Assembly: GCA_964437185.1 (NCBI GenBank)
Contig: CAYTFU010000002.1
Location: forward strand, 41,296 to 105,295
DNA length: 64,000 nucleotides
Direction of reading: 5' to 3'
From: an uncultured Candidatus Saccharibacteria bacterium
GTDB taxonomy: Bacteria; Patescibacteriota; Minisyncoccia; Phycocordibacterales; UBA2100
The notes under the pieces are model-generated. The model saw nothing but the letters and a program-made list of their open reading frames with translations, made no database searches and was not told the DNA's origin. A program made the translations under genes and the position numbers. Below, in pieces: positions 1-64,000 of this stretch (position 1 is the stretch's first letter; every line of letters begins with the position of its first letter).

Positions 1-87
1 CGCGGCGGGATGGAGCGAAAACGCGAACTGCTGAAGAGTGAGGGTGCGCTCTAGCGATGTTGGCGCAAATTTCAGTATACTGGCGAA

Positions 88-810
88 ATGGACGCCGCAG
101 ACAACATTAAGATCGAGCCGTCGTGGAAGCGCGTATTACTGGATGAATTTGGTAAGAACTATTTCAAAGAACTGGCGGAGTTTGTGCGTGGAGAGTATGA
201 ACACGCAATCGTGTATCCGCCGCCAAAAAATATATTTCGAGCGTTCGATCTTTGCCCTTTCGACCAAGTAAATGTCGTAATACTCGGCCAAGATCCCTAC
301 CATGGACCCCGGCAGGCCAATGGCCTCTGTTTCGCTGTCACTGAAGGCTTAGTCTTACCGCCGTCACTCCAGAACATTTTCAAAGAGCTTCAAAATGATC
401 TAAAACTGAGGGTCGGTGGCGGCGACCGAGCGTCGAGCGAGGAAGTCCCTCGGCCAGCAGGACGAGGGAGCGATCTGGAGCATTGGTCCAAACAGGGTGT
501 CCTTTTGCTTAACGCGACACTTACCGTGCGTGCGCATAGTGCCGGTTCGCATCAGAAGAAAGGGTGGGAAGAATTTACGGACGCGGTGATACGAAAACTA
601 TCCGAGGAGCGTGAGCATCTCGTATTCATACTCTGGGGCAACTACGCTAAGGCCAAAGGCGCCCACATCGACCGCTCGAAACACCTCGTGATCGAATCCG
701 CGCACCCGTCGCCACTCTCGGCTCACAATGGCTTTTTTGACTCTAAACCGTTTAGTAGAGCAAACGTATACCTCGCGTCACACGGGATCAGCCCTATTGA
801 TTGGGCCTAA
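88..810 (+). CDS. ung: uracil-DNA glycosylase, family 1
   Basis: GQDPYHGP, GVLLLN and HPSPLSAHNGFF motifs; collinear with E. coli Ung; ~13 aa extra loop before GVLLLN. Confidence 0.9.
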   Translation: MDAADNIKIEPSWKRVLLDEFGKNYFKELAEFVRGEYEHAIVYPPPKNIFRAFDLCPFDQVNVVILGQDPYHGPRQANGLCFAVTEGLVLPPSLQNIFKELQNDLKLRVGGGDRASSEEVPRPAGRGSDLEHWSKQGVLLLNATLTVRAHSAGSHQKKGWEEFTDAVIRKLSEEREHLVFILWGNYAKAKGAHIDRSKHLVIESAHPSPLSAHNGFFDSKPFSRANVYLASHGISPIDWA

Positions 811-822
811 CGCAAAAACCAC

Positions 823-1794
823 ATGATACGCGTCGTAAACATCGTTTTAGCTGTCTTCGCGATTGTGCTGACTGCGGCCATTGTTTTGTCAGGTAACACA
901 AAGAATCCCTCGTCACGCATTCTTGCCGGCACGGGCGCAGAATCAAAACGAGCGTTAGTGAATGTTATAAACGATGTTGGTGCGACTAATGCATGGCGCA
1001 TCTTGAAGGAAGCTTATTTGACCGATGGTCAGTTGCAGCATAGAAACATCGACCCGCATACTCTGGCTCATCAGATAGGCCGTGCGATATACAAAGAGCG
1101 TGGGATCAACGGACTCAGTATTTGTGATGATGCGTTTACCGGCGGGTGCTTTCATGGCGTCGTGGAGGAGGTTTTAATACTAGATGGGGTTGGCGCATCT
1201 GCTCGGATCGGCAGACTTTGTTCAACGCTCGATAATCCGTCTGGCTGCGCGCACGGCGCGGGCCACGGTCTAAACGAGGCCTCCGAGAGAAATTTATCGA
1301 ATGCCATGCGCAGCTGCGCTACGTTTCCCGAATCTCTGAAACCAGACTGTATCGAGGGCCTTCTTATGGACAATCTTTGGTCCTGGAAAGAAGCTGACGT
1401 CCGAAGGAAGTTGTGGGCGATTTGCGAAGGTCTGTCTCCGGAGTATCACGTTGCGTGCGCGTCTAGTTTGGGCAACTACTTTAGCGAGCATAAAAGCGTA
1501 GACGTGCATAGTTATGAACCAAGCACAATTGCCGCTGTTTGTGGTACGGCGCCAACCGAAGAGATGTCTAATCGATGCTTACTACGGCTCGGCCAAAGTA
1601 TTACGAGGCGAACCAATGGACACGTGGAGCAGATTATTCTTGAGTGCGGCCGATTGTTCACCGATCAGCAAGACGACTGCTTGAAGAACGCCGTTTCTTT
1701 CGCCATCAGTGCAAAATACATCGATCCCTCGATTTCGCGACTCGACATTTGCGCAAGATATTTTGGAGAAAAAACTCAGCATTGCCCGATCTAA
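823..1794 (+). CDS. hypothetical Cys-rich membrane-anchored protein
   Basis: N-terminal TM helix (VVNIVLAVFAIVLTAAIVL), many Cys pairs; no recognisable family. Confidence 0.5.
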   Translation: MIRVVNIVLAVFAIVLTAAIVLSGNTKNPSSRILAGTGAESKRALVNVINDVGATNAWRILKEAYLTDGQLQHRNIDPHTLAHQIGRAIYKERGINGLSICDDAFTGGCFHGVVEEVLILDGVGASARIGRLCSTLDNPSGCAHGAGHGLNEASERNLSNAMRSCATFPESLKPDCIEGLLMDNLWSWKEADVRRKLWAICEGLSPEYHVACASSLGNYFSEHKSVDVHSYEPSTIAAVCGTAPTEEMSNRCLLRLGQSITRRTNGHVEQIILECGRLFTDQQDDCLKNAVSFAISAKYIDPSISRLDICARYFGEKTQHCPI

Positions 1795-1830
1795 GGTCGG
1801 TGGCGGACGAGGCGCTTTTGACATGATAGT

Positions 1831-2742
1831 ATGAATAGCATGATTAAATTCACACTCGGATTTTTAGCAGCGGCTGTGCTTGCAATTGGCGCTTATTTCT
1901 ACCTCACTCCTCGGCAAGCTGCGCCTCCGCAACCAGATACGGCATCCGAAAATTCTTTGGCTGGAACGACGGCTACGAATACACAGCCAGTCGCGGATTC
2001 CACAAAAACCGTCATCGGTACGTCAGTAAAGGGAAATGAGATCGTGGCGTACCATTTCGGCGAGGGTTCAAAGAACGTGTTGTTTGTCGGCGGCATACAT
2101 GGCGGATATGAGTGGAACACTGCGCTCCTCGCGTACGAAATCATGGACGAACTGAAGAAAAATCCAAACATCATTCCTACAGGGGTGCGCGTAACGATCA
2201 TACCGGTACTCAATCCCGACGGTCTTGCGATTGTCGCGGGTACGTCGAGTCGATTTGCCGCATCTGATGTTTCTACCTCAAAAAGCGTGCAGGTATCGGG
2301 TCGCTTCAATGCAAACACAGTAGACCTGAATAGAAACTTCGATTGCGACTGGAAGGAGGCCGGGACTTGGCAAAACACCCGCGTAAGTGGTGGTAAATCG
2401 GCGTTCTCAGAACCCGAAAGCATCGCAATGAAATCATACATAGAATCGCTGAAGCCAGATGCTGTTGTCGTGTGGTACAGCGCTGCAGGCGGTGTGTATT
2501 CTTCAAGTTGTCACGACGGCGTATTGCCGCAAACGAGCGCGCTTACCGCCCTGTATGCAAAAGCCGCGTCGTATCCCGCGCATGAGGTGTTCAATTACTA
2601 CGACATCACGGGCGACATGGTAAATTGGCTCGCAAAAATAAAGATCCCCGCTATTAGCGTGCTCCTCACAAATCACACCGACATTGAGTTGAGCAAGAAT
2701 CGTGCGGGCGTACAAGCCGTCTTAGAGTACATTTCGAAATAA
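1831..2742 (+). CDS. M14-family zinc carboxypeptidase-like protein (paralog 1), N-terminal signal anchor
   Basis: GGIHGGYEWN, IPVLNPDG and VDLNRNFDC motif order typical of M14; tandem paralog of next gene. Confidence 0.65.
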   Translation: MNSMIKFTLGFLAAAVLAIGAYFYLTPRQAAPPQPDTASENSLAGTTATNTQPVADSTKTVIGTSVKGNEIVAYHFGEGSKNVLFVGGIHGGYEWNTALLAYEIMDELKKNPNIIPTGVRVTIIPVLNPDGLAIVAGTSSRFAASDVSTSKSVQVSGRFNANTVDLNRNFDCDWKEAGTWQNTRVSGGKSAFSEPESIAMKSYIESLKPDAVVVWYSAAGGVYSSSCHDGVLPQTSALTALYAKAASYPAHEVFNYYDITGDMVNWLAKIKIPAISVLLTNHTDIELSKNRAGVQAVLEYISK

Positions 2743-2743
2743 G

Positions 2744-3619
2744 ATGCGCTTTCTTTCGTCTCGACAACTCGTTATTTCTGTAGCGGTGATTGCGTTGCTC
2801 GCGACGTACGGAGCCTACTTCTATTCACGTGAAGAGCCTCCAGAAGTGCAACAAGAGGTCGTCGCACCTGCTCCCGCCTACACGCGTGCGGTTATCGGCC
2901 ACTCCGTGGAAGGTCGCGCTATCGAAGCGTTTACATACGGCGCCGGTGCGAGGCAACTTTTGTTTGTCGGCGGTATGCATGGGGGATACGAGTGGAACAG
3001 CGTGCTTCTTGCGTACGAAATGATGGATTACCTCGTGCAACATCCGGATTTCGTCCCGAGTGGCATGAGCGTTACCATAATCCCTGTAGCCAATCCCGAT
3101 GGTCTCTATAGAATCGTGAACAAAGAGGGGAGGTTTACGCTCACCGACGTTCCATCGGACACAGATCAATCGCCCGGCCGATTCAATGCCCATGAAGTCG
3201 ATCTCAATCGCAACTTCGACTGCAAATGGCAGCCTGAGAGCATGTGGAAGAGTCGCACTGTGAGCGGCGGCACAGCGGCATTTTCTGAGCCTGAGAGCCG
3301 CGCCCTTCGCGATTTTGTTCTCACGCACAAACCTGTCGCCGTCGTCTTTTGGCACAGTAAGGCAAATGCTGTGTATGCGTCGGAGTGCGAGAATGGGATT
3401 TTGCCCATCACGCGCGACATTATGAGCGCCTACGCAGGCGCCGCTGGTTATCCTGCAGTCGATAGCTTCGATAGCTACTCGGTGACTGGAGACGCAGAAG
3501 GGTGGCTCGCTTCCATTGCGATACCAGCGATAACGGTCGAGCTTAAGACACACGAAGATATCGAGTGGGACAAAAATCTTTTGGGAGTGACTGCGCTCGT
3601 CAAATATTTTTCAAAGTAA
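2744..3619 (+). CDS. M14-family zinc carboxypeptidase-like protein (paralog 2)
   Basis: GGMHGGYEWN, IPVANPDG, VDLNRNFDC; collinear with 1831..2742. Confidence 0.65.
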   Translation: MRFLSSRQLVISVAVIALLATYGAYFYSREEPPEVQQEVVAPAPAYTRAVIGHSVEGRAIEAFTYGAGARQLLFVGGMHGGYEWNSVLLAYEMMDYLVQHPDFVPSGMSVTIIPVANPDGLYRIVNKEGRFTLTDVPSDTDQSPGRFNAHEVDLNRNFDCKWQPESMWKSRTVSGGTAAFSEPESRALRDFVLTHKPVAVVFWHSKANAVYASECENGILPITRDIMSAYAGAAGYPAVDSFDSYSVTGDAEGWLASIAIPAITVELKTHEDIEWDKNLLGVTALVKYFSK

Positions 3620-3653
3620 TCTTACAGTGAGTGTGACGTGCTATAAATAGCGT

Positions 3654-4604
3654 ATGGACCAGGTAGGCGCTCCTCATCCAAATGCAGTCCACAAAAAACA
3701 TCTGTGGATGTTTGGCGCCATACTAGCGATCGTTGTCGGCGGTGCATTTGTGTTTACGGGGGTGAAAATCGTATCGCTCAACACAGAAATTGCGCGTCTC
3801 ACGTCGGATATCGCCTCAACCACTTCGGTGCTCTACGGGACAGCGGGCACGCTCTCCAAAAATATTTCCGATTTGAGTACCGAAACAAAGGGGATATCGC
3901 AAGATCTCTCGAATACCAAAGAAAATATTGCAACGGTCAAAGATCAGGTAGGCGGCGTGCAGCAGACGCTCGGCTCCGTTTCGGGCACCGTTTCTACACT
4001 TCAAAAGCTTTCTACTATTGATGCTGAGCTTTTGAAAAAATACTCAAAGGTGTATTTTCTCAACGAAAATTACACGCCCGCCCACCTCTCTGTACTGCCG
4101 CAAGACATAATCTACAGTAATACTCGTCCCGAAAGCTTTCTTACCGAAGCCGCGCCTGCACTCGTCCGAATGATGACGGCGGCGAAGGCCGATGGCGTCT
4201 CAATGTATGTATTTTCTGCGTTTCGATCGTTCGCAAAGCAGCAGACTCTAAAATCTCAATACACATTCACCTATGGCGCCGGCACCGCGAGCACTTTTTC
4301 GGCAGATCAGGGCTACTCTGAACACCAACTCGGGACAACGGTCGATGTCATCGCGCCCGGCCTCGGTGGAGAATTGACCGTCGCTTTTGAAAAAACCCCG
4401 GCGTTTGCATGGCTTATGGCCAATGCGCACAAATTCGGATTTCACCTCTCCTATCCGCGCAACAATACATACTACGTGTACGAGCCCTGGCACTGGCGCT
4501 ACGTGGGCGTAAAACTTGCCACGTACCTGCACGAACAAAACCTCAATTTCTACGACATGGATCAACGCACGATTGATACTTATCTGGCAAATCTATTCGA
4601 CTGA
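3654..4604 (+). CDS. D-alanyl-D-alanine carboxypeptidase, VanY/M15B family, N-terminal TM plus coiled coil
   Basis: SAFRS, SEHQLGTTVD and EPWHWRY motifs of VanY-type peptidases. Confidence 0.75.
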   Translation: MDQVGAPHPNAVHKKHLWMFGAILAIVVGGAFVFTGVKIVSLNTEIARLTSDIASTTSVLYGTAGTLSKNISDLSTETKGISQDLSNTKENIATVKDQVGGVQQTLGSVSGTVSTLQKLSTIDAELLKKYSKVYFLNENYTPAHLSVLPQDIIYSNTRPESFLTEAAPALVRMMTAAKADGVSMYVFSAFRSFAKQQTLKSQYTFTYGAGTASTFSADQGYSEHQLGTTVDVIAPGLGGELTVAFEKTPAFAWLMANAHKFGFHLSYPRNNTYYVYEPWHWRYVGVKLATYLHEQNLNFYDMDQRTIDTYLANLFD

Positions 4605-4658
4605 CGAGTACTTTACTGCTGTCCATTAGCGAATCTACCGTATAGTTTCCACATTCTT

Positions 4659-5660
4659 GTGAATACTCAAAATCACGGTATTCTGAGTAGTGTGTTTCCG
4701 CATACACGGCTGCGCCGTTTGAGAAAAACTGAGGCACTGCGAACGCTAACCCGGGAGCAGAGGCTTTCTATCGACGATTTGATTTATCCGATTTTCGTCG
4801 AGGAAAATATACAAGCCCCTATTCCAGTAGAGACGATGCCTGGCGTGTTTCGAATTCCGGAGAGAAATCTAGACGATGAGGTGCGAGCGATCGCATCAGA
4901 TGGAGTGAAAGCAATTATGATGTTCGGTGTCTCGCACAAAAAAGACCCCACGGGAAGCGATTCTTTGAGTCAAAGCGGTCTCATGGCGCGCATGATTAGG
5001 TGCGCAAAAAAAGCGGCTCCAGAGATGATCGTGATTTCCGACAATTGCTTTTGCGAATACACTGATCATGGACATTGCGGCGTAGTTCGTGACGGTTATG
5101 TGGACAACGACCTTTCGATTAAAAACCTAGCGCGTCAGACTGTCGTAGCTGTCGAAGCTGGCGCCGACATGGTGGCGCCCTCTTCGATGTTGGACGGCCA
5201 AGTACAGGCGATTCGGCAGACGCTCGACGCAGCGGGCCATGGCGACATCCCGATTATGGCGTATTCTACGAAATTCGCTTCCTGCTTTTACGGTCCTTTT
5301 CGCAACGCCGCGGGATCAACACTACAAGGCGACCGAAAAACCTATCAGATGGATCCCTCGAACACTCGAGAGGCAATACGAGAATCCTTGCTAGATGAAA
5401 GCGAGGGCGCGGACATTCTTATGGTAAAGCCTGCACTTCCGTATCTCGACATTCTGTCGAAACTGCGAAAACGAAGCCTATTACCAATAGCCGCTTATCA
5501 AGTAAGTGGTGAATACGCAATGATCAAATTTGCTGCCCAAGCTGGTGCCATTGATGAGCGGCGCGCGGTACTTGAAACGCTCGGGGCGATACAAAGAGCT
5601 GGTGCCGATATTATTCTCACATATTTTGCTCGTAGTCTCGCTCGAGAAGGTATCATATGA
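4659..5660 (+). CDS. hemB: porphobilinogen synthase (delta-aminolevulinate dehydratase); GTG start
   Basis: [26 protein letters not shown] and SMLDGQV motifs. Confidence 0.9.
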
Positions 5661-5706
5661 ATAATGCCCGTTATGTACTGAATGATCGAAGGGAAAAGCA
5701 GCAATA

Positions 5707-6612
5707 ATGAAAACAATTCTGATTAAAATTGGTTCTCGTGGAAGCGAACTTGCACTTAAGCAAACAGATATCGTATTCGCGGCGCTTAAGGCAGCGGACC
5801 CATCTGTTTCCGTCGAGGTGCACGTAGTCCAAACACGCGGCGACGTTGACCAGCAACCGATTCCTCTCGACACCATAGGCAAGGGGTGGTTCACGAGAGA
5901 AATAGAAGATGAGCTTTTGCGGGGTGAAATCGACATCGCTGTGCATAGTCTCAAAGATATGGCGGAAGGCATGCCGCCGGGCCTCATGATTGGAGCATAT
6001 CTTCCGCGTGAAGACGCGCGCGATGTTCTTATTACAAAAAACGGCGTGTCATATCAGGAATTAAAGCGGGGAGCAATAATCGGTACCGACAGTTCGCGCA
6101 GGCAGGTACAAATGCTTGCCCTCCGACCTGACGCACGGATGAAAAGCATACGCGGGAATGTGCCGACGCGTCTCCAAAAGCTACAATCTGAAGAATACGA
6201 CGCAATTATTCTTGCTGCAGCGGGTTTAAAACGTCTTGGAATGGAAAAAAAAATCACTCATTATTTTGCCTTGACGGATATCATTCCAGCGCCCGGGCAG
6301 GGAATTCTTGCCGTACAAACACGAAGGGACGACACCGAGTTGGAACAAATACTCGCGCGAATCAACGATCTTGAGGCGGCGCAAGCGGCAACTTTGGAGA
6401 GATTGTTCTCGCGTACCGTCGGAGGCGGATGCAAAGCTCCGACAGGAGCCTACGCCGTAAAGGGACCAGAAGGATGGACATTGACGGCAATGATTGCTGC
6501 AGCAAATGGCCGAATCATCCGGGGAGAAATGAGTACCCAATTAGATGGCGATTTTCAGATCGGCCAACAGCTCGCGAAGAGTCTTCTTATTACCCGTGAT
6601 GCGGAAAAATAA
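5707..6612 (+). CDS. hemC: hydroxymethylbilane synthase (porphobilinogen deaminase)
   Basis: IGSRGSELALKQT...VQTRGD N-terminus, cofactor-binding Cys region; full-length collinearity. Confidence 0.9.
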   Translation: MKTILIKIGSRGSELALKQTDIVFAALKAADPSVSVEVHVVQTRGDVDQQPIPLDTIGKGWFTREIEDELLRGEIDIAVHSLKDMAEGMPPGLMIGAYLPREDARDVLITKNGVSYQELKRGAIIGTDSSRRQVQMLALRPDARMKSIRGNVPTRLQKLQSEEYDAIILAAAGLKRLGMEKKITHYFALTDIIPAPGQGILAVQTRRDDTELEQILARINDLEAAQAATLERLFSRTVGGGCKAPTGAYAVKGPEGWTLTAMIAAANGRIIRGEMSTQLDGDFQIGQQLAKSLLITRDAEK

Positions 6613-6613
6613 A

Positions 6614-7159
6614 ATGGAAATAGGCATAGATATTAAGGCGCTGTCGCTGTCGCGAAGCACAATTAGCGTTCTTCGCAATATTGCTCGATACGACCTCATT
6701 GTTTTTACAAGCAAAAATGCACAAAACTTCTTCAAGAGAGCACTCTCGCGGCTTCAAATAAAGCTGCCGAGGAGCAGCGGGATTGTGCGAGTGGGGCCCC
6801 GAAATGATCTTCTTAAACTTGCCGTGCGGGGGAAGCGGATACTATTTCCGCGCTCCGCTCTAGCTCCGCATGACATTATCAGAGGCTTGCGGTCTAAAGG
6901 ATGCTCGGTACGTGTCATTACTCTATACACAGCACATGGCACAAAATTATCCAAAAAACAAAGACAATTGATACTTAGCGGGAACATTGAGAGATTGTAT
7001 TTCAAAAGCCCTTCTGGCGTACGAGGACTTTTGCAGCAAATGCGGGGACGAAATAAAAAGTTAGTACTTTCAATTCTTGCAGAATGCCTCGGCAAAACTA
7101 CCGCAAGTGCGGCAAAAGCGGAGGGCTTTAAAAAAGTGGTAGTTGCAGGCATACTGTAA
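6614..7159 (+). CDS. hemD: uroporphyrinogen-III synthase, short form (181 aa)
   Basis: IVFTSKNAQNFF and YFKSPSGVRGL (two HemD TSxNAV/SPS-like half-motifs); ATG 2 nt after hemC stop; only ~3/4 the usual length. Confidence 0.6.
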   Translation: MEIGIDIKALSLSRSTISVLRNIARYDLIVFTSKNAQNFFKRALSRLQIKLPRSSGIVRVGPRNDLLKLAVRGKRILFPRSALAPHDIIRGLRSKGCSVRVITLYTAHGTKLSKKQRQLILSGNIERLYFKSPSGVRGLLQQMRGRNKKLVLSILAECLGKTTASAAKAEGFKKVVVAGIL

Positions 7160-7164
7160 GACCT

Positions 7165-7821
7165 ATGCGATACCACAGCTATATTTTTTTCGATGTATGC
7201 CAGAGCTTCCCTGTACCGTCGGCTGCAAAAATCAATACGTACAAAAAGGGTTTTGCTGCGATAGTGGAAAACAATGTCGATGTTGGTGTGCGAGCCTACG
7301 GGACACTAGCACTTAAATCCGGTACGCGATTTATGTTACACATGAATGCAGGTTCTCCCGATGCGATACAGCTTCTTACGCGAAACTTATTGCACTCCGA
7401 GCTCGGGAGGCTTCTCACGATACGCTACACGCTCATGGGCATAACCCGATCATCGCAGTACAATCCAAAATCGGCCCCAAAAGAAAGCGTGCCAGATATG
7501 CCTCATCGCTATCTTGTGGTGTATCCATTCACGAAAACTATCGAATGGTATTTAATGCCGTACGATGAGCGACGGGGTATCATGAAGTCCCACGTTGATG
7601 TCGGCCGCAAATTTAGCAAGAACATATCGCAGCTTCTCTTGTACTCATACGGCATAGACGATCATGAATTCATCGTGTCATACCAAATGAGTGATCTGGA
7701 AGAATTCCAAACCCTCGTGATGGAAATGCGTGAGACCGAAAGCCGTCGTCACACGAAAAATGACCTGCCAATATTCACCTGTATACACATGTCACTTCCC
7801 GAGGCACTCGACATGGTATGA
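7165..7821 (+). CDS. hemQ: coproheme decarboxylase (chlorite-dismutase-like HemQ/ChdC)
   Basis: YLVVYPFTKTIEWYLMPYDERRGIMKSHVDVGRKF region matches HemQ core. Confidence 0.7.
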   Translation: MRYHSYIFFDVCQSFPVPSAAKINTYKKGFAAIVENNVDVGVRAYGTLALKSGTRFMLHMNAGSPDAIQLLTRNLLHSELGRLLTIRYTLMGITRSSQYNPKSAPKESVPDMPHRYLVVYPFTKTIEWYLMPYDERRGIMKSHVDVGRKFSKNISQLLLYSYGIDDHEFIVSYQMSDLEEFQTLVMEMRETESRRHTKNDLPIFTCIHMSLPEALDMV

Positions 7822-8825
7822 ATGATACATTTCTCCGTGCGGCAAGAGGAGAAAAAACGGAGCAAATCCCGATTTGGTTTATGCGCCAGGCTGGACGATC
7901 GCTTCCTGGCTACCGCAAACTTCGCGAGAAATACAGCGTGCTGGAGCTCGCGCAGACGCCGGAACTCGCAGCGCAGGTCTCAATCGAGCCAGTAGAGCGA
8001 CTGGGAGTGGACGCCGCGATACTCTTTGCAGACATTATGCTTCTGCCTTTGGCGCTCGGTGTAAAACTCGAAATTGTGGATTCTGTGGGCCCTGTTATAG
8101 ACTCACCGATCGAGAGCAGAGCAGATATAGAGCGCCTCCTACCTTTTAAGAAAAGCAATATAACGTACCTGGGAGACACCATTAGACTCCTGCGGCAACG
8201 TCTTGATGTGCCGGTCATCGGTTTTTCTGGCGCTCCTTTCACACTGGCCTCCTACCTCATAGAAGGTAGGCCGACGCGCGACTGGAAGAAGACCAAGAAA
8301 TTCATGCTCGAGGAGCCGGAGTTGTGGGAGCTTTTAATGCGAAAACTTTCGGATTCAGTCATTGGCTACCTAGACGTACAGATACAGGCAGGAGCGCAGG
8401 CAGTGCAACTTTTCGACAGTTGGGCGGGATGTCTTTCGCCAACTGACTACAGGACGCACGTGCTACCGCATGCTCGGAAGATATTTTCCGCCCTGAAAGA
8501 ACGTAAGGTGCCGCGGATACACTTCGGCACGGATACCGGCGCCATGCTGGAGGATTTCGCCGATGTGGACTGCGAAGTCATCGGTGTGGATTGGCGAGTA
8601 GATCTCTCAAAAGCGAGAGAATTGGTCGGCAAGAAAGCGCTGCAAGGCAATCTCGACCCGGCAGTGCTTCTGTGCGATTGGTCTGTAGTCGAAAAGAAGG
8701 TAGACGAGATGCTTTTCAACCTTGGGAACGCGAAAGGTTACATATTCAATCTAGGGCACGGTGTATTGCCTCAAACCGACGACAAGCAGATCAAGCGGCT
8801 TGTCGAATACGTGCATGGTAAATAA
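7818..8825 (+). CDS. hemE: uroporphyrinogen decarboxylase
   Basis: IPIWFMRQAGRSLPGY and ILFADIM motifs; 4-nt overlap with hemQ. Confidence 0.9.
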   Translation: MNDTFLRAARGEKTEQIPIWFMRQAGRSLPGYRKLREKYSVLELAQTPELAAQVSIEPVERLGVDAAILFADIMLLPLALGVKLEIVDSVGPVIDSPIESRADIERLLPFKKSNITYLGDTIRLLRQRLDVPVIGFSGAPFTLASYLIEGRPTRDWKKTKKFMLEEPELWELLMRKLSDSVIGYLDVQIQAGAQAVQLFDSWAGCLSPTDYRTHVLPHARKIFSALKERKVPRIHFGTDTGAMLEDFADVDCEVIGVDWRVDLSKARELVGKKALQGNLDPAVLLCDWSVVEKKVDEMLFNLGNAKGYIFNLGHGVLPQTDDKQIKRLVEYVHGK

Positions 8826-9732
8826 GATCGGCGTGGTTCTGATGACGTACGGTTCCGCTAATACCTCGGCCGGAGTCGAAGCGTATTTCAGGCATATCTA
8901 CGAGAATCCTTCGCCGGAAGCTATTGCAGATTTCAAGAATCGTTATGATCTGGTAGGCGGCTCGCCTCTGGTACGCATCACCAAGCATCAGGCCGTGCTT
9001 CTCCAGAAAAAACTCGGTAAAAAGTACGTAGTGCGCTCCGGGATGCGGCACTCGAAGCCCTTTATCGCCGATGCGGTTGCCAGTCTGAAAAAAGCCAATG
9101 CAAATGAGATTCGCAGCATAATCCTTTCTCCGCAATTCTCATCTTTTATTATGGAGGGCTACAAGAAAGACTTTACGGAGGCCGCAAGAGCAAATGGATT
9201 TACAAACTACATGATCGCAGGGCCATGGCCTGCTGATGAACATTTTGTCAAACTTTTCGCAAAGCGCATAAAGGTAAAGCTCTCCAAACTCGGCAAAGAT
9301 ACACCAGTCGTGTTTACGACTCACAGCTTGCCCCAACGAGTCGTCGATACAGATCCGAGTTATTTAAAACAATTAGACCAGACTATCGTCGCAGTGAGAA
9401 AGCAATTGCCAAAAATAAATTGGTACCAGGGATACCAGAGCGCGGGCCACACGCCCGAGGAATGGCTCAAGCCCGACCTCACCGACATTCTTGCCGACCT
9501 CGCCAAAAAAAGACAAGACAAAGTCCTGATAGTACCGATACAGTTTCTCTCCGACCATTTGGAGATCCTCTATGATCTCGATATTGCTGCACGCGAGCAG
9601 TGCAATGAATTCGGAATAGACTACCATCGTATCGAGTTACCGAATACCGATCCGCTGTTCATACGATCGCTTGAAGAAATCACAAAAAAAGCTGCTCCGC
9701 GATTGCGTGGTGCGCGAGGACGACGCATATAA
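8815..9732 (+). CDS. hemH: ferrochelatase / coproporphyrin ferrochelatase
   Basis: IGVVLMTYGS N-terminus, collinear with HemH/CpfC; overlaps hemE 3' end by 11 nt. Confidence 0.85.
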   Translation: MVNKIGVVLMTYGSANTSAGVEAYFRHIYENPSPEAIADFKNRYDLVGGSPLVRITKHQAVLLQKKLGKKYVVRSGMRHSKPFIADAVASLKKANANEIRSIILSPQFSSFIMEGYKKDFTEAARANGFTNYMIAGPWPADEHFVKLFAKRIKVKLSKLGKDTPVVFTTHSLPQRVVDTDPSYLKQLDQTIVAVRKQLPKINWYQGYQSAGHTPEEWLKPDLTDILADLAKKRQDKVLIVPIQFLSDHLEILYDLDIAAREQCNEFGIDYHRIELPNTDPLFIRSLEEITKKAAPRLRGARGRRI

Positions 9733-9810
9733 TGCTCGAGTCCGTGCCGATTATCGTCGGCGAGCGCGATTTGAAACTGCAGGGCTTCTTTGCTCTAAAT
9801 GGCTACGATA

Positions 9811-11094
9811 CTAGATTCGCAGCAGTTTCTGCAAGGCGGCTTTGTGGAGGTGGGGGCCGATGATAGCGAGGTTAAGTGAGGAAGTTTTGAGGATGTCATT
9901 CGCGACGCGCGCTATGTCGTCGGATGTTACTTTGTCCACGCCCTTCAATATTTCATCAAGAGGGCGTATGCGACCGAGGTTTATGAGCGAAGTGGTGGCA
10001 TTTTGAGCAATTTCATCGCTCGTCTCGAGCGAGAGCGTCATGGTGCCCTTAATGTACGACTTGGCTTTGCGAAGCTCCTCCGCCGAAACTTTCCTCTTTT
10101 TGATTTTTCGGAATTCGGCGAGAATCGTTGAAATGGCTTTCTCCAGTTTGCCGTGCTCCACGCCCGCCTGAACGACGAAATACCCTGTATCGGGGTATTT
10201 GTCTGCCCACGCGTGCACGGAGTAGGCGAGGCCGCGTTTTTCACGAACTTCAAGAAAAAGTCGGCTGCTCATGCCGCCACCGAGAATCGTAGAAAGAACC
10301 GCGAGCGCGTATTCATCCTTGTGTGCGTACGGATACGCGGGCACTCCGACCATTAGTTGCGTCTGATCGGTTTTCTTCTCCTTAATCGCGATGCGTGGCG
10401 CAGTCTGTGTGCCAGAGTACGCGGCAAATGTCGGCGCTGGTGCAGGCTTTAGTTGACCGAATTCCTTCTTTATTTTCGCCAAAACCTTTGCGCTGGAAAA
10501 ATTGCCGGCGATACAGACCACCGTGTTTGCGGATACGTAATTGCGTTTCAGATAATCAGCAAAATCTTTGCGTGAAAAGGATCGAATATTTTCCTTGGGT
10601 CCGAGAATAGTCCGACCAAGCGCGTGATTACCAAAAATAAGAGCGTCGAATACGTTGTCGACCGTGCGCATCGGTATATCTTCATACATGTCGATTTCTT
10701 GGATGATTGCGCCACGCTCTTTCTTGATTTCAGCAGCAGGCAGAGTGGAATTGAGAAAAATGTCACCGATCACATCGAGCGCCGTATCGACGTATTGTCG
10801 ACTCACCTTCGCGAAATAGGCAGTGCGATCTTTGGAGGTAAATGCGTTATATACAGCGCCCACGCCATCAAGCTCTTCGCTTACAGCGCGCGCCGACGGG
10901 CGCTTCTTTGTGCCTTTAAAAAACATGTGCTCAAGAAAGTGTGCGAGGCCGTTTTCGCGCTCGTTTTCGTACCGAGAGCCGGTGCCGCTCATCACGACGA
11001 CGGTGGCGGTAGCGCTATCAGGCATCGGCGCAAGGACTACCCTGAGGCCATTTGGCAACGTGTGAAGGTCGTATTTCACCCCGTTAGAAGCCAT
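9811..11094 (-). CDS. M16 (pitrilysin/insulinase) family zinc peptidase
   Basis: inverzincin HFLEHMFFKGT (HxxEH) motif, ~430 aa. Confidence 0.85.
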   Translation of the reverse strand: MASNGVKYDLHTLPNGLRVVLAPMPDSATATVVVMSGTGSRYENERENGLAHFLEHMFFKGTKKRPSARAVSEELDGVGAVYNAFTSKDRTAYFAKVSRQYVDTALDVIGDIFLNSTLPAAEIKKERGAIIQEIDMYEDIPMRTVDNVFDALIFGNHALGRTILGPKENIRSFSRKDFADYLKRNYVSANTVVCIAGNFSSAKVLAKIKKEFGQLKPAPAPTFAAYSGTQTAPRIAIKEKKTDQTQLMVGVPAYPYAHKDEYALAVLSTILGGGMSSRLFLEVREKRGLAYSVHAWADKYPDTGYFVVQAGVEHGKLEKAISTILAEFRKIKKRKVSAEELRKAKSYIKGTMTLSLETSDEIAQNATTSLINLGRIRPLDEILKGVDKVTSDDIARVANDILKTSSLNLAIIGPHLHKAALQKLLRI

Positions 11095-11226
11095 GGCATA
11101 TTGGTCTAGTACTCATATTAAAATATTGTGAATATTAATTAGGCGGCTTCTAACGGGGTTCTTCCGGTGAGCATAGTACCTTTCGCTCTGTTGCACAAAC
11201 GGAGCGGACGCGTTACGCTCTTTTGA

Positions 11227-13152
11227 ATGACTATCAATGAAATTCGAGCAAAATATTTTGAGTACTTTAAGAAAAACGGGCACACCATCATTCCCTCAGC
11301 CTCGGTAGTTCCGCAAAATGATCCGACTACGCTCTTCACCGGTTCGGGCATGCAACCACTCGTGCCATACCTCCTTGGGGAGCCGCATCCCGAAGGTAAC
11401 AGACTTGTAAATAGTCAAAAAAGTTTTCGCGCGGAGGATATAGAGGAGGTCGGCGACAACCGCCACACGACCTTTTTTGAGATGCTCGGCAATTGGTCGC
11501 TCGGAGATTACTTTAAGAGAGAGCAGTTGCCTTTCTTTTTTACATTTCTTACGGAGGAAATTGGTCTCGATCCGCAGAAGCTTTACGTTACGGCCTTTAT
11601 TGGAGACGAAAAAAACAGCGTCCCGCGTGATACTGAATCAGCAGAAGTTTGGACAAAACTCTTTGCGGAAAAAGGCATTGATGCAAAAGTCGTCGCGATA
11701 GGATCTGAGGCAGATGGATATCGTCTCGGAATGCAGGGCGGTCGGATATTCTACTATGAAGCAAGAAAGAATTGGTGGAGCAGAGCAGGAGTGCCAGAAA
11801 ATATGCCACCTGGCGAGCCCGGCGGACCGGATTCGGAAGTATTTTACGACTTCGAGACGCCCCACGATCCCAAATTCGGCGCCGAGTGCCATCCCAATTG
11901 CGATTGCGGCCGATTCTTGGAAATTGGGAATTCGGTATTTATGCAGTACATCAAGAAGCCTGACGGCTCGTTTGCGCTTTTACCGAAACAGAATGTGGAC
12001 TTTGGCGGTGGCCTTGAACGCATCGCGGCCGCAGCGCGAGGGAATCCTGACGTATTTCAAATCGATGTCTTTGCGGACGTCATCGGAATGCTCGAACATT
12101 TCTCGAAAAAAGATTATCTCGACAGCCGCTTCACGCGATCATTCCGTATCATCGCGGATCACATGCGCGCCGCCACCATCATGCTCGAAGCCGGAGTGCG
12201 GCCATCAAATACCGAGCGCGGTTACGTTCTCCGCCGCCTGCTCCGTCGCGCAGCACAGCACGCGCTAAAACTCGGCGTTGCCCGCGGACAAGAGGGAGAC
12301 AGCATGCTGGTGCGTTGCACCGTAAATTACATAGAAAAATACAAACAGGCGTACCCGGAGTTTTCTGGAGACGACGTGTATCAAATGATTTCAGAAGAGA
12401 TCTGGAAGGAAGAGCGACAGTTTGCGCGAACACTCGAAGCGGGCATGAAAGAATTTGAGAAGGTCGCCGAGGGCGGACACATATCGGGCGCGCAAGCTTC
12501 AGTGTTATTTACCACCCACGGTTTCCCGTTTGAGATGACGACTGAATTGGCGCATGAGCGAGGGATCGATGTCGACGAAGACGGCTTCAAAAACGAAATG
12601 AAGAAACACCAAGATCTTTCGCGTGCGGGCAGTGAGCAAAAGTTTAAGGGGGGACTCGCCGATACTTCGGAGCAAACGACGCGACTCCATACAACGCACC
12701 ACATTTTGCTGAAAGCTCTACAAATCGTCCTCGGGCCATCCGTCAAGCAGCGGGGAAGCAACATTACAAAAGAGCGCCTTCGTATCGACTTCTCGCATGG
12801 CGCGAAAATGACACCCGACCAGATTAAAGACGTCGAACGTATTGTGAACGAAAACATTCAAGAGCACCTCCCCATGATCCGCTCCACTCTTCCCAAAGAG
12901 GAGGCCGAAAAACTTGGTGCTGAGCATGAATTTGGTGCTAAGTACCCCGATGTCGTATCGGTGTATTCACTTGGCCCCGTGGGAGCTACCGTGGAGGATC
13001 CGCAGTTTGATCGCGCATTTTCCATCGAGTTCTGCGGAGGACCCCATGTCTCGAACACATCTCAGATCGAAGAAGGGGGGTTATTTAAAATTTTGAAAGA
13101 GGAGGCGGTAGCATCGGGCATCCGCCGCATCAAGGCGGTTTTGATAACATAG
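11227..13152 (+). CDS. alaS: alanyl-tRNA synthetase, short form lacking C-Ala domain
   Basis: N-terminal class II core (FTGSGMQP, FFEMLGNWS), editing HxxxH and CGGPH motifs; ends right after editing domain (641 aa). Confidence 0.9.
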   Translation: MTINEIRAKYFEYFKKNGHTIIPSASVVPQNDPTTLFTGSGMQPLVPYLLGEPHPEGNRLVNSQKSFRAEDIEEVGDNRHTTFFEMLGNWSLGDYFKREQLPFFFTFLTEEIGLDPQKLYVTAFIGDEKNSVPRDTESAEVWTKLFAEKGIDAKVVAIGSEADGYRLGMQGGRIFYYEARKNWWSRAGVPENMPPGEPGGPDSEVFYDFETPHDPKFGAECHPNCDCGRFLEIGNSVFMQYIKKPDGSFALLPKQNVDFGGGLERIAAAARGNPDVFQIDVFADVIGMLEHFSKKDYLDSRFTRSFRIIADHMRAATIMLEAGVRPSNTERGYVLRRLLRRAAQHALKLGVARGQEGDSMLVRCTVNYIEKYKQAYPEFSGDDVYQMISEEIWKEERQFARTLEAGMKEFEKVAEGGHISGAQASVLFTTHGFPFEMTTELAHERGIDVDEDGFKNEMKKHQDLSRAGSEQKFKGGLADTSEQTTRLHTTHHILLKALQIVLGPSVKQRGSNITKERLRIDFSHGAKMTPDQIKDVERIVNENIQEHLPMIRSTLPKEEAEKLGAEHEFGAKYPDVVSVYSLGPVGATVEDPQFDRAFSIEFCGGPHVSNTSQIEEGGLFKILKEEAVASGIRRIKAVLIT

Positions 13153-13185
13153 CTACTCACAGACCCGCAGAAATCGCGCACCTAT

Positions 13186-14370
13186 GTGGAGCGTGTTCGC
13201 GATATACTTGAGAGCATGCGAGGCTTGTTTGGAAAGCATTCACACGATAAAACAGTGGGCGTCATCCGGCTCGATGGCGAGGCGAGCGTTGCGATTGTGC
13301 GGCAGAGAGATGAAGTCCCCTCTGAAATTCTTGCTGCCGAGCTCAGTCCCGTCACATTTGAAGAGCGCCCTCCAGAGTCGGTCGCTGCGGGGACGCCCGC
13401 TATTTCTGCGGTCTTTGAGGCGATGCATACCAAGTACGCGGCACTCGTCGCTCGCGGAATTCCACCTGTGAGTGAGGTGCAGGTAACTCTCGGCGATCCA
13501 TGGAGCACATCAAAGGTCGTCCGCGCAACCAAAAAATTTGGTAGCGACGTCATCATTACCGAAAAAATGATTGCCGACCTCGCCAAAGAACTGCTCGCCG
13601 AAAATTCGACTAAAGATCAGGATCTATTCGAGGCCAGCGTCGTAAGAACGGAGTTGAATGGGTACAACTCTGGCAAGCCGGAGAGGAAACGTGCTCGGCA
13701 ACTCTCGCTTTCAGTGCTGATGAGCACATTTCAGAGTGGTTCCCGAGCGTCAGTACAGCGAATCGTTGAAAAACTCTTTCCACATGTCATTCCGACCTTT
13801 CGATCATCTATCCGCGCCAACACGACAGTGATTCAAGAGGTGATTCCTGACTCAAAAGATTACCTTATCGTAACGATCTTAAGCGGGGCCACAGCGTTCA
13901 CCGTAGTCCGCGACGGCACAATGGGTGAATCTTCGATATCAGAGATCGGGATGGCCAGCATCGTAAAAAGAATATCCGCGAGCGGAATGCCTGAAGAGAC
14001 TCTCACAACACTCAAGATGCTTGCACGAGATCAATGTTCAGAGCCCGCATGCGATATAATCCGTGCGTCTATGGGTACGATTGAGCCCGAGCTTGTGCGT
14101 GATTATGGCGAGGCACTCGGTAAGTGCGCATTTGAGCGGCGGGTACCCAACACGCTCGTGTTGTTATCACATCCCGATATATTGCCCTGGATGGCGCGCT
14201 TTTTTGCACGCATCGACTTTGCACAATTTACTCTCACGACACAACCCTTCGATGTGCGCGGGGTCCAAATTGGAGATCTGTCGAAATTGATTTCTCGAGC
14301 CGATGGGGTAGTGGTCGATTCGCCTTTGGCGACGGCATGCGGACTTGTCAACATCGAGGCGAGTCGGTAG
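13186..14370 (+). CDS. hypothetical protein
   Basis: 394-aa ORF with good coding density; no confident family match (weak actin-fold-like VGVIRLDGEASV). Confidence 0.5.
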   Translation: MERVRDILESMRGLFGKHSHDKTVGVIRLDGEASVAIVRQRDEVPSEILAAELSPVTFEERPPESVAAGTPAISAVFEAMHTKYAALVARGIPPVSEVQVTLGDPWSTSKVVRATKKFGSDVIITEKMIADLAKELLAENSTKDQDLFEASVVRTELNGYNSGKPERKRARQLSLSVLMSTFQSGSRASVQRIVEKLFPHVIPTFRSSIRANTTVIQEVIPDSKDYLIVTILSGATAFTVVRDGTMGESSISEIGMASIVKRISASGMPEETLTTLKMLARDQCSEPACDIIRASMGTIEPELVRDYGEALGKCAFERRVPNTLVLLSHPDILPWMARFFARIDFAQFTLTTQPFDVRGVQIGDLSKLISRADGVVVDSPLATACGLVNIEASR

Positions 14371-14402
14371 GCTGGTCCTCGTTGTATACTCTCTTGTACA
14401 AT

Positions 14403-15791
14403 ATGGCCAAAGACTATTTCCAAGACATATTACCGCCTTCCGACGATTCCACGATCAGGTCTTCGGCGACTGGGCATGACGACCCGATCGCGGACACCGG
14501 TGCAGAGCAGGGGCGCAGCATTCGCGATATTCAACCGCCTGTGCGTCGTCCGGCGGCGCGCGTTACCACGATTCCGCCTCGCCCAAGTTCTCGAACTAAT
14601 GAATCGTTCGAAAACGGGGAGCCGATCCACAAAGTCTCGATGGTCAGGCACCTTACGTCGTGGTGGATATGGGTTCTTGCGGCAGTTGCCATTCTGACGA
14701 TCTCTGTTCTTCTTATTTTTGCCTACCGACCCACGACTATCACTCTCACCCCAAAGTCTCGCACCGTGACTCTCAATGAGACCGCATCCTTCACCGCGTT
14801 TCCGACTTCTGAGTCTTTCGATGGGCTTACATACACCACCCACGCTTTCGACATCGAAGATTCGGAAGTTATAGCCGCGCAGGGTACGAGGCATGTCGAA
14901 AGCAAGGCATCGGGCAGCGTGACCGTCTACAACGAGTATTCAGCAACCAGTGTCAAACTCATCAAAAACACGCGCTTCGAGACTCCCGATGGCCTCATTT
15001 TCAGGACTCCCGCAGACGTTGTCATTCCAGGCAAGTCTGGATCAACGCCTGGTCAGATCAGAATTACCGTGATTGCCGATAGTGCGGGAGAGAAATACAA
15101 TGTGGGGCCGATTTCCCGATTCACGCTTCCAGGTCTTAAATCTGGCGATATGTACTCCAAAGTCTACGCGAAATCCACCATCCCCATGAGCGGAGGAATA
15201 ATCGGTGAAGAGCCCGCAACCGCCCCAGGCGTCCTGACGTCTGCAATTTCCGCCGTTCGCGGCCGCCTCGCCGAAAAGGCGCGGGAGATGGCACTCGCGC
15301 AGTCAGGTGATTCAGGTACGACCTTTTTCCCGCAACTCGCACAAGTCACCTATCAGTCTCTTCCCAGCACCACCGAGGCAGGTTCCTCGGTTCGAATCCA
15401 TGAGCGTGCTCATGTAGAAATGCCCGCAATGCCGACCGATCAATTCGCGCATGCCATCGCGCGCGCGAGTGGCGAGGACGTCGCTCCGGGATCTATCCGA
15501 ATGCTTCCCCTCGACGGATTCACCGCGCGCATCGCGACAAGTTCTGCGATCGCGTTTGGTTCGGATGCGATTCCTTTTTCACTCGTAGGCGAAGTGCGCC
15601 TCATCTGGAACATCGACACGGCCGCTCTTTCAGCCGCAATCGCTGGCAGAGAAAGTGCTGCGTTTCAAACAGTGGTTGATGGTTTTTCCGGAATTCAGGA
15701 GGCCCGCGCGCGCATTATGCCCCCGTGGAGTAAATCGTTTCCGAGCAATGCGCTAGACATTCAGATCGTTCTGGCAGAGGTCTCTGAATGA
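14403..15791 (+). CDS. hypothetical bitopic membrane protein with Pro-rich N-terminus
   Basis: ATG at 14403, single TM (WWIWVLAAVAILTISVLLIFAY), long extracytoplasmic domain. Confidence 0.5.
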   Translation: MAKDYFQDILPPSDDSTIRSSATGHDDPIADTGAEQGRSIRDIQPPVRRPAARVTTIPPRPSSRTNESFENGEPIHKVSMVRHLTSWWIWVLAAVAILTISVLLIFAYRPTTITLTPKSRTVTLNETASFTAFPTSESFDGLTYTTHAFDIEDSEVIAAQGTRHVESKASGSVTVYNEYSATSVKLIKNTRFETPDGLIFRTPADVVIPGKSGSTPGQIRITVIADSAGEKYNVGPISRFTLPGLKSGDMYSKVYAKSTIPMSGGIIGEEPATAPGVLTSAISAVRGRLAEKAREMALAQSGDSGTTFFPQLAQVTYQSLPSTTEAGSSVRIHERAHVEMPAMPTDQFAHAIARASGEDVAPGSIRMLPLDGFTARIATSSAIAFGSDAIPFSLVGEVRLIWNIDTAALSAAIAGRESAAFQTVVDGFSGIQEARARIMPPWSKSFPSNALDIQIVLAEVSE

Positions 15792-15864
15792 CGCCACACA
15801 ACCCGATCACCCTCTGCCATGCACGCTTTCATTCTTCCGCATTCCCAGTTCGTCACCCAGTGAT

Positions 15865-15893
15865 TTGACTGATTATTGTTAAGCTGCTATATT
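15865..15893 (+). promoter_or_regulatory. sigma70-like promoter TTGACT-17-TATATT driving infA/ribosomal operon
   Basis: consensus -35 and -10 hexamers with 17-nt spacer, 16 nt upstream of infA ATG. Confidence 0.6.
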
Positions 15894-15909
15894 TCTGAGC
15901 GCAGATCAT

Positions 15910-16116
15910 ATGTCAGAACCAGTGGTAGTAGGAGGAGTCGTCGATGAGGCGCTCCCCAATACGCTGTTTCGAATAAAGCTCGAAGACGGCGCAAATGTAC
16001 TCGCGTACCTTGCCGGCAAGATGCGACTGCATAGAATTAAAGTACTTGTTGGTGATCGTGTGGAGGTTCGCTTGGATCCATATGGAGGACGAGCGCGCAT
16101 CACAAGGCGCCTATAA
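15910..16116 (+). CDS. infA: translation initiation factor IF-1
   Basis: 68 aa S1-like, LFRIKLEDG...RIKVLVGDRVEV. Confidence 0.95.
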   Translation: MSEPVVVGGVVDEALPNTLFRIKLEDGANVLAYLAGKMRLHRIKVLVGDRVEVRLDPYGGRARITRRL

Positions 16117-16134
16117 AATGTTTGAGATGTTTTC

Positions 16135-16248
16135 ATGAAAATTAAGTCATCCGTTAAAAAAATCTGTCCTCACTGCGAATCGGTGAAGCGAAAGGGTCGC
16201 TTGTGGGTCATCTGCAAGAATCCTCGCCATAAGCAGCGACAAGGATAA
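16135..16248 (+). CDS. rpmJ: 50S ribosomal protein L36 (not in ORF track, 37 aa)
   Basis: [37 protein letters not shown] translated by hand; zinc-ribbon CxxC...C...H. Confidence 0.9.
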
Positions 16249-16258
16249 TCACATACTC

Positions 16259-16639
16259 ATGCGCATTGCCGGAATTACAATACCAGAAGAGAAAAGGCTC
16301 GAGATCGGGCTTACCGCGATTTACGGTGTCGGCCGCGCGCGCGCTCAGAGCACCCTTGCCGCTCTTTCTTTAGACTTCGGTATCAGACCAAAAGATCTGA
16401 CCGATAAGCAGGAGGGAGCGCTTCGAGATGCCATCGAGAAGTTCCAGCTGGAAGGGGAGTTGCGCCGCGATATCAGCAGCAACATTCGTCGCCTCAAAGA
16501 CATCAAGTCATACCGAGGCAGCCGCCACGCAAAGCACCTGCCAGCCCGCGGCCAGCGATCCAAGACCAACTCTCGGACAGTTCGCGGGAATGTGCGTAAA
16601 ACCATGACGAGCGGCAGACGTAAGTTGGAGAAGACATGA
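16259..16639 (+). CDS. rpsM: 30S ribosomal protein S13
   Basis: MRIAGITIPEEKRLEIGLTAIYGVG. Confidence 0.95.
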   Translation: MRIAGITIPEEKRLEIGLTAIYGVGRARAQSTLAALSLDFGIRPKDLTDKQEGALRDAIEKFQLEGELRRDISSNIRRLKDIKSYRGSRHAKHLPARGQRSKTNSRTVRGNVRKTMTSGRRKLEKT

Positions 16640-16653
16640 TGTAAATAATTTAT

Positions 16654-17088
16654 ATGGGAAAAAAACGAATCATACGAAAAAGCGGGGGCTCCGTAGACCA
16701 GGGACTGAAGTCACGTTCGCTTGCGCGCGTGGCCAAGAAAAACATCGTCGTTGGAACGCTGCATATTAATGCGACCTACAACAACACGAAGGTAATGCTC
16801 ACCGACCGCAACGGCAATGCTGTTGCGTGGTCGTCCTCTGGATCACTGGGATTTGCCGGCGCTAAAAAGGGCACGCCGTTTGCCGCTGCCAAAGTAGGGG
16901 AACTCGTCGGTGACAAAGCTGCGATTATTGGAATAAAAGAGGTGGATGTCATAATCCGCGGCGTAGGAGCTGGACGCGAGTCTGCGCTTCGAGGCTTTGC
17001 GGGAAAGGGCATCGAGGTGGTGCGCATTGCAGACGACACTCCCGTGCCTCACAATGGCCCCCGACCGCCTAAGCCGCGCCGAATATAA
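16654..17088 (+). CDS. rpsK: 30S ribosomal protein S11
   Basis: GTLHINATYNNTKVMLTD...GAKKGTPFAA. Confidence 0.95.
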   Translation: MGKKRIIRKSGGSVDQGLKSRSLARVAKKNIVVGTLHINATYNNTKVMLTDRNGNAVAWSSSGSLGFAGAKKGTPFAAAKVGELVGDKAAIIGIKEVDVIIRGVGAGRESALRGFAGKGIEVVRIADDTPVPHNGPRPPKPRRI

Positions 17089-17090
17089 TT

Positions 17091-17705
17091 ATGTTGCTCA
17101 TCAAATCAAAGTACAAAATTGCGAAGCGGCTGGGGGCAGCGATATTTGAAAAAACGCAATCTCAGAAATTCGCACTTTCGGAAGCTCGATCGCCTCGCAA
17201 GACTCGCGGGGGACGCGGCGGAGGAAGTGACTACGGCAGACAATTGTTGGAGAAGCAGCGTGTTCGCTACACCTACGGCCTATCGGAAAAGCAACTCTCG
17301 CGGTATGCGCAGGCCGCGTTTGCCGAGCCGGATCCTTCAAAGAGCCTTCATACGCTACTCGAAATGCGCGCTGATTCGGTGGTGTACCGCGCCGGATTTG
17401 CACCCACTCGACGCGCCGCTCGGCAAATGGTATCGCACGGCCACGTCACGGTGAATGGTCGGAGAACTACCGTTCCGTCTCACCAGGTCCGAAAGGGAGA
17501 TGTGATCGGGGTGCGCGAAGGAAGCCGTGGAAGCGCCCTTTTCACCGTTCTTGCAGAGAAGAATTCTGAATCGCGACCCAACGTGCCCTCGTGGATCAAC
17601 GTTTCGGTTGAGAAACTCACCGCCGAGGTATCGGGCGTGCCGAGCTACAATGCCGTAGAAGCAGGCCTTGATTACGCAACAGTATTTGAGTTTTACAGCA
17701 GGTAG
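17091..17705 (+). CDS. rpsD: 30S ribosomal protein S4
   Basis: KYKIAKRLG..., S4 domain RQMVSHGHVTVNGRR. Confidence 0.95.
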   Translation: MLLIKSKYKIAKRLGAAIFEKTQSQKFALSEARSPRKTRGGRGGGSDYGRQLLEKQRVRYTYGLSEKQLSRYAQAAFAEPDPSKSLHTLLEMRADSVVYRAGFAPTRRAARQMVSHGHVTVNGRRTTVPSHQVRKGDVIGVREGSRGSALFTVLAEKNSESRPNVPSWINVSVEKLTAEVSGVPSYNAVEAGLDYATVFEFYSR

Positions 17706-17754
17706 TGTATAATTGCGAACGATTTTTACTAGAACTTGACGAATTTTTAATTCT

Positions 17755-18732
17755 ATGTCCGATTACCACATCGCCCTCCCCAGCAAGCCACGAGTCGTAA
17801 GTGAATCAGAGAGAAATGGTATCTACGAGGTCGATGGCCTCTACCCAGGGTACGGATTCACACTCGGAAATTCGCTTCGTCGCATCATACTTTCGTCCCT
17901 CCCGGGCGCAGCAGTGACGCACGTCAAGATTCCAGGTGTATCTCATGAGTTTTCCACGATCGAAGGCGTGAAGGAGGATGTGGTTACGATTCTGCTCAAT
18001 ATTCGAAAAATACGATTTAAGATTCTGACGGACGAGCCTCAGAACATTACGCTCTCTATCAAGGGCCCGAAGGCGGTGACCGCCGCAGATCTCAAACTCC
18101 CCGGCCAGATAGAAGTCCTCAATCCTGATCAGCACATTGCCGATGTTACGGGCAAGGCCTCGTTTGAACTCGAGCTTCGTGCAGAGCGCGGGCTTGGCTA
18201 CATTCCTAAGGAGGCTCACCAAAAGGAGCGCGTAGAAATCGGCACCATCGCGCTTGATGCAATCTTTTCTCCGATTCGACGAGTGAACTACGAAGTGGAA
18301 AACATGCGCGTCGGTGACCGCACGGACTTCAACAGACTTCGCATTGTCATCGAGACCGACGGAACGCTCGCGCCGCGAACCGCTTTTGAAAACGCCATTG
18401 AAACTATGATTCACCAGCTTCGAGCCATTGTAGGCTTCAAGGAGGAAGAGATATCGGACACCCCATCGTCTGTTGAAATCGGCCGATCGTCGAGCAGAGA
18501 AGACCGTTCTGCGCCCGTGGATTCGGAGCAACTCAAGACTCGTATCACCGAACTCAACCTGCCTCAGCGCGTGGAAATGGCGCTCGATAACGCGTCTATC
18601 CGGACGGTCGGCGGCCTTGTGCGCAAGCGCGAAGACGACCTTCTCAGCATCGAGGGTCTCGGTCAGAAAGGACTTCAAGACATCAAGCGCGCGCTCTCAA
18701 ATATGGGTCTCACGCTTCGCACGGATAAGTAA
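17755..18732 (+). CDS. rpoA: DNA-directed RNA polymerase subunit alpha
   Basis: GYGFTLGNSLRRILLSS N-terminal domain and C-terminal CTD. Confidence 0.95.
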   Translation: MSDYHIALPSKPRVVSESERNGIYEVDGLYPGYGFTLGNSLRRIILSSLPGAAVTHVKIPGVSHEFSTIEGVKEDVVTILLNIRKIRFKILTDEPQNITLSIKGPKAVTAADLKLPGQIEVLNPDQHIADVTGKASFELELRAERGLGYIPKEAHQKERVEIGTIALDAIFSPIRRVNYEVENMRVGDRTDFNRLRIVIETDGTLAPRTAFENAIETMIHQLRAIVGFKEEEISDTPSSVEIGRSSSREDRSAPVDSEQLKTRITELNLPQRVEMALDNASIRTVGGLVRKREDDLLSIEGLGQKGLQDIKRALSNMGLTLRTDK

Positions 18733-18743
18733 ACGCTTTTGGT

Positions 18744-19097
18744 ATGCAGCATCACAATAAAAACAGAAAGCTGGGCCGAGAAAAGGGACAGCGCACGGCG
18801 CTTCTCAGAAGCCTCGCGCGATCCCTCGTGCTGCAAGAGGGCATTACGACAACCGTAGCGAAAGCGAAGGAGCTTCGGCCGTTCGTTGAGCGATTGGTGA
18901 CAGCGAGCAAGAATAATTCACTTGCTTCTCGTCGTACCATATCGAGTACGATGGGTGGCGCAGCGGATGTCGTGAAGAAGCTGCACAGCGATCTCGCCGT
19001 TCGGTATGCAGAGCGGGCGGGCGGATACACTCGGATCACACTCTTGGGCAAAGTCGGCAAGCGTGCGGTGGATTCGGCGCGAATTGAACTCGTCTAA
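18744..19097 (+). CDS. rplQ: 50S ribosomal protein L17
   Basis: MQHHNKNRKLGREKGQRTALLRSLA. Confidence 0.95.
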   Translation: MQHHNKNRKLGREKGQRTALLRSLARSLVLQEGITTTVAKAKELRPFVERLVTASKNNSLASRRTISSTMGGAADVVKKLHSDLAVRYAERAGGYTRITLLGKVGKRAVDSARIELV

Positions 19098-19104
19098 TAA
19101 TAGT

Positions 19105-19458
19105 ATGGAGAAGCGAACACACACGATCGATGCAGCAGGCCGTACACTTGGCCGCATTGCCTCTGAAGCAGCGAAGGCGCTGATGGGTAAAATGTCTCCC
19201 GACTACACGCCGCACATTGACTCCGATATTAAGGTAACGATTACCAACGCGTCAAAAATGTATGTTCGAGACCGAAAGAGTCTTGCAACCATCTATACTA
19301 CCTACTCCGGTTTTCCTGGCGGACAGAAGCGTGAAAGCATGTCGTCGCTCGCAAAGCGCAAGGGCAGGGGGGAGGTAATTCGCCGCGCCGTCAGCCGAAT
19401 GTTGCCACGCAATACCATGCATACAGCTCGTTTGAAGAATTTATCGATTAGCGAATAG
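19105..19458 (+). CDS. rplM: 50S ribosomal protein L13
   Basis: ATG at 19105 (MEKRTHTIDAAGRTLGRIASEAAKAL); ORF-track start 19006 is an upstream in-frame extension overlapping rplQ. Confidence 0.85.
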   Translation: MEKRTHTIDAAGRTLGRIASEAAKALMGKMSPDYTPHIDSDIKVTITNASKMYVRDRKSLATIYTTYSGFPGGQKRESMSSLAKRKGRGEVIRRAVSRMLPRNTMHTARLKNLSISE

Positions 19459-19501
19459 TTCGACGTGCTCACTATAAATAACTCAATAACCCTACATTTT
19501 T

Positions 19502-19897
19502 ATGGCAAAGGATAAGGAATACCGAGAGGCAGTTGGCCGACGAAAGACGGCCACAGCGCGCGTGCGAGTTGTACCCGCAAAGAGCGCTTCCATGATCGTC
19601 AACGGAAAAGATGCGGCATCGTATTTTCCGCTCGACATAATGGTAAAGACTGCGTATGCGCCGATGAAACTCTTGGGCGCTACCTATGCCGTGTCTGCGC
19701 ACGTGCGGGGCGGAGGCTTGAAAGCGCAAGCTGAGGCGGTGCGACACGGTTTGTCGCGCGTCATGAGCGAGATTGTACCTGAACAGCGCAAAGACCTGAA
19801 GATTAAGGGTTTTTTAAAGCGCGATCCGCGGGCAAAGGAGCGCAAGAAGTTTGGCTTGAAGGCGGCACGACGTGCCCCGCAGTGGTCGAAGCGCTAG
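19502..19897 (+). CDS. rpsI: 30S ribosomal protein S9
   Basis: RRKTATARVRVVP...ends PQWSKR. Confidence 0.95.
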   Translation: MAKDKEYREAVGRRKTATARVRVVPAKSASMIVNGKDAASYFPLDIMVKTAYAPMKLLGATYAVSAHVRGGGLKAQAEAVRHGLSRVMSEIVPEQRKDLKIKGFLKRDPRAKERKKFGLKAARRAPQWSKR

Positions 19898-19923
19898 CTT
19901 CGAGCCTGCGTGAGGAGGGGGTC

Positions 19924-19943
19924 GGGGAACCCGCCGGTTCCCC
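19924..19943 (+). repeat. perfect hairpin GGGGAACC-CGCC-GGTTCCCC
   Basis: 8-bp stem read directly; first of two related hairpins between rpsI and its duplicated 3' end. Confidence 0.7.
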
Positions 19944-19957
19944 GTGAAGGAAGAAGT

Positions 19958-19977
19958 GGGAAAACCGTGGGTTTCCC
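19958..19977 (+). repeat. hairpin GGGAAA-ACCGTGGG-TTTCCC
   Basis: 6-bp stem; similar sequence family to previous hairpin. Confidence 0.6.
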
Positions 19978-19981
19978 AGAA

Positions 19982-20003
19982 CCGCGAGTGGTCGAAACGC
20001 TAG
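19982..20003 (+). repeat. imperfect duplicate of rpsI 3' end (CCGCGAGTGGTCGAAACGCTAG vs CCGCAGTGGTCGAAGCGCTAG at 19877..19897)
   Basis: 20/22 nt identical incl. stop; encodes EWSKR* vs QWSKR*. Confidence 0.6.
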
Positions 20004-20010
20004 TCGTTCG

Positions 20011-20038
20011 TTCCACTTTTAAGAGCGAGTGATATACT
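20011..20038 (+). promoter_or_regulatory. candidate promoter TTCCAC-16-TATACT for grpE-dnaK-dnaJ
   Basis: hexamers with 16-nt spacer 8 nt upstream of grpE ATG; no CIRCE inverted repeat found. Confidence 0.35.
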
Positions 20039-20046
20039 CGTTGTCT

Positions 20047-20592
20047 ATGAGTGACTCCGATCATGTAACCGACGACGTCGACTTCGAGTCAGAGGACGAT
20101 CTTGGCGCCGTCGCTGCACTAAAGGTTAAGATTCGGGCACTTCATCAATCGCTTGAACAGTGCAGAAAGGAGCGCCAAGAATACCTCGATGGCTGGCAGC
20201 GATCCAAAGCAGACGGCATAAATGCGCGTAAAGAAGCGATAGCCTCTGCGGATCGTTTGGCTACGCGATCTAAGGAGACGCTTATCGAAGACATTATCCC
20301 TACTCTCGACGCTTTCGACATGGCGATGAATAACGAATCCTGGAGCAAAATGGACTCGCAGTGGCGCTCCGGTATTGAATTTATACGCAATCAACTCTCC
20401 GACGCACTCACGCGCAACGGAGTTGAGGCGTTTGGGAAGGTTGGAGATCCTCTCGATCACAATCTGCATGAGGTAGTGAGTGAAATCGCCGATGATGAAG
20501 GGGATTCCCAGGCGATCGTCCGCGTCGTACGCAAAGGATACAAGGCGAGTGATCGAATCTTGCGTCCCGCTCATGTCGTTATTAAAAAATAG
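20047..20592 (+). CDS. grpE: nucleotide exchange factor GrpE
   Basis: coiled-coil N-term then GrpE core (IIPTLDAFDMA, VVRKGYK); start moved to ATG 20047 (MSDSDH). Confidence 0.9.
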   Translation: MSDSDHVTDDVDFESEDDLGAVAALKVKIRALHQSLEQCRKERQEYLDGWQRSKADGINARKEAIASADRLATRSKETLIEDIIPTLDAFDMAMNNESWSKMDSQWRSGIEFIRNQLSDALTRNGVEAFGKVGDPLDHNLHEVVSEIADDEGDSQAIVRVVRKGYKASDRILRPAHVVIKK

Positions 20593-20629
20593 CGCCCGCC
20601 CAACTACCAATTTCTCGCGCAAGCCAGAC

Positions 20630-20657
20630 TTGCACCGAGGCGGGAAAAAAATATAAT
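20630..20657 (+). promoter_or_regulatory. candidate internal promoter TTGCAC-16-TATAAT upstream of dnaK
   Basis: consensus-like hexamers 40 nt upstream of dnaK ATG. Confidence 0.4.
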
Positions 20658-20697
20658 TCGCTTGAAAAGACCAAAGTTATCAAATAATCTAACCACT

Positions 20698-22548
20698 ATG
20701 TCAAAAATACTTGGAATTGACCTCGGTACGACAAATTCCGCTATCGCGATCGTGAGAAGCGGCGAGCCAGAAATACTCGAAAATGCGGAAGGTGCTCGAA
20801 CCACACCATCGGTCGTCGCGGTATCAAAGACGGGCGAGCGCCTTGTGGGCCTTTTGGCAAAGCGCCAGGGCGTCACCAATCCCAAAAACACGGTCTACCA
20901 AATTAAGCGATTCATCGGACACAACTACGACGAAGCCGCAGCGCAGTCCGACAAGGCGGCTGTACCATTTGAGATTCAAAAATCGGCAAACGGTGGCATT
21001 GAGGTAAAGATGGCTGATAAGTGGCACCGACCAGAAGAGATTTCTGCGATGATACTTCAAAAACTGAAGCAGGACGCGGAGGCGCGCATCGGCGAGACCA
21101 TCACCGAGGCCGTCATCACGGTGCCTGCGTACTTCAATGACTCGCAAAGGCAGGCGACCAAAGACGCGGGCAAAATTGCAGGACTCGACGTGAAGCGCAT
21201 CATCAATGAACCAACCGCGGCAGCACTCGCGTACGGTTTCAACAAAAAGAAGAATGAAAAGATCGTCGTGTTTGACTTTGGAGGCGGTACGTTTGATATC
21301 TCGGTCCTTGAGGTAGGCGACGACGTGATCGAGGTACGATCTACCGACGGCGACGCGCACCTCGGCGGCAAGGACATTGATCAGAAGATCATGAACTGGA
21401 TAGCCGATGAGTTTAAGAAGCAATCCGGCGTCGACGTGCGCAACGATTCGCTCGCACGCCAGCGGCTCGATGAGGCGGCGGAAAAGGCCAAAATTGAGCT
21501 TTCAACTGCTCTGGAGACAGAGATCAACATCCCGTTCATCACTTCGACAGACGCAGGCCCGCAACACTTGCTGGTGAAAATGACGCGGGCCAAGCTTGAG
21601 GAACTCACAAGCGAATTTTTGGATCGCGCGATGAATATTACGAAGCGTGCCGTGGCTGCGTCGCCGTTCAAAGTAAGCGACATCAACGAAGTCGTGCTCG
21701 TCGGCGGCCAAACCCGCATGCCGGCAATCCAGAAAGCTGTTGAGACATACTTTGGAAAAAAGCCAAACTTAAGTGTCAATCCAGACGAAGTGGTTGCAAT
21801 CGGTGCTGCGATTCAGGGCGGAATCTTGCAGGGCGACGTGAAGGACGTGCTCTTGCTCGACGTGATTCCACTTTCTCTTGGCATTGAAACAATGGGGGGC
21901 ATTGCGACGAAGCTCATTGAGCGCAATACCACCATTCCGACGTCGCGCTCGCAGACATTTTCAACGGCCTCGGACAATCAGCCGTCGGTCGAGATTCACG
22001 TCGTGCAGGGTGAGCGACCGATGGCGGGAGACAATAAATCGCTTGGTCGCTTTAATCTCGACGGCATTCCACCAGCACCGCGCGGCACTCCGCAGGTCGA
22101 AGTATCGTTCGACATCGACGCCAACGGCATACTTTCTGTGAAGGCAAAAGATAAGTCTTCTGGCAAGGAGCAGTCCATTCGTATAGAAGCCACTTCGGGC
22201 CTTTCGGACGCTGAAGTGGAAAAGATGCGCAAGGATGCCGATCTCAATGCGGAGGCGGATAAAAAGAAACACGATGTAGTGGAGGCACAAAATGCAGCAG
22301 ATCAGGTAATGTACGCCGCCGAAAAAGCGCTCAAAGAACACGGCGACAAGGTTGGTGACGACATAAAGAAAAATGTGCAAGAAAAAATAGATGCACTGAA
22401 GGCGGCTCGCGCCGGCACCGATCTCGAGGCGATCAAATCGGCCTCAGACGCGCTCTCGACAGCTATGAGTGCAATCGGAAATGCAATGGCAAAGGCAAAC
22501 CAGACGCCGCCACCGAGCGAGCCAACGCCGCCCGAAGCAGACAAGTAA
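20698..22548 (+). CDS. dnaK: chaperone DnaK (Hsp70)
   Basis: [28 protein letters not shown] motifs; start at ATG 20698. Confidence 0.95.
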
Positions 22549-22625
22549 TCTGGTGTCAATCCAAAGAGCGATCGCACATGCGATCGCTCTTTGCTTTACA
22601 CGTTCTAATCACTATAATGAAAGCG

Positions 22626-23687
22626 ATGAAAGATTATTACGAAATTCTCGGAGTCGCAAAAGGCGCGAGTGAGGAAGAAATCAAGGTTGCATTTCGCAAG
22701 CTTGCGCACAAGTACCACCCCGACAAAAAAGGCGGCAACGAGGCCAAATTCAAAGAGGTGAGCGAGGCGTATTCTGTACTTTCTGATAAAAAGCGACGAG
22801 CGGAGTACGACACCTACGGGAGCGCGCATGCGGGAGGCGGCCACCAAGGTTTCTCCGGATTCGACTTTTCAAATTTCCAAGGCTTCGGACAGGGCGGGGG
22901 TGTCGAATTCGATCTCGGCGATATATTCGGCGAAATGTTTGGCGGGGGCGGCGGCTCGCGAGTACGTCGTGGCCGAGACATTTCTATCGACCTTGAGTTG
23001 TCCTTTCGCGAATCTATCTTCGGAACAGATCGCCGCGTACTTATAGGTAAGGTCGGCGCCTGCGACACCTGCGCCGGAAGCGGCGCGCGCAAGGGCTCGA
23101 AACTTATCACGTGCACCTCGTGCAATGGGAAGGGCGAAATACGCGAGACGAGGAACTCCTTCTTCGGCACATTCGCATCGTCGCGATCCTGTCCAAAATG
23201 CCACGGAAGAGGGCAAATACCGGAAGCGTCGTGCGACGCATGCAGGGGAGAGGGCGTGCGCAAACGACAGGAGGAAGTGCATATCGTCGTACCAGCTGGT
23301 GTCTCTGACGGCGAAATGATACGGATGCCCGCACGGGGCGAGGCGCTCGCGGGCGGCACGGCGGGAGACCTCTACGTAAAGCTTCACGTTAAGACTGATC
23401 CCAAGTTTTCCCGAGAAGGCAACAATCTCGCTACCATACTCTCAATCAAGCTTTCCGACGCGCTCTTAGGCGGTGAATTCCGAGTGACGTCGCTTGATGG
23501 AGAAGAGGCGATCAGTATTGAAAGTGGCGTGGTCCACGGCGATATTCTGCGCATTCGCGGCAAGGGCGTACCGCACGGGCGCGGCACTCGCGGCGATCTG
23601 CTCGTAAAGGTCAACATCCAGTTCCCAAAAAAGCTCTCTCGCCAAGCGCGAGAATTGGTAGAAAAATTACGCACAGAGGGTGTGTAG
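22626..23687 (+). CDS. dnaJ: chaperone DnaJ
   Basis: J-domain KDYYEILGV...HPDK, G/F region, four CxxCxGxG repeats. Confidence 0.9.
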
Positions 23688-23727
23688 CAATCAATTGCCG
23701 CTTGCAAAAGCGTAGTAGAATTACCGC

Positions 23728-24216
23728 ATGGACCTCAATGCGTGGTCAAGCGTTCTTTCGTCGTGGCCGCACGACTGGATTCTTATCGGCGGCATCGCAA
23801 TTTTCGTCTCGCTCGACGCGATGCGCTCTGGCTCTGCCCGCGCGGCGTCGATCGCGCTAGCCTTGCCTGCAACTCTTTTTGCCTTCAACGCAATTCCTCA
23901 GGCTTATTTTTTGGGGCCATTGCTCGCTGAATACACCGCACCAATTGTCCACATTGTTTTATTTGTCGTGTTCTTCGCACTCATTTTTTTCACTACATAT
24001 CGTACCGTCTTTGGCGCATCGGATGGGGGGCGGGTCTTACAATCGCTCCTCATCGGCCTCGCGGCCACGGCCGCTATTGTGCTCGTATGGATTCAGGTGC
24101 CAGCTCTTGAATACGCATGGCATTTTGGCGACCAAGTGCAGGCCGTCTTCGCCCCTGCGCTTAGGCTGTGGTGGTATGTCGCAATTTTCACTTCGCTTGC
24201 GTTTGCGCGGAGTTAA
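23728..24216 (+). CDS. hypothetical polytopic membrane protein
   Basis: 4-5 predicted TM helices; C-terminal 19 codons duplicated at 25779..25834. Confidence 0.6.
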   Translation: MDLNAWSSVLSSWPHDWILIGGIAIFVSLDAMRSGSARAASIALALPATLFAFNAIPQAYFLGPLLAEYTAPIVHIVLFVVFFALIFFTTYRTVFGASDGGRVLQSLLIGLAATAAIVLVWIQVPALEYAWHFGDQVQAVFAPALRLWWYVAIFTSLAFARS

Positions 24217-24222
24217 AAGGTA

Positions 24223-24251
24223 TTGGTAAATCCGCGCGAATGTGGCATAAT
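24223..24251 (+). promoter_or_regulatory. promoter TTGGTA-17-(TGg)CATAAT for mntA-hepT
   Basis: extended -10 TGGCATAAT, 8 nt upstream of mntA GTG/ATG. Confidence 0.5.
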
Positions 24252-24259
24252 GCGATCGT

Positions 24260-24667
24260 ATGGTAGCCAATTTTACACTCACAGAAACTCAACGATCGGC
24301 TATTGAAAAGCTTGGCGTTGTCCTTTTGTATCTACATGGCTCGGTGGCTGCTGGCACCGCGCGCGCAAACAGTGATGTAGACATTGCTGTTTTATTTGAA
24401 ACTACGCCGCGGGACTCGATTAGCGCGACGACCGCGGTCACGGAGGCTCTACGCGGATTGGTACCGCAACGTGAGATGGATATCGCCATACTCAATGAAG
24501 CAAATCCGCTGCTGAAACAAATAGTCGCCTCGACCGGCAATCTCCTGTACGCGCGTACAACTGACGACGCATTGAAATTTGAGCTGCGCGCCATGCACGA
24601 TTACGAATATTCTCGCCATGTCGTCCGTCTGGGGCAGGAACTTATTTTGCGCAACGTGAGCGTATGA
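24260..24667 (+). CDS. mntA: minimal nucleotidyltransferase antitoxin (MntA-like)
   Basis: GSVAAGTARANSDVDIAV = GSxxxGxxxxxSDxD NTase motif; 4-nt overlap with hepT. Confidence 0.8.
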   Translation: MVANFTLTETQRSAIEKLGVVLLYLHGSVAAGTARANSDVDIAVLFETTPRDSISATTAVTEALRGLVPQREMDIAILNEANPLLKQIVASTGNLLYARTTDDALKFELRAMHDYEYSRHVVRLGQELILRNVSV

Positions 24668-25095
24668 CCGAATTTTCTCGAGAATTACTCATGGGCAAAT
24701 TGGTGCAGTGCAGCGAGGCACTCACCGATCTGCAGCGATACCGCGAGGTCGGAACTTTGGATTACCTGCGCGACCACCAGGACATATATTACGCTGTATG
24801 TTATCGGTTTATCGGTGGCATCGAAGCCTTATTTGATGCTGGCCAAATAATTCTGGCGAGCCACGGACAGCATGCAGCCGGTGACGGCGACATACCCGTA
24901 CTTCTTGGGCGAAGGAAAATTATATCTGACGAGCTGGCTAGTGCATTCACCAATATGTACGGTTTTCGCAATCGGCTGGTGCACGCCTACGGCACGCTCG
25001 ATGATTCCAAGGTGGCCGAGTACCTTCAGAGGCATCTTGTAGATATCGAGGAGCTTATCAGTGTATTTCGAGACACGGTGACAAGCTCGGAGTGA
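24664..25095 (+). CDS. hepT: HEPN/DUF86 toxin (HepT-like RNase)
   Basis: RNRLVHAY (Rx4-6H HEPN motif) near C-terminus; classic MNT-HEPN pair. Confidence 0.8.
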   Translation: MTEFSRELLMGKLVQCSEALTDLQRYREVGTLDYLRDHQDIYYAVCYRFIGGIEALFDAGQIILASHGQHAAGDGDIPVLLGRRKIISDELASAFTNMYGFRNRLVHAYGTLDDSKVAEYLQRHLVDIEELISVFRDTVTSSE

Positions 25096-25128
25096 AGGCG
25101 AATGAGGATCAGATAGTAAATAGTCATT

Positions 25129-25608
25129 ATGGGGGAGATCGAGATACAGTCCTTGGTGGCTGAGGTCGATCGGGAGGCGGTAGAGTTTTGCCGCGAGATT
25201 TATTCTGAAATGGGATGGCCTGAACATGCCCTAGGTTCAAGCGTCGCGGCACTATTCAGTGAACCTGGTGATGCTTTTGTGACCATCAAGCAGGCCGGAA
25301 AAATTATCGGTACCGGTGGTTTTCTACGACTCTCAAAAGAAGAAGCGGTATTAAAAAGGTTTTACCTCGCAAAACATGTACGCGGTAGTGATCTCGCGCC
25401 GCGATTATTTGCCGATCTCGTAGATAGGGCGCGAGTCATTGGGTACTCCGTGCTCCTTGTGGATGTTTCTTCAACCAACGTACGTGCGATACGATTCTAT
25501 GAGAAGGAGGGTATGAAGGAGTTTTTTGGTGTCTCACCCCACCCGCGCTGGGAAGGATCCTCACCCGAAAGGCAGAAAACTGACCGATATTTTCGCTTAA
25601 AACTCTAA
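25129..25608 (+). CDS. GNAT family N-acetyltransferase
   Basis: acetyl-CoA binding-like region RLFADLVDRARVIGYSVLLVDV...RFYEKEG. Confidence 0.7.
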   Translation: MGEIEIQSLVAEVDREAVEFCREIYSEMGWPEHALGSSVAALFSEPGDAFVTIKQAGKIIGTGGFLRLSKEEAVLKRFYLAKHVRGSDLAPRLFADLVDRARVIGYSVLLVDVSSTNVRAIRFYEKEGMKEFFGVSPHPRWEGSSPERQKTDRYFRLKL

Positions 25609-25856
25609 TTCAACCTGAGGTGATCCATGCTTCATTTTCACATTGTCGCCCGCAAGAGAGCGGAGTAGTTCCGTCAGAGAAACAGAGAATTTACCACAGC
25701 CCTCTCTTGCCTTATCGACAGCAAGGTTTAGAGTACACCCTATGGGTGCGTTTTCATGGAGACTTCTCGAGGACGCACTAAGACGGTGGTGGTATGTCGC
25801 AATCTTCACTTCGCTTGCGTTTGCAAGAAGCTGAGAAAATCAGCGCCTCCATACCT

Positions 25857-25884
25857 TTGCACTGGCTGATTTACGTGTTATAAT
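25857..25884 (+). promoter_or_regulatory. promoter TTGCAC-16-TATAAT upstream of EamA transporter gene
   Basis: consensus hexamers; -10 ends 6 nt before ATG (short leader). Confidence 0.45.
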
Positions 25885-25890
25885 CTGAAT

Positions 25891-26787
25891 ATGCATGCTG
25901 AGCTTATCGTCGCAGTACTCGCAGGAATGGGCGGCATGTTCGGATGGGGATTTTCAGAATTTGGAGCAAAAAAATCCGTTGATGACATAGGAGCAATTTC
26001 CAGCCTCGTGTGGGCGCATGTCTTTGGCACGGTGATTCTTTTTGCGCTGCTTATAGCCCGGTCCTCCTTCACGCATGAATCCGTTTATTTCCCGACAGAT
26101 TCCGGTGTATGGCTGGGTCTTATTTTTTTTGGAGCTCTCCAAGCTGCCGTATATTATTTTGCTTATAAAGGTTTCGGAGAGGGTGAGGTTTCCATTTTGA
26201 GTCCTATTTTTGCATCGTTTGCCGGTCTCGTCGCACTGCTATCTGTCTTGGTATTTGGGGAGATTTTGAGTGTAGGTATGGTGCCCGCTTTAGTAATTAT
26301 TTTTGGGGGCGTGATACTGATGAATCTTGATCTAGGAAGATTCCGAACGGCGGGTGTTCGTATCAAAGCTGTCGCCGGATTGAAAGCAATCCTAGTAGCT
26401 ACGGCACTTGCGACGATTTGGACCTTGGGGTGGAACACATTTTCGGGAACTCAGGACTGGATAGTTTACACGACCTTCATGTTTGTATTTATGACACTTG
26501 CAGCATTTGGTATGGCACGGTTGGCAAAAGTTAATTTAATGGAGGTTAAACCACGAGCATGGAAATTCTTATGGCTCATAGCTGTGGGAGAGGTTGTTGC
26601 GTATTTGGCAATAACGTTGGGTTATGCAAATACCTCGTATACCAGTGTCGTTGCAATATTGAGCGGTGCCTCTTCTTTACCGACCATACTGCTCGCTCGT
26701 ATCTTTCTAAAGGAACAAATGACGAAGACGCAAGCGGTTAGCTGCGTCGTCATCATCGCAGGTATCGTCATCTTGGCTGTATCATAA
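25891..26787 (+). CDS. EamA/DMT superfamily transporter
   Basis: 10 predicted TM helices, two EamA-like halves. Confidence 0.75.
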   Translation: MHAELIVAVLAGMGGMFGWGFSEFGAKKSVDDIGAISSLVWAHVFGTVILFALLIARSSFTHESVYFPTDSGVWLGLIFFGALQAAVYYFAYKGFGEGEVSILSPIFASFAGLVALLSVLVFGEILSVGMVPALVIIFGGVILMNLDLGRFRTAGVRIKAVAGLKAILVATALATIWTLGWNTFSGTQDWIVYTTFMFVFMTLAAFGMARLAKVNLMEVKPRAWKFLWLIAVGEVVAYLAITLGYANTSYTSVVAILSGASSLPTILLARIFLKEQMTKTQAVSCVVIIAGIVILAVS

Positions 26788-26789
26788 AT

Positions 26790-28247
26790 ATGCAGCCAAA
26801 ACACCCAAAATCCCATCTTACGCACGCGCTTAATCACGTGACGCATAAAGCGATTCGCTGGTGCACCCCCTCGATTGATCTGACATTCGCTCAGGTTAAA
26901 AACCCCTATGCGAGCGACACGTCGACATCTTTCGAATCGCTGGGGTATCCTTCTGACCCATCCGGCGTTTTTAAAAAAGTGTACGAGCATGCTGCTAGCG
27001 CATATGGGGCGCAGCACACTCTGTTCTCCGTGAATGGCACTACCGGTAGCAATTTCATGGTTTTGCGAGCTTTAAGCAAACAAATTCCAAATCTTCGGAT
27101 GCTCGCCCAAAGAAATGTGCATAGATCAATTGTCGCGGCATGTGAGGATTATGGAATAAATCTTTTCTTTCTGGAACCCAATATCGATCAAACTCACCAA
27201 CTTTTTCTTCCAAACACGGTAGAGCAAATATGTGAGGGGATTGAGCGGATCAAGCCGCAAGTGCTGCTTCTTACTAATCCTACCTACGAGGGACTTTGTC
27301 TCGACTTGAAACACGTCATTGCGACTGTGCGGGAAAAATCCCAAGAAATGATAATGTACGTCGATGAGGCGTGGGGCGCTCACTTGCATTTTTCCGATAA
27401 GCTGCCCATCTCTGCTATGGATGCCGGAGCGGACATTTGTGTTCAAAGTACTCATAAGCAAGGCGGGTCTCTTCAGCAGTCAGGCATGATTCATTGGAGA
27501 GAAGGGAGAATTAACAACGACCTGCTCGTCGAGTCCTATCGAAGCCTAGGAACCAGTAGTCCGTCCTACTTGCTTCTTGCGTCTTTGGATGCCGCGAGGG
27601 AAACTATGCAAAAAAAGGGCAAGAAAAAGATAGACCACATACTGACAACCGCAAAGCATTTGTCCGACGAGACAAGTAAAATCTCCGGTTTGCATGTGAT
27701 CTCAGTAGACGACCTGACGACAAACTATTCATCAGTGCGCGATAGAGATAATTCAAAAGTAATTGTTGACGTTACCGGTACGGGGTTTAACGGATACGAT
27801 GTGGCAAATATTTTGGACAGTAAGTATAAAATTTTAGTTGAATCGTACAACCTAAAAACGATTCTTTTTCTTGTCCCATTTAGGGCAACGGCCGCTGATG
27901 TCCATACGACGGTAGCGGCCCTTAAAGAAATAGTTCGTAAACCTAAAAAGAACGGCGTCGCGATGGAATACAATTTAATAATCCCGACAAATATTCCTAA
28001 AATTTTGGACTTACATGAAATGACAAAACTGCAGGTCGATCAAATTGAGCGCGTGCCGTTGGACAGGGCTGTCGGACGAATAGCGGCAGAGCATATTACT
28101 CCATTTCCACCAGGTATTCCAATCACTATTAAGGGCGAGGAATTGACGAGGGAAATTATCGAATATTATATTGCATTAAAGGCGTACCCCAATGTCCACA
28201 TAGCGGCGCGCGACAAATCAGTAGAATATGTATGGGTTGTAAAGTAG
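26790..28247 (+). CDS. PLP-dependent Orn/Lys/Arg decarboxylase family protein
   Basis: FSVNGTTGSN and VQSTHKQGGSLQQSGMIH (PLP-lysine STHK motif) of OKR_DC_1 major domain. Confidence 0.75.
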   Translation: MQPKHPKSHLTHALNHVTHKAIRWCTPSIDLTFAQVKNPYASDTSTSFESLGYPSDPSGVFKKVYEHAASAYGAQHTLFSVNGTTGSNFMVLRALSKQIPNLRMLAQRNVHRSIVAACEDYGINLFFLEPNIDQTHQLFLPNTVEQICEGIERIKPQVLLLTNPTYEGLCLDLKHVIATVREKSQEMIMYVDEAWGAHLHFSDKLPISAMDAGADICVQSTHKQGGSLQQSGMIHWREGRINNDLLVESYRSLGTSSPSYLLLASLDAARETMQKKGKKKIDHILTTAKHLSDETSKISGLHVISVDDLTTNYSSVRDRDNSKVIVDVTGTGFNGYDVANILDSKYKILVESYNLKTILFLVPFRATAADVHTTVAALKEIVRKPKKNGVAMEYNLIIPTNIPKILDLHEMTKLQVDQIERVPLDRAVGRIAAEHITPFPPGIPITIKGEELTREIIEYYIALKAYPNVHIAARDKSVEYVWVVK

Positions 28248-28274
28248 CCTTACGTTTTGTTGTATAATGATTGC

Positions 28275-29792
28275 ATGAGGAAATTCAAAACGGTCTTCGA
28301 GCAGTTGCCCACGCCCGTTAGCATCGCCGTTTTGCTCGTCATAATTGTGATTGTTATTACCACCTCGTGGACGCTATACAATCACACGGTCGACATTCTC
28401 ACGCAGAATTTAAGAGACCGTTTGCAGACTATCTCTGTTACCCAAGCGGCCAATGTCGATGCCTCGGATATTGAGGCACTTCAGGTAGAGGAGGATTGGA
28501 AAAAACCAGAGTGGGAACATCTGGTAAGTAAATTGCACAAAGCAAAGTACAGTAATGGTCAAATTGTTTTTATATACATTTTCCGAAAAACCAAGGATGA
28601 CCCGACCAAAATGGAATTCGTTGCAGACGCTGATTCAATTGACCCATATGCAAACATTAACAATAATCCAACCGGAGAAATAGTTTCCGCATCAACATGC
28701 CCTTTGTGCGTTGACTCCAACAGAGATGGAAAAATCGACAGAGAACATGCTGATAGGCTGCAGTGGCCCGGCATGCTGTTCCCCGAAATAGAAGGTGTGC
28801 CGGAAGCTTTTGCGGCATATAACGGCCCGATTACTGTGCCGGATATTTACACGGACGAATACGGCTCAGTTCTTACGGGCTTTGCTCCCATCACAAACGC
28901 AAGCGGGACTGTCGTAGCGATTCTGGGAACCGACATAAAAGCCGACGACTTTCTCACAATCACAAGGCAGACGCTGTATCCGTTTCTTGCGTTTATCGCC
29001 GCGCTGACGCTGATTATCGCCGTTTTGGCGGCATCGCTCATTTATATTTGGTCTCGACGTGCAAACATGTTAGCAAGACTTTCGCGTAGCCTAGAAATAG
29101 CTAATGCCCAGCAGGAAGGCCTTTTGCACTTTATTAGTCATGAGATCAAGGGCTACCTTACCAACAGCGAAGCAGGGTTTGCTTCCATCGCGGAGGGGGA
29201 TTACGGAGAGGTTACCCCTCAATTGAAAACCATGGCCACAAGCGCCCTCGCGAATGTCCGCAGGGGAGTGAGCACGGTGGTCGACATACTTCGTGCGGCG
29301 GATATGAAGCGAGGCACGGTCTCGTACAGAAAAGACCCTGTCGACGTGCGAGCGGTCGTCGAGAATGTTATCAACACACTTCGACCAAACGTCACAGAAA
29401 AAGGCCTAACTCTCGAGACCAACATCGCAGATGGGTCGTACACCACCTCGGGCGATGAGGAGAAACTTCGCAACAACGTCCTCCGCAACCTCATCGACAA
29501 CGCCATCCGATACACGCCGACCGGAACGATTACCATCAGCCTTTCCAACGCTGGCGGTACAATACGTTTTTCGGTAAAGGACAGCGGTGTCGGAATTACT
29601 GAGGAGGATAAGAAGCGATTATTTACTGAGGGTGGGCACGGCAAAGAATCCATAAAAACCAACGTCCATTCCACCGGCTACGGCCTCTTTATCGCAAAGC
29701 AAGTAGTAGACGCCCACGGCGGCAAAATCTGGGCCGAATCGGAAGGGGAGGGCAAAGGCTCCACGTTTGTTGTAGAGCTCCCCACTGCATAG
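28275..29792 (+). CDS. sensor histidine kinase with extracytoplasmic Cache-like domain (no adjacent response regulator)
   Basis: TM-periplasmic domain-TM, H-box HEIKGYLT, N/G boxes DNAIRYTP, DSGVGI, GYGLFIAKQVV. Confidence 0.85.
   Translation: MRKFKTVFEQLPTPVSIAVLLVIIVIVITTSWTLYNHTVDILTQNLRDRLQTISVTQAANVDASDIEALQVEEDWKKPEWEHLVSKLHKAKYSNGQIVFIYIFRKTKDDPTKMEFVADADSIDPYANINNNPTGEIVSASTCPLCVDSNRDGKIDREHADRLQWPGMLFPEIEGVPEAFAAYNGPITVPDIYTDEYGSVLTGFAPITNASGTVVAILGTDIKADDFLTITRQTLYPFLAFIAALTLIIAVLAASLIYIWSRRANMLARLSRSLEIANAQQEGLLHFISHEIKGYLTNSEAGFASIAEGDYGEVTPQLKTMATSALANVRRGVSTVVDILRAADMKRGTVSYRKDPVDVRAVVENVINTLRPNVTEKGLTLETNIADGSYTTSGDEEKLRNNVLRNLIDNAIRYTPTGTITISLSNAGGTIRFSVKDSGVGITEEDKKRLFTEGGHGKESIKTNVHSTGYGLFIAKQVVDAHGGKIWAESEGEGKGSTFVVELPTA
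29722..29792 (+). repeat. HK 3'-end copy 1 (direct repeat with 30095..30165)
   Basis: first 44 nt identical to copy 2, remainder differs mostly at codon third positions. Confidence 0.7.
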
Positions 29793-29806
29793 TAGAATGC
29801 GTTGGT

Positions 29807-30055
29807 ATGTTGACGAACAAAGATATAGACAAGATGATAAAGGTTTTCGCTACTAAGGAAGACATCCGGAGCGTCACCGATAGACTCGACAGGCTGGAAT
29901 CCTTGGTTCGCGGTCTTCTAACTGGGGTGGACAAACTCGCGACGAGTGTCGACAAATTGCTTTTGGAGTATGCGGCAGTCAGCGAACAACTTACGCGCCA
30001 CGAGAGGTGGATCAAACAAATCGCAAAAAAGTCTGGCGTGATGCTCGCGGACTAG
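29807..30055 (+). CDS. small coiled-coil protein, family copy P1 (82 aa)
   Basis: paralogous to 60378..60653 (shared EYAAV..QL.RHE.WIK.IAKKSGV) and weakly to 53139..53399. Confidence 0.7.
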   Translation: MLTNKDIDKMIKVFATKEDIRSVTDRLDRLESLVRGLLTGVDKLATSVDKLLLEYAAVSEQLTRHERWIKQIAKKSGVMLAD

Positions 30056-30094
30056 CAGTGCATTAGACTTGATTCTTTTCTATAAAAAGTAGAC

Positions 30095-30165
30095 ACTCGC
30101 AAGTGCAAAATCTGGGCCGAATCGGAAGGGGAGGGCAAAGGCTCCACCTTCATTGTCGAACTTCC
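30095..30165 (+). repeat. HK 3'-end copy 2 (encodes KIWAESEGEGKGSTFIVELPAA*)
   Basis: in-frame pseudo-C-terminus of histidine kinase with conservative changes V>I, T>A and TAG>TAA. Confidence 0.7.
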
Positions 30166-30207
30166 CGCAGCTTAAAATATCGACGATTTTCTGCTATCAT
30201 AGGTCGC

Positions 30208-31143
30208 ATGACACGCCTTTTTACTGGCCTCCAGCCATCTGGATCGCTTCATATTGGCAACTATTTTGGCGCACTGAAGCAGACCGTCGAGCTTCTTCGA
30301 GACGCGGACGGATTGGTGATGATTGCGGATTACCATGCCCTCACGAGCCTCAAAGATGTACCCGCGCTTCGAAAAAATATTGGAGATGTGGTGCGCGATT
30401 ACGTGGCGGTGGGAGTTGATCCAAAGAAGGCGGTGATCTTTCAGCAGTCCTCCGTTTCGGCGCACACTGAGCTCGCATGGATTTTTGATTGCCTCGTCAC
30501 AGTTCCATTTCTCATGCAGGCCCACGCATACAAAGATAAAGTAGCAAAAGGATTGGAGGCCAACGCCGGCCTCTTCACATATCCCATGCTCATGGCTGCG
30601 GATATATTGCTCTACGACACCGACGTCGTACCCGTGGGCGCCGACCAGAGGCAGCACGTCGAGTACGCGCGCGAGGCCGCGACAAAGTTTAACAACGCAT
30701 TTGGCGAGACGTTTAGAATTCCGCAAGAAAAGATTCTTGACTCAGTCGCAATTGTGCCTGGTACCGATGGCAAAAAAATGAGCAAGAGCTATGGCAACAC
30801 TATCCCGCTGTTCGGTACTAAGGACGAAATCCAAAAAGCGGTGATGAGCATCGTTACCGACTCAAATGCAGAGAGCCCTGAAAACGTATACAACATTCAC
30901 CGACTTTTTAGGAGGAGGGAGGAGCTTTCCGTACTTTACACAGAGAACAAAGGGAAATATAAGGCTCTAAAAGACGCGCTCGTCGAGGATATTGAAGGCA
31001 TGATCGCCCCGATGCGCGCGCGACGCGAGAGTCTTACCGATGAGGATGTGCGGGCGATTCTTAAGGATGGGGGCGATAGGGCGCGTGAGCAAGCCGACAA
31101 AAAAATGTCTATTATTCGCCAAGCGGTCGGCGTGGCAATATAA
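30208..31143 (+). CDS. trpS: tryptophanyl-tRNA synthetase
   Basis: start ATG 30208 (MTRLFTGLQPSGSLHIGNYFG), KMSKS present. Confidence 0.9.
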   Translation: MTRLFTGLQPSGSLHIGNYFGALKQTVELLRDADGLVMIADYHALTSLKDVPALRKNIGDVVRDYVAVGVDPKKAVIFQQSSVSAHTELAWIFDCLVTVPFLMQAHAYKDKVAKGLEANAGLFTYPMLMAADILLYDTDVVPVGADQRQHVEYAREAATKFNNAFGETFRIPQEKILDSVAIVPGTDGKKMSKSYGNTIPLFGTKDEIQKAVMSIVTDSNAESPENVYNIHRLFRRREELSVLYTENKGKYKALKDALVEDIEGMIAPMRARRESLTDEDVRAILKDGGDRAREQADKKMSIIRQAVGVAI

Positions 31144-31166
31144 CGATTTACGAAACCACTAATTTT

Positions 31167-32573
31167 ATGGCAAGAACGTTCATCAAGGATTTGCAAAACG
31201 CTGTCGACACGACGGTACTCATCAAGGGCTGGGTGTCGGTGCGGCGAGATCAAGGCAAGATGGTCTTTTTCGATTTTCGCGATATGACAGGCACGGTACA
31301 GGGCGTCGTCCTGCCGGGAAGCGCAGCGATAGAGATTGCAAAAAACACGAGCCGCGAGAGCGTGGTCTACGTGACGGCTGAGGTCAAACAACGGCCTGAA
31401 AAGAATAGACAACACGGTAAACAAAACGGCGACATTGAACTGGTCGTTACCGAACTTACCGTGGAGAGTCCGTCGGCGGTCCTGCCGTTTGAGGTTAATG
31501 AAGATACGTTTGGCATCGGGGAAGAAACTCGGCTCGAACACCGCTACCTTGATCTCCGAAGCGAGCGCATGCAGCGCAATCTGCGCCTGCGCAGCGAATT
31601 CGTGCGACGCTGTCGAGACTTTCTTTTTGAAAATTTATTTACAGAAATCGAGACGCCGCTTCTTACCGAATCTACTCCCGAAGGCTCTCGAGATTTCGTG
31701 GTGCCCTCGCGCCTTCATCCAGGCAAATTTTATGCGCTGCCGCAGTCGCCGCAACAATACAAACAATTGCTTATGGTAGGCGGCTTCGAGCGCTATTTTC
31801 AAATCGCGCGAGCAGTGCGTGACGAAGACCTGCGGGCGGATCGAGGATTTGAGCACACCCAGGTAGACATTGAGATGTCTTTTGTCGACCAGGAAGAGGT
31901 CATGCAGACGATAGAAGCGATGATCACGACCTCGGTGGAGGCGATGGGATTTACTGTGAAGCAAAAACCATTTCCTCGCCTTACTCACGCCGAATCAATG
32001 GAACGATATGGAGCCGACAAATTTGATTCGCGCACAGAGGAGGAAAAGAAAGAGGGGATACTTGCATTTGCGTGGGTCTATAAGTTTCCTTTCTTTGAAA
32101 AAACTCCTGAGGGCGGATGGACCTTTACACACAATCCGTTTTCAATGCCTATTGCCGAGCACATAGACAATGTCTTGCAAAAGAAAGACATTGGGGAAAT
32201 CTTAACGACGCAATACGATCTTGTGTGCAATGGATTCGAATCGGGTGGGGGCAGCATACGATCACATCGAGCCGATATACTGCGCGCGACCTACGAGATT
32301 ATGGGGTATTCGGAGAGCGAGACGGACGAGCGCATCGGGCACATGCTTCGCGCGTTTGAGTACGGCACGCCGCCACACGGCGGCATTGCGATTGGCGTCG
32401 AGCGCATTATCATGAATCTGACAGGGGAGTCGTACCTGCGAGAAGTGCAGGCATTTCCGATGACGCGCGGCGGCCAAACGGCCGTTATGAGCGCCCCGAA
32501 GCCGCTCACGAAAGAGCAGCTCGCAGAATTGCATATCTCAATTCAACCAGATAAGAAGCATGGAACGATTTGA
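31167..32573 (+). CDS. aspS: aspartyl-tRNA synthetase, GAD-domain-less form (468 aa)
   Basis: LPQSPQQYKQLLMVGGFERYFQIARAVRDEDLRADRGFEHTQVD motif 2; segment where bacterial GAD insertion sits is absent. Confidence 0.85.
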   Translation: MARTFIKDLQNAVDTTVLIKGWVSVRRDQGKMVFFDFRDMTGTVQGVVLPGSAAIEIAKNTSRESVVYVTAEVKQRPEKNRQHGKQNGDIELVVTELTVESPSAVLPFEVNEDTFGIGEETRLEHRYLDLRSERMQRNLRLRSEFVRRCRDFLFENLFTEIETPLLTESTPEGSRDFVVPSRLHPGKFYALPQSPQQYKQLLMVGGFERYFQIARAVRDEDLRADRGFEHTQVDIEMSFVDQEEVMQTIEAMITTSVEAMGFTVKQKPFPRLTHAESMERYGADKFDSRTEEEKKEGILAFAWVYKFPFFEKTPEGGWTFTHNPFSMPIAEHIDNVLQKKDIGEILTTQYDLVCNGFESGGGSIRSHRADILRATYEIMGYSESETDERIGHMLRAFEYGTPPHGGIAIGVERIIMNLTGESYLREVQAFPMTRGGQTAVMSAPKPLTKEQLAELHISIQPDKKHGTI

Positions 32574-33285
32574 GGTTGCTACGCCTACATTTGCAGGCCC
32601 CTTAGAGGCGCTGCTCAATCTGATCGAGGATCGGAAGATGGCGGTATCAGACATATCACTTGCCGAAGTCGCCAATTCGTATCTTTCCTACGTCGAAAAA
32701 CTCCCGGAACTACCGCTTGCCGAGACTTCGCAATTTATCCTCGTCGCATCGACACTGCTCCTCATTAAATCGAGATCACTTCTTCCAACGCTTGAACTTT
32801 CCGAAAGCGAGCGAGAAAGCGTGGAAGAGCTCGAACGAAGGCTCGCGCGCTACGCGCTGTACCGCAATGCCGCAAAGACTCTGCGGCAGCATTGGATGAA
32901 GCGACCCTTTCTTTTCGCGCAACGAGCTCCTGCGCGCAGCGCTGTATTTAGTCCGGCCAACGCGGCGCGTGATACGATACGTGCGGCGGCCGAGCGGTTG
33001 ATCCACGTACTTCCAAAGCCAGAATCGCTTGCCCGAGCCGCCGTAGCACCTGTGCTCGCGCTGGAGGAAGTAGTGACGCATCTCAAGCAACGACTTTCCG
33101 CCGCGTTTAAAGCTCGATTTAGCGAGCTTACAGGATCGCGGCCGAAAGCCGAAGTGATCGTATACTTTTTGGGAATTCTCGAACTCGTACGATCGGGTTC
33201 TGCAAGCGTTACGCAGGATGCACTTTTTGAAGATATGATGATCGAAGTCGAGGGAATGGCTTCTACGCCACAATATGGGATCTGA
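32560..33285 (+). CDS. scpA: segregation and condensation protein A
   Basis: FAGPLEALLNLIEDRKM...LVASTLLLIKSRSLLP. Confidence 0.85.
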   Translation: MERFEVATPTFAGPLEALLNLIEDRKMAVSDISLAEVANSYLSYVEKLPELPLAETSQFILVASTLLLIKSRSLLPTLELSESERESVEELERRLARYALYRNAAKTLRQHWMKRPFLFAQRAPARSAVFSPANAARDTIRAAAERLIHVLPKPESLARAAVAPVLALEEVVTHLKQRLSAAFKARFSELTGSRPKAEVIVYFLGILELVRSGSASVTQDALFEDMMIEVEGMASTPQYGI

Positions 33286-33865
33286 CGAGACGCGCACACT
33301 ATCCAACAAAATTCACGCCTTTTTGTTTAATGAAGGCGGGACTTTGACATTAAAAAAACTCATCCGGCTTACGAATGCGAGTGAGGCGGCGGTGCAGCAG
33401 GCGCTCGCAGCGCTCGCAGCGCAACTCGAAGGGACTGGATTAGCCCTCGTTCGCACCGACATGGAAGTAACACTCGCAATCGACGGCGCGACATCGCTGA
33501 GCGTTACGGAGGCGCTTGGCCGCGAGCAGAGCAGCGACATCGGCGATGCCGGACTCGAAGTTCTCGCAATACTGCTCTACCGCGGGCCTTCTACCCGTGC
33601 GCAGGTGGATTATATTCGCGGCGTCAACACGAGCTCAACAATGCGCGCGCTTCTTTCGCGCGGTCTGATCGAGCGCAGCGGAAATCCCGAGGATGGCCGC
33701 GAGTATCTCTACAGACCGACTGTCGATCTTCTTACGCACCTTGGCGTTCGCCATACAAGCGAACTTCCCGAACGCGAACGCTTTGCTGCAGAGATTGCCC
33801 TTTTTGAATCATCACAGCCCGCAATCAGCGATTCGTCAGGGACTGAAAATGCAGATACTGCCTAA
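33275..33865 (+). CDS. scpB: segregation and condensation protein B
   Basis: two winged-helix repeats (LEVLAILLYRGPSTRAQVDYIRGV). Confidence 0.85.
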   Translation: MGSDETRTLSNKIHAFLFNEGGTLTLKKLIRLTNASEAAVQQALAALAAQLEGTGLALVRTDMEVTLAIDGATSLSVTEALGREQSSDIGDAGLEVLAILLYRGPSTRAQVDYIRGVNTSSTMRALLSRGLIERSGNPEDGREYLYRPTVDLLTHLGVRHTSELPERERFAAEIALFESSQPAISDSSGTENADTA

Positions 33866-33868
33866 TCT

Positions 33869-34858
33869 ATGCCACCTCAAGACACCGAATCACCAGCATC
33901 GCCCGAAGATCCAATAGTTGCGCCTGGCGTTCGACCAATCCACAAGTATGCCGGTCTCGTGCTGATCTTTTTGCTATTCATCGCGAGTGCATGGTTTACC
34001 GCGACGTTTCTTTCGGATTCGCCAGGACCGATTCAACAAGTCGCCGCAGCGGCGATCCCCGATCCGTTTGATTCGGTAATGATAGAGGCCGAAAGTGCGT
34101 ATGTGCTCGACCTGAAGACCGGACGAGTGCTGTTTTCAAAAAACGCCGACGCTCAGCTTCCGCTCGCCTCGCTCACCAAGGTCGCGCTCGTCCTTGCGGT
34201 GCGCGACGCGCTCGCGGACACATCTCTTTTGATTCCTGAGCACGTTACTCCCGACGGCGCCCCGATCCGCCTTCCCTCACAGTGGCGCTTTGATGCGAAG
34301 GACGTCATGGACTTTACGCTTGTCGCATCGTCCAACGAAGGAGCGGAAATTCTTGCGAGCGCGGCTCGCGAGAGCGTGCGGCTCCGTTACCCACAGGCGT
34401 CACCACTACAGCCGGTCCTCTGGAGAATGAATGATATTGCTCAAAATCTAGGGCTTGCACATACGTACTTCTTGAACGTCACGGGCCTCGATCTGAGCGC
34501 CACGCAAGCGGGAGCGTACGGTTCAGCACATGATATGGCACTTCTCTTTGGGCATGCGGCATCCACCTCGGCGCATACGTTTGAACCCACGACCAAAGAC
34601 GAGTTGCAAATCAGGGCACTTTCGGGGCAATTGGTAACCGCGGAAAACACCGATTCTGCCTTGCCAGTCATACCTGGGATGATAGTGGGAAAGACGGGGT
34701 ACACTGATCTTGCGGGAGGGAACCTCGCCGTCGTGTTTGAGATAGGTCCCGCGCACCCTATTGCCGCTGTGGTGCTGCGCTCGACGCAAGAAGGTCGTTT
34801 TTCCGACATTGAGAAACTTATTACCAAAGCACAAGAAGCCATTGCCCTTGGCCACTAA
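33869..34858 (+). CDS. serine-type D-Ala-D-Ala carboxypeptidase (S11, PBP5/6-like)
   Basis: SAYVLDLKTGRVL...LASLTK (SxxK) active site. Confidence 0.75.
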   Translation: MPPQDTESPASPEDPIVAPGVRPIHKYAGLVLIFLLFIASAWFTATFLSDSPGPIQQVAAAAIPDPFDSVMIEAESAYVLDLKTGRVLFSKNADAQLPLASLTKVALVLAVRDALADTSLLIPEHVTPDGAPIRLPSQWRFDAKDVMDFTLVASSNEGAEILASAARESVRLRYPQASPLQPVLWRMNDIAQNLGLAHTYFLNVTGLDLSATQAGAYGSAHDMALLFGHAASTSAHTFEPTTKDELQIRALSGQLVTAENTDSALPVIPGMIVGKTGYTDLAGGNLAVVFEIGPAHPIAAVVLRSTQEGRFSDIEKLITKAQEAIALGH

Positions 34859-34863
34859 ATTTT

Positions 34864-35928
34864 ATGCTGACCACATCGATCGTAATTATCCTCATTCCCG
34901 CTACAATCGCATTTATCGCGGGCATGCTTGGCGCGCCGATACTCATTAATTACCTCTACGCACAGAAGGCGTGGAAAAAAAAGGCGGGTAAGCAAGCGCT
35001 TGATGGCAACATTGCGCACGAATTTAATAAACTTCACATCCACAATGAGGTACGAGCGCCTCGCATGGGCGGGATTGTAGTGTGGGCGAGCGCGACCGTG
35101 ACGATCATGATGCTCTCGCTGCTTTCATACCTTTTTCCAAGCCCCGTCACAAAAGAACTCGATTTCTTAAGTCGCGGACAGACCTGGATCCCGCTCGCGA
35201 CCCTCCTAATCGGCGCGTTCGTGGGACTTATCGACGACCTGCTGGTGATACGGCCGTCGGGCGAGGGCTTGCGGCTGCGATATCGGCTGATAACCGTCGT
35301 TGTGTTATCTACCTGCATCGCATGGTGGTTTTGGGCGAAGCTCGGGGTGACGGCGATCAACATTCCTTTTTCTTCACCTCTCGAAATTGGCTGGCTGTTG
35401 ATACCATTTTTTGTTTTTGTGTCTCTCTGCCTCTACGCCTCAGGGGTTATTGATGGGGTTGATGGCCTTTCGGGGGGCGTATTCGCGACTATTTTTGCTT
35501 CTTACACGATTATTGCATTTGCTCAAAATCAAATCGACCTCGCGGCGTTCACGGCGTCGATCGCGGGTGGTCTCCTCGCGTTTTTGTGGTTTAACGTTCC
35601 TCCCGCGCGATTCTACATGAGCGACACCGGCACGATGGCCCTCACCCTCACGCTCGGGGTTGTCGCGCTGATGACAGACAATCTCGGGGAAGGGATCGGT
35701 ATTGCGGTGCTCCCGATTATCGGGATGCTCCTTGTCATCACCGTGCTTTCAGATATCGCCCAAGTTATTTCCAAAACATTTTTTGGGACCAAGCTGTTTC
35801 GCATCGCTCCGCTCCACCACCATTTCGAGGCGATCGGTTGGTCGAGCGCCAAGGTGACCATGCGATACTGGATTCTTTCCGTTATGTTTTCGTTTCTTGG
35901 CGTAATCCTCGCACTGCTCGCCATCTAA
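34864..35928 (+). CDS. mraY: phospho-N-acetylmuramoyl-pentapeptide transferase
   Basis: RAPRMGGIVV, GLIDDLL, VDGLSGG motifs, 10 TM. Confidence 0.85.
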   Translation: MLTTSIVIILIPATIAFIAGMLGAPILINYLYAQKAWKKKAGKQALDGNIAHEFNKLHIHNEVRAPRMGGIVVWASATVTIMMLSLLSYLFPSPVTKELDFLSRGQTWIPLATLLIGAFVGLIDDLLVIRPSGEGLRLRYRLITVVVLSTCIAWWFWAKLGVTAINIPFSSPLEIGWLLIPFFVFVSLCLYASGVIDGVDGLSGGVFATIFASYTIIAFAQNQIDLAAFTASIAGGLLAFLWFNVPPARFYMSDTGTMALTLTLGVVALMTDNLGEGIGIAVLPIIGMLLVITVLSDIAQVISKTFFGTKLFRIAPLHHHFEAIGWSSAKVTMRYWILSVMFSFLGVILALLAI

Positions 35929-35955
35929 GCGCAACGGGGGTGGTACTATTTCGGC

Positions 35956-37053
35956 ATGCGTCAGGGGAAAATCGATAAACCACTACTTCTTCTTCTCATT
36001 GTACTGGTACTTGGGGGCGTCGCTATTTTTGCTTCTGCCGCGTTTGGACTTCTCGCGAGAGGTCAAGACGGAATGAGTTCGGTGGCCTTCAACCACCTCG
36101 TGCTGGGCGTGGGCCTCGGCATGGCTGGACTCGCCGTATTCGCGCACGTGAATTACCGCCACTCCAAACCATACGCGCTACACCTCTTTGCGTTCACCAT
36201 CTTCGGCACCGCGCTCGTATTCATTCCGCAAATAGGCTTCTCTCATGGCGGTGGCACGCGCTGGCTCGACATCTTCGGACTCTCAGTTCAACCCTCTGAG
36301 GCACTCAAGCTCGGGGCAATTATCTTCACTGCGGCGTATTTTTCAGGAGCCAAGGGCCGTGCGGAGTCGCTCACGTGGGGACTCGGCGGTTTTTTTGCAA
36401 TCATTTCACTTCCGACCCTCATACTACTGTTACAGCCCGACATCGGTACGCTCATAATCGTGTGCATGCCTATTTTTGTTATGTACCTTCTCGCTGGCGC
36501 TCGCCTTCGACATGTGGCGATTGCGATTATTGTGGCGCTTTTGTGCTTCGGCGCCATCTTGATTGTAAAACCGCACGCACGCGCCCGCGTCACGACATTT
36601 CTCAACCCTGCCCAAAATCAACTTGCCTCGGGATACCAAATACGGCAATCCCTCATCGCCATCGGATCGGGTGAATTTCTCGGCCGTGGGCTCGGGCAGG
36701 GCGTGCAGAAATTTACTTACCTACCGGAGCCAATGGGGGATTCAATTTTTGCCGTTGCGGGTGAGGAATTTGGGTTTGTGGGCGCTACCACCATCGTGCT
36801 GCTTTTCTTGGGGTTTGGACTTCGCGGCTTCGGAATCGCAGCCCGCACGAGCGACCTCTTCGGGGCGCTGCTCGCTGTCGGCATTTCGACCTACCTTGTC
36901 GGTGAGGCGTTCATCAATATCGCCGCAATGCTCGGCCTTGCACCCCTTACAGGAGTCCCACTAACCTTCGTGAGCCAGGGAGGGAGCGCCATGCTCGTTT
37001 CCCTTGCCAGCGCGGGTATTCTTCTGAGCATCTCTCGAAATCAGAGAAAATGA
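35956..37053 (+). CDS. ftsW: SEDS-family peptidoglycan glycosyltransferase FtsW/RodA
   Basis: 10 TM, FtsW/RodA/SpoVE signature near C-terminus (PLTGVPLTFVSQGGSA). Confidence 0.85.
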   Translation: MRQGKIDKPLLLLLIVLVLGGVAIFASAAFGLLARGQDGMSSVAFNHLVLGVGLGMAGLAVFAHVNYRHSKPYALHLFAFTIFGTALVFIPQIGFSHGGGTRWLDIFGLSVQPSEALKLGAIIFTAAYFSGAKGRAESLTWGLGGFFAIISLPTLILLLQPDIGTLIIVCMPIFVMYLLAGARLRHVAIAIIVALLCFGAILIVKPHARARVTTFLNPAQNQLASGYQIRQSLIAIGSGEFLGRGLGQGVQKFTYLPEPMGDSIFAVAGEEFGFVGATTIVLLFLGFGLRGFGIAARTSDLFGALLAVGISTYLVGEAFINIAAMLGLAPLTGVPLTFVSQGGSAMLVSLASAGILLSISRNQRK

Positions 37054-37118
37054 GCCAACAGGTTGTGCACCGTACAAGCTTGACGATATGACATACAATG
37101 TATATCATACAGACATCC

Positions 37119-37382
37119 ATGAAGTTCTTTGAATGGGACACCCGAAAGAACGAGTGGCTTATTAAAAATCGTGGGATCTCGTTTGAGATGTGCATCACGT
37201 GCATAGAGCAAGGGCACCTGTTGGCCGACACCTACAACGAACCGGCCCGTCCGCTCCAAAGGGTGTTTATTATCAACATTGAGGGATATGCGTATAAGGT
37301 GCCATACGTAGAGGATGAGGAGAAGATCTTTCTCAAAACAGCCTTCCCAAGTCGAGACGCAACGAGACAGTATCTGCGCTAA
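37119..37382 (+). CDS. brnT: BrnT-family toxin (DUF497, RelE-like RNase)
   Basis: MKFFEWDTRKNEWLIKNRGISFEM N-terminus typical of BrnT. Confidence 0.75.
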   Translation: MKFFEWDTRKNEWLIKNRGISFEMCITCIEQGHLLADTYNEPARPLQRVFIINIEGYAYKVPYVEDEEKIFLKTAFPSRDATRQYLR

Positions 37383-37400
37383 ACATCGCATAACACAAAT

Positions 37401-37664
37401 ATGAAGCCAAAAAATAACGTGCGACTAACCAAAGAAGAGCGGGAGATGGAGGCCGCATTTGCACGCGGAGAGTACAAGTCCATGCCGAATTTTAAAGCAG
37501 CGAAGACGCAGTATGAGGCTGCGGCACGTTATACGCTCACAAAAACACGCACCATCACGGTACGCATGACCGAGCGTGACATGATGCGACTCAAAGCAGC
37601 TGCCGCCCGCGAAGGCCTGCCGTATCAGACGCTCATTACCTCCATCCTGCATAAGCATGTGTAG
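37401..37664 (+). CDS. brnA: BrnA-family antitoxin (RHH/CopG-like)
   Basis: small basic protein immediately downstream of brnT, C-terminal ribbon-helix-helix-like (RMTERDMMRLKAAAAREGLPYQTLITSIL). Confidence 0.7.
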   Translation: MKPKNNVRLTKEEREMEAAFARGEYKSMPNFKAAKTQYEAAARYTLTKTRTITVRMTERDMMRLKAAAAREGLPYQTLITSILHKHV

Positions 37665-37697
37665 GATTTAAGCTCTCGCTCGTGATAAAATGACCCG

Positions 37698-38840
37698 ATG
37701 CGTATAGCACTTGTCGGCGGGGGATCAGGGGGGCATTTTTACCCCCTCATAGCGGTCGCTGAGGCGATAGAAGACATTTCTAAAGAGAGGACACTCCTCG
37801 AACCCGACCTTGTGTACATTGGCCCGCCCGCTTTCGACCCGCAATCCCTCCTTGAACACGACATCCAATACGTGGCTGGAAGCGCCGGACCCATCCGAAG
37901 GTACTTTAGCGTGCTCAATGTTTTTAGCGTATTTTTGAATGCTTTTGGCATCATTAGATCGACGATGACCCTTTTCCGACTCTATCCGGATGTTATTTTC
38001 TCAACAGGGGGATTCGCAGCGTTCCCCACGCTTTACGCTGCACGCCTCCTCCAAATACCGGTCGTTATTTACGATGCCGATGCCTCGCCCGGGAGAGTTT
38101 CCCTCTGGTCGGCGAAATTTGCGCAATGGATTGCAGTGGCGCATCCTGATGCCGCAAAGCAATTTCCAGAAAAGACGCGATCAAAGGTTGCTCGCACGGG
38201 CCATCCGATCCGCAAAGAGATTGTTGAACCATCCAAGCAGGGAGGTCACGAGTTTTTAAAACTTGATCCCGCCGCCCCGACCATCTTCATCATGGGCGGC
38301 TCGCAGGGCGCGCGCGCGATCAACGAAGCGGTGCTCGACGCACTCCCGCAACTCGTGACGCGGTACAACGTCGTCCACCAAGTGGGATCCGCGAATCTCG
38401 AAGAGGTGAGCGGCATCTCCTCCGTTTCGCTCAAAAATTCAAACTTTGCCAACCGCTACAAAGTCTTTGGGCTACTCAACGTCCTCGCGATGCGCATGAC
38501 TGCGGGCATCACTTCCGTCGTCGTGGCTCGCGCGGGGTCCGGAACAATTTTTGAAATTGCGAGCTGGGGCATACCCGCGATCATTATTCCGATTCCAAAA
38601 GACGTGTCACACGATCAGCTGGACAACGCGTTTTCTTATGCACGCGCAGGAGGTGCGGTGGTTATCGAACAAAATAACCTTTCGCCTCATCTTCTCATTT
38701 CCGAGATCGACCGCCTGATGAGCGATCCCGAGCAGCGGAGCTCTATGACAAACGCTGCTCGCGCCTACGCGCGCCCCGACGCAGCTCGCGCCATTGCGAC
38801 CGCGCTTCTTGAGATTTCTATTGAGCACGAACCGGCCTGA
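37698..38840 (+). CDS. murG: undecaprenyldiphospho-muramoylpentapeptide beta-N-acetylglucosaminyltransferase
   Basis: MRIALVGGGSGGHFYP N-terminus, GT28 architecture. Confidence 0.9.
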   Translation: MRIALVGGGSGGHFYPLIAVAEAIEDISKERTLLEPDLVYIGPPAFDPQSLLEHDIQYVAGSAGPIRRYFSVLNVFSVFLNAFGIIRSTMTLFRLYPDVIFSTGGFAAFPTLYAARLLQIPVVIYDADASPGRVSLWSAKFAQWIAVAHPDAAKQFPEKTRSKVARTGHPIRKEIVEPSKQGGHEFLKLDPAAPTIFIMGGSQGARAINEAVLDALPQLVTRYNVVHQVGSANLEEVSGISSVSLKNSNFANRYKVFGLLNVLAMRMTAGITSVVVARAGSGTIFEIASWGIPAIIIPIPKDVSHDQLDNAFSYARAGGAVVIEQNNLSPHLLISEIDRLMSDPEQRSSMTNAARAYARPDAARAIATALLEISIEHEPA

Positions 38841-38928
38841 TCCGCGACAAAACTGACATGAACCTTTCCTCACATATCATCTCTACAAACCACAACATGT
38901 ACATCCGAGCAAGCATATGGAGCGGGTT

Positions 38929-40272
38929 ATGAGTATCGTTAAGGTGCGTTTCCCACCGAGCCCGACGGGCTATTGCCATGTCGGCACCGCTCGAATGGCG
39001 ATTCTTAATTATTTATTTGCGCGAAAACACGGCGGGAGCATTGTATTTCGCAGCGAGGACACCGACAAGGAGCGCAGCCGCGCGGAGTACGAAGACGACA
39101 TTCGAGAAAGTCTTAGCTGGCTCGGACTTTCGTGGGACGAGTTTTATCGCCAGTCTGAGCGCACCCACGTATACACTACCGCGCTTCTACAACTCATCCG
39201 CGAGGGGAAAGCATACGTCTCCGAGGAGGAGAGTAAAAAAGAACCTGGCGTACGCGTGCGTCCGGTACGACTCAAAAACCCGGGCACCGTTATCACGTTT
39301 GCAGATGAGATCCGCGGTGAGATTACGTTTGATACGGCAGAACTCAAAGATTTTGTCATTGCGCGCTCGATCAACGATCCGCTGTATCACCTTGCAGTGG
39401 TCGTCGACGATCACGATATGGGGATCACGCACGTGATTCGCGGCGAAGATCACATCTCAAACACACCTCGGCAAATTCTGATTCAGGAGGCGCTTGGATA
39501 TTCGCGGCCCGTGTACGCGCACTACCCGCTGCACCTTTCAGCAGACAGAGCGAAGCTCTCTAAACGCACGGGCGATGTGGCCGTCCGATCGTATCGAGAA
39601 AAAGGATACCTGTCCGGAGCACTACTCAATTACCTCGCGACACTTGGCTGGACGCCACCATCGGGTAGGGAGATATTGAGTCTTGATGATATGGTCAGCG
39701 AATTTGAACTCAAAGACGTGCACAAAAGCGGGGCAATTTTCGATCTCGAAAAGTTGCGCTGGTACAACAGACACTACTTGCACGAACTTTCACCCGGAGA
39801 ATTTGCCGCAGAAGCGTCGATTATCCTCTCCGAAGAAATGCACACTCGCGGTATTACGGTCACAGACGACCTTGTACTAAAATTATGGCCGATTATACGC
39901 GAGCGAATAGGCGTGTGGGAGGATTTGCGTGAGGCGATTCGCGATGCCGAGTTTGATTTCTTTTTCAAAGACCCGGTATTGGATTCCGCCCGTATATCGC
40001 AAAAAGGAGTCGAGCCAAACGTGACGCTGAAGCACCTCGCCGCTTGTGCGGAGATGCTGACCTCTGTCACCGAGGAGGATTTTACCGAGTCACACATCAA
40101 GGATCGGCTGTGGCCCTACGCAACATCAGAGGGTCGCGGGGCTGTTTTATGGCCGCTACGATACGCGCTCTCGGGCCTCGAAAAATCACCGGACCCCTTT
40201 GTAATCCTCGGGATCATAGGGAAAGAGACGGCACTGAGGCGTATTGAGGCAGCTCGATCGCAGCTTGTATGA
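38929..40272 (+). CDS. gltX: glutamyl-tRNA synthetase
   Basis: RFPPSPTGYCHVGTAR (HIGH-class), KLSKR; start could also be 38917. Confidence 0.9.
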   Translation: MSIVKVRFPPSPTGYCHVGTARMAILNYLFARKHGGSIVFRSEDTDKERSRAEYEDDIRESLSWLGLSWDEFYRQSERTHVYTTALLQLIREGKAYVSEEESKKEPGVRVRPVRLKNPGTVITFADEIRGEITFDTAELKDFVIARSINDPLYHLAVVVDDHDMGITHVIRGEDHISNTPRQILIQEALGYSRPVYAHYPLHLSADRAKLSKRTGDVAVRSYREKGYLSGALLNYLATLGWTPPSGREILSLDDMVSEFELKDVHKSGAIFDLEKLRWYNRHYLHELSPGEFAAEASIILSEEMHTRGITVTDDLVLKLWPIIRERIGVWEDLREAIRDAEFDFFFKDPVLDSARISQKGVEPNVTLKHLAACAEMLTSVTEEDFTESHIKDRLWPYATSEGRGAVLWPLRYALSGLEKSPDPFVILGIIGKETALRRIEAARSQLV

Positions 40273-41564
40273 ATAGAGGACTCGCCGTTATCTCGGTACT
40301 CTGCGTACTGCTGTGCTTACCGTCCAATTCCTTCGCCCAAAATGCGCCTGCCTCAGAGGAGCGCATCAACTCCTTACAATCGCAGATTGACACCCACAAA
40401 TCTGAGATCGAAAAAATTGACCGGGAAATTGCGCAATATCAACAGCAGCTTGACGCTGTCGGGACCAAAAAGAAAACACTTCAAAACACACTTTCGCAGC
40501 TGGATCTTCAGATAAAAAAAGCGACTGCGTCGATAAACGTCACAAAAAATAAAATTAGTGCAACGCAGCTCGAAATTCTCCAGCTTGAGAAGGGAATTGC
40601 AGGCAAAGAAGTTTCTATCGAAACGGGGAACCAGGGCCTGCGAGAGTCCCTGCGTCGACTCAATGAGATTGGAACCAATCCTCTTGCAGTGCAAGTGCTT
40701 TCCTCAATCGACATCTCCGAAGCGTGGGAAGACGCGGACGCTATTCAAGAACTCCAAGTGGCAGTGCGCGATCAAATCGCACGACTCGCTTCGGAGAAAC
40801 AATCACTCACGGAGACAAAAAACCAGACCGAGGCGAAGCGCGCGCAATTGGTGAAGCAAAAGGATACTCTGCTTGCGCAGCAAGGCTCGCTCACGGCTCA
40901 AAAAAAGGCGCAGAACGAGCTTCTCGTTCAGACCAAATCACAGGAATCCACCTACCAATCAATTTTGAAACAAAAACAGGCGGCAAAAGCCACGTTTGAA
41001 GCAGCGCTTGGTGATCTTAAAATCCAGTTCCAGAGAGCTATTAGGCCCTCGGAAATTTTGGCCGCCGGAAAGGGGATATTGCGCTGGCCGCTCGACAACG
41101 TGCGCATCACACAGCAATTTGGAAACACCGCCTTCGCGGCTTCTGGTGCATATAATGGCAAGGGACACAACGGCATCGACCTCGCCGCTCCCGTCGGCAC
41201 ACCGCTGAGAGCGGCTCTTAATGGCGTAGTTTTGGGGACGGGCAACACGGATAGCATAAAGGGCTGCTACTCATTTGGACGGTGGGTGATGATTAAGCAC
41301 CCCAATGGGATCAACACCATGTACTCGCACCTCTCCCAAATCAACGTTGCAGAGGGCCAAAACGTCGATACAGGGCACATAATCGGCTACAGCGGGGAAA
41401 CGGGCTATGCCACAGGCCCACACCTTCACTTCGGCGTGTACGTCAGCTCGGCAACGGCAATCATTCGCCTCGGCGCCGCGAGCAATTCGACCACCCCGTG
41501 CTCAAACGCCGTCATGCCCGTCGCACCCCTATCGGGATACTTAAATCCGATGAATTATCTCTAG
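40269..41564 (+). CDS. M23 family metallopeptidase with N-terminal coiled coil (EnvC-like)
   Basis: signal peptide, long coiled coil, C-terminal LytM domain GHNGIDLAAP...PHLHFGVY. Confidence 0.8.
   Translation: MNRGLAVISVLCVLLCLPSNSFAQNAPASEERINSLQSQIDTHKSEIEKIDREIAQYQQQLDAVGTKKKTLQNTLSQLDLQIKKATASINVTKNKISATQLEILQLEKGIAGKEVSIETGNQGLRESLRRLNEIGTNPLAVQVLSSIDISEAWEDADAIQELQVAVRDQIARLASEKQSLTETKNQTEAKRAQLVKQKDTLLAQQGSLTAQKKAQNELLVQTKSQESTYQSILKQKQAAKATFEAALGDLKIQFQRAIRPSEILAAGKGILRWPLDNVRITQQFGNTAFAASGAYNGKGHNGIDLAAPVGTPLRAALNGVVLGTGNTDSIKGCYSFGRWVMIKHPNGINTMYSHLSQINVAEGQNVDTGHIIGYSGETGYATGPHLHFGVYVSSATAIIRLGAASNSTTPCSNAVMPVAPLSGYLNPMNYL
41520..41564 (+). repeat. M23 gene 3'-end copy 1
   Basis: 45 nt; direct repeat with 41620..41664. 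Confidence 0.75.
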
Positions 41565-41597
41565 TACCGAGATACTCCTAACCTGAAATGAGTCTAG

Positions 41598-41620
41598 CCC
41601 CGTGGTGAAAACGCACGGGG
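41598..41620 (+). repeat. hairpin CCCCGTG-GTGAAAACG-CACGGGG inside 55-nt insert
   Basis: 7-bp perfect stem. Confidence 0.6.
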
Positions 41621-41664
41621 TCGCACCCCTATCGGGATATCTAAATCCGATGAACTATCTCTAG
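41620..41664 (+). repeat. M23 gene 3'-end copy 2 (encodes identical VAPLSGYLNPMNYL*)
   Basis: 3 differences from copy 1, all synonymous third-position changes. Confidence 0.75.
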
Positions 41665-41765
41665 TGGGGCGGAGCCTGCTTGTAATACAGTTCGCCTGAC
41701 ACTAACTCTAGCCGATGGCGTGAAGTTAGTGTCAGTGTGCACCAAGTATAAGATGTGAAATAGAT

Positions 41766-41790
41766 GAGGCGGCACCGCGGGTGCCGCCTC
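41766..41790 (-). terminator. GC-rich hairpin GAGGCGGCACC-GCG-GGTGCCGCCTC, likely intrinsic terminator for minus-strand genes 41803..42740
   Basis: 11-bp perfect stem; on minus strand followed by ATCTATTTCACATCTT (T-rich). Confidence 0.5.
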
Positions 41791-41802
41791 ATTGAGGGAA
41801 GA

Positions 41803-42030
41803 TCAGCCATCAGATATGGACTTCAGCGCACCAAGATTGATTGGACCTCGGTGACCTTCTATCCACGCTGAATCATTTTGAATTTTGGTGATTTTCCCCC
41901 TTACGCCTGGATCGTATATGGATTGCACCAGCATTCCAATAGCAAACTTCTCACCGAGCTGACCAGTAGATTGAAGACCCGGAATTCTGCCGCCAACGTT
42001 GACTGGTGCCCACGGTCGAAATGTAGACAT
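41803..42030 (-). CDS. hypothetical small protein
   Basis: 75-aa ORF, no family recognised. Confidence 0.35.
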   Translation of the reverse strand: MSTFRPWAPVNVGGRIPGLQSTGQLGEKFAIGMLVQSIYDPGVRGKITKIQNDSAWIEGHRGPINLGALKSISDG

Positions 42031-42089
42031 GCGTTACCCCCAAAAGAACAAGTGACGATTATCACACAGGCAAGTGGATTTTTCGAGGG

Positions 42090-42740
42090 TCATATTTTCT
42101 TTCCACGCTTGGACCACTCAGTTGTTTTCATGGCGCGCAACTCGACAGGCGCTGCGCGACGTAATGTGCGTAGATTTTTTTTGGGAGCGACAGGGAAGTG
42201 GCGCGAATCGTCAAGAGCCTGTACGAGCCAAGTCAGTTCTTTGTCAGACGTAACCCAACGACTGGGTGTAAATTTTGAGAGATCATACGGTGCCGAATAT
42301 TCCCGCAGCGACTTCTTTCCATTCCACTCTAAATATTCGTGAAAATATGACATCGCAAGCTCGCGCGGCGACGCGTACACTGGATCTCTGTACCGAAGAA
42401 TCGAGTGATTGGTCTTCGATATCGCGCCCCAGCGACCGCCTTGCATAAATAATGCGACGACGTGATCCTCGTCTGTCGGCGCTGTTCGAAAATCCATTAA
42501 CAACGGCGGGGCACCATGGTACGCGAGTGCTGCGGCAGCCAAAAGGGCACCCTCAAAGCAGTGAGCAGTATTTTGCTCGATAACTCGTCTCGGCGACATG
42601 TATGTCTCGCCCGAGATCTCGAAGTTTATTGGGAGCGTGTCCAAGAAATCCTGAATTTTAGTGGGTGTCGACAATTTCGATAGCAGCGAGCGCTCGAGGG
42701 GAAGAAGGATAGACCGCAGGGTGTCACGATACGTGGCCAT
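42090..42740 (-). CDS. transglutaminase-like superfamily protein (putative Cys protease fold)
   Basis: AHCFEGALLAAAAL (Cys) ... DEDHVVALFMQGGRWGAI (His/Trp) resembles TGase core. Confidence 0.45.
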   Translation of the reverse strand: MATYRDTLRSILLPLERSLLSKLSTPTKIQDFLDTLPINFEISGETYMSPRRVIEQNTAHCFEGALLAAAALAYHGAPPLLMDFRTAPTDEDHVVALFMQGGRWGAISKTNHSILRYRDPVYASPRELAMSYFHEYLEWNGKKSLREYSAPYDLSKFTPSRWVTSDKELTWLVQALDDSRHFPVAPKKNLRTLRRAAPVELRAMKTTEWSKRGKKI

Positions 42741-43056
42741 ACAAGCATTCTAGCGCCTTGTGGGGCACAATGCGCGCCTCAGACGGTTGCCCTGGTCATG
42801 AGAGCTGCTCAGGCGTCTTGACGAAGGCATACGTCGCAAAAGATATATTGTGCGACGTTGCCATTCTCGGCCACCCTATGCGGGTAAATATTAGACAACA
42901 AAAATGCGAAAGAATACAAGCGTTAGAAAGTGTTACAGAAAAATCTCAAGTCGCTTGATCTGTCTTGCCGCTCGTCATAAATGTCTTGCATAAATATTGC
43001 CGCATTTACTCGCCCCAAAAGGCCCTACCCTATCGGGGGAGACCTCGATGCTATTT

Positions 43057-43659
43057 TTAGACGACCTTCCACGGAATATCGAACTCTGTAAATTCTGGTA
43101 GAAGTTTTCTTCCGTACAAAAGTCGCGACACAACTTCTGCGTGCGAAAGTGCGCCAGTAAGTGCGTTGTGCGGCTGCGGCTCTTCTGGTATTCCGCAATA
43201 GTTGAGCACGGCGTCGAGGTCAAGTGCGCTTCGGCGATGTCGCACAGGCGGCTGAAGACCCCTGTTGATCATATGCATGTAGCAGAGCGTGTGAGTGTCG
43301 ATAGTTCGGTATGCAAAGGGCCACTCCGTATGCCCTGCTCGCTCTGCGGCGGCCTTCAAAAAATCACGATCAAAGGAAACATTCTGTCCCACGAGCGTCC
43401 GCTCCCCTAATGAATCGCTCCAATGCAAAAACGATTTTACGAGATCGGCCTCGGTCTGCTTTTTCGGGTCGAGTAATTCCTTTTTTGTAAAGCCGTTGAC
43501 TGCAAGCGCACCATCCATAATATGTGCTCCATCCCATACCCTGCACTCTTCATAAAATCTATTGGAAGGTTGAGAAAAATCGAGCGCGCCGACACTCACT
43601 ATGGAATGCTTCTTCGCCTCTGTCCCCGAGGCCTCAACATCTACGATCAGCATGCTCAC
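43057..43659 (-). CDS. DEDDh 3'-5' exonuclease (DnaQ-like)
   Basis: LIVDVEASG (Exo I), QNVSFDRDFL (Exo II), HNALTGALSHAEV (Exo III). Confidence 0.75.
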   Translation of the reverse strand: MSMLIVDVEASGTEAKKHSIVSVGALDFSQPSNRFYEECRVWDGAHIMDGALAVNGFTKKELLDPKKQTEADLVKSFLHWSDSLGERTLVGQNVSFDRDFLKAAAERAGHTEWPFAYRTIDTHTLCYMHMINRGLQPPVRHRRSALDLDAVLNYCGIPEEPQPHNALTGALSHAEVVSRLLYGRKLLPEFTEFDIPWKVV

Positions 43660-43689
43660 AGTATAGCGCGGGTCCCACTCAGTGAGAAA

Positions 43690-44052
43690 TCATTCAAGCC
43701 CTGTGCAATTCTTTGCTGGCTCGTACCCTGCAGCACGAGCTTGATCCGCCGTCGAATACCACACGCGATTCGCCGGCAAAATTCTGTTCACGCCCGAACA
43801 CCAAGGATAACTATAGGTCTTCCCCTCGCGAGAGGCCACGTACATGCCGCCTAGGCTCCTCGGTACGACTTTGCTCGCAGAAATCCTTTCTGAAACGATC
43901 ACGGCGGTTTTTGAGTCCTCTAGGGCCGAATACCTGCCGAGACCGAAGGACGCGAGGCAGGCGGCGATGACAATGGCCGCCATCCCCCACTCTGCGAGCC
44001 ATCCGTCAAGACCTCCCTTGATTCCGTGCCAACTTTCAGGTATAGTGGCCAT
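43690..44052 (-). CDS. membrane-anchored protein with C-terminal Ada-like zinc-binding domain
   Basis: YSYPWCSGVNRILPANRVWYSTADQARAAGYEPAKNC resembles Ada N-terminal metal-binding motif. Confidence 0.45.
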   Translation of the reverse strand: MATIPESWHGIKGGLDGWLAEWGMAAIVIAACLASFGLGRYSALEDSKTAVIVSERISASKVVPRSLGGMYVASREGKTYSYPWCSGVNRILPANRVWYSTADQARAAGYEPAKNCTGLE

Positions 44053-44081
44053 GTTAAATCATCATACATTGAGTAACCACT

Positions 44082-44354
44082 ATGGCCCATACAAAAGCAG
44101 GCGGAACAGCGCGCAACCTAAACGACTCTAATCCCAAGTACCTTGGGGTTAAGCGAGCGGATGGTCAGAAGGTAGGCGTTGGAGAAATTATCGTTCGACA
44201 GCGCGGTACCGCCATCATGGCCGGAAAAAATATCGGTGTTGGCGTTGACCATACCCTCTTCGCGCAGACTGCTGGCACCGTAAAATTTCGAAGCACTCGC
44301 AAGACTAACTTCGACGGTCGTTCGACCACGCGTCGCATCGTAGACGTTGTATAG
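44082..44354 (+). CDS. rpmA: 50S ribosomal protein L27
   Basis: [24 protein letters not shown]. Confidence 0.95.
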
Positions 44355-44364
44355 TTGACTGCGC

Positions 44365-44808
44365 CTAGGCAGCAATTATCGCGAGCGTAATTTTGCTTTG
44401 CGCGCCTCCTGCACGAATACTGAGCACGTGCTCCCCTACCTCTTTGAGAGGTTTTTCGAGTGTTATCAAATCTTCGTCAATTGCAACATTTCTTTGAGAT
44501 GCGATCGCTCGCACGATATCCGCGGCCGTTATTGATTTAAAGAGGCCGCCCTTCTCCGTCGCGCGCGCTTGTATCTCAACACGCGCACCCTCAAGACTCT
44601 GAATGCTTTTTGCGCGAGCCGCATCATCCCTTGCGCGCGCCTCCATGTGCTTCTTTTGCTCAGCCTCCCACGCAGTGATCTTCTCGGGAGTCGCCTGCAC
44701 CGCAAGCCCTCGTGCGATCAGAAAATTGAGCGCGTAGCCATCGGCAACGTCTTTGATTGTCCCGTGTTGTCCCACCTTTGCCACGTCTTTCAGAAGAATG
44801 ACTTTCAT
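44365..44808 (-). CDS. rplI: 50S ribosomal protein L9
   Basis: [30 protein letters not shown]; start at internal ATG, not ORF-track 44910. Confidence 0.9.
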
Positions 44809-44818
44809 TGCTATGAGA

Positions 44819-46066
44819 CTACTCCGTACCGCGCAAAATCGCAACTGCCTTTTCAAGCTGCACATCTTTACCAGCGGCACGATCTTCGTCGGTAACTTCA
44901 ACCACAACATCGGGAACGATTCCGTCGAGCGGAATTTGCTTGCCGCTCGGGTCGAGCCAGCGCGCCACCGTAACCTTTAGAGACGTCTCTGGGGTGATCT
45001 CGACGAGCTCCTGCACAGAACCCTTACCAAACGTATTGGTACCCACAAGTTGCGCGATTCCGTGCGCGCGCAGCGCACCCGCAAGAATCTCCGAAGCAGA
45101 CGCCGATCCCCCATCGACGAGAATAATCATTTTGAGATCATCGCTGAAGACATTGCGTCCCGTGGAGCGATGAACGATGTTGCGCGTATGACCCGCATAA
45201 TCCTCAGTGACAACGATTTTGCCCGACGGCAAAAACCAACTCGCCATATCTACGGCCGCTTCGAGATATCCGCCCGGATTCCCTCGCACGTCAAGAATCA
45301 ACATGGAGTTCCCTGATTCCGCAAATTCCCGCAATGCGCCGCGAAAGAGATCCGGCGAATTCGAAGTAAAGCTTGCGAGATGAATGACGAACACTCCGTC
45401 AGGCCGCGCTTTCGTAATGAGTATGGGGACGTTGATGACATCGCGAACGACTCGTATTTCCTTCGGTTTATCCCAGCCTTTCCGCGCAATGAGAAACACC
45501 ACTTCCGTCCCCTTCGGGCCGCGGATCTTTCGCACCGCGCTCGCCACATCGAGGCCAGCCGTATCAAGGTCATCAATCTTGAGAATAAGATCCTGCGCTT
45601 TGAGCCCCGCCTTCTCAGCGGGTGTCCCCTTGAGCGGGGATACTACCGTGAGCACTTGGTCACGCACCGCGACCTCCATTCCCACTCCCTCAAAACTCCC
45701 GCTCATGTCTGCTGCAAATTCCTCATTTTCAACCGGAGGAAGAAAGAAGGTGTACGGATCCTTCATAGACGCCGCAAGGCCCCCGATCATTCCCCATACG
45801 CGCTCCTGATTCTTCGCAAGCGTGGTGGTGGCCTGCTCGGTCGATGTGGCGACGGCGGCCGGAACAAATTTTTCATCGAGCACTTGCCACGCCTTCCAGA
45901 CGGGAGAGAAATCTACACCTTCAGGCCCGCTCGTTGATGCGGCAGCGCCCGCGACGGTTCGTGACCCGACCACATATCCGCCGGAAAACGCCGCAAAAAG
46001 AAACGCGAGACCGAGCGCCGCGAGTGTTACAAAATGGAGTGGTCGATGCTCTGCAGCTGTGGGCAT
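44819..46066 (-). CDS. ctpA: carboxyl-terminal processing protease (S41) with PDZ domain
   Basis: PDZ region then S41 core ([14 protein letters not shown], catalytic Ser/Lys region). Confidence 0.85.
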
Positions 46067-46140
46067 TATGGGATTATCGCATACCAGCGCTCCCCCTCAA
46101 ACCATTCCCCGTTCTCCACAGCCATATTTGTTGCGCTATA

Positions 46141-47061
46141 ATGTTCTCTATGCGGTCACAATATCAGCACGAGGGCCTCGTATGGATAGATCTGGAATCT
46201 CCCAGCCAGGACGATGTACGTGGAATTATTGAAACCTATCATATCGCGCCACTTATCGCCGAAGAGCTTCTCGTGCCATCGTCGAAGCCGAGAGTCGTGT
46301 TTGAAAGCGATTATGTATATCTCGTCCTTCACTTTCCTGCGCTCCGGCACAGCCACAGCAGCACGGAACAGGAGATTGATTTTATCATCGGCAAAAATTT
46401 TCTCATTACGACGCACTACGAGACAATTGATCCCCTTCATAATTTTTCTAAGGTATTTGAAGTGCATAGCGTGCTTGAAAAAAGTCGCTTCGGAGAACAC
46501 GCGGGTTTTATGTTTTATTACATGCTAAAGAGCCTGTATCAAGCGGTCGAAAACGAGGTCGAATACGTTTTGCGAGAGCTGCGTCATATTGAAGAAGATA
46601 TTTTTGCCGGTCACGAAGTACACATGGTTGAGAGTATATCGAACAGTTCGCGCGACCTCCTTACGCTTCGCCAGCGCATGGAGCCTCACCGAGAAGTTTT
46701 GCGTGATTTTGAGTCAGTCGCCACGCAACTTTTCGGTTCTGATTTCGCACCTTTTGTTCGATCGCTTACCGACGACTACTACCGCGTTCACAACCACATC
46801 ATGCGAGCTACCGAGTCTCTCCACGAGCTTCGCGAAACCAACAATTCTCTACTCACGACAAAACAGAACGAGACGATGCGGGTGCTTACACTCATGGCGC
46901 TCCTCACCTTTCCCCTCGCGCTTCTCGTCGCCGTTCTCGATAGCAATACTATATCGAACCCCATTGTCGGTCATCCATACGACTTCTGGATTATTCTTGC
47001 GCTCATTCTTGCTCTCGGAGGCGCAATGCTTTGGTATTTTAAGTACAAGCGGTGGATGTAG
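46141..47061 (+). CDS. CorA-family divalent cation transporter-like protein, non-canonical (no GMN)
   Basis: CorA-like N-terminal (GLVWIDLESPSQDDV...IDFIIGKNFLITTH), two C-terminal TM helices; GMN position reads LDSN. Confidence 0.6.
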   Translation: MFSMRSQYQHEGLVWIDLESPSQDDVRGIIETYHIAPLIAEELLVPSSKPRVVFESDYVYLVLHFPALRHSHSSTEQEIDFIIGKNFLITTHYETIDPLHNFSKVFEVHSVLEKSRFGEHAGFMFYYMLKSLYQAVENEVEYVLRELRHIEEDIFAGHEVHMVESISNSSRDLLTLRQRMEPHREVLRDFESVATQLFGSDFAPFVRSLTDDYYRVHNHIMRATESLHELRETNNSLLTTKQNETMRVLTLMALLTFPLALLVAVLDSNTISNPIVGHPYDFWIILALILALGGAMLWYFKYKRWM

Positions 47062-47202
47062 GTTCGGCGAGCACGGTTCTATATGTCTGATTTATTTGAA
47101 CTCATAGGGACCATGTACGTTGGGGCAGTCGATGTCGTATCTGCGCTTATACCGAGATCTTCGCGAAAATCCGCTGCCCACCCTCTGCGGCTTTACAACA
47201 CA

Positions 47203-48609
47203 ATGAGTGGTGCCATTGAGCTATTTAAGCCACTTCGAAAGGATGCGGTCAAAATGTACAACTGCGGTCCGACTGTCTACGGCAGGCAGCATATCGGCAA
47301 CCTTTCGATGTTTATCTTTACGGATACGCTTCGCAAGGTACTTCTGTACAACCACTTCACCGTTAAGCAGGTCATTAATTTTACCGACTTCGGCCACCTA
47401 TCATCCGACAACGACGAGGGCGAGGACAAAATGACGAAAGGCTTAAAGCGCGAAGGAATGGCGCTTTCTATAGAGAACATGCGCGTGCTCGGAGAGAAGT
47501 ACGCGAATATCTTTCTCGAAGACCTTCGCCAGCTCAACGTTGACGTTGATCACGTTACCTTTCCGCGCGCGAGTGACTTTGTATCCGAGCAAATAGCGAT
47601 GATCCGAACCCTGGAAGAAAAGGGCTACACCTACCAGTCGCACGGGTGCGTGTATTTTGATACTTCCCTCTTACCGGACTATGGCAAGCTCGGCAATATC
47701 AATCTGGAGGGATTAATATCGGGCGCTCGCGTCAAAGATAGCCACAAAAAACACCCCACGGATTTTTTGCTCTGGAAAGCGAGTAGGCGCGTGGGATGGA
47801 TGAGCCCGTGGGGCAAAGGATTTCCCGGGTGGCACATTGAGTGCTCTGCGATGATTAGAGCGACGCTCGGCACTCAAATCGATATTCATACGGGGGGAAT
47901 CGAGCACATACCCATCCATCACAACAACGAAATAGCGCAATCTGAATCTGCGACCGGCAAAAAACCCTTTGCTCAGTATTGGCTGCACCGCGCGCATATT
48001 CAACTCGAGGGTTCAAAAATTGCGAAATCTGGCGGCAACGTTATTTACCTCAGCGATGTTATCGAGCGCGGTTTTCACCCACTTGCACTTCGCTACCTTT
48101 TTTTGACCGCTCATTACCGCACTCCCTCAAACTTTACTTGGGAAGCACTCGGGGCCGCTCAAACCGCGTTCGCGAAGCTCGTCGGCTTCCGATTGTCACT
48201 CGCAGACGCTGAAAAAGACGCTGTATCAACCCATTGGAGATCGGCATTTGTGAGTCGACTTAACGACGATCTCGAAACTCCGGCAGCCATCGCGGTGGTA
48301 TGGGAAATGGTTTCGGATAAGTTGCTTAGTAGTGCACAAAAACTTGCTACGCTCCTTGACTTTGATTCTGTACTTGGGCTTAACCTCGCGGAACCCGATG
48401 AGCACGCTCTCCGGCTCGCGCGTGAACACACGAGAGAAGAGGTAGTGGCCGGCGATCTACCCGACGCTATCGCCCACCTCGTCAGAGAGCGCGAAGAGGC
48501 GCGAGATGCGAAAGATTGGTCCAGGGCAGATGAACTGCGGATCCGAATTCAGTCCGAAGGATACGCGCTCGAAGACAAAGATGGCGCTACAAAAATACTC
48601 AAAATCTAG
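47203..48609 (+). CDS. cysS: cysteinyl-tRNA synthetase
   Basis: MYNCGPTVYGRQHIGN (HIGH), KIAKSGGN (KMSKS variant), Zn ligand Cys; start ATG 47203. Confidence 0.9.
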   Translation: MSGAIELFKPLRKDAVKMYNCGPTVYGRQHIGNLSMFIFTDTLRKVLLYNHFTVKQVINFTDFGHLSSDNDEGEDKMTKGLKREGMALSIENMRVLGEKYANIFLEDLRQLNVDVDHVTFPRASDFVSEQIAMIRTLEEKGYTYQSHGCVYFDTSLLPDYGKLGNINLEGLISGARVKDSHKKHPTDFLLWKASRRVGWMSPWGKGFPGWHIECSAMIRATLGTQIDIHTGGIEHIPIHHNNEIAQSESATGKKPFAQYWLHRAHIQLEGSKIAKSGGNVIYLSDVIERGFHPLALRYLFLTAHYRTPSNFTWEALGAAQTAFAKLVGFRLSLADAEKDAVSTHWRSAFVSRLNDDLETPAAIAVVWEMVSDKLLSSAQKLATLLDFDSVLGLNLAEPDEHALRLAREHTREEVVAGDLPDAIAHLVREREEARDAKDWSRADELRIRIQSEGYALEDKDGATKILKI

Positions 48610-48614
48610 CCTTC

Positions 48615-51600
48615 TTATTCCTTCACAACGAAATTGACCAAGCGGCCTGGCACGAGGATAGTACGTACAATTTCTCTTCCAGCAACGCGCTCGCTCACTG
48701 CCTTCCTCGCTTCCCCTTCTATTGCTGTCTTATCCGCATCAGACGCAACATCGATCTGCGCGCGTGTTTTGCCGTTGACTTGCACTGCAATTGTCATCGT
48801 CTCAGATTTAAGATATTCCGCTTTGTAAACGGGCCACGTTTGTAAGTGGACGGACGACTTGTGGCGCTCCGACCAGAGTTCTTCCGCCATGTGAGGGGCA
48901 AACGGCGCCAGGATTTTCAAGAACGTGTCCCACTGTACTGCGCCAATTTTACCCTCTGACTCAATGGCATTGAGTAGTATCATGAGCTGACTAATGGCGG
49001 TGTTAAATTTTAGCGCCGCGATGTCCTCCCCTACTTTCTTTATCGCTTTGTGCAGAACATTCTGGAGCGCATCAACCTCCCCTTTCGCAACCATAAACTG
49101 GATTTTCCACGCACGCTCCAAAAATCGCCTCACCCCCACCACCCCATCGGGATTCCATGGATAGCTCGACACTTCGTTGTATGGCCCGATAAACGCGAGA
49201 TACATGCGCACCGTATCCGATCCGAGCTGCGCGACTACGGCATCTGGATCGATCACATTCCCGCGTGATTTACTCATCTTTTGACCGTCGGGGCCCATGA
49301 TGAGGGATCGGTTCATGCGACGCGTATACGGCTCTTTGTCTTTCACCAAGCCGAGATCGTACATGGCCTTCTGCCAAAAACGGCTATACAGCACGTGCAT
49401 AGTCGTATGTTCAGCGCCTCCCGAATACAAATCTATCGGCATCCACTTCGCAAGTTTTTTCGGATCTGCAAATTTCGATCTGTTTTTTGGATCACAGTAG
49501 CGCAAAAAATACCACGAAGAGTCTATGAATGTATCGAACGTATCAGTCTCTCGCTCCGCCGGCTTTTTACATTGCGGGCACTTTACCTTCACCCACTTCG
49601 TAGCCTTCGCAAGCGGCGACTTGCCACTCCCCTCCGGTAGATAGTCTTTGACCTCCGGCAACTTCACAGGCAAATCTTTATTCGGCACCGCGACAGGCCC
49701 GCACACGGCGCAGTGAATAATCGGTATGGGCACTCCCCAATATCTCTGACGCGACACGATCCAGTCACGAAGTTTGTAAGTCGTCTTTACTCGTCCATAC
49801 TTTGCCGTAATTCTTCCGATTGCTTCGCGATTCATGAGGCCAGTAAACTCTCCGGAGTCAACAAGTATTCCCTCCTCTGTATATGGCTGGTATCCGGTCA
49901 CGCGCTTCCAAGCAATCATCACATCGGGACGATTGATAAACCGAGAAAATTCTTCGGGCCCGTACCAACCCACATCATGACGTGACTTTTCGTGCTCGGA
50001 AACAATATCTTGCTCGCCGTTTTCTAGACTGTACAAAAGCGGCGTAAAATCTACGAGACGATTTACCTTTTTCTCTACGCTGTAATATTTTCCCCATATA
50101 TGACCGCCGAGAGATCGCACAAGCTTTGCGCTCCGATATCCAGTCTCCTCGCGAATTTCGCGTATGCCAGCCTCCACGGCATCTTCTCCTTCTTCAATAC
50201 CACCCGAGACGCACTCATTGACCTTCGTCGGTTTGAAGTGCACTCCGAGGTATTTGTCCTCCGACCAGTGCTTTACAATCGCAAACACAGATTTTCGGCG
50301 CTCAAGCGGTTCTCCTTCGCGTACCGCATCAAGCCCGCCCTTGAAAAGCGAGAGTGGTTCAACCACCTCCTTAATTGGTAGTTTAAACTTAGTAGCAAAC
50401 TCATGGTCGCGCTCGTCGTGCGCAGGGACTGCCATAATCGCGCCTGTACCGTAGTGGGCAAGCACATAATCTGCTATCCAAACGGGGATCTTCTCTCCTG
50501 TCGCCGGATTGATGGCTCTCACACCCTTCAACTCCACTCCCGTTTTCTCTTTCTGGTCTGCCATCCTCTCCAGCTCCGTCTTTCGCTTTGATGCCTCAAC
50601 GTATGTTTTTATTTCGTCAGCGTTTGCGCACAGACCACTCCGTATAAAATCCGAGACCCAACGGTGCTCAGGAGCCAATACCAGGTACGTCGCGCCGAAA
50701 AGCGTGTCCGCGCGCGTGGTAAAGACTCGCATAGTAGGCCTGAGCCACATAAGCACGTCTGGCTCAGTGTCACCTGTAAAGTGCGTCGCATTCGATACAC
50801 CTAGCTCAACGCGCGTACCGAGCAAATCCGCAAGGGCTTGCGCCTGTTGATCTGAGATGGCGTGATCGCGTGGATCGTGCAAAACCGTAAATGAACCAAC
50901 GTTTCGCTTAATAGCTTCAGAATCAAATTTCCACGACCACGTTTTTTCAAACAGTCTCTTTTTGTCTTTAAACTTCGTATCCACAAAGCCCCCGATGGTT
51001 ACCAGCCGCGCAACGGGCTTCGTAAGTTGCTCCGCCACTTTGAGCGCGAGCACGGCCCCGAGACTGTGGCCAACGATCACAGTGCGTTCATCGTACGTCG
51101 TCGCGCTTATTGCGTACTCGACCTGCTCGCGCTCCGTGGGATTATCAGTGTTGGGAAGGCGCGGAATAACTACTTCGTGACCCATTTTTTCCAGCTCCGC
51201 CTTCACCCACTTCCACCGCGGCGCATCAGGAGTTCCGCCAAATCCGTGAAAAATCACAAACTTGTACTTCTGACCAAGATCGAGGACAAAATCTATCTCG
51301 GCTCCTTCACTTCGACCAATCCAATTTCTCTGAGATTCTTTGATCTGCTCCGGCCAGTCCAGTCCATCGAGGTCGTCGATCAGTCGGTCTGCATAATCAG
51401 TAATCTTTATATTCCACTGCAACATTTTCCTCTGCACGACTTCGCTGTCGCATCGCTCACATCTTCCAGAAACCACTTGTTCATTTGCGAGTACCGTCTT
51501 GTCCTTCGGGCACCAGTTTACCGCGGTCTCTTTACGATATGCGAGCCCCTTTTTGAAAAATTCGAGAAAAAGCCATTGCGTCCATTTGTAGTACGCCGGA

Positions 51601-51986
51601 TCACACGTAATCACTTCTCTCGACCAATCAAAGGATGTGCCCATGGAGCGGATCTGCTTCTTCATGAACTCGATATTCCTGTACGTCCATGTACGCGGAT
51701 TTATGTTGTTCTTTATGGCAGCGTTTTCGGCGGGCAAACCAAACGCATCGAAGCCGATCGGATAAAGCACATTTTTCCCCTGCATCCGCTCCGCGCGCGC
51801 AAAAATATCTGGTACAGCAAATGCGTACCAGTGACCGACGTGCAGATTTCCCGAGGGGTATGGAAACTCGACGAGTAGGTAGGAATTTTTCTTCCCTTTT
51901 ACTGAATCTCGGGTCCTGTAAAGTTTCGATTTATCCCATCGCGCTTGCCACTTTCGTTCAATTGCCCGATGATCATATTTTTTCAT
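48615..51986 (-). CDS. leuS: leucyl-tRNA synthetase with two inserted hydrolase domains (Ser alpha/beta-hydrolase and Nudix), 1123 aa
   Basis: HVGH and QKMSKS, editing TTRADTLFGATYLVLAPEH / AHDERDHEF; extra GHSLG hydrolase (aa ~236-415) and GX5EX7REUXEEXGU Nudix box (aa ~596-618). Confidence 0.9.
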   Translation of the reverse strand: MKKYDHRAIERKWQARWDKSKLYRTRDSVKGKKNSYLLVEFPYPSGNLHVGHWYAFAVPDIFARAERMQGKNVLYPIGFDAFGLPAENAAIKNNINPRTWTYRNIEFMKKQIRSMGTSFDWSREVITCDPAYYKWTQWLFLEFFKKGLAYRKETAVNWCPKDKTVLANEQVVSGRCERCDSEVVQRKMLQWNIKITDYADRLIDDLDGLDWPEQIKESQRNWIGRSEGAEIDFVLDLGQKYKFVIFHGFGGTPDAPRWKWVKAELEKMGHEVVIPRLPNTDNPTEREQVEYAISATTYDERTVIVGHSLGAVLALKVAEQLTKPVARLVTIGGFVDTKFKDKKRLFEKTWSWKFDSEAIKRNVGSFTVLHDPRDHAISDQQAQALADLLGTRVELGVSNATHFTGDTEPDVLMWLRPTMRVFTTRADTLFGATYLVLAPEHRWVSDFIRSGLCANADEIKTYVEASKRKTELERMADQKEKTGVELKGVRAINPATGEKIPVWIADYVLAHYGTGAIMAVPAHDERDHEFATKFKLPIKEVVEPLSLFKGGLDAVREGEPLERRKSVFAIVKHWSEDKYLGVHFKPTKVNECVSGGIEEGEDAVEAGIREIREETGYRSAKLVRSLGGHIWGKYYSVEKKVNRLVDFTPLLYSLENGEQDIVSEHEKSRHDVGWYGPEEFSRFINRPDVMIAWKRVTGYQPYTEEGILVDSGEFTGLMNREAIGRITAKYGRVKTTYKLRDWIVSRQRYWGVPIPIIHCAVCGPVAVPNKDLPVKLPEVKDYLPEGSGKSPLAKATKWVKVKCPQCKKPAERETDTFDTFIDSSWYFLRYCDPKNRSKFADPKKLAKWMPIDLYSGGAEHTTMHVLYSRFWQKAMYDLGLVKDKEPYTRRMNRSLIMGPDGQKMSKSRGNVIDPDAVVAQLGSDTVRMYLAFIGPYNEVSSYPWNPDGVVGVRRFLERAWKIQFMVAKGEVDALQNVLHKAIKKVGEDIAALKFNTAISQLMILLNAIESEGKIGAVQWDTFLKILAPFAPHMAEELWSERHKSSVHLQTWPVYKAEYLKSETMTIAVQVNGKTRAQIDVASDADKTAIEGEARKAVSERVAGREIVRTILVPGRLVNFVVKE

Positions 51987-52166
51987 ACGATTTCTGCTTG
52001 CCCGTCCGAAGCTTTCCTGACCTTCGTAGCTTTAGCGAAGTAGGTAGCGAAGGAGGGCCACTTTTTCTCAATTTTGGTATGGTCGTACTTCTTCATTGGA
52101 TGAGCGTATCATATCCCTCCGCAAAGGAAAAACCTCTGCACCAACGGTCCTCTCGCCTCTGCAGCC

Positions 52167-53132
52167 TTACAAATTCTTCATTTTAGAGTACGGAGGGTAC
52201 CGCTCCGGGTCTATGGTACGTTCAAAACATACTCGGCCTGCGGCATGATGCCATACGTCGTTTTCAAGGCTCGCTGCCTTCCCCTCAATCATCGGTGCTG
52301 AGACTGGGCGCGCTCCCATGTAACTATTCAACTGACCCTCGGCATTGAACACTGCGCAGAGCTCGAAGATCATGCTACCTTTTGCCGAGTACTCATAACT
52401 TTCTCCCGTCTGCGGGTCGCGCGGTACAATTGTGCCGCTGATAGGATCGTGCAGGTCGCTAAGTAACGAGGGCATTCTTTCTTTACTCTGCCAGTAATTT
52501 ACGATCATGGATTGTATCGAGACAAGATCATTCAACTTCTGATCATCAAGACGCTGCAAGCGAGCCTGAGCCGGAGATCCTACAATAAAGAAACCAGCGA
52601 TAACAGTGCAGAAAACCAGAAGCAACGTAGCGACACTGACATAGCGATTGCGCTCAGGGTACTCACTCCAGTAGTTCCAAATATCTGCCAAGAAGTGCAT
52701 GAGGCCAACCGCGGCCACGAGCAGCACAACGAGCGCCTTAAGAATAAACCGAGTCGTTATCTCTTCTCCATTCAGAAATGTATAAAGAACAAAAATCAAA
52801 TCACCGACAATCGCGGCGCCGGCTACGAATACGGTCAGGTAGAGCGCCCACCTACGAACCCATATCTCCTTACGTGACTGATCCTTTCTCATATCGCGGC
52901 GTATGAGGTACATCAGCGCCAAAAAGGCTGGAGTGAGGACAATAAGTGCAGCCATCTCCCAGCTTATCCCGCTCTGGTACGGGTCCGAGGGATAGTAATC
53001 CAGAGGATCCGGCATTGCATAATCCACGTAGTTCCACACGAGCGCGATGTAATTAAAAACCGCCACGTAGAGCGCTATAACAGCCCCGGCCCACAGGAAG
53101 AAATCCTTTGGTGTTACTTTTGAGGTATTCAT
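52167..53132 (-). CDS. hypothetical polytopic membrane protein (DUF5671-like)
   Basis: multiple TM helices followed by soluble C-terminal domain; architecture typical of DUF5671 proteins. Confidence 0.5.
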   Translation of the reverse strand: MNTSKVTPKDFFLWAGAVIALYVAVFNYIALVWNYVDYAMPDPLDYYPSDPYQSGISWEMAALIVLTPAFLALMYLIRRDMRKDQSRKEIWVRRWALYLTVFVAGAAIVGDLIFVLYTFLNGEEITTRFILKALVVLLVAAVGLMHFLADIWNYWSEYPERNRYVSVATLLLVFCTVIAGFFIVGSPAQARLQRLDDQKLNDLVSIQSMIVNYWQSKERMPSLLSDLHDPISGTIVPRDPQTGESYEYSAKGSMIFELCAVFNAEGQLNSYMGARPVSAPMIEGKAASLENDVWHHAAGRVCFERTIDPERYPPYSKMKNL

Positions 53133-53138
53133 GTTCGT

Positions 53139-53399
53139 TTATTTAATTGTTAAACGTGCCTCTATGCGAGATATCCGCTTATCGTGTTGAAAAACTGCTT
53201 CTGCATCCTTATCGACAGCCTTCGAAATAATCTTTACTTCACGAACAATCTCGTCAATCTTTTTTAACTGACCATTAGTACTAAAAGCCCTTTCAATCAT
53301 CCTCTCAACATCATTTTTTGTTGGCAACTCTGCCACCTGCTCTCCCAGAGAAACAACCGCCTTCAATACCGACCCTAGCGATGCCTTCGGCTTTACCAT
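53139..53399 (-). CDS. small coiled-coil protein, probable divergent family copy P3 (86 aa)
   Basis: start at ATG 53399 (ORF-track start is TTG); TKND..ERMIERAF and HDKRISRIEARL align weakly with P1/P2. Confidence 0.45.
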   Translation of the reverse strand: MVKPKASLGSVLKAVVSLGEQVAELPTKNDVERMIERAFSTNGQLKKIDEIVREVKIISKAVDKDAEAVFQHDKRISRIEARLTIK

Positions 53400-53471
53400 A
53401 AAGGAATGGTATATCGCCCGAAACAAAAGTCAAAGTGCAGACTGCGCGTGCAGGCATGAGCACTACAGACA

Positions 53472-54572
53472 CTAACTATGCAAGAACTCCATCACGTCGC
53501 CGTCCTGTACGATGTATTCTTTACCCTCGGTACGCAAGACTCCCTTATCCCGCGCCTTTGACCACGATCCGGCTCCGAGCAAAACGTCCCATTGCACCAC
53601 CTCGGCGCGGATAAACCTGTCTCGAAAATCGCTGTGTATCGCTGCGCCAGCCTCTGGCGCGGTCGAGCCTCGATGTATCGTCCAGGCGCGCGTCTCTTTC
53701 TCTCCTGTCGTAAAGAATGAGATAAGATCGAGAAGTGCGTACCCTCCCTTGATGAGCGCATCAAGTCCATCGTCGGCCACTCCGAGCTCGCGACGAAAAT
53801 CCCCCTTTTCGTCTTCATGCACATCCGAGAGATCATTTTCAACACCCGCGTCCACGACAACGTATCCCGCGCCCTCGCCATCAAGAAATTCTTTCAGCTC
53901 ACGCCAACGAGGTCCGCCTTCCGCATCCACATTGACCGTTCCACTTTTTCTGTTGAGCACGTACAAAATCGGTTTCATAGTGAGTAACTGAAAACTCTTA
54001 GCGACCTCTCCCTCACGCTCATCAAGCAATACCGTTCGCGCAGCCTTACCCGCCTTAAGTGAAGGCACAATTTTTCGGAGCACGTCGCGCTCGGTAATTA
54101 ATTCTTTATCTCCCCCCTTGGAATCGCGCTCCAGACGATCGAGCCGCTTTTCGGCGCTCTGGAGGTCGGCGAGCACGAGCTCCATGTTGATGATTTCGAT
54201 ATCGTGCCGTGGATCTACTTCACCTGCGACATGATGCACGTCTTCGTCATCGAACATCCGCACCACCTGCGCAATTGCATCAACCTCTCGAATGTGTGTG
54301 AGAAATTGATTACCGAGTCCCTCCCCCTCCGAAGCCCCCTTTACGAGCCCCGCAATATCCACGAACTCAACTATAGCGGGGACAATTTTCTGAGTGTTAG
54401 ACATCTTTGAGAGAGCCTGCAATCGATGATCCGGCACAGCAACAACACCCACCGAAGGATCAATGGTGCAAAAAGGGTAATTCTCGGCAGGTACGCCCTT
54501 GCGCGTGAGCGCATTAAAAAGGGTCGATTTGCCAACGTTTGGCAATCCCACAATTCCAATTGAAAGCCCCAT
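53472..54572 (-). CDS. ychF: ribosome-binding ATPase YchF
   Basis: GIVGLPNVGKSTLFNALT P-loop, TGS C-terminal domain. Confidence 0.95.
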   Translation of the reverse strand: MGLSIGIVGLPNVGKSTLFNALTRKGVPAENYPFCTIDPSVGVVAVPDHRLQALSKMSNTQKIVPAIVEFVDIAGLVKGASEGEGLGNQFLTHIREVDAIAQVVRMFDDEDVHHVAGEVDPRHDIEIINMELVLADLQSAEKRLDRLERDSKGGDKELITERDVLRKIVPSLKAGKAARTVLLDEREGEVAKSFQLLTMKPILYVLNRKSGTVNVDAEGGPRWRELKEFLDGEGAGYVVVDAGVENDLSDVHEDEKGDFRRELGVADDGLDALIKGGYALLDLISFFTTGEKETRAWTIHRGSTAPEAGAAIHSDFRDRFIRAEVVQWDVLLGAGSWSKARDKGVLRTEGKEYIVQDGDVMEFLHS

Positions 54573-54617
54573 AATCGGCTCATCCTAACAGTTTTCCGGG
54601 ATTTTTCTATGTCGGCG

Positions 54618-55211
54618 CTATCGGCCGAGACGACCGAGCTCCTGGACTTCAGCGAGCCAACGAGCCTTCCGAGAAGCTGGAATATTTTCTGAAGGGCCAA
54701 ACCAGGTAGATCGGACGGAAAATCCCGCAAACCAAAGAATCCCCCACCGTAGCTGCGCGTTTACATTGCCCGGCAGAAAACGAACAAGCCAGGGGGGCGT
54801 ACCACTCGTGAGAATAGTCCGAGCCGTCTTGCCTCTGAAAAGACGATGCCAAAAAATTGTTCGTCGACCCGCCGGCGTTTTGATGTATCGAAATGCCGAT
54901 CCGGGAAGCCACGCGCGGTCAAACAATCCCTTCAAGAGTGCAGGCATCCCCACCCACCAGACAGGGTAAATGATTACAAAGTGATCCGCCTCGACAAGAA
55001 GACGTTGAAATTTTTGCAGATCAGGTTCGAGCGCTTGCATCGCACGGTAACCCTTGTGCAGTACGGGATCAAACTGCATATCGCCGAGGTTGAGTCGATT
55101 TACCGTGTGGCCCGATTTTAGAGCGGCCGCACAATACTCATTCGCAATTTCTCCGCAAAATCCAGACGAATCCGAGTGCCCGAGAAGCACGAATATTTTC
55201 TTATGATTCAT
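54618..55211 (-). CDS. flavodoxin-like NAD(P)H dehydrogenase (quinone) family protein
   Basis: KIFVLLGHSDSSGFCGEIANEY ... ADHFVIIYPVWW Flavodoxin_2-like. Confidence 0.7.
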   Translation of the reverse strand: MNHKKIFVLLGHSDSSGFCGEIANEYCAAALKSGHTVNRLNLGDMQFDPVLHKGYRAMQALEPDLQKFQRLLVEADHFVIIYPVWWVGMPALLKGLFDRAWLPGSAFRYIKTPAGRRTIFWHRLFRGKTARTILTSGTPPWLVRFLPGNVNAQLRWGILWFAGFSVRSTWFGPSENIPASRKARWLAEVQELGRLGR

Positions 55212-55214
55212 GGG

Positions 55215-55742
55215 TCAGAGTGTATCACGCCGCACCATGGTCTCTCGCTCTAACTTTTCCGCACGCTCTTTCTCTGCTTCTGTTTCAAATTCATCCACAA
55301 CATCATGCTTTCCGATCTGGCCGAGCCGGAACGCTCGCACTGTTTTTAAGCTGAAATAAAAGGAAGACAAAAATATTATTGCAATGGTGAGTCGGAGGAT
55401 AAAGGATATTGGGCTAGATGTATCGTACTGCAAAATGCCCCACGTGCCGTACACGAGGACTCCCACTCCAGAAGCAATAGTACTTCCCATAGAAACAGCC
55501 GGATCCTTTGGACTGGTTAACGCTGCAAGAGCGACAATAACCAACGCGCCCACCACCATGAAAGGAAACTCGACGCGCAAGTTACTTCCGTAGAGAGGCG
55601 CGCCGATAAGCATAAGCGTCGCGGCCCCGATCAAAAGTTGCCGAGCGTATGAACCGTAGTAGTGAGGAATATGCTCAAAGTGCCCAAGGCCTGGCATGTT
55701 CCATATCGAATCAACACGGCCGCCGTCTCCACCTTCTGACAT
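55215..55742 (-). CDS. hypothetical membrane protein
   Basis: start set to ATG 55742 (MSEGGDGG) to avoid overlap with upstream gene; 4 TM helices. Confidence 0.45.
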   Translation of the reverse strand: MSEGGDGGRVDSIWNMPGLGHFEHIPHYYGSYARQLLIGAATLMLIGAPLYGSNLRVEFPFMVVGALVIVALAALTSPKDPAVSMGSTIASGVGVLVYGTWGILQYDTSSPISFILRLTIAIIFLSSFYFSLKTVRAFRLGQIGKHDVVDEFETEAEKERAEKLERETMVRRDTL

Positions 55743-55759
55743 GTCACAATGATGACACG

Positions 55760-56053
55760 CTATTGTTTTCCCGCAAGTGCGAGTATTGCCTTTGTATCGT
55801 CTTCGCCTTTCACCGCATTGCGGTGGGTGTATCCACAGCTCTCGCATAGGTGGATAATCCGATATTGATTCGTTGAGCCCTCTATTCTCAAAGGCTTCAT
55901 CATTCCCCCACAGGTAGCCGCTCTGTCGCCAGGATGAACGTCTACGTGCTTACTCCAAAGGCATCGTGGGCAATGATTTGTGTATCCGCTCCCCTTCACT
56001 TGCGCGCCACAATGTTCGCACGCAAAATTCTCGACCGTTTTCGTAAAACTCAT
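55760..56053 (-). CDS. RNHCP-domain zinc-ribbon protein
   Basis: CEHCGAQV...YTNHCPRCLWSKH...CESCGY matches RNHCP signature. Confidence 0.6.
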   Translation of the reverse strand: MSFTKTVENFACEHCGAQVKGSGYTNHCPRCLWSKHVDVHPGDRAATCGGMMKPLRIEGSTNQYRIIHLCESCGYTHRNAVKGEDDTKAILALAGKQ

Positions 56054-56088
56054 TGGTAGAAAGTACCCCGATATCGGGCGGCCCGCAA

Positions 56089-57312
56089 CTACTGAATCGT
56101 TACCACCGTATTTTTACTCGTCGCGGTGCCTGCGGAGTTGGTGCATTGCAACGCGAGAGAAATAGTGCCCGCGATTGACGTGAGTGGCGCACCCAATACC
56201 TTCGCCCCTTCACCCCCTATCGCAAACGGCTGCCCGTTTTGCGACACAGTGCAAGACCCCGCTTGCATTCCGACGGATGACCAAACGATAAGCGTGCTGC
56301 CATTTCTCGTAACGGTCGGTGATTGCGCAATGATGAGCGATGCAGACGACATTGCAATTTGGGGAGTCGTACTCGATGTTTGACCGACTCCAGGAGAACT
56401 TGTCGCGCCCGTAGATATTCCACTACCTGTTCCAGTCTGCGAACCACTATTGGTACCTGATCCCTGCGTCGAGCCGCCCGTTCCACCCCCGCCGCTTGCA
56501 CCAGACCCCCCACTTGTACTTGTGCTACCAAGGCCAGCCAACCACTGAGCTAGCCCTGCGGCAATACTAGGCGTGGCGGATGTGTTGTAATTTGTTTGAA
56601 AAGTTCGGTATGGATCGGCCGTTGGCGGAATGAAGGTAGGAGGATAGTACTCGTTCATGCCCACATCCGCATCACTGAACGCCAGCGAGATTCCGGATGC
56701 ATCTACATAGTTACCAGGCACGTTCACCGCAACCCCCGCCACTTTCAATTTCGCTGCAAAAGAATTCAAAATATCCGTGTACGTTTTTCCAGCAAAGATT
56801 TTTGGATTGTACAGCGTTTCTTTCACAAACACCGTCGAAGCGAGTGCATTTGGAGTCTGCATGTAGCCAGCAATAAACCTCACCGACCCGGCTTGGCCTA
56901 GGAAATGGCCTAAGTAAAGACCGAGGGATGGGTCAATTTTTGCCTGAATAAAAAGTTTTTCATTTCTGTCTAATGTTTCTCTCAGTGCAAAGGCGGTTAC
57001 CTTGGCGGAGGTCACGGGATCTCGTCGGCTTTCCAATCTAAGCGAGCTACCGTACAGAGCTTTAGTAGCGCGCAACCATGAATCCTCAGTCCATTGGAAC
57101 ATTCCGACAGCGGTCGAAGTAGTATTCGCGATGGTTGCGTTACCGTTACTCTCTATATTTGCAATTTTTCCCAAAATACCTACAGGCAACCGATACTGTT
57201 TTGTTTCCAGTTCAAAAAAGATTTGATTCAGAGATACGGTGATGAGGGCGTTCGCAGACCCGAAAAGAAAAAGAACTACGAGCGCTCCTAAAATAACCGG
57301 TCGCCTTAGCAT
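56089..57312 (-). CDS. secreted lytic-transglycosylase-like protein with G/S/T-rich linker and shared C-terminal domain
   Basis: signal peptide; ESNGNATIANTTSTAVGMFQW resembles SLT ES...GLMQ motif; C-terminal ~90 aa paralogous to 57382..57640. Confidence 0.55.
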   Translation of the reverse strand: MLRRPVILGALVVLFLFGSANALITVSLNQIFFELETKQYRLPVGILGKIANIESNGNATIANTTSTAVGMFQWTEDSWLRATKALYGSSLRLESRRDPVTSAKVTAFALRETLDRNEKLFIQAKIDPSLGLYLGHFLGQAGSVRFIAGYMQTPNALASTVFVKETLYNPKIFAGKTYTDILNSFAAKLKVAGVAVNVPGNYVDASGISLAFSDADVGMNEYYPPTFIPPTADPYRTFQTNYNTSATPSIAAGLAQWLAGLGSTSTSGGSGASGGGGTGGSTQGSGTNSGSQTGTGSGISTGATSSPGVGQTSSTTPQIAMSSASLIIAQSPTVTRNGSTLIVWSSVGMQAGSCTVSQNGQPFAIGGEGAKVLGAPLTSIAGTISLALQCTNSAGTATSKNTVVTIQ

Positions 57313-57381
57313 TTGATCATTATATACTCACTCCTTAATGAAGGATGGAATTGTGTTGAAAACCTTTAGCGATGCGTCGTG

Positions 57382-58689
57382 TTATTGGACGACTATATCA
57401 ACGACACGGCGATTCAAAACGCCACCGAAATCGGTGCAGTCGAACTTAATCGTGGTCGTACCGGATTGTGAAGTGTGTGGGACACTAAGAACCGAACTCC
57501 CCTCCGAACCGACTCCAAAAGGAATGTCGTTTTGGGTAATGGTGCACGATGTAGGGATCATACCGACAGAGGTCCACGCAATAACGGTGCTTCCATTGCG
57601 CGGAATGCTGCGAGTTTGCGCAATGATGAGCGAGGCAGCGGGAATTGACCTCGTTGACGTGGAGTAAATCGGGGTAACCGAGACCGCGGGAGGTTGAGTG
57701 GTTGGCTGAGTCTGCATCGGGGTCCCGCCAGTTGTGTACCCCTGATTTGTCGTCATTGGGTTAAACGCTTGCATCGGCGGCATCGGCGGTGGAGGCGGCA
57801 TAAACGGTGTCGGAGAAAACATCGGCTGGGACATGTATGGCATCGATTGTCCGCATGGCATAAGCATCATCGGGGCAGTGCTCACCATACACATCTGATT
57901 TTGCTGAGTCGGGTTATAGGGATTTCCAAAAGGATTTCCACCCATTACGTTGTTTCCAACGGCCGAATACGCAGTGCCCGTTTCGTCGGATACCCATATT
58001 CCGTTCGGAGGGACGGGTGGCTGCATGCCGCCGATGGTGCCGGAAGGCTCAATGTGCCACGGCTCAACAACCATTGGGTAGCGAAGCCCAAAACCCGAGT
58101 AATTCCGGTGTGCCCATGCACACGAAGATATTTGTGCGATACAATCGGCAGTTGCTTGCGATCCGACTCCCGAACCTTTCAATTTTCCCTCGTAGTGAAG
58201 ATCGGCGGCGAGGCCATAATTGTGTTTTGATTGCCCTGGCGGCGCAACGGGAGCTCCCGTCCTTCCTGCAGCAACATACGTTGCGTACATTTGTTTTTGG
58301 CGTTCAACGGATCTGTATCCCGATACAATAGTGATATTTTTTCCCTCTGCGGCCGCCAGTTTCGTCAACCCATACAGTCTGCAGGCAAATATAGGATTCA
58401 AACCGCTTACATCGGTGGGATAACCGGATCTGTTGATTTGTTGCAGGTACAAAAACGGATTTTCGGTGCAGCCGCCATAGATGAGCGGTTTATCTCTATC
58501 GCAAAACTGCCCACCTGCTGGAATGGTCACGCCCGCCGCCTTCAGGCCTTCTTTTTCTTCCGGAGTAATCTCGTGGCAGCCAGGATCTATCTCCCCATAC
58601 GACGCCGAGGGCAAAATTATTACTACAAGCAGCACCAGACCTGAGAGGACTTTTGCCAAGTTCACGATTAAAAGTGTAGCACACAGCAA
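57382..58689 (-). CDS. secreted M15-family (VanY/YcbK-like) peptidase with P/M-rich linker and shared C-terminal domain
   Basis: SGYRSVERQ, HNYGLAADL, VVEPWHIE motifs; alt (TTG/GTG) start. Confidence 0.6.
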   Translation of the reverse strand: MLCATLLIVNLAKVLSGLVLLVVIILPSASYGEIDPGCHEITPEEKEGLKAAGVTIPAGGQFCDRDKPLIYGGCTENPFLYLQQINRSGYPTDVSGLNPIFACRLYGLTKLAAAEGKNITIVSGYRSVERQKQMYATYVAAGRTGAPVAPPGQSKHNYGLAADLHYEGKLKGSGVGSQATADCIAQISSCAWAHRNYSGFGLRYPMVVEPWHIEPSGTIGGMQPPVPPNGIWVSDETGTAYSAVGNNVMGGNPFGNPYNPTQQNQMCMVSTAPMMLMPCGQSMPYMSQPMFSPTPFMPPPPPMPPMQAFNPMTTNQGYTTGGTPMQTQPTTQPPAVSVTPIYSTSTRSIPAASLIIAQTRSIPRNGSTVIAWTSVGMIPTSCTITQNDIPFGVGSEGSSVLSVPHTSQSGTTTIKFDCTDFGGVLNRRVVDIVVQ

Positions 58690-58694
58690 AAGCT

Positions 58695-58710
58695 CGACGA
58701 CGGCTCGTCG
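58695..58710 (-). terminator. possible intrinsic terminator after atpC (CGACGA-CGGC-TCGTCG then AGCTTTTG on minus strand)
   Basis: 6-bp stem plus short T tract; overlaps start region of next gene so weak. Confidence 0.3.
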
Positions 58711-58748
58711 GTTGAAATTGTGAACTACGCTCCGACTCGTGGGTTCGG

Positions 58749-59000
58749 TTACAACAACACAACCGCCTTGTTACTTGAGCACTCCACAACACCGGATTCG
58801 ATTTGAAATTCCCGCGTTTCGCCCGCAGCGTTGAGCACGCGAATCGTTCCTTTCTTCAGCGTCGTCACGATCGGTTCATGGTGCGGAAGAATGGTGAACA
58901 CACCCGCAGCGCCCGGGAGCGTTGCCGATCGTGCTTGGCTGTCGAAACGCGTCTCGCCGACACTTGCGATCGTAAGCAAAAAAGTGTTTGGCTGATGCAT
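58749..59000 (-). CDS. atpC: F1 ATP synthase epsilon subunit, N-terminal beta-sandwich only (83 aa)
   Basis: collinear with epsilon N-domain; C-terminal helical hairpin absent. Confidence 0.8.
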   Translation of the reverse strand: MHQPNTFLLTIASVGETRFDSQARSATLPGAAGVFTILPHHEPIVTTLKKGTIRVLNAAGETREFQIESGVVECSSNKAVVLL

Positions 59001-59001
59001 A

Positions 59002-60653
<1,652 letters not shown>

Positions 60654-60702
60654 AAATGACGATTATACGCGGTCTTAACAAAATTCCTAGTAGCTCCTTA
60701 CT

Positions 60703-61626
60703 CTATCTCATCGCTTCGATGCCGCTCGTAATCTCCGACACCTCCCGCGTAATCGCCGCTTGGCGAACTTTGTTGAAGGTGCGTGTGAGGTTGTGCGCCA
60801 TCTCCTTGGCCTTGTCGGTTGCATTTTTCATCGCGACCATGCGTGCCGAGTGCTCGGAAGCCTTGGACTCAAGGAGGGCATGGAAAATGCTGATATTAAC
60901 GAGCTTAGGAAGGAGTACACGAAGTATGCTGTCCGCATCGGGTTCTATCGTATACGCCGAAACGCGATGAGATGTCATCTCATCGTGAAGCGGAGCGTAT
61001 TTACCTCGTGCGGGTCTGATGCCAGCGACCATGGATCGTATGATTTCGGGCGTAATAGGGACGATCTGCCGCACTACGGGCTCTTGCTCGAAGGTCGATA
61101 TAAAGTTCTGGTACGCGACAAACACGCTCCCCACCTCGCCGCTTTCGTGCCAGCCAAGAATCTTTCGCGTTACATCCGACATATCCCCTTCAGCGATAGC
61201 GTCCGATTTGTTGTCGGCGCGTTCTCGCACATCGTACCCCCGCGAAGCGAAGTAATCGCTCCCGCGCCGGCCGTACCCCACGATAATTACATCCTCTTTC
61301 TTGAGATCCTTTTCGCGAATCATCTGCTCAACCGCACGTATAACCCCGCTGTTGAGCGCACCCGCGAGTCCTTTGTCGCTCGTGATAACGATGATGCTAG
61401 TTTTTGCTCCGCTGCGATCATGCATGAGCGGATGCTGCGCGGCATCAACAGTGCCCGAGAGTTTCTCCAAAATCGAAAGCGCCGCAGCAGCATACGCACG
61501 GCCTGAGAGCGCTCGTTCTTGCCCTTTGCGCATCTTCACCGCAGAGACAGCCTCCATCGCATGAGTCACCGTGCCCGTCTTTTTATACGAGAGGATTTTC
61601 AGCTTGATGTTTTTCAGCGAGGCCAT
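60703..61626 (-). CDS. atpG: F1 ATP synthase gamma subunit
   Basis: MASLKNIKLKI...ITREVSEITSGIEAMR. Confidence 0.9.
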   Translation of the reverse strand: MASLKNIKLKILSYKKTGTVTHAMEAVSAVKMRKGQERALSGRAYAAAALSILEKLSGTVDAAQHPLMHDRSGAKTSIIVITSDKGLAGALNSGVIRAVEQMIREKDLKKEDVIIVGYGRRGSDYFASRGYDVRERADNKSDAIAEGDMSDVTRKILGWHESGEVGSVFVAYQNFISTFEQEPVVRQIVPITPEIIRSMVAGIRPARGKYAPLHDEMTSHRVSAYTIEPDADSILRVLLPKLVNISIFHALLESKASEHSARMVAMKNATDKAKEMAHNLTRTFNKVRQAAITREVSEITSGIEAMR

Positions 61627-61692
61627 GTTAGATTTTGTTGTGAGCGTTAGCGAACTAGAAAATCTTACATCCTGAGCAAAGTCGAGGGATTA

Positions 61693-63264
61693 TTATTTCG
61701 ATGAGGAGAAAAATTCCGAATGGGCCAGCCTAAACGACTCAAATGCGGCGTTGAGTTCCTTTTTCAAATCGTCGGAGACTGCACCAGCATCTTTAATGCT
61801 TTTGAGCGTCTTCGCGTGTTGATCCTCCAAGTACGCCACGAGCTTTGCTTCCACGTGCGTCACCTGTGCGACGGGCACCTCCAGAAAGAATTTATGATTG
61901 GCAGCGTAGAGCACTGCGACTTGCATCTCCACGGGAATAGGCGCTCCGTTCTTCTGCTTCAGCACCTCCACCATTCGCTGACCCGACGCGATACGATCTG
62001 CCGTCACCTTATCGAGATCTTGCGCAAATTGCATGAACGCCTCCAGCTCTCGAAACTGAGCGAGCTCGAGCTTGAGTCCGCCTGCTACGGATTTCATCGC
62101 CTTCGTCTGAGCCGCAGATCCTACGCGCGAGACAGAAATACCGACATCGATCGCGGGTCGCACGCCTTTGTTGAAGAGTTCTGCGATCAAGAAGATCTGA
62201 CCATCTGTGATCGAAATGACGTTGGTCGGAATGTAGGCCGAAACGTCCCCTTCCTGCGTCTCAATAATCGGGAGTGCAGTGATAGAGCCTCCGCCCTTTT
62301 CCTCACTCAAGCGACACGCGCGCTCAAGCAGTCGAGAATGTAAGTAGAAAATATCTCCTGGATACGCCTCGCGTCCCGGCGGACGTCGCAGAAGGAGCGA
62401 GAGTTCGCGGTACGCAACCGCCTGCTTGGAGAGGTCGTCGTAAATAATGAGTACATCTTTCCCCGCGTCCATGAAGTACTCGCCGATAGCGACGCCTGAA
62501 AACGGCGCGATGAATTGAAGCGCGGCAGGCGCGGATGCTGGAGCGTCCACAATGATCGTGTATTCGAGCGCACCCTCCTTGCGCAATTGCTCGACGATTC
62601 GCGCAGTCTTGGATTCCTTCTGGCCGATCGCGACGTAAATACAGATGGGTCGTTTCTCTTTTGGCTCGTTGCGCTGGTTGATTATCGTGTCGATGGCCAC
62701 GGTCGTCTTGCCGATAGATCGATCGCCAATGATCAGCTCGCGCTGCCCTCGACCGATTGGAATCATCGAGTCGATTGCTTTGATACCGGTTTGCAATGGC
62801 ACCGACACCGACTTTCGATCAATAACACCGCTTGCCTGTCGCTCGACAGGCATCATTTTCGTATTTTTGAAAGGCCCCTTTCCGTCGATCGGCTCGCCAA
62901 GCGCATTCACCACACGCCCGAGCAAATCTTCACCCGATGGGACCGAAAGGATTTTGCCCGTCGATTTCACCGTCATGCCTTCTGCCACGCGCGAGGTCTC
63001 TCCCAAAATCGTTGCGCGCACCCCATCCTCTTCAAGGTTCAAGATGAGACCATAGAGCGGTCCATGTGTTTCCAAGGAGTCCGCGAGCTTTTTACCTTTC
63101 CCTTCTTCAAAATGGATGATTTCGCTCATCACTGCCTTCGACAAGCCATCGATCGCGACCACGCCGTCCCCGACCGAGGTCACGCGCCCCACATGCTCAC
63201 TCTCGTGCGTGGGCACAAAGTGCTCGATCTCGCGTATGATTTTTTCAACTACTGAGTTATCCAT
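61693..63264 (-). CDS. atpA: F1 ATP synthase alpha subunit
   Basis: GDRSIGKT P-loop, full-length collinearity. Confidence 0.95.
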
Positions 63265-63267
63265 AAA

Positions 63268-63654
63268 TTATTGAGTGGTCCGATTATACAGTGTAAGCAG
63301 CTGTTTCTTAAAACTTGCATCGACGAGAACTTCGCGGCCCTCAAGTCGCCACCCCCCGATAAGGGATTCATCGACGATGGTAACGAGGTCTTTTGCAGAT
63401 ACGCTGAGCTCTGAAAGTACTGCGCGAATTTCTTTTTCTGCGACATCACGGTCACCGGCGTGAGCAACACTGACCGTCATTCGACTCTTCTCACGCGCAC
63501 GTTCTGCCGCTTGAGCAAATGCCCGCCCAATTTTCGGAATGAGCATTATTCGGCCGGTACGTTCGAGTGATTTCCGTACCGACGCCACCGCATCAGTAGG
63601 ACTTACGCCTTTTGAAAGAAGTCTCAACAGTGCTTGTGCGTATGCGTTTTCCAT
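63268..63654 (-). CDS. atpH: F1 ATP synthase delta (OSCP) subunit, short (128 aa)
   Basis: OSCP C-terminal region (IVDESLIGGWRLEGREVLVDASFKKQL). Confidence 0.75.
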   Translation of the reverse strand: MENAYAQALLRLLSKGVSPTDAVASVRKSLERTGRIMLIPKIGRAFAQAAERAREKSRMTVSVAHAGDRDVAEKEIRAVLSELSVSAKDLVTIVDESLIGGWRLEGREVLVDASFKKQLLTLYNRTTQ

Positions 63655-63702
63655 AGTTATTTTATAGTGAGTTGCCTGTGGTGAGCGTATCGAACCATCG
63701 AA

Positions 63703-64000
63703 CTATGCGGATTTCTGCCTCAGTATTTTCTCAGCTGCCAAGACAGCAGCCCGCGCAATTTCCTTTTCGCTCTTTTTCAACGCCTCTCTTTGCGCCTCCT
63801 CGGCTCGCTCAGCGGCGTCCTTGAGGGTTGCCGCAGCTCGCGCCTCTGCACTTTGGACAATTTCAACCCCCCTTTCCTCCGCGCGCACTCGCGCTGTGGC
63901 GATAATCCCCTCCGCCTCTCTCCCCGCCTCGCCTTTCATGGAGTCGCTTGTGGTTTTAGCCTCTGCAAGACTTCTTGCTGCGGCTTCCGCATCACGTACC
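63703..64000 (-). CDS. atpF: Fo ATP synthase b subunit, 3' part (gene continues past window end)
   Basis: A/E/R-rich coiled coil; reading frame stays open upstream of the listed Met to position 64000. Confidence 0.75.
   Translation of the reverse strand, partial: VRDAEAAARSLAEAKTTSDSMKGEAGREAEGIIATARVRAEERGVEIVQSAEARAAATLKDAAERAEEAQREALKKSEKEIARAAVLAAEKILRQKSA

Follow-up and report, generated by a model that had tools for sequence, protein, structure and literature searches.

A Nudix hydrolase domain nested within the editing domain of leucyl-tRNA synthetase in Patescibacteria

Few enzymes are as strongly conserved as the aminoacyl-tRNA synthetases, and the extra domains found in bacterial ones are usually RNA-binding or editing modules rather than unrelated metabolic enzymes placed within the editing domain. 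A curated exception is the ileS_w_GNAT family (NF040702), in which IleRS is combined with an N-acetyltransferase domain. This family resembles the gene described here in that a class Ia synthetase carries an unrelated enzyme domain, but both the synthetase and the passenger differ, and since the leuS product scored 77.1 bits against a cut-off of 1999 bits it is not a member and the family serves as a conceptual analogue only. No comparable curated model for LeuS with a Nudix domain turned up in NCBIfam. The Nudix, Ham1 and HAD domains nested in LeuS, described below, belong to the same functional class as stand-alone house-cleaning enzymes, namely the HAD phosphatases and the NTP pyrophosphatases of the Nudix and Ham1/ITPase/RdgB kinds; whereas these are normally separate small proteins, in Patescibacteria they are found as in-frame inserts in LeuS. 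Searches of the open-access PMC and bioRxiv literature found no description of a Nudix, Ham1 or HAD domain inside LeuRS.

The leuS ORF spans positions 48615..51986 of the 64-kb stretch of DNA that was analysed (the window), which comes from an ultra-small bacterium resembling Kaiserbacteria, on the minus strand like every feature below. It is a single reading frame without interruption, 1123 aa (roughly 128 kDa) plus a stop codon, and encodes a complete bacterial-type LeuRS with two nested hydrolase domains. The product passed the equivalog HMM TIGR00396 leuS_bact at 949.9 bits (cut-off 548.4) and matched Thermus thermophilus (Tt) LeuRS 1h3n with E = 3e-222, residues 1-236 aligning with Tt 1-237, 419-543 with Tt 243-363, 701-898 with Tt 376-579 and 903-1122 with Tt 637-877. 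From this alignment the N-terminal half of the catalytic (Rossmann) domain was assigned to aa 1-236 (51279..51986), including the HIGH motif, here HVGH (aa 49-52, 51831-51842), of which H49 and G51 are invariant in 74 orthologues. The first part of the CP1 editing domain, defined by the same alignment and by positions 22-142 of PF13603, occupies aa 419-543 (50358..50732) and has two conserved motifs, the threonine-rich TTRADT (aa 423-428, 50703-50720) and, at the editing site, HDERD (aa 523-527, 50406-50420); their residues (TTRxDT and HDxRD) are 98-100% conserved in orthologues. Residues 701-1123 (48618..49886; 1h3n alignment and Anticodon_1) comprise what remains of CP1, then the catalytic domain's second half and the anticodon-binding and C-terminal domains, with a KMSKS motif (aa 903-907, 49266-49280) that is invariant in the 74 orthologues. 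The protein thus has the catalytic core, HIGH and KMSKS motifs, CP1 domain with threonine-rich and HDxRD motifs, anticodon-binding domain and C-terminal domain of bacterial LeuRS (T. thermophilus 1h3n, E. coli 4aq7, TIGR00396). It differs from 1h3n and 4aq7 in having two enzyme domains within CP1, of 182 aa and 157 aa, that replace 5 and 12 residues, and in lacking the leucine-specific domain, as nothing in the query aligns with Tt 580-636. It is likely, in our judgement, that a single functional LeuRS of bacterial type is specified by this gene, with two autonomously folding hydrolase domains in its CP1, and that the Nudix domain is catalytically competent.

The first of these inserts lies at the start of CP1 (aa 237-418, 50733..51278), where it replaces Tt 238-242, and is an alpha/beta-hydrolase of the Ser_hydrolase-like type. 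It matched the Pfam families Abhydrolase_1, Abhydrolase_6 and Ser_hydrolase, all above their cut-offs, and was predicted with a pLDDT of 92-96 across most of the domain and 89 in three 10-residue blocks. The residues of its candidate catalytic triad are almost invariant in orthologues (S308 100%, D371 98%, H402 100%). These observations support the view that the polypeptide carries three enzyme modules, LeuRS, an alpha/beta-hydrolase and a Nudix hydrolase, as the preliminary description had proposed in speaking of a three-enzyme LeuS.

The second insert, the Nudix hydrolase domain, occupies aa 544-700 (157 aa, 49887..50357) in place of about 12 Tt residues; its length agrees well with the roughly 160 aa first estimated for it, and the interval originally given, 49896-50309, corresponds to aa 560-697. 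It contains a Nudix box, GGIEEGEDAVEAGIREIREETGY (aa 595-617, 50136..50204), which includes E610, E613 and E614, the residues for metal binding and catalysis, and fits the consensus GX5EX7REUXEEXGU exactly, so that the earlier reading of a perfect box stands. No other strict match to the box occurs among the window's 667 six-frame ORFs of 50 aa or more. Lack of an HMM match over the whole domain had been named at the outset as grounds for abandoning the assignment; PF00293 NUDIX matched aa 591-684 at 33.9 bits (gathering score 21.1; E = 3.7e-8), covering model positions 32-124 of 134 and extending beyond the box, and relatives scored 35-56 bits. An AF2 model of the isolated domain had a pLDDT of 95.1, with a predicted alpha/beta/alpha sandwich. 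In the full-length model (pTM 0.69) the domain had a pLDDT of 88-95 and the same secondary structure. HMM, motif and predicted fold together support the identification of the insert as a canonical Nudix domain with a complete fold.

We also considered where in LeuS this domain is placed, since it had first been located between the editing domain and the KMSKS half. The insert enters at PF13603 model position ~142 of 185, about 17 residues past the editing motif AHDERD. When aa 238-417 and 545-699 were removed in silico and PF13603 was rescored, the match became contiguous over model positions 1-183 of 185 and rose from the 186.6 bits of the intact protein to 200.9 bits. Because excision restores a contiguous match, the Nudix domain lies within CP1, and the earlier placement has to be given up. 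We picture it as spliced into what would be a surface loop of the editing domain, ~17 residues past the editing-site aspartate motif.

The unusual length of the protein, together with the fact that metagenome-assembled genomes can be chimeric, is all that speaks for an assembly chimera, for a frameshift read-through or for an intein-like or other mobile element in leuS. Against these stands the recovery of the identical protein on 3-4 contigs from independent assemblies (NCBI, ENA and Logan). Both inserts are present in 111 sequences (query included), with 59-75% identity, among the 120 listed matches that were aligned with the query, and the architecture is common to more than 100 diverged orthologue clusters, the orthologues numbering in the hundreds, so that the nested arrangement does recur in sister genomes. 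A search for species-level loci, run with an alignment of 10 sequences close to the query insert, placed the Nudix domain in LeuS or a LeuS-derived ORF at 78 of 80 loci, including the complete chromosome CP066682.1. The composition of the insert matches that of its flanks. Inteins typically begin with Cys or Ser and end with His-Asn followed by Cys, Ser or Thr; such splice residues are absent at the junctions VVEP/LSL (P544-L545) and TGYQ/PYTEEG (Q700-P701), and no Hint or intein family was among the Pfam matches of the leuS product. Selection at the protein level on the catalytic residues, described below, likewise argues against an artefact. Given these comparative data across assemblies, orthologues and a closed chromosome, we rejected the artefact and intein explanations, which we regard as vanishingly improbable.

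We also looked at how the Nudix domain is conserved. In 114 orthologues G595, E610, E613, E614 and G616 of the box are identical throughout, R609 is conserved in 98% and E601 in 96%. Across 145 copies from all LeuS sites E610, E613 and E614 are retained in 99%, 97% and 100%, respectively. A further glutamate downstream of the box, E666 (49989..49991), is found in 100% of the 114 sequences and as E in 90% and D in 6% of the 145 copies, and is a candidate for an extra metal ligand or general base. Mean pairwise identity over the whole Nudix domain is 43%, as against 74-80% for the catalytic core. This pattern shows, at the level of sequence, that the metal-binding glutamates are under strong purifying selection, and because the catalytic glutamates are 99-100% conserved in a domain that is only 43% identical overall, the domain is very probably an active pyrophosphohydrolase.

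Nudix-fold proteins without enzyme activity are known (PMC5389931), and in one subclade of the relatives two box residues have changed together, E601 to Q and R609 to A, T or M, which may have altered the activity of its members. Such precedents would allow the insert to be a non-catalytic module with a structural, tRNA-binding or regulatory ligand-sensing role, as in CFIm25 or NrtR. That the box residues for metal binding and catalysis are 96-100% conserved in the query clade, and the three glutamates 97-100% across the 145 copies, makes this quite improbable for the protein studied here. We therefore retain a catalytically competent Nudix domain as the working assignment. Its activity would be that of a Mg2+-dependent pyrophosphohydrolase, and its substrate would be of nucleotide type and carry a polyphosphate chain; the candidates are non-canonical NTPs or dinucleoside polyphosphates (Ap4A-Ap6A, for example).

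Several Nudix subfamilies have described sequence markers past the box. ADP-ribose pyrophosphatases have a conserved Pro about 15-16 residues past the box and NADH pyrophosphatases the motif SQPWPFPxS, while asymmetric ApnA hydrolases and RppH have a Tyr about 17 residues past it (Dunn 1999, as given in PMC5389931); this X-loop helps to set substrate specificity, and a Tyr there marks the ApnA branch (PMC5389931). Neither the query, with G632 and K633, nor the family, with mostly S and K at these positions, has this Pro, and SQPWPFPxS is absent from aa 618-700. An aromatic pair, Y634-Y635 (50082..50087), lies 17-18 residues past the box in the X-loop region. In the orthologues (n = 114) position 634 is F in 61% and Y in 39%, and position 635 is Y in 68% and F in 28%; in the wider set of 145 copies the figures are F 68% and Y 27% for position 634, and Y 49% and F 42% for position 635.

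None of the NCBIfam Nudix subfamily models was reached, all matches falling far under their cut-offs and coming mostly through the Nudix box. The best was NF001938 RppH, with 25.6 bits against a cut-off of 116 and over the box region only. A phmmer search of PDB sequences likewise gave box-level matches only, the best being the Ap4A hydrolase 1f3y (E = 8e-5 over 34 residues). The closest structure is the E. faecalis protein Q836H1 (PDB 2azw), which is uncharacterised, followed by ApnA/Ap6A hydrolases (Rv2985 9cxx, Ndx1 1vc8, A. aeolicus 3i7u) and DIPP/DDP1. The domain differs from free-standing Nudix hydrolases in sharing at most 22% sequence identity with any solved one, and in having no termini of its own and being embedded in the editing domain of another enzyme.

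Two of the conceivable substrates on a synthetase can be weighed against this background. Aminoacyl-adenylate is an acyl-phosphate and not a nucleoside diphosphate linked to X, the linkage on which established Nudix chemistry acts, and is therefore an unlikely substrate. RNA would come into question if LeuRS served as an RNA-binding platform for an RppH-like pyrophosphohydrolase acting on RNA 5' ends or for a decapping enzyme that removes NAD or Np4N caps. RppH models are the most consistent of the NCBIfam matches, NF001938 being hit below threshold by all 45 of the 45 inserts examined, and the fold neighbours include RppH, AvrM14 and decapping Nudix effectors of oomycetes; the NCBIfam matches nevertheless come mainly through the box and lie far below the cut-off. 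Moreover, mature tRNA-Leu has a 5' monophosphate, so that the RNA bound by the enzyme is not an obvious substrate. We consider an RNA-directed function unlikely.

We next turned to the distribution of the Nudix subfamily. A word-indexed homology search with the insert alone returned one fragment (P0001), and an exhaustive HMMER search was used instead. Among the best 150 of 289 relatives of the domain, 108 were LeuS or LeuS fragments and 31 were short Nudix-only proteins; no host enzyme other than LeuS was seen in this set. The nested architecture is inherited across the Patescibacteria (CPR), with examples from Kaiser-, Vogel-, Nomura-, Taylor-, Adler-, Moran- and Gracilibacteria and from Saccharimonadales. 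The same Nudix subfamily occurs at no fewer than four LeuS sites, with up to three copies per LeuS, and nested Ham1/ITPase, HAD and alpha/beta-hydrolase domains share these sites, giving LeuS proteins of up to 1735 aa with one to five extra hydrolase domains. This points to a general phenomenon beyond the single gene first described. Hydrolases nested in LeuS are a widespread and apparently undescribed habit of the Patescibacteria, and the connective-polypeptide region of LeuRS would seem to have captured small hydrolases repeatedly across the lineage.

Nudix copies within one LeuS are 20-48% identical to each other, while each has a relative in other species with 31-77% identity (most 50-77%). 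Since copies within a protein have diverged beyond their cross-species relatives, recent intragenic tandem duplication was rejected as the source of multi-copy LeuS. The copies within one LeuS are old, divergent paralogues, which suggests that they differ in specificity; the phylogeny used is an NJ tree without support values.

These patterns bear on whether the Nudix domain acts on a product of its host. Ap4A and other Np4N arise on synthetases as a side reaction of leucyl-adenylate with ATP, and the domain could hydrolyse them, or another by-product of LeuRS, near the place where they are made. Such coupling would account for LeuS being the sole host enzyme seen among the 150 best relatives, and repeated entry into different LeuS sites, in as many as three copies, would be difficult to account for if no selective link existed; the high rank of ApnA and Ap6A hydrolases among the structural neighbours and the Tyr-Tyr of the query at the X-loop position of the ApnA marker point the same way. 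However, unrelated hydrolases occupy the same sites, which fits an insertion-tolerant carrier better, and the divergence of the copies within one LeuS suggests more than one specificity. A subfamily-level match to RppH or ApnA models is lacking, the X-loop marker position varies between Phe and Tyr over the family, the best structural neighbour is uncharacterised, and LeuRS does not, to our knowledge, rank with the strongest producers of Ap4A. On balance we regard coupling of this kind as plausible but doubtful. If it did hold, translation would be linked in a new way to the housekeeping of nucleotides or alarmones, and the long debate over what synthetase-made Ap4A does would gain a system open to direct testing.

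A related proposal, which we advance tentatively and with confidence well below even, is that the Nudix subfamily is a dedicated LeuRS partner, captured independently at four or more sites, in as many as three divergent copies and almost exclusively by leuS, because it catalyses a reaction tied to leucylation or editing. Candidate reactions are the hydrolysis of Ap4A or Np4N, or of a different nucleotide by-product or signal arising at the synthetase. This would be an accessory activity acting in cis, of a class new to aminoacyl-tRNA synthetases, and the LeuRS of Patescibacteria, with its Nudix, ITPase, HAD and serine-hydrolase modules, would be a multi-enzyme hub for nucleotide quality control. 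Should the modules instead be independent of leucylation, the arrangement would be a striking economy of genes and regulation for organisms with reduced genomes, and would show where LeuRS naturally tolerates insertions, a map of use in protein engineering. The Nudix domain may be seen as a house-cleaning module produced in a constant 1:1 ratio to an enzyme that is essential and constitutively expressed, and in these ultra-small, host-dependent bacteria LeuRS is a carrier of one to five extra hydrolase domains whose catalytic residues are preserved.

Public records annotate these proteins inconsistently, as 'alpha/beta fold hydrolase', 'NUDIX domain-containing protein', 'class I tRNA ligase family protein' or 'hypothetical protein'. 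Free-standing Nudix genes beside leuS were not found at the two loci L062 and L068. At L062 a free-standing member of the subfamily is found together with CYTH, HAD and LMW-phosphatase genes, all in one run on the same strand; the HAD protein of this run was rejected as a source of the LeuS-nested HAD, with which it shares 21% identity and no specific relationship. Genetic code was considered for ORFs of ~290 aa that consist of an editing-domain fragment plus a Nudix domain, in low-GC MAGs labelled as Clostridia. Translation under table 4, applied to see whether UGA recoding had produced these ORFs, left them unchanged, so that they appear to be real stand-alone proteins. The Gracilibacteria locus L070, by comparison, reads as one LeuS of 1151 aa under table 25.

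The single ATG-initiated ORF at 48615–51986 on the minus strand encodes a protein of 1123 aa that matched the TIGR00396 profile with 949.9 bits (cut-off 548.4) and Thermus thermophilus LeuRS (1h3n) with E = 3e-222 in a phmmer search, identifying it, from its sequence, as a bacterial-type leucyl-tRNA synthetase. The HMMER alignment of the query with 1h3n was broken into four blocks (query 1–236, 419–543, 701–898 and 903–1122 against 1–237, 243–363, 376–579 and 637–877), and the query therefore carries two large inserts. Insert 1, an α/β-hydrolase, spans aa 237–418 (window 50733–51278, minus strand) and replaces T. thermophilus residues 238–242, while insert 2, the Nudix domain, spans aa 544–700 (49887–50357, minus strand), has a GC content (0.48–0.53) similar to that of the flanking sequence and replaces residues 364–375. 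The preliminary description had placed the Nudix insert at 49896–50309, which corresponds to aa 560–697. The leucine-specific domain (T. thermophilus ~580–636) is absent, with approximately five residues (aa 898–902, window ~49281–49295, minus strand) found instead directly before KMSKS. In the orthologue alignment the HIGH (HVGH, 49–52), KMSKS (903–907), TTRxDT (423–428) and HDxRD (523–527) motifs are invariant or almost so, and the LeuRS portions look functional. The leuS gene, ending at 48615, is convergent with cysS (508 aa, tRNA-synt_1e; 47083–48609, plus strand), with 5 bp between the stop codons, and lies downstream of a gene for a DUF5671 membrane protein (52167–53132, minus strand), a gene order repeated in an independent Logan assembly.

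Pfam PF00293 matched aa 591–684 (E = 3.7e-8, 33.9 bits against a gathering score of 21.1), and the 23-residue Nudix box GGIEEGEDAVEAGIREIREETGY at aa 595–617 (window 50136–50204, minus strand) fits GX5EX7REUXEEXGU exactly; a search of the 667 six-frame ORFs (≥ 50 aa) across the window turned up no other strict match. AlphaFold2 modelled the isolated region aa 541–706 with a mean pLDDT of 95.1 and a pTM of 0.89 from a 45-sequence alignment. When this model was searched with Foldseek, 539 PDB chains were returned at E ≤ 0.001, and the best 50 of these were all Nudix proteins. Insert 2 is, beyond chance, a Nudix domain, and the canonical domain proposed in the preliminary description is borne out by the nested Pfam match, the box, the model and the structural matches.

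That description put the domain after the editing domain and ahead of the KMSKS half of the protein; it is indeed a second LeuS insert, but one that lies, more exactly, within the CP1 editing domain itself. The match to the LeuRS editing model PF13603 breaks off at position ~142 of 185, where the Nudix insert intervenes, approximately 17 residues past the editing motif AHDERD (aa 522–527). Excision in silico of aa 238–417 and 545–699 gave a 788-aa protein that matched PF13603 contiguously over positions 1–183 of 185, with the score rising from 186.6 to 200.9 bits. Both inserts thus lie nested in CP1, with the α/β-hydrolase, which matches Abhydrolase_1, Abhydrolase_6 and Ser_hydrolase, at its very start. 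In the full-length AlphaFold2 model (mean pLDDT 86.0, pTM 0.69) the Nudix domain has a pLDDT of 88–95, the same secondary structure as when modelled alone and confident junctions, and the α/β-hydrolase has a pLDDT of 92–96 across most of the domain. The modelling thus predicts that both inserts are well-folded autonomous domains, the Nudix domain folding confidently alone as well as within LeuS.

An assembly artefact, a concern of the preliminary description, or an intein is an exceedingly improbable explanation. An identical protein (P0002, 100%) is present in NCBI, ENA and Logan on 3–4 contigs of up to 250 kb, and the architecture is shared by diverged orthologues. The best 120 relatives, labelled mostly Candidatus Kaiserbacteria, Paceibacterota or Parcubacteria, are ~950–1160 aa long and 59–75% identical where full-length. 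The nested architecture recurs among them: of the 121 sequences aligned (these and the query), 111 carry both inserts, 3 Nudix only and 7 the α/β-hydrolase only. When one genome was scanned for each species, at least 147 stretches encoding relatives of the Nudix insert were found. At 78 of the best 80 of these loci the Nudix domain lies in LeuS or a LeuS-derived ORF; these include the closed Kaiserbacteria chromosome CP066682.1, further evidence against an artefact, and cover Vogel-, Nomura-, Taylor-, Adler- and Moranbacteria, Saccharimonadales and Gracilibacteria, together with a few MAGs labelled Bacilli/Clostridia. The Gracilibacteria leuS (locus L070, 2315–5767, plus strand) is read as four fragments under table 11 and as one 1151-aa LeuS, holding α/β-hydrolase and Nudix domains, only with genetic code 25 (UGA = Gly). 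The architecture therefore reaches Gracilibacteria, and table-11 gene calls split it in databases. The seven loci L053, L054 and L073–L077 encode a LeuS of ~940–948 aa with Nudix at the same CP1 site as the query; their MAGs carry the labels Bacillota, Clostridia or Bacilli, and several come from rabbit-gut samples. Either these are mislabelled Patescibacteria bins or this leuS type has been transferred outside the CPR.

The Nudix domain is the fastest-evolving part of LeuS: across 114 Nudix-bearing orthologues its mean pairwise identity is 43%, whereas the editing domain averages 67% and the catalytic core 74–80%. Across the same orthologues G595, E610, E613, E614, G616, L654 and E666 are invariant, and R609 (98%), E601 (96%), W674 (99%), R564 (97%) and N642 (96%) nearly so. 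Among 145 copies from every insertion site and from free-standing genes, E610, E613 and E614 are conserved at 99%, 97% and 100%. As judged from the alignments, conservation of this kind marks purifying selection acting on catalysis. Retention of catalytic residues in a fast-drifting domain argues against a purely structural role, and a non-catalytic Nudix module is correspondingly improbable. One subclade of nested and free-standing copies (for example P0137, P0134, P0124 copy 2, P0136 and P0154) has the box GGxExGQ...[T/A/M]EIxEETGY, in which E601 is replaced by Q together with loss of R609 and the three metal-binding Glu are retained, suggesting that E601 and R609 co-evolve as a pair and that catalysis is possibly changed. 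The candidate triad of the α/β-hydrolase, S308/D371/H402, is 98–100% conserved among orthologues; with the LeuRS motifs and Nudix glutamates, this supports, at the sequence level, the three-enzyme LeuS envisaged earlier.

An exhaustive HMMER search of 1.84 billion representatives with the Nudix insert gave 289 matches at E ≤ 0.001, and the best 150 were typed with block HMMs made from our alignment: 108 are LeuS or LeuS fragments, 31 are short (< 215 aa) Nudix-only proteins, roughly half of them apparently complete free-standing genes and the remainder fragments, and 11 are longer Nudix-only proteins. Ten of these 11 were run through Pfam, and five contain an editing-domain fragment at the Pfam cut-off. 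Across these 150 matches and the best 80 loci the subfamily occupies at least four LeuS sites: A, close to query aa 208 within the N-terminal half of the catalytic domain; B, the catalytic/CP1 junction, occupied by the α/β-hydrolase in the query; C, the query's own Nudix site and the commonest by far; and D, the region after CP1, where the α/β-hydrolase is also found in other species. Two or three Nudix copies at up to three sites, often with the α/β-hydrolase, occur in P0123, P0124, L025 (1559 aa), L028 (1390 aa) and L037 (1735 aa), the last, from a Taylorbacteria MAG, having three Nudix domains, an α/β-hydrolase and a further ~200-aa insert (aa 1193–1400). Related LeuS proteins also have nested Ham1/ITPase (P0160 aa 247–378; P0163 aa 984–1167, E = 3e-58) and HAD phosphatase domains (P0164 aa 385–539; P0229 aa 654–808); LeuS thus harbours house-cleaning hydrolases of several kinds. 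Two α/β-hydrolase copies stand in tandem in P0222, and ~210-aa inserts are present at the catalytic/CP1 junction of P0270, P0179, L065 and L067.

Nudix copies within one LeuS are 20–48% identical (mean 34%), and each has a closer relative in another species, mostly at 50–77% and usually at the same site, sometimes a different one; copy 1 of L037 (site A) and the L064 copy (site C) are 75% identical. Recent internal duplication was rejected as the source of multiple copies given these values. Free-standing Nudix genes are interspersed among nested copies in a neighbour-joining tree with deep branches and no support values. In our reading, the domain was captured several times, long ago and independently, and has occasionally changed site. 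The main alternative to our preferred account of the protein, given below, is that the Nudix domain is functionally coupled to LeuRS, for example in clearing Ap4A, as its almost exclusive association with LeuS and apparent repeated capture at different sites would suggest. However, the same sites are used by unrelated hydrolases, and the copies that share one LeuS are paralogues that diverged long ago; we consider coupling possible but doubtful, and compatible with our preferred account as a refinement.

The aminoacyl-adenylate is linked through an acyl-phosphate and not a diphosphate, and established Nudix chemistry makes it an unlikely substrate. No NCBIfam Nudix subfamily model was reached by the insert, the RppH type being the most consistent at 25.6 bits against 116-bit cut-offs, chiefly via the box; that the domain is an RNA-end-directed enzyme is unlikely. 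The query Nudix lacks the Pro downstream of the box that is the ADP-ribose marker, and the NADH marker SQPWPFPxS as well. A Tyr in the X-loop ~17 residues past the box marks ApnA hydrolases (PMC5389931); the query has Y634-Y635 here, and across the family these positions are Phe or Tyr.

We consider it probable that the protein is a working LeuRS with an autonomously folding, catalytically competent nested Nudix pyrophosphohydrolase, one case of a Patescibacteria-wide accumulation of hydrolases. The domain would occupy a loop on the surface of CP1 and act on a nucleotide-type substrate; the connective-polypeptide region would have gathered small house-cleaning hydrolases across the phylum, and nesting would tie their expression, at a fixed stoichiometry, to that of an essential enzyme in organisms with tiny genomes. 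Nudix hydrolases and LeuRS are already known, as are synthetases that carry additional domains (e.g. the NCBIfam IleRS with GNAT). An enzyme nested within the LeuRS editing domain appears to be new, as does the family to which it belongs, with its combinations of domains at several sites and in several copies: no description of such an enzyme was found in the full text of open-access papers and bioRxiv, and neither 'tRNA synthetase' nor 'tRNA ligase' occurs in a large Nudix-clan review (PMC5389931). Public records give Nudix-bearing LeuS proteins inconsistent names. The nested Nudix domain is clearly real and would surprise a synthetase specialist; its function we infer.

At L062 (669–3433, plus strand) a free-standing family member ends a same-strand run of CYTH, an ORF of unknown function, HAD and LMW phosphatase genes, and sequence comparison found no specific kinship of this HAD to the LeuS-nested ones. 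Stand-alone proteins of ~270–290 aa, in which the C-terminal portion of the LeuRS CP1 editing domain is fused to a member of the Nudix subfamily, are encoded at L072 (3680–4540, plus strand) and L080 (3623–4519, plus strand) and include P0196, P0208, P0262 and P0263; they come from MAGs of 25–27% GC labelled Clostridia. UGA recoding does not account for them, and their sequences suggest pieces cut out of a LeuS that bore the Nudix domain. Two further Nudix ORFs lie close by at L080.
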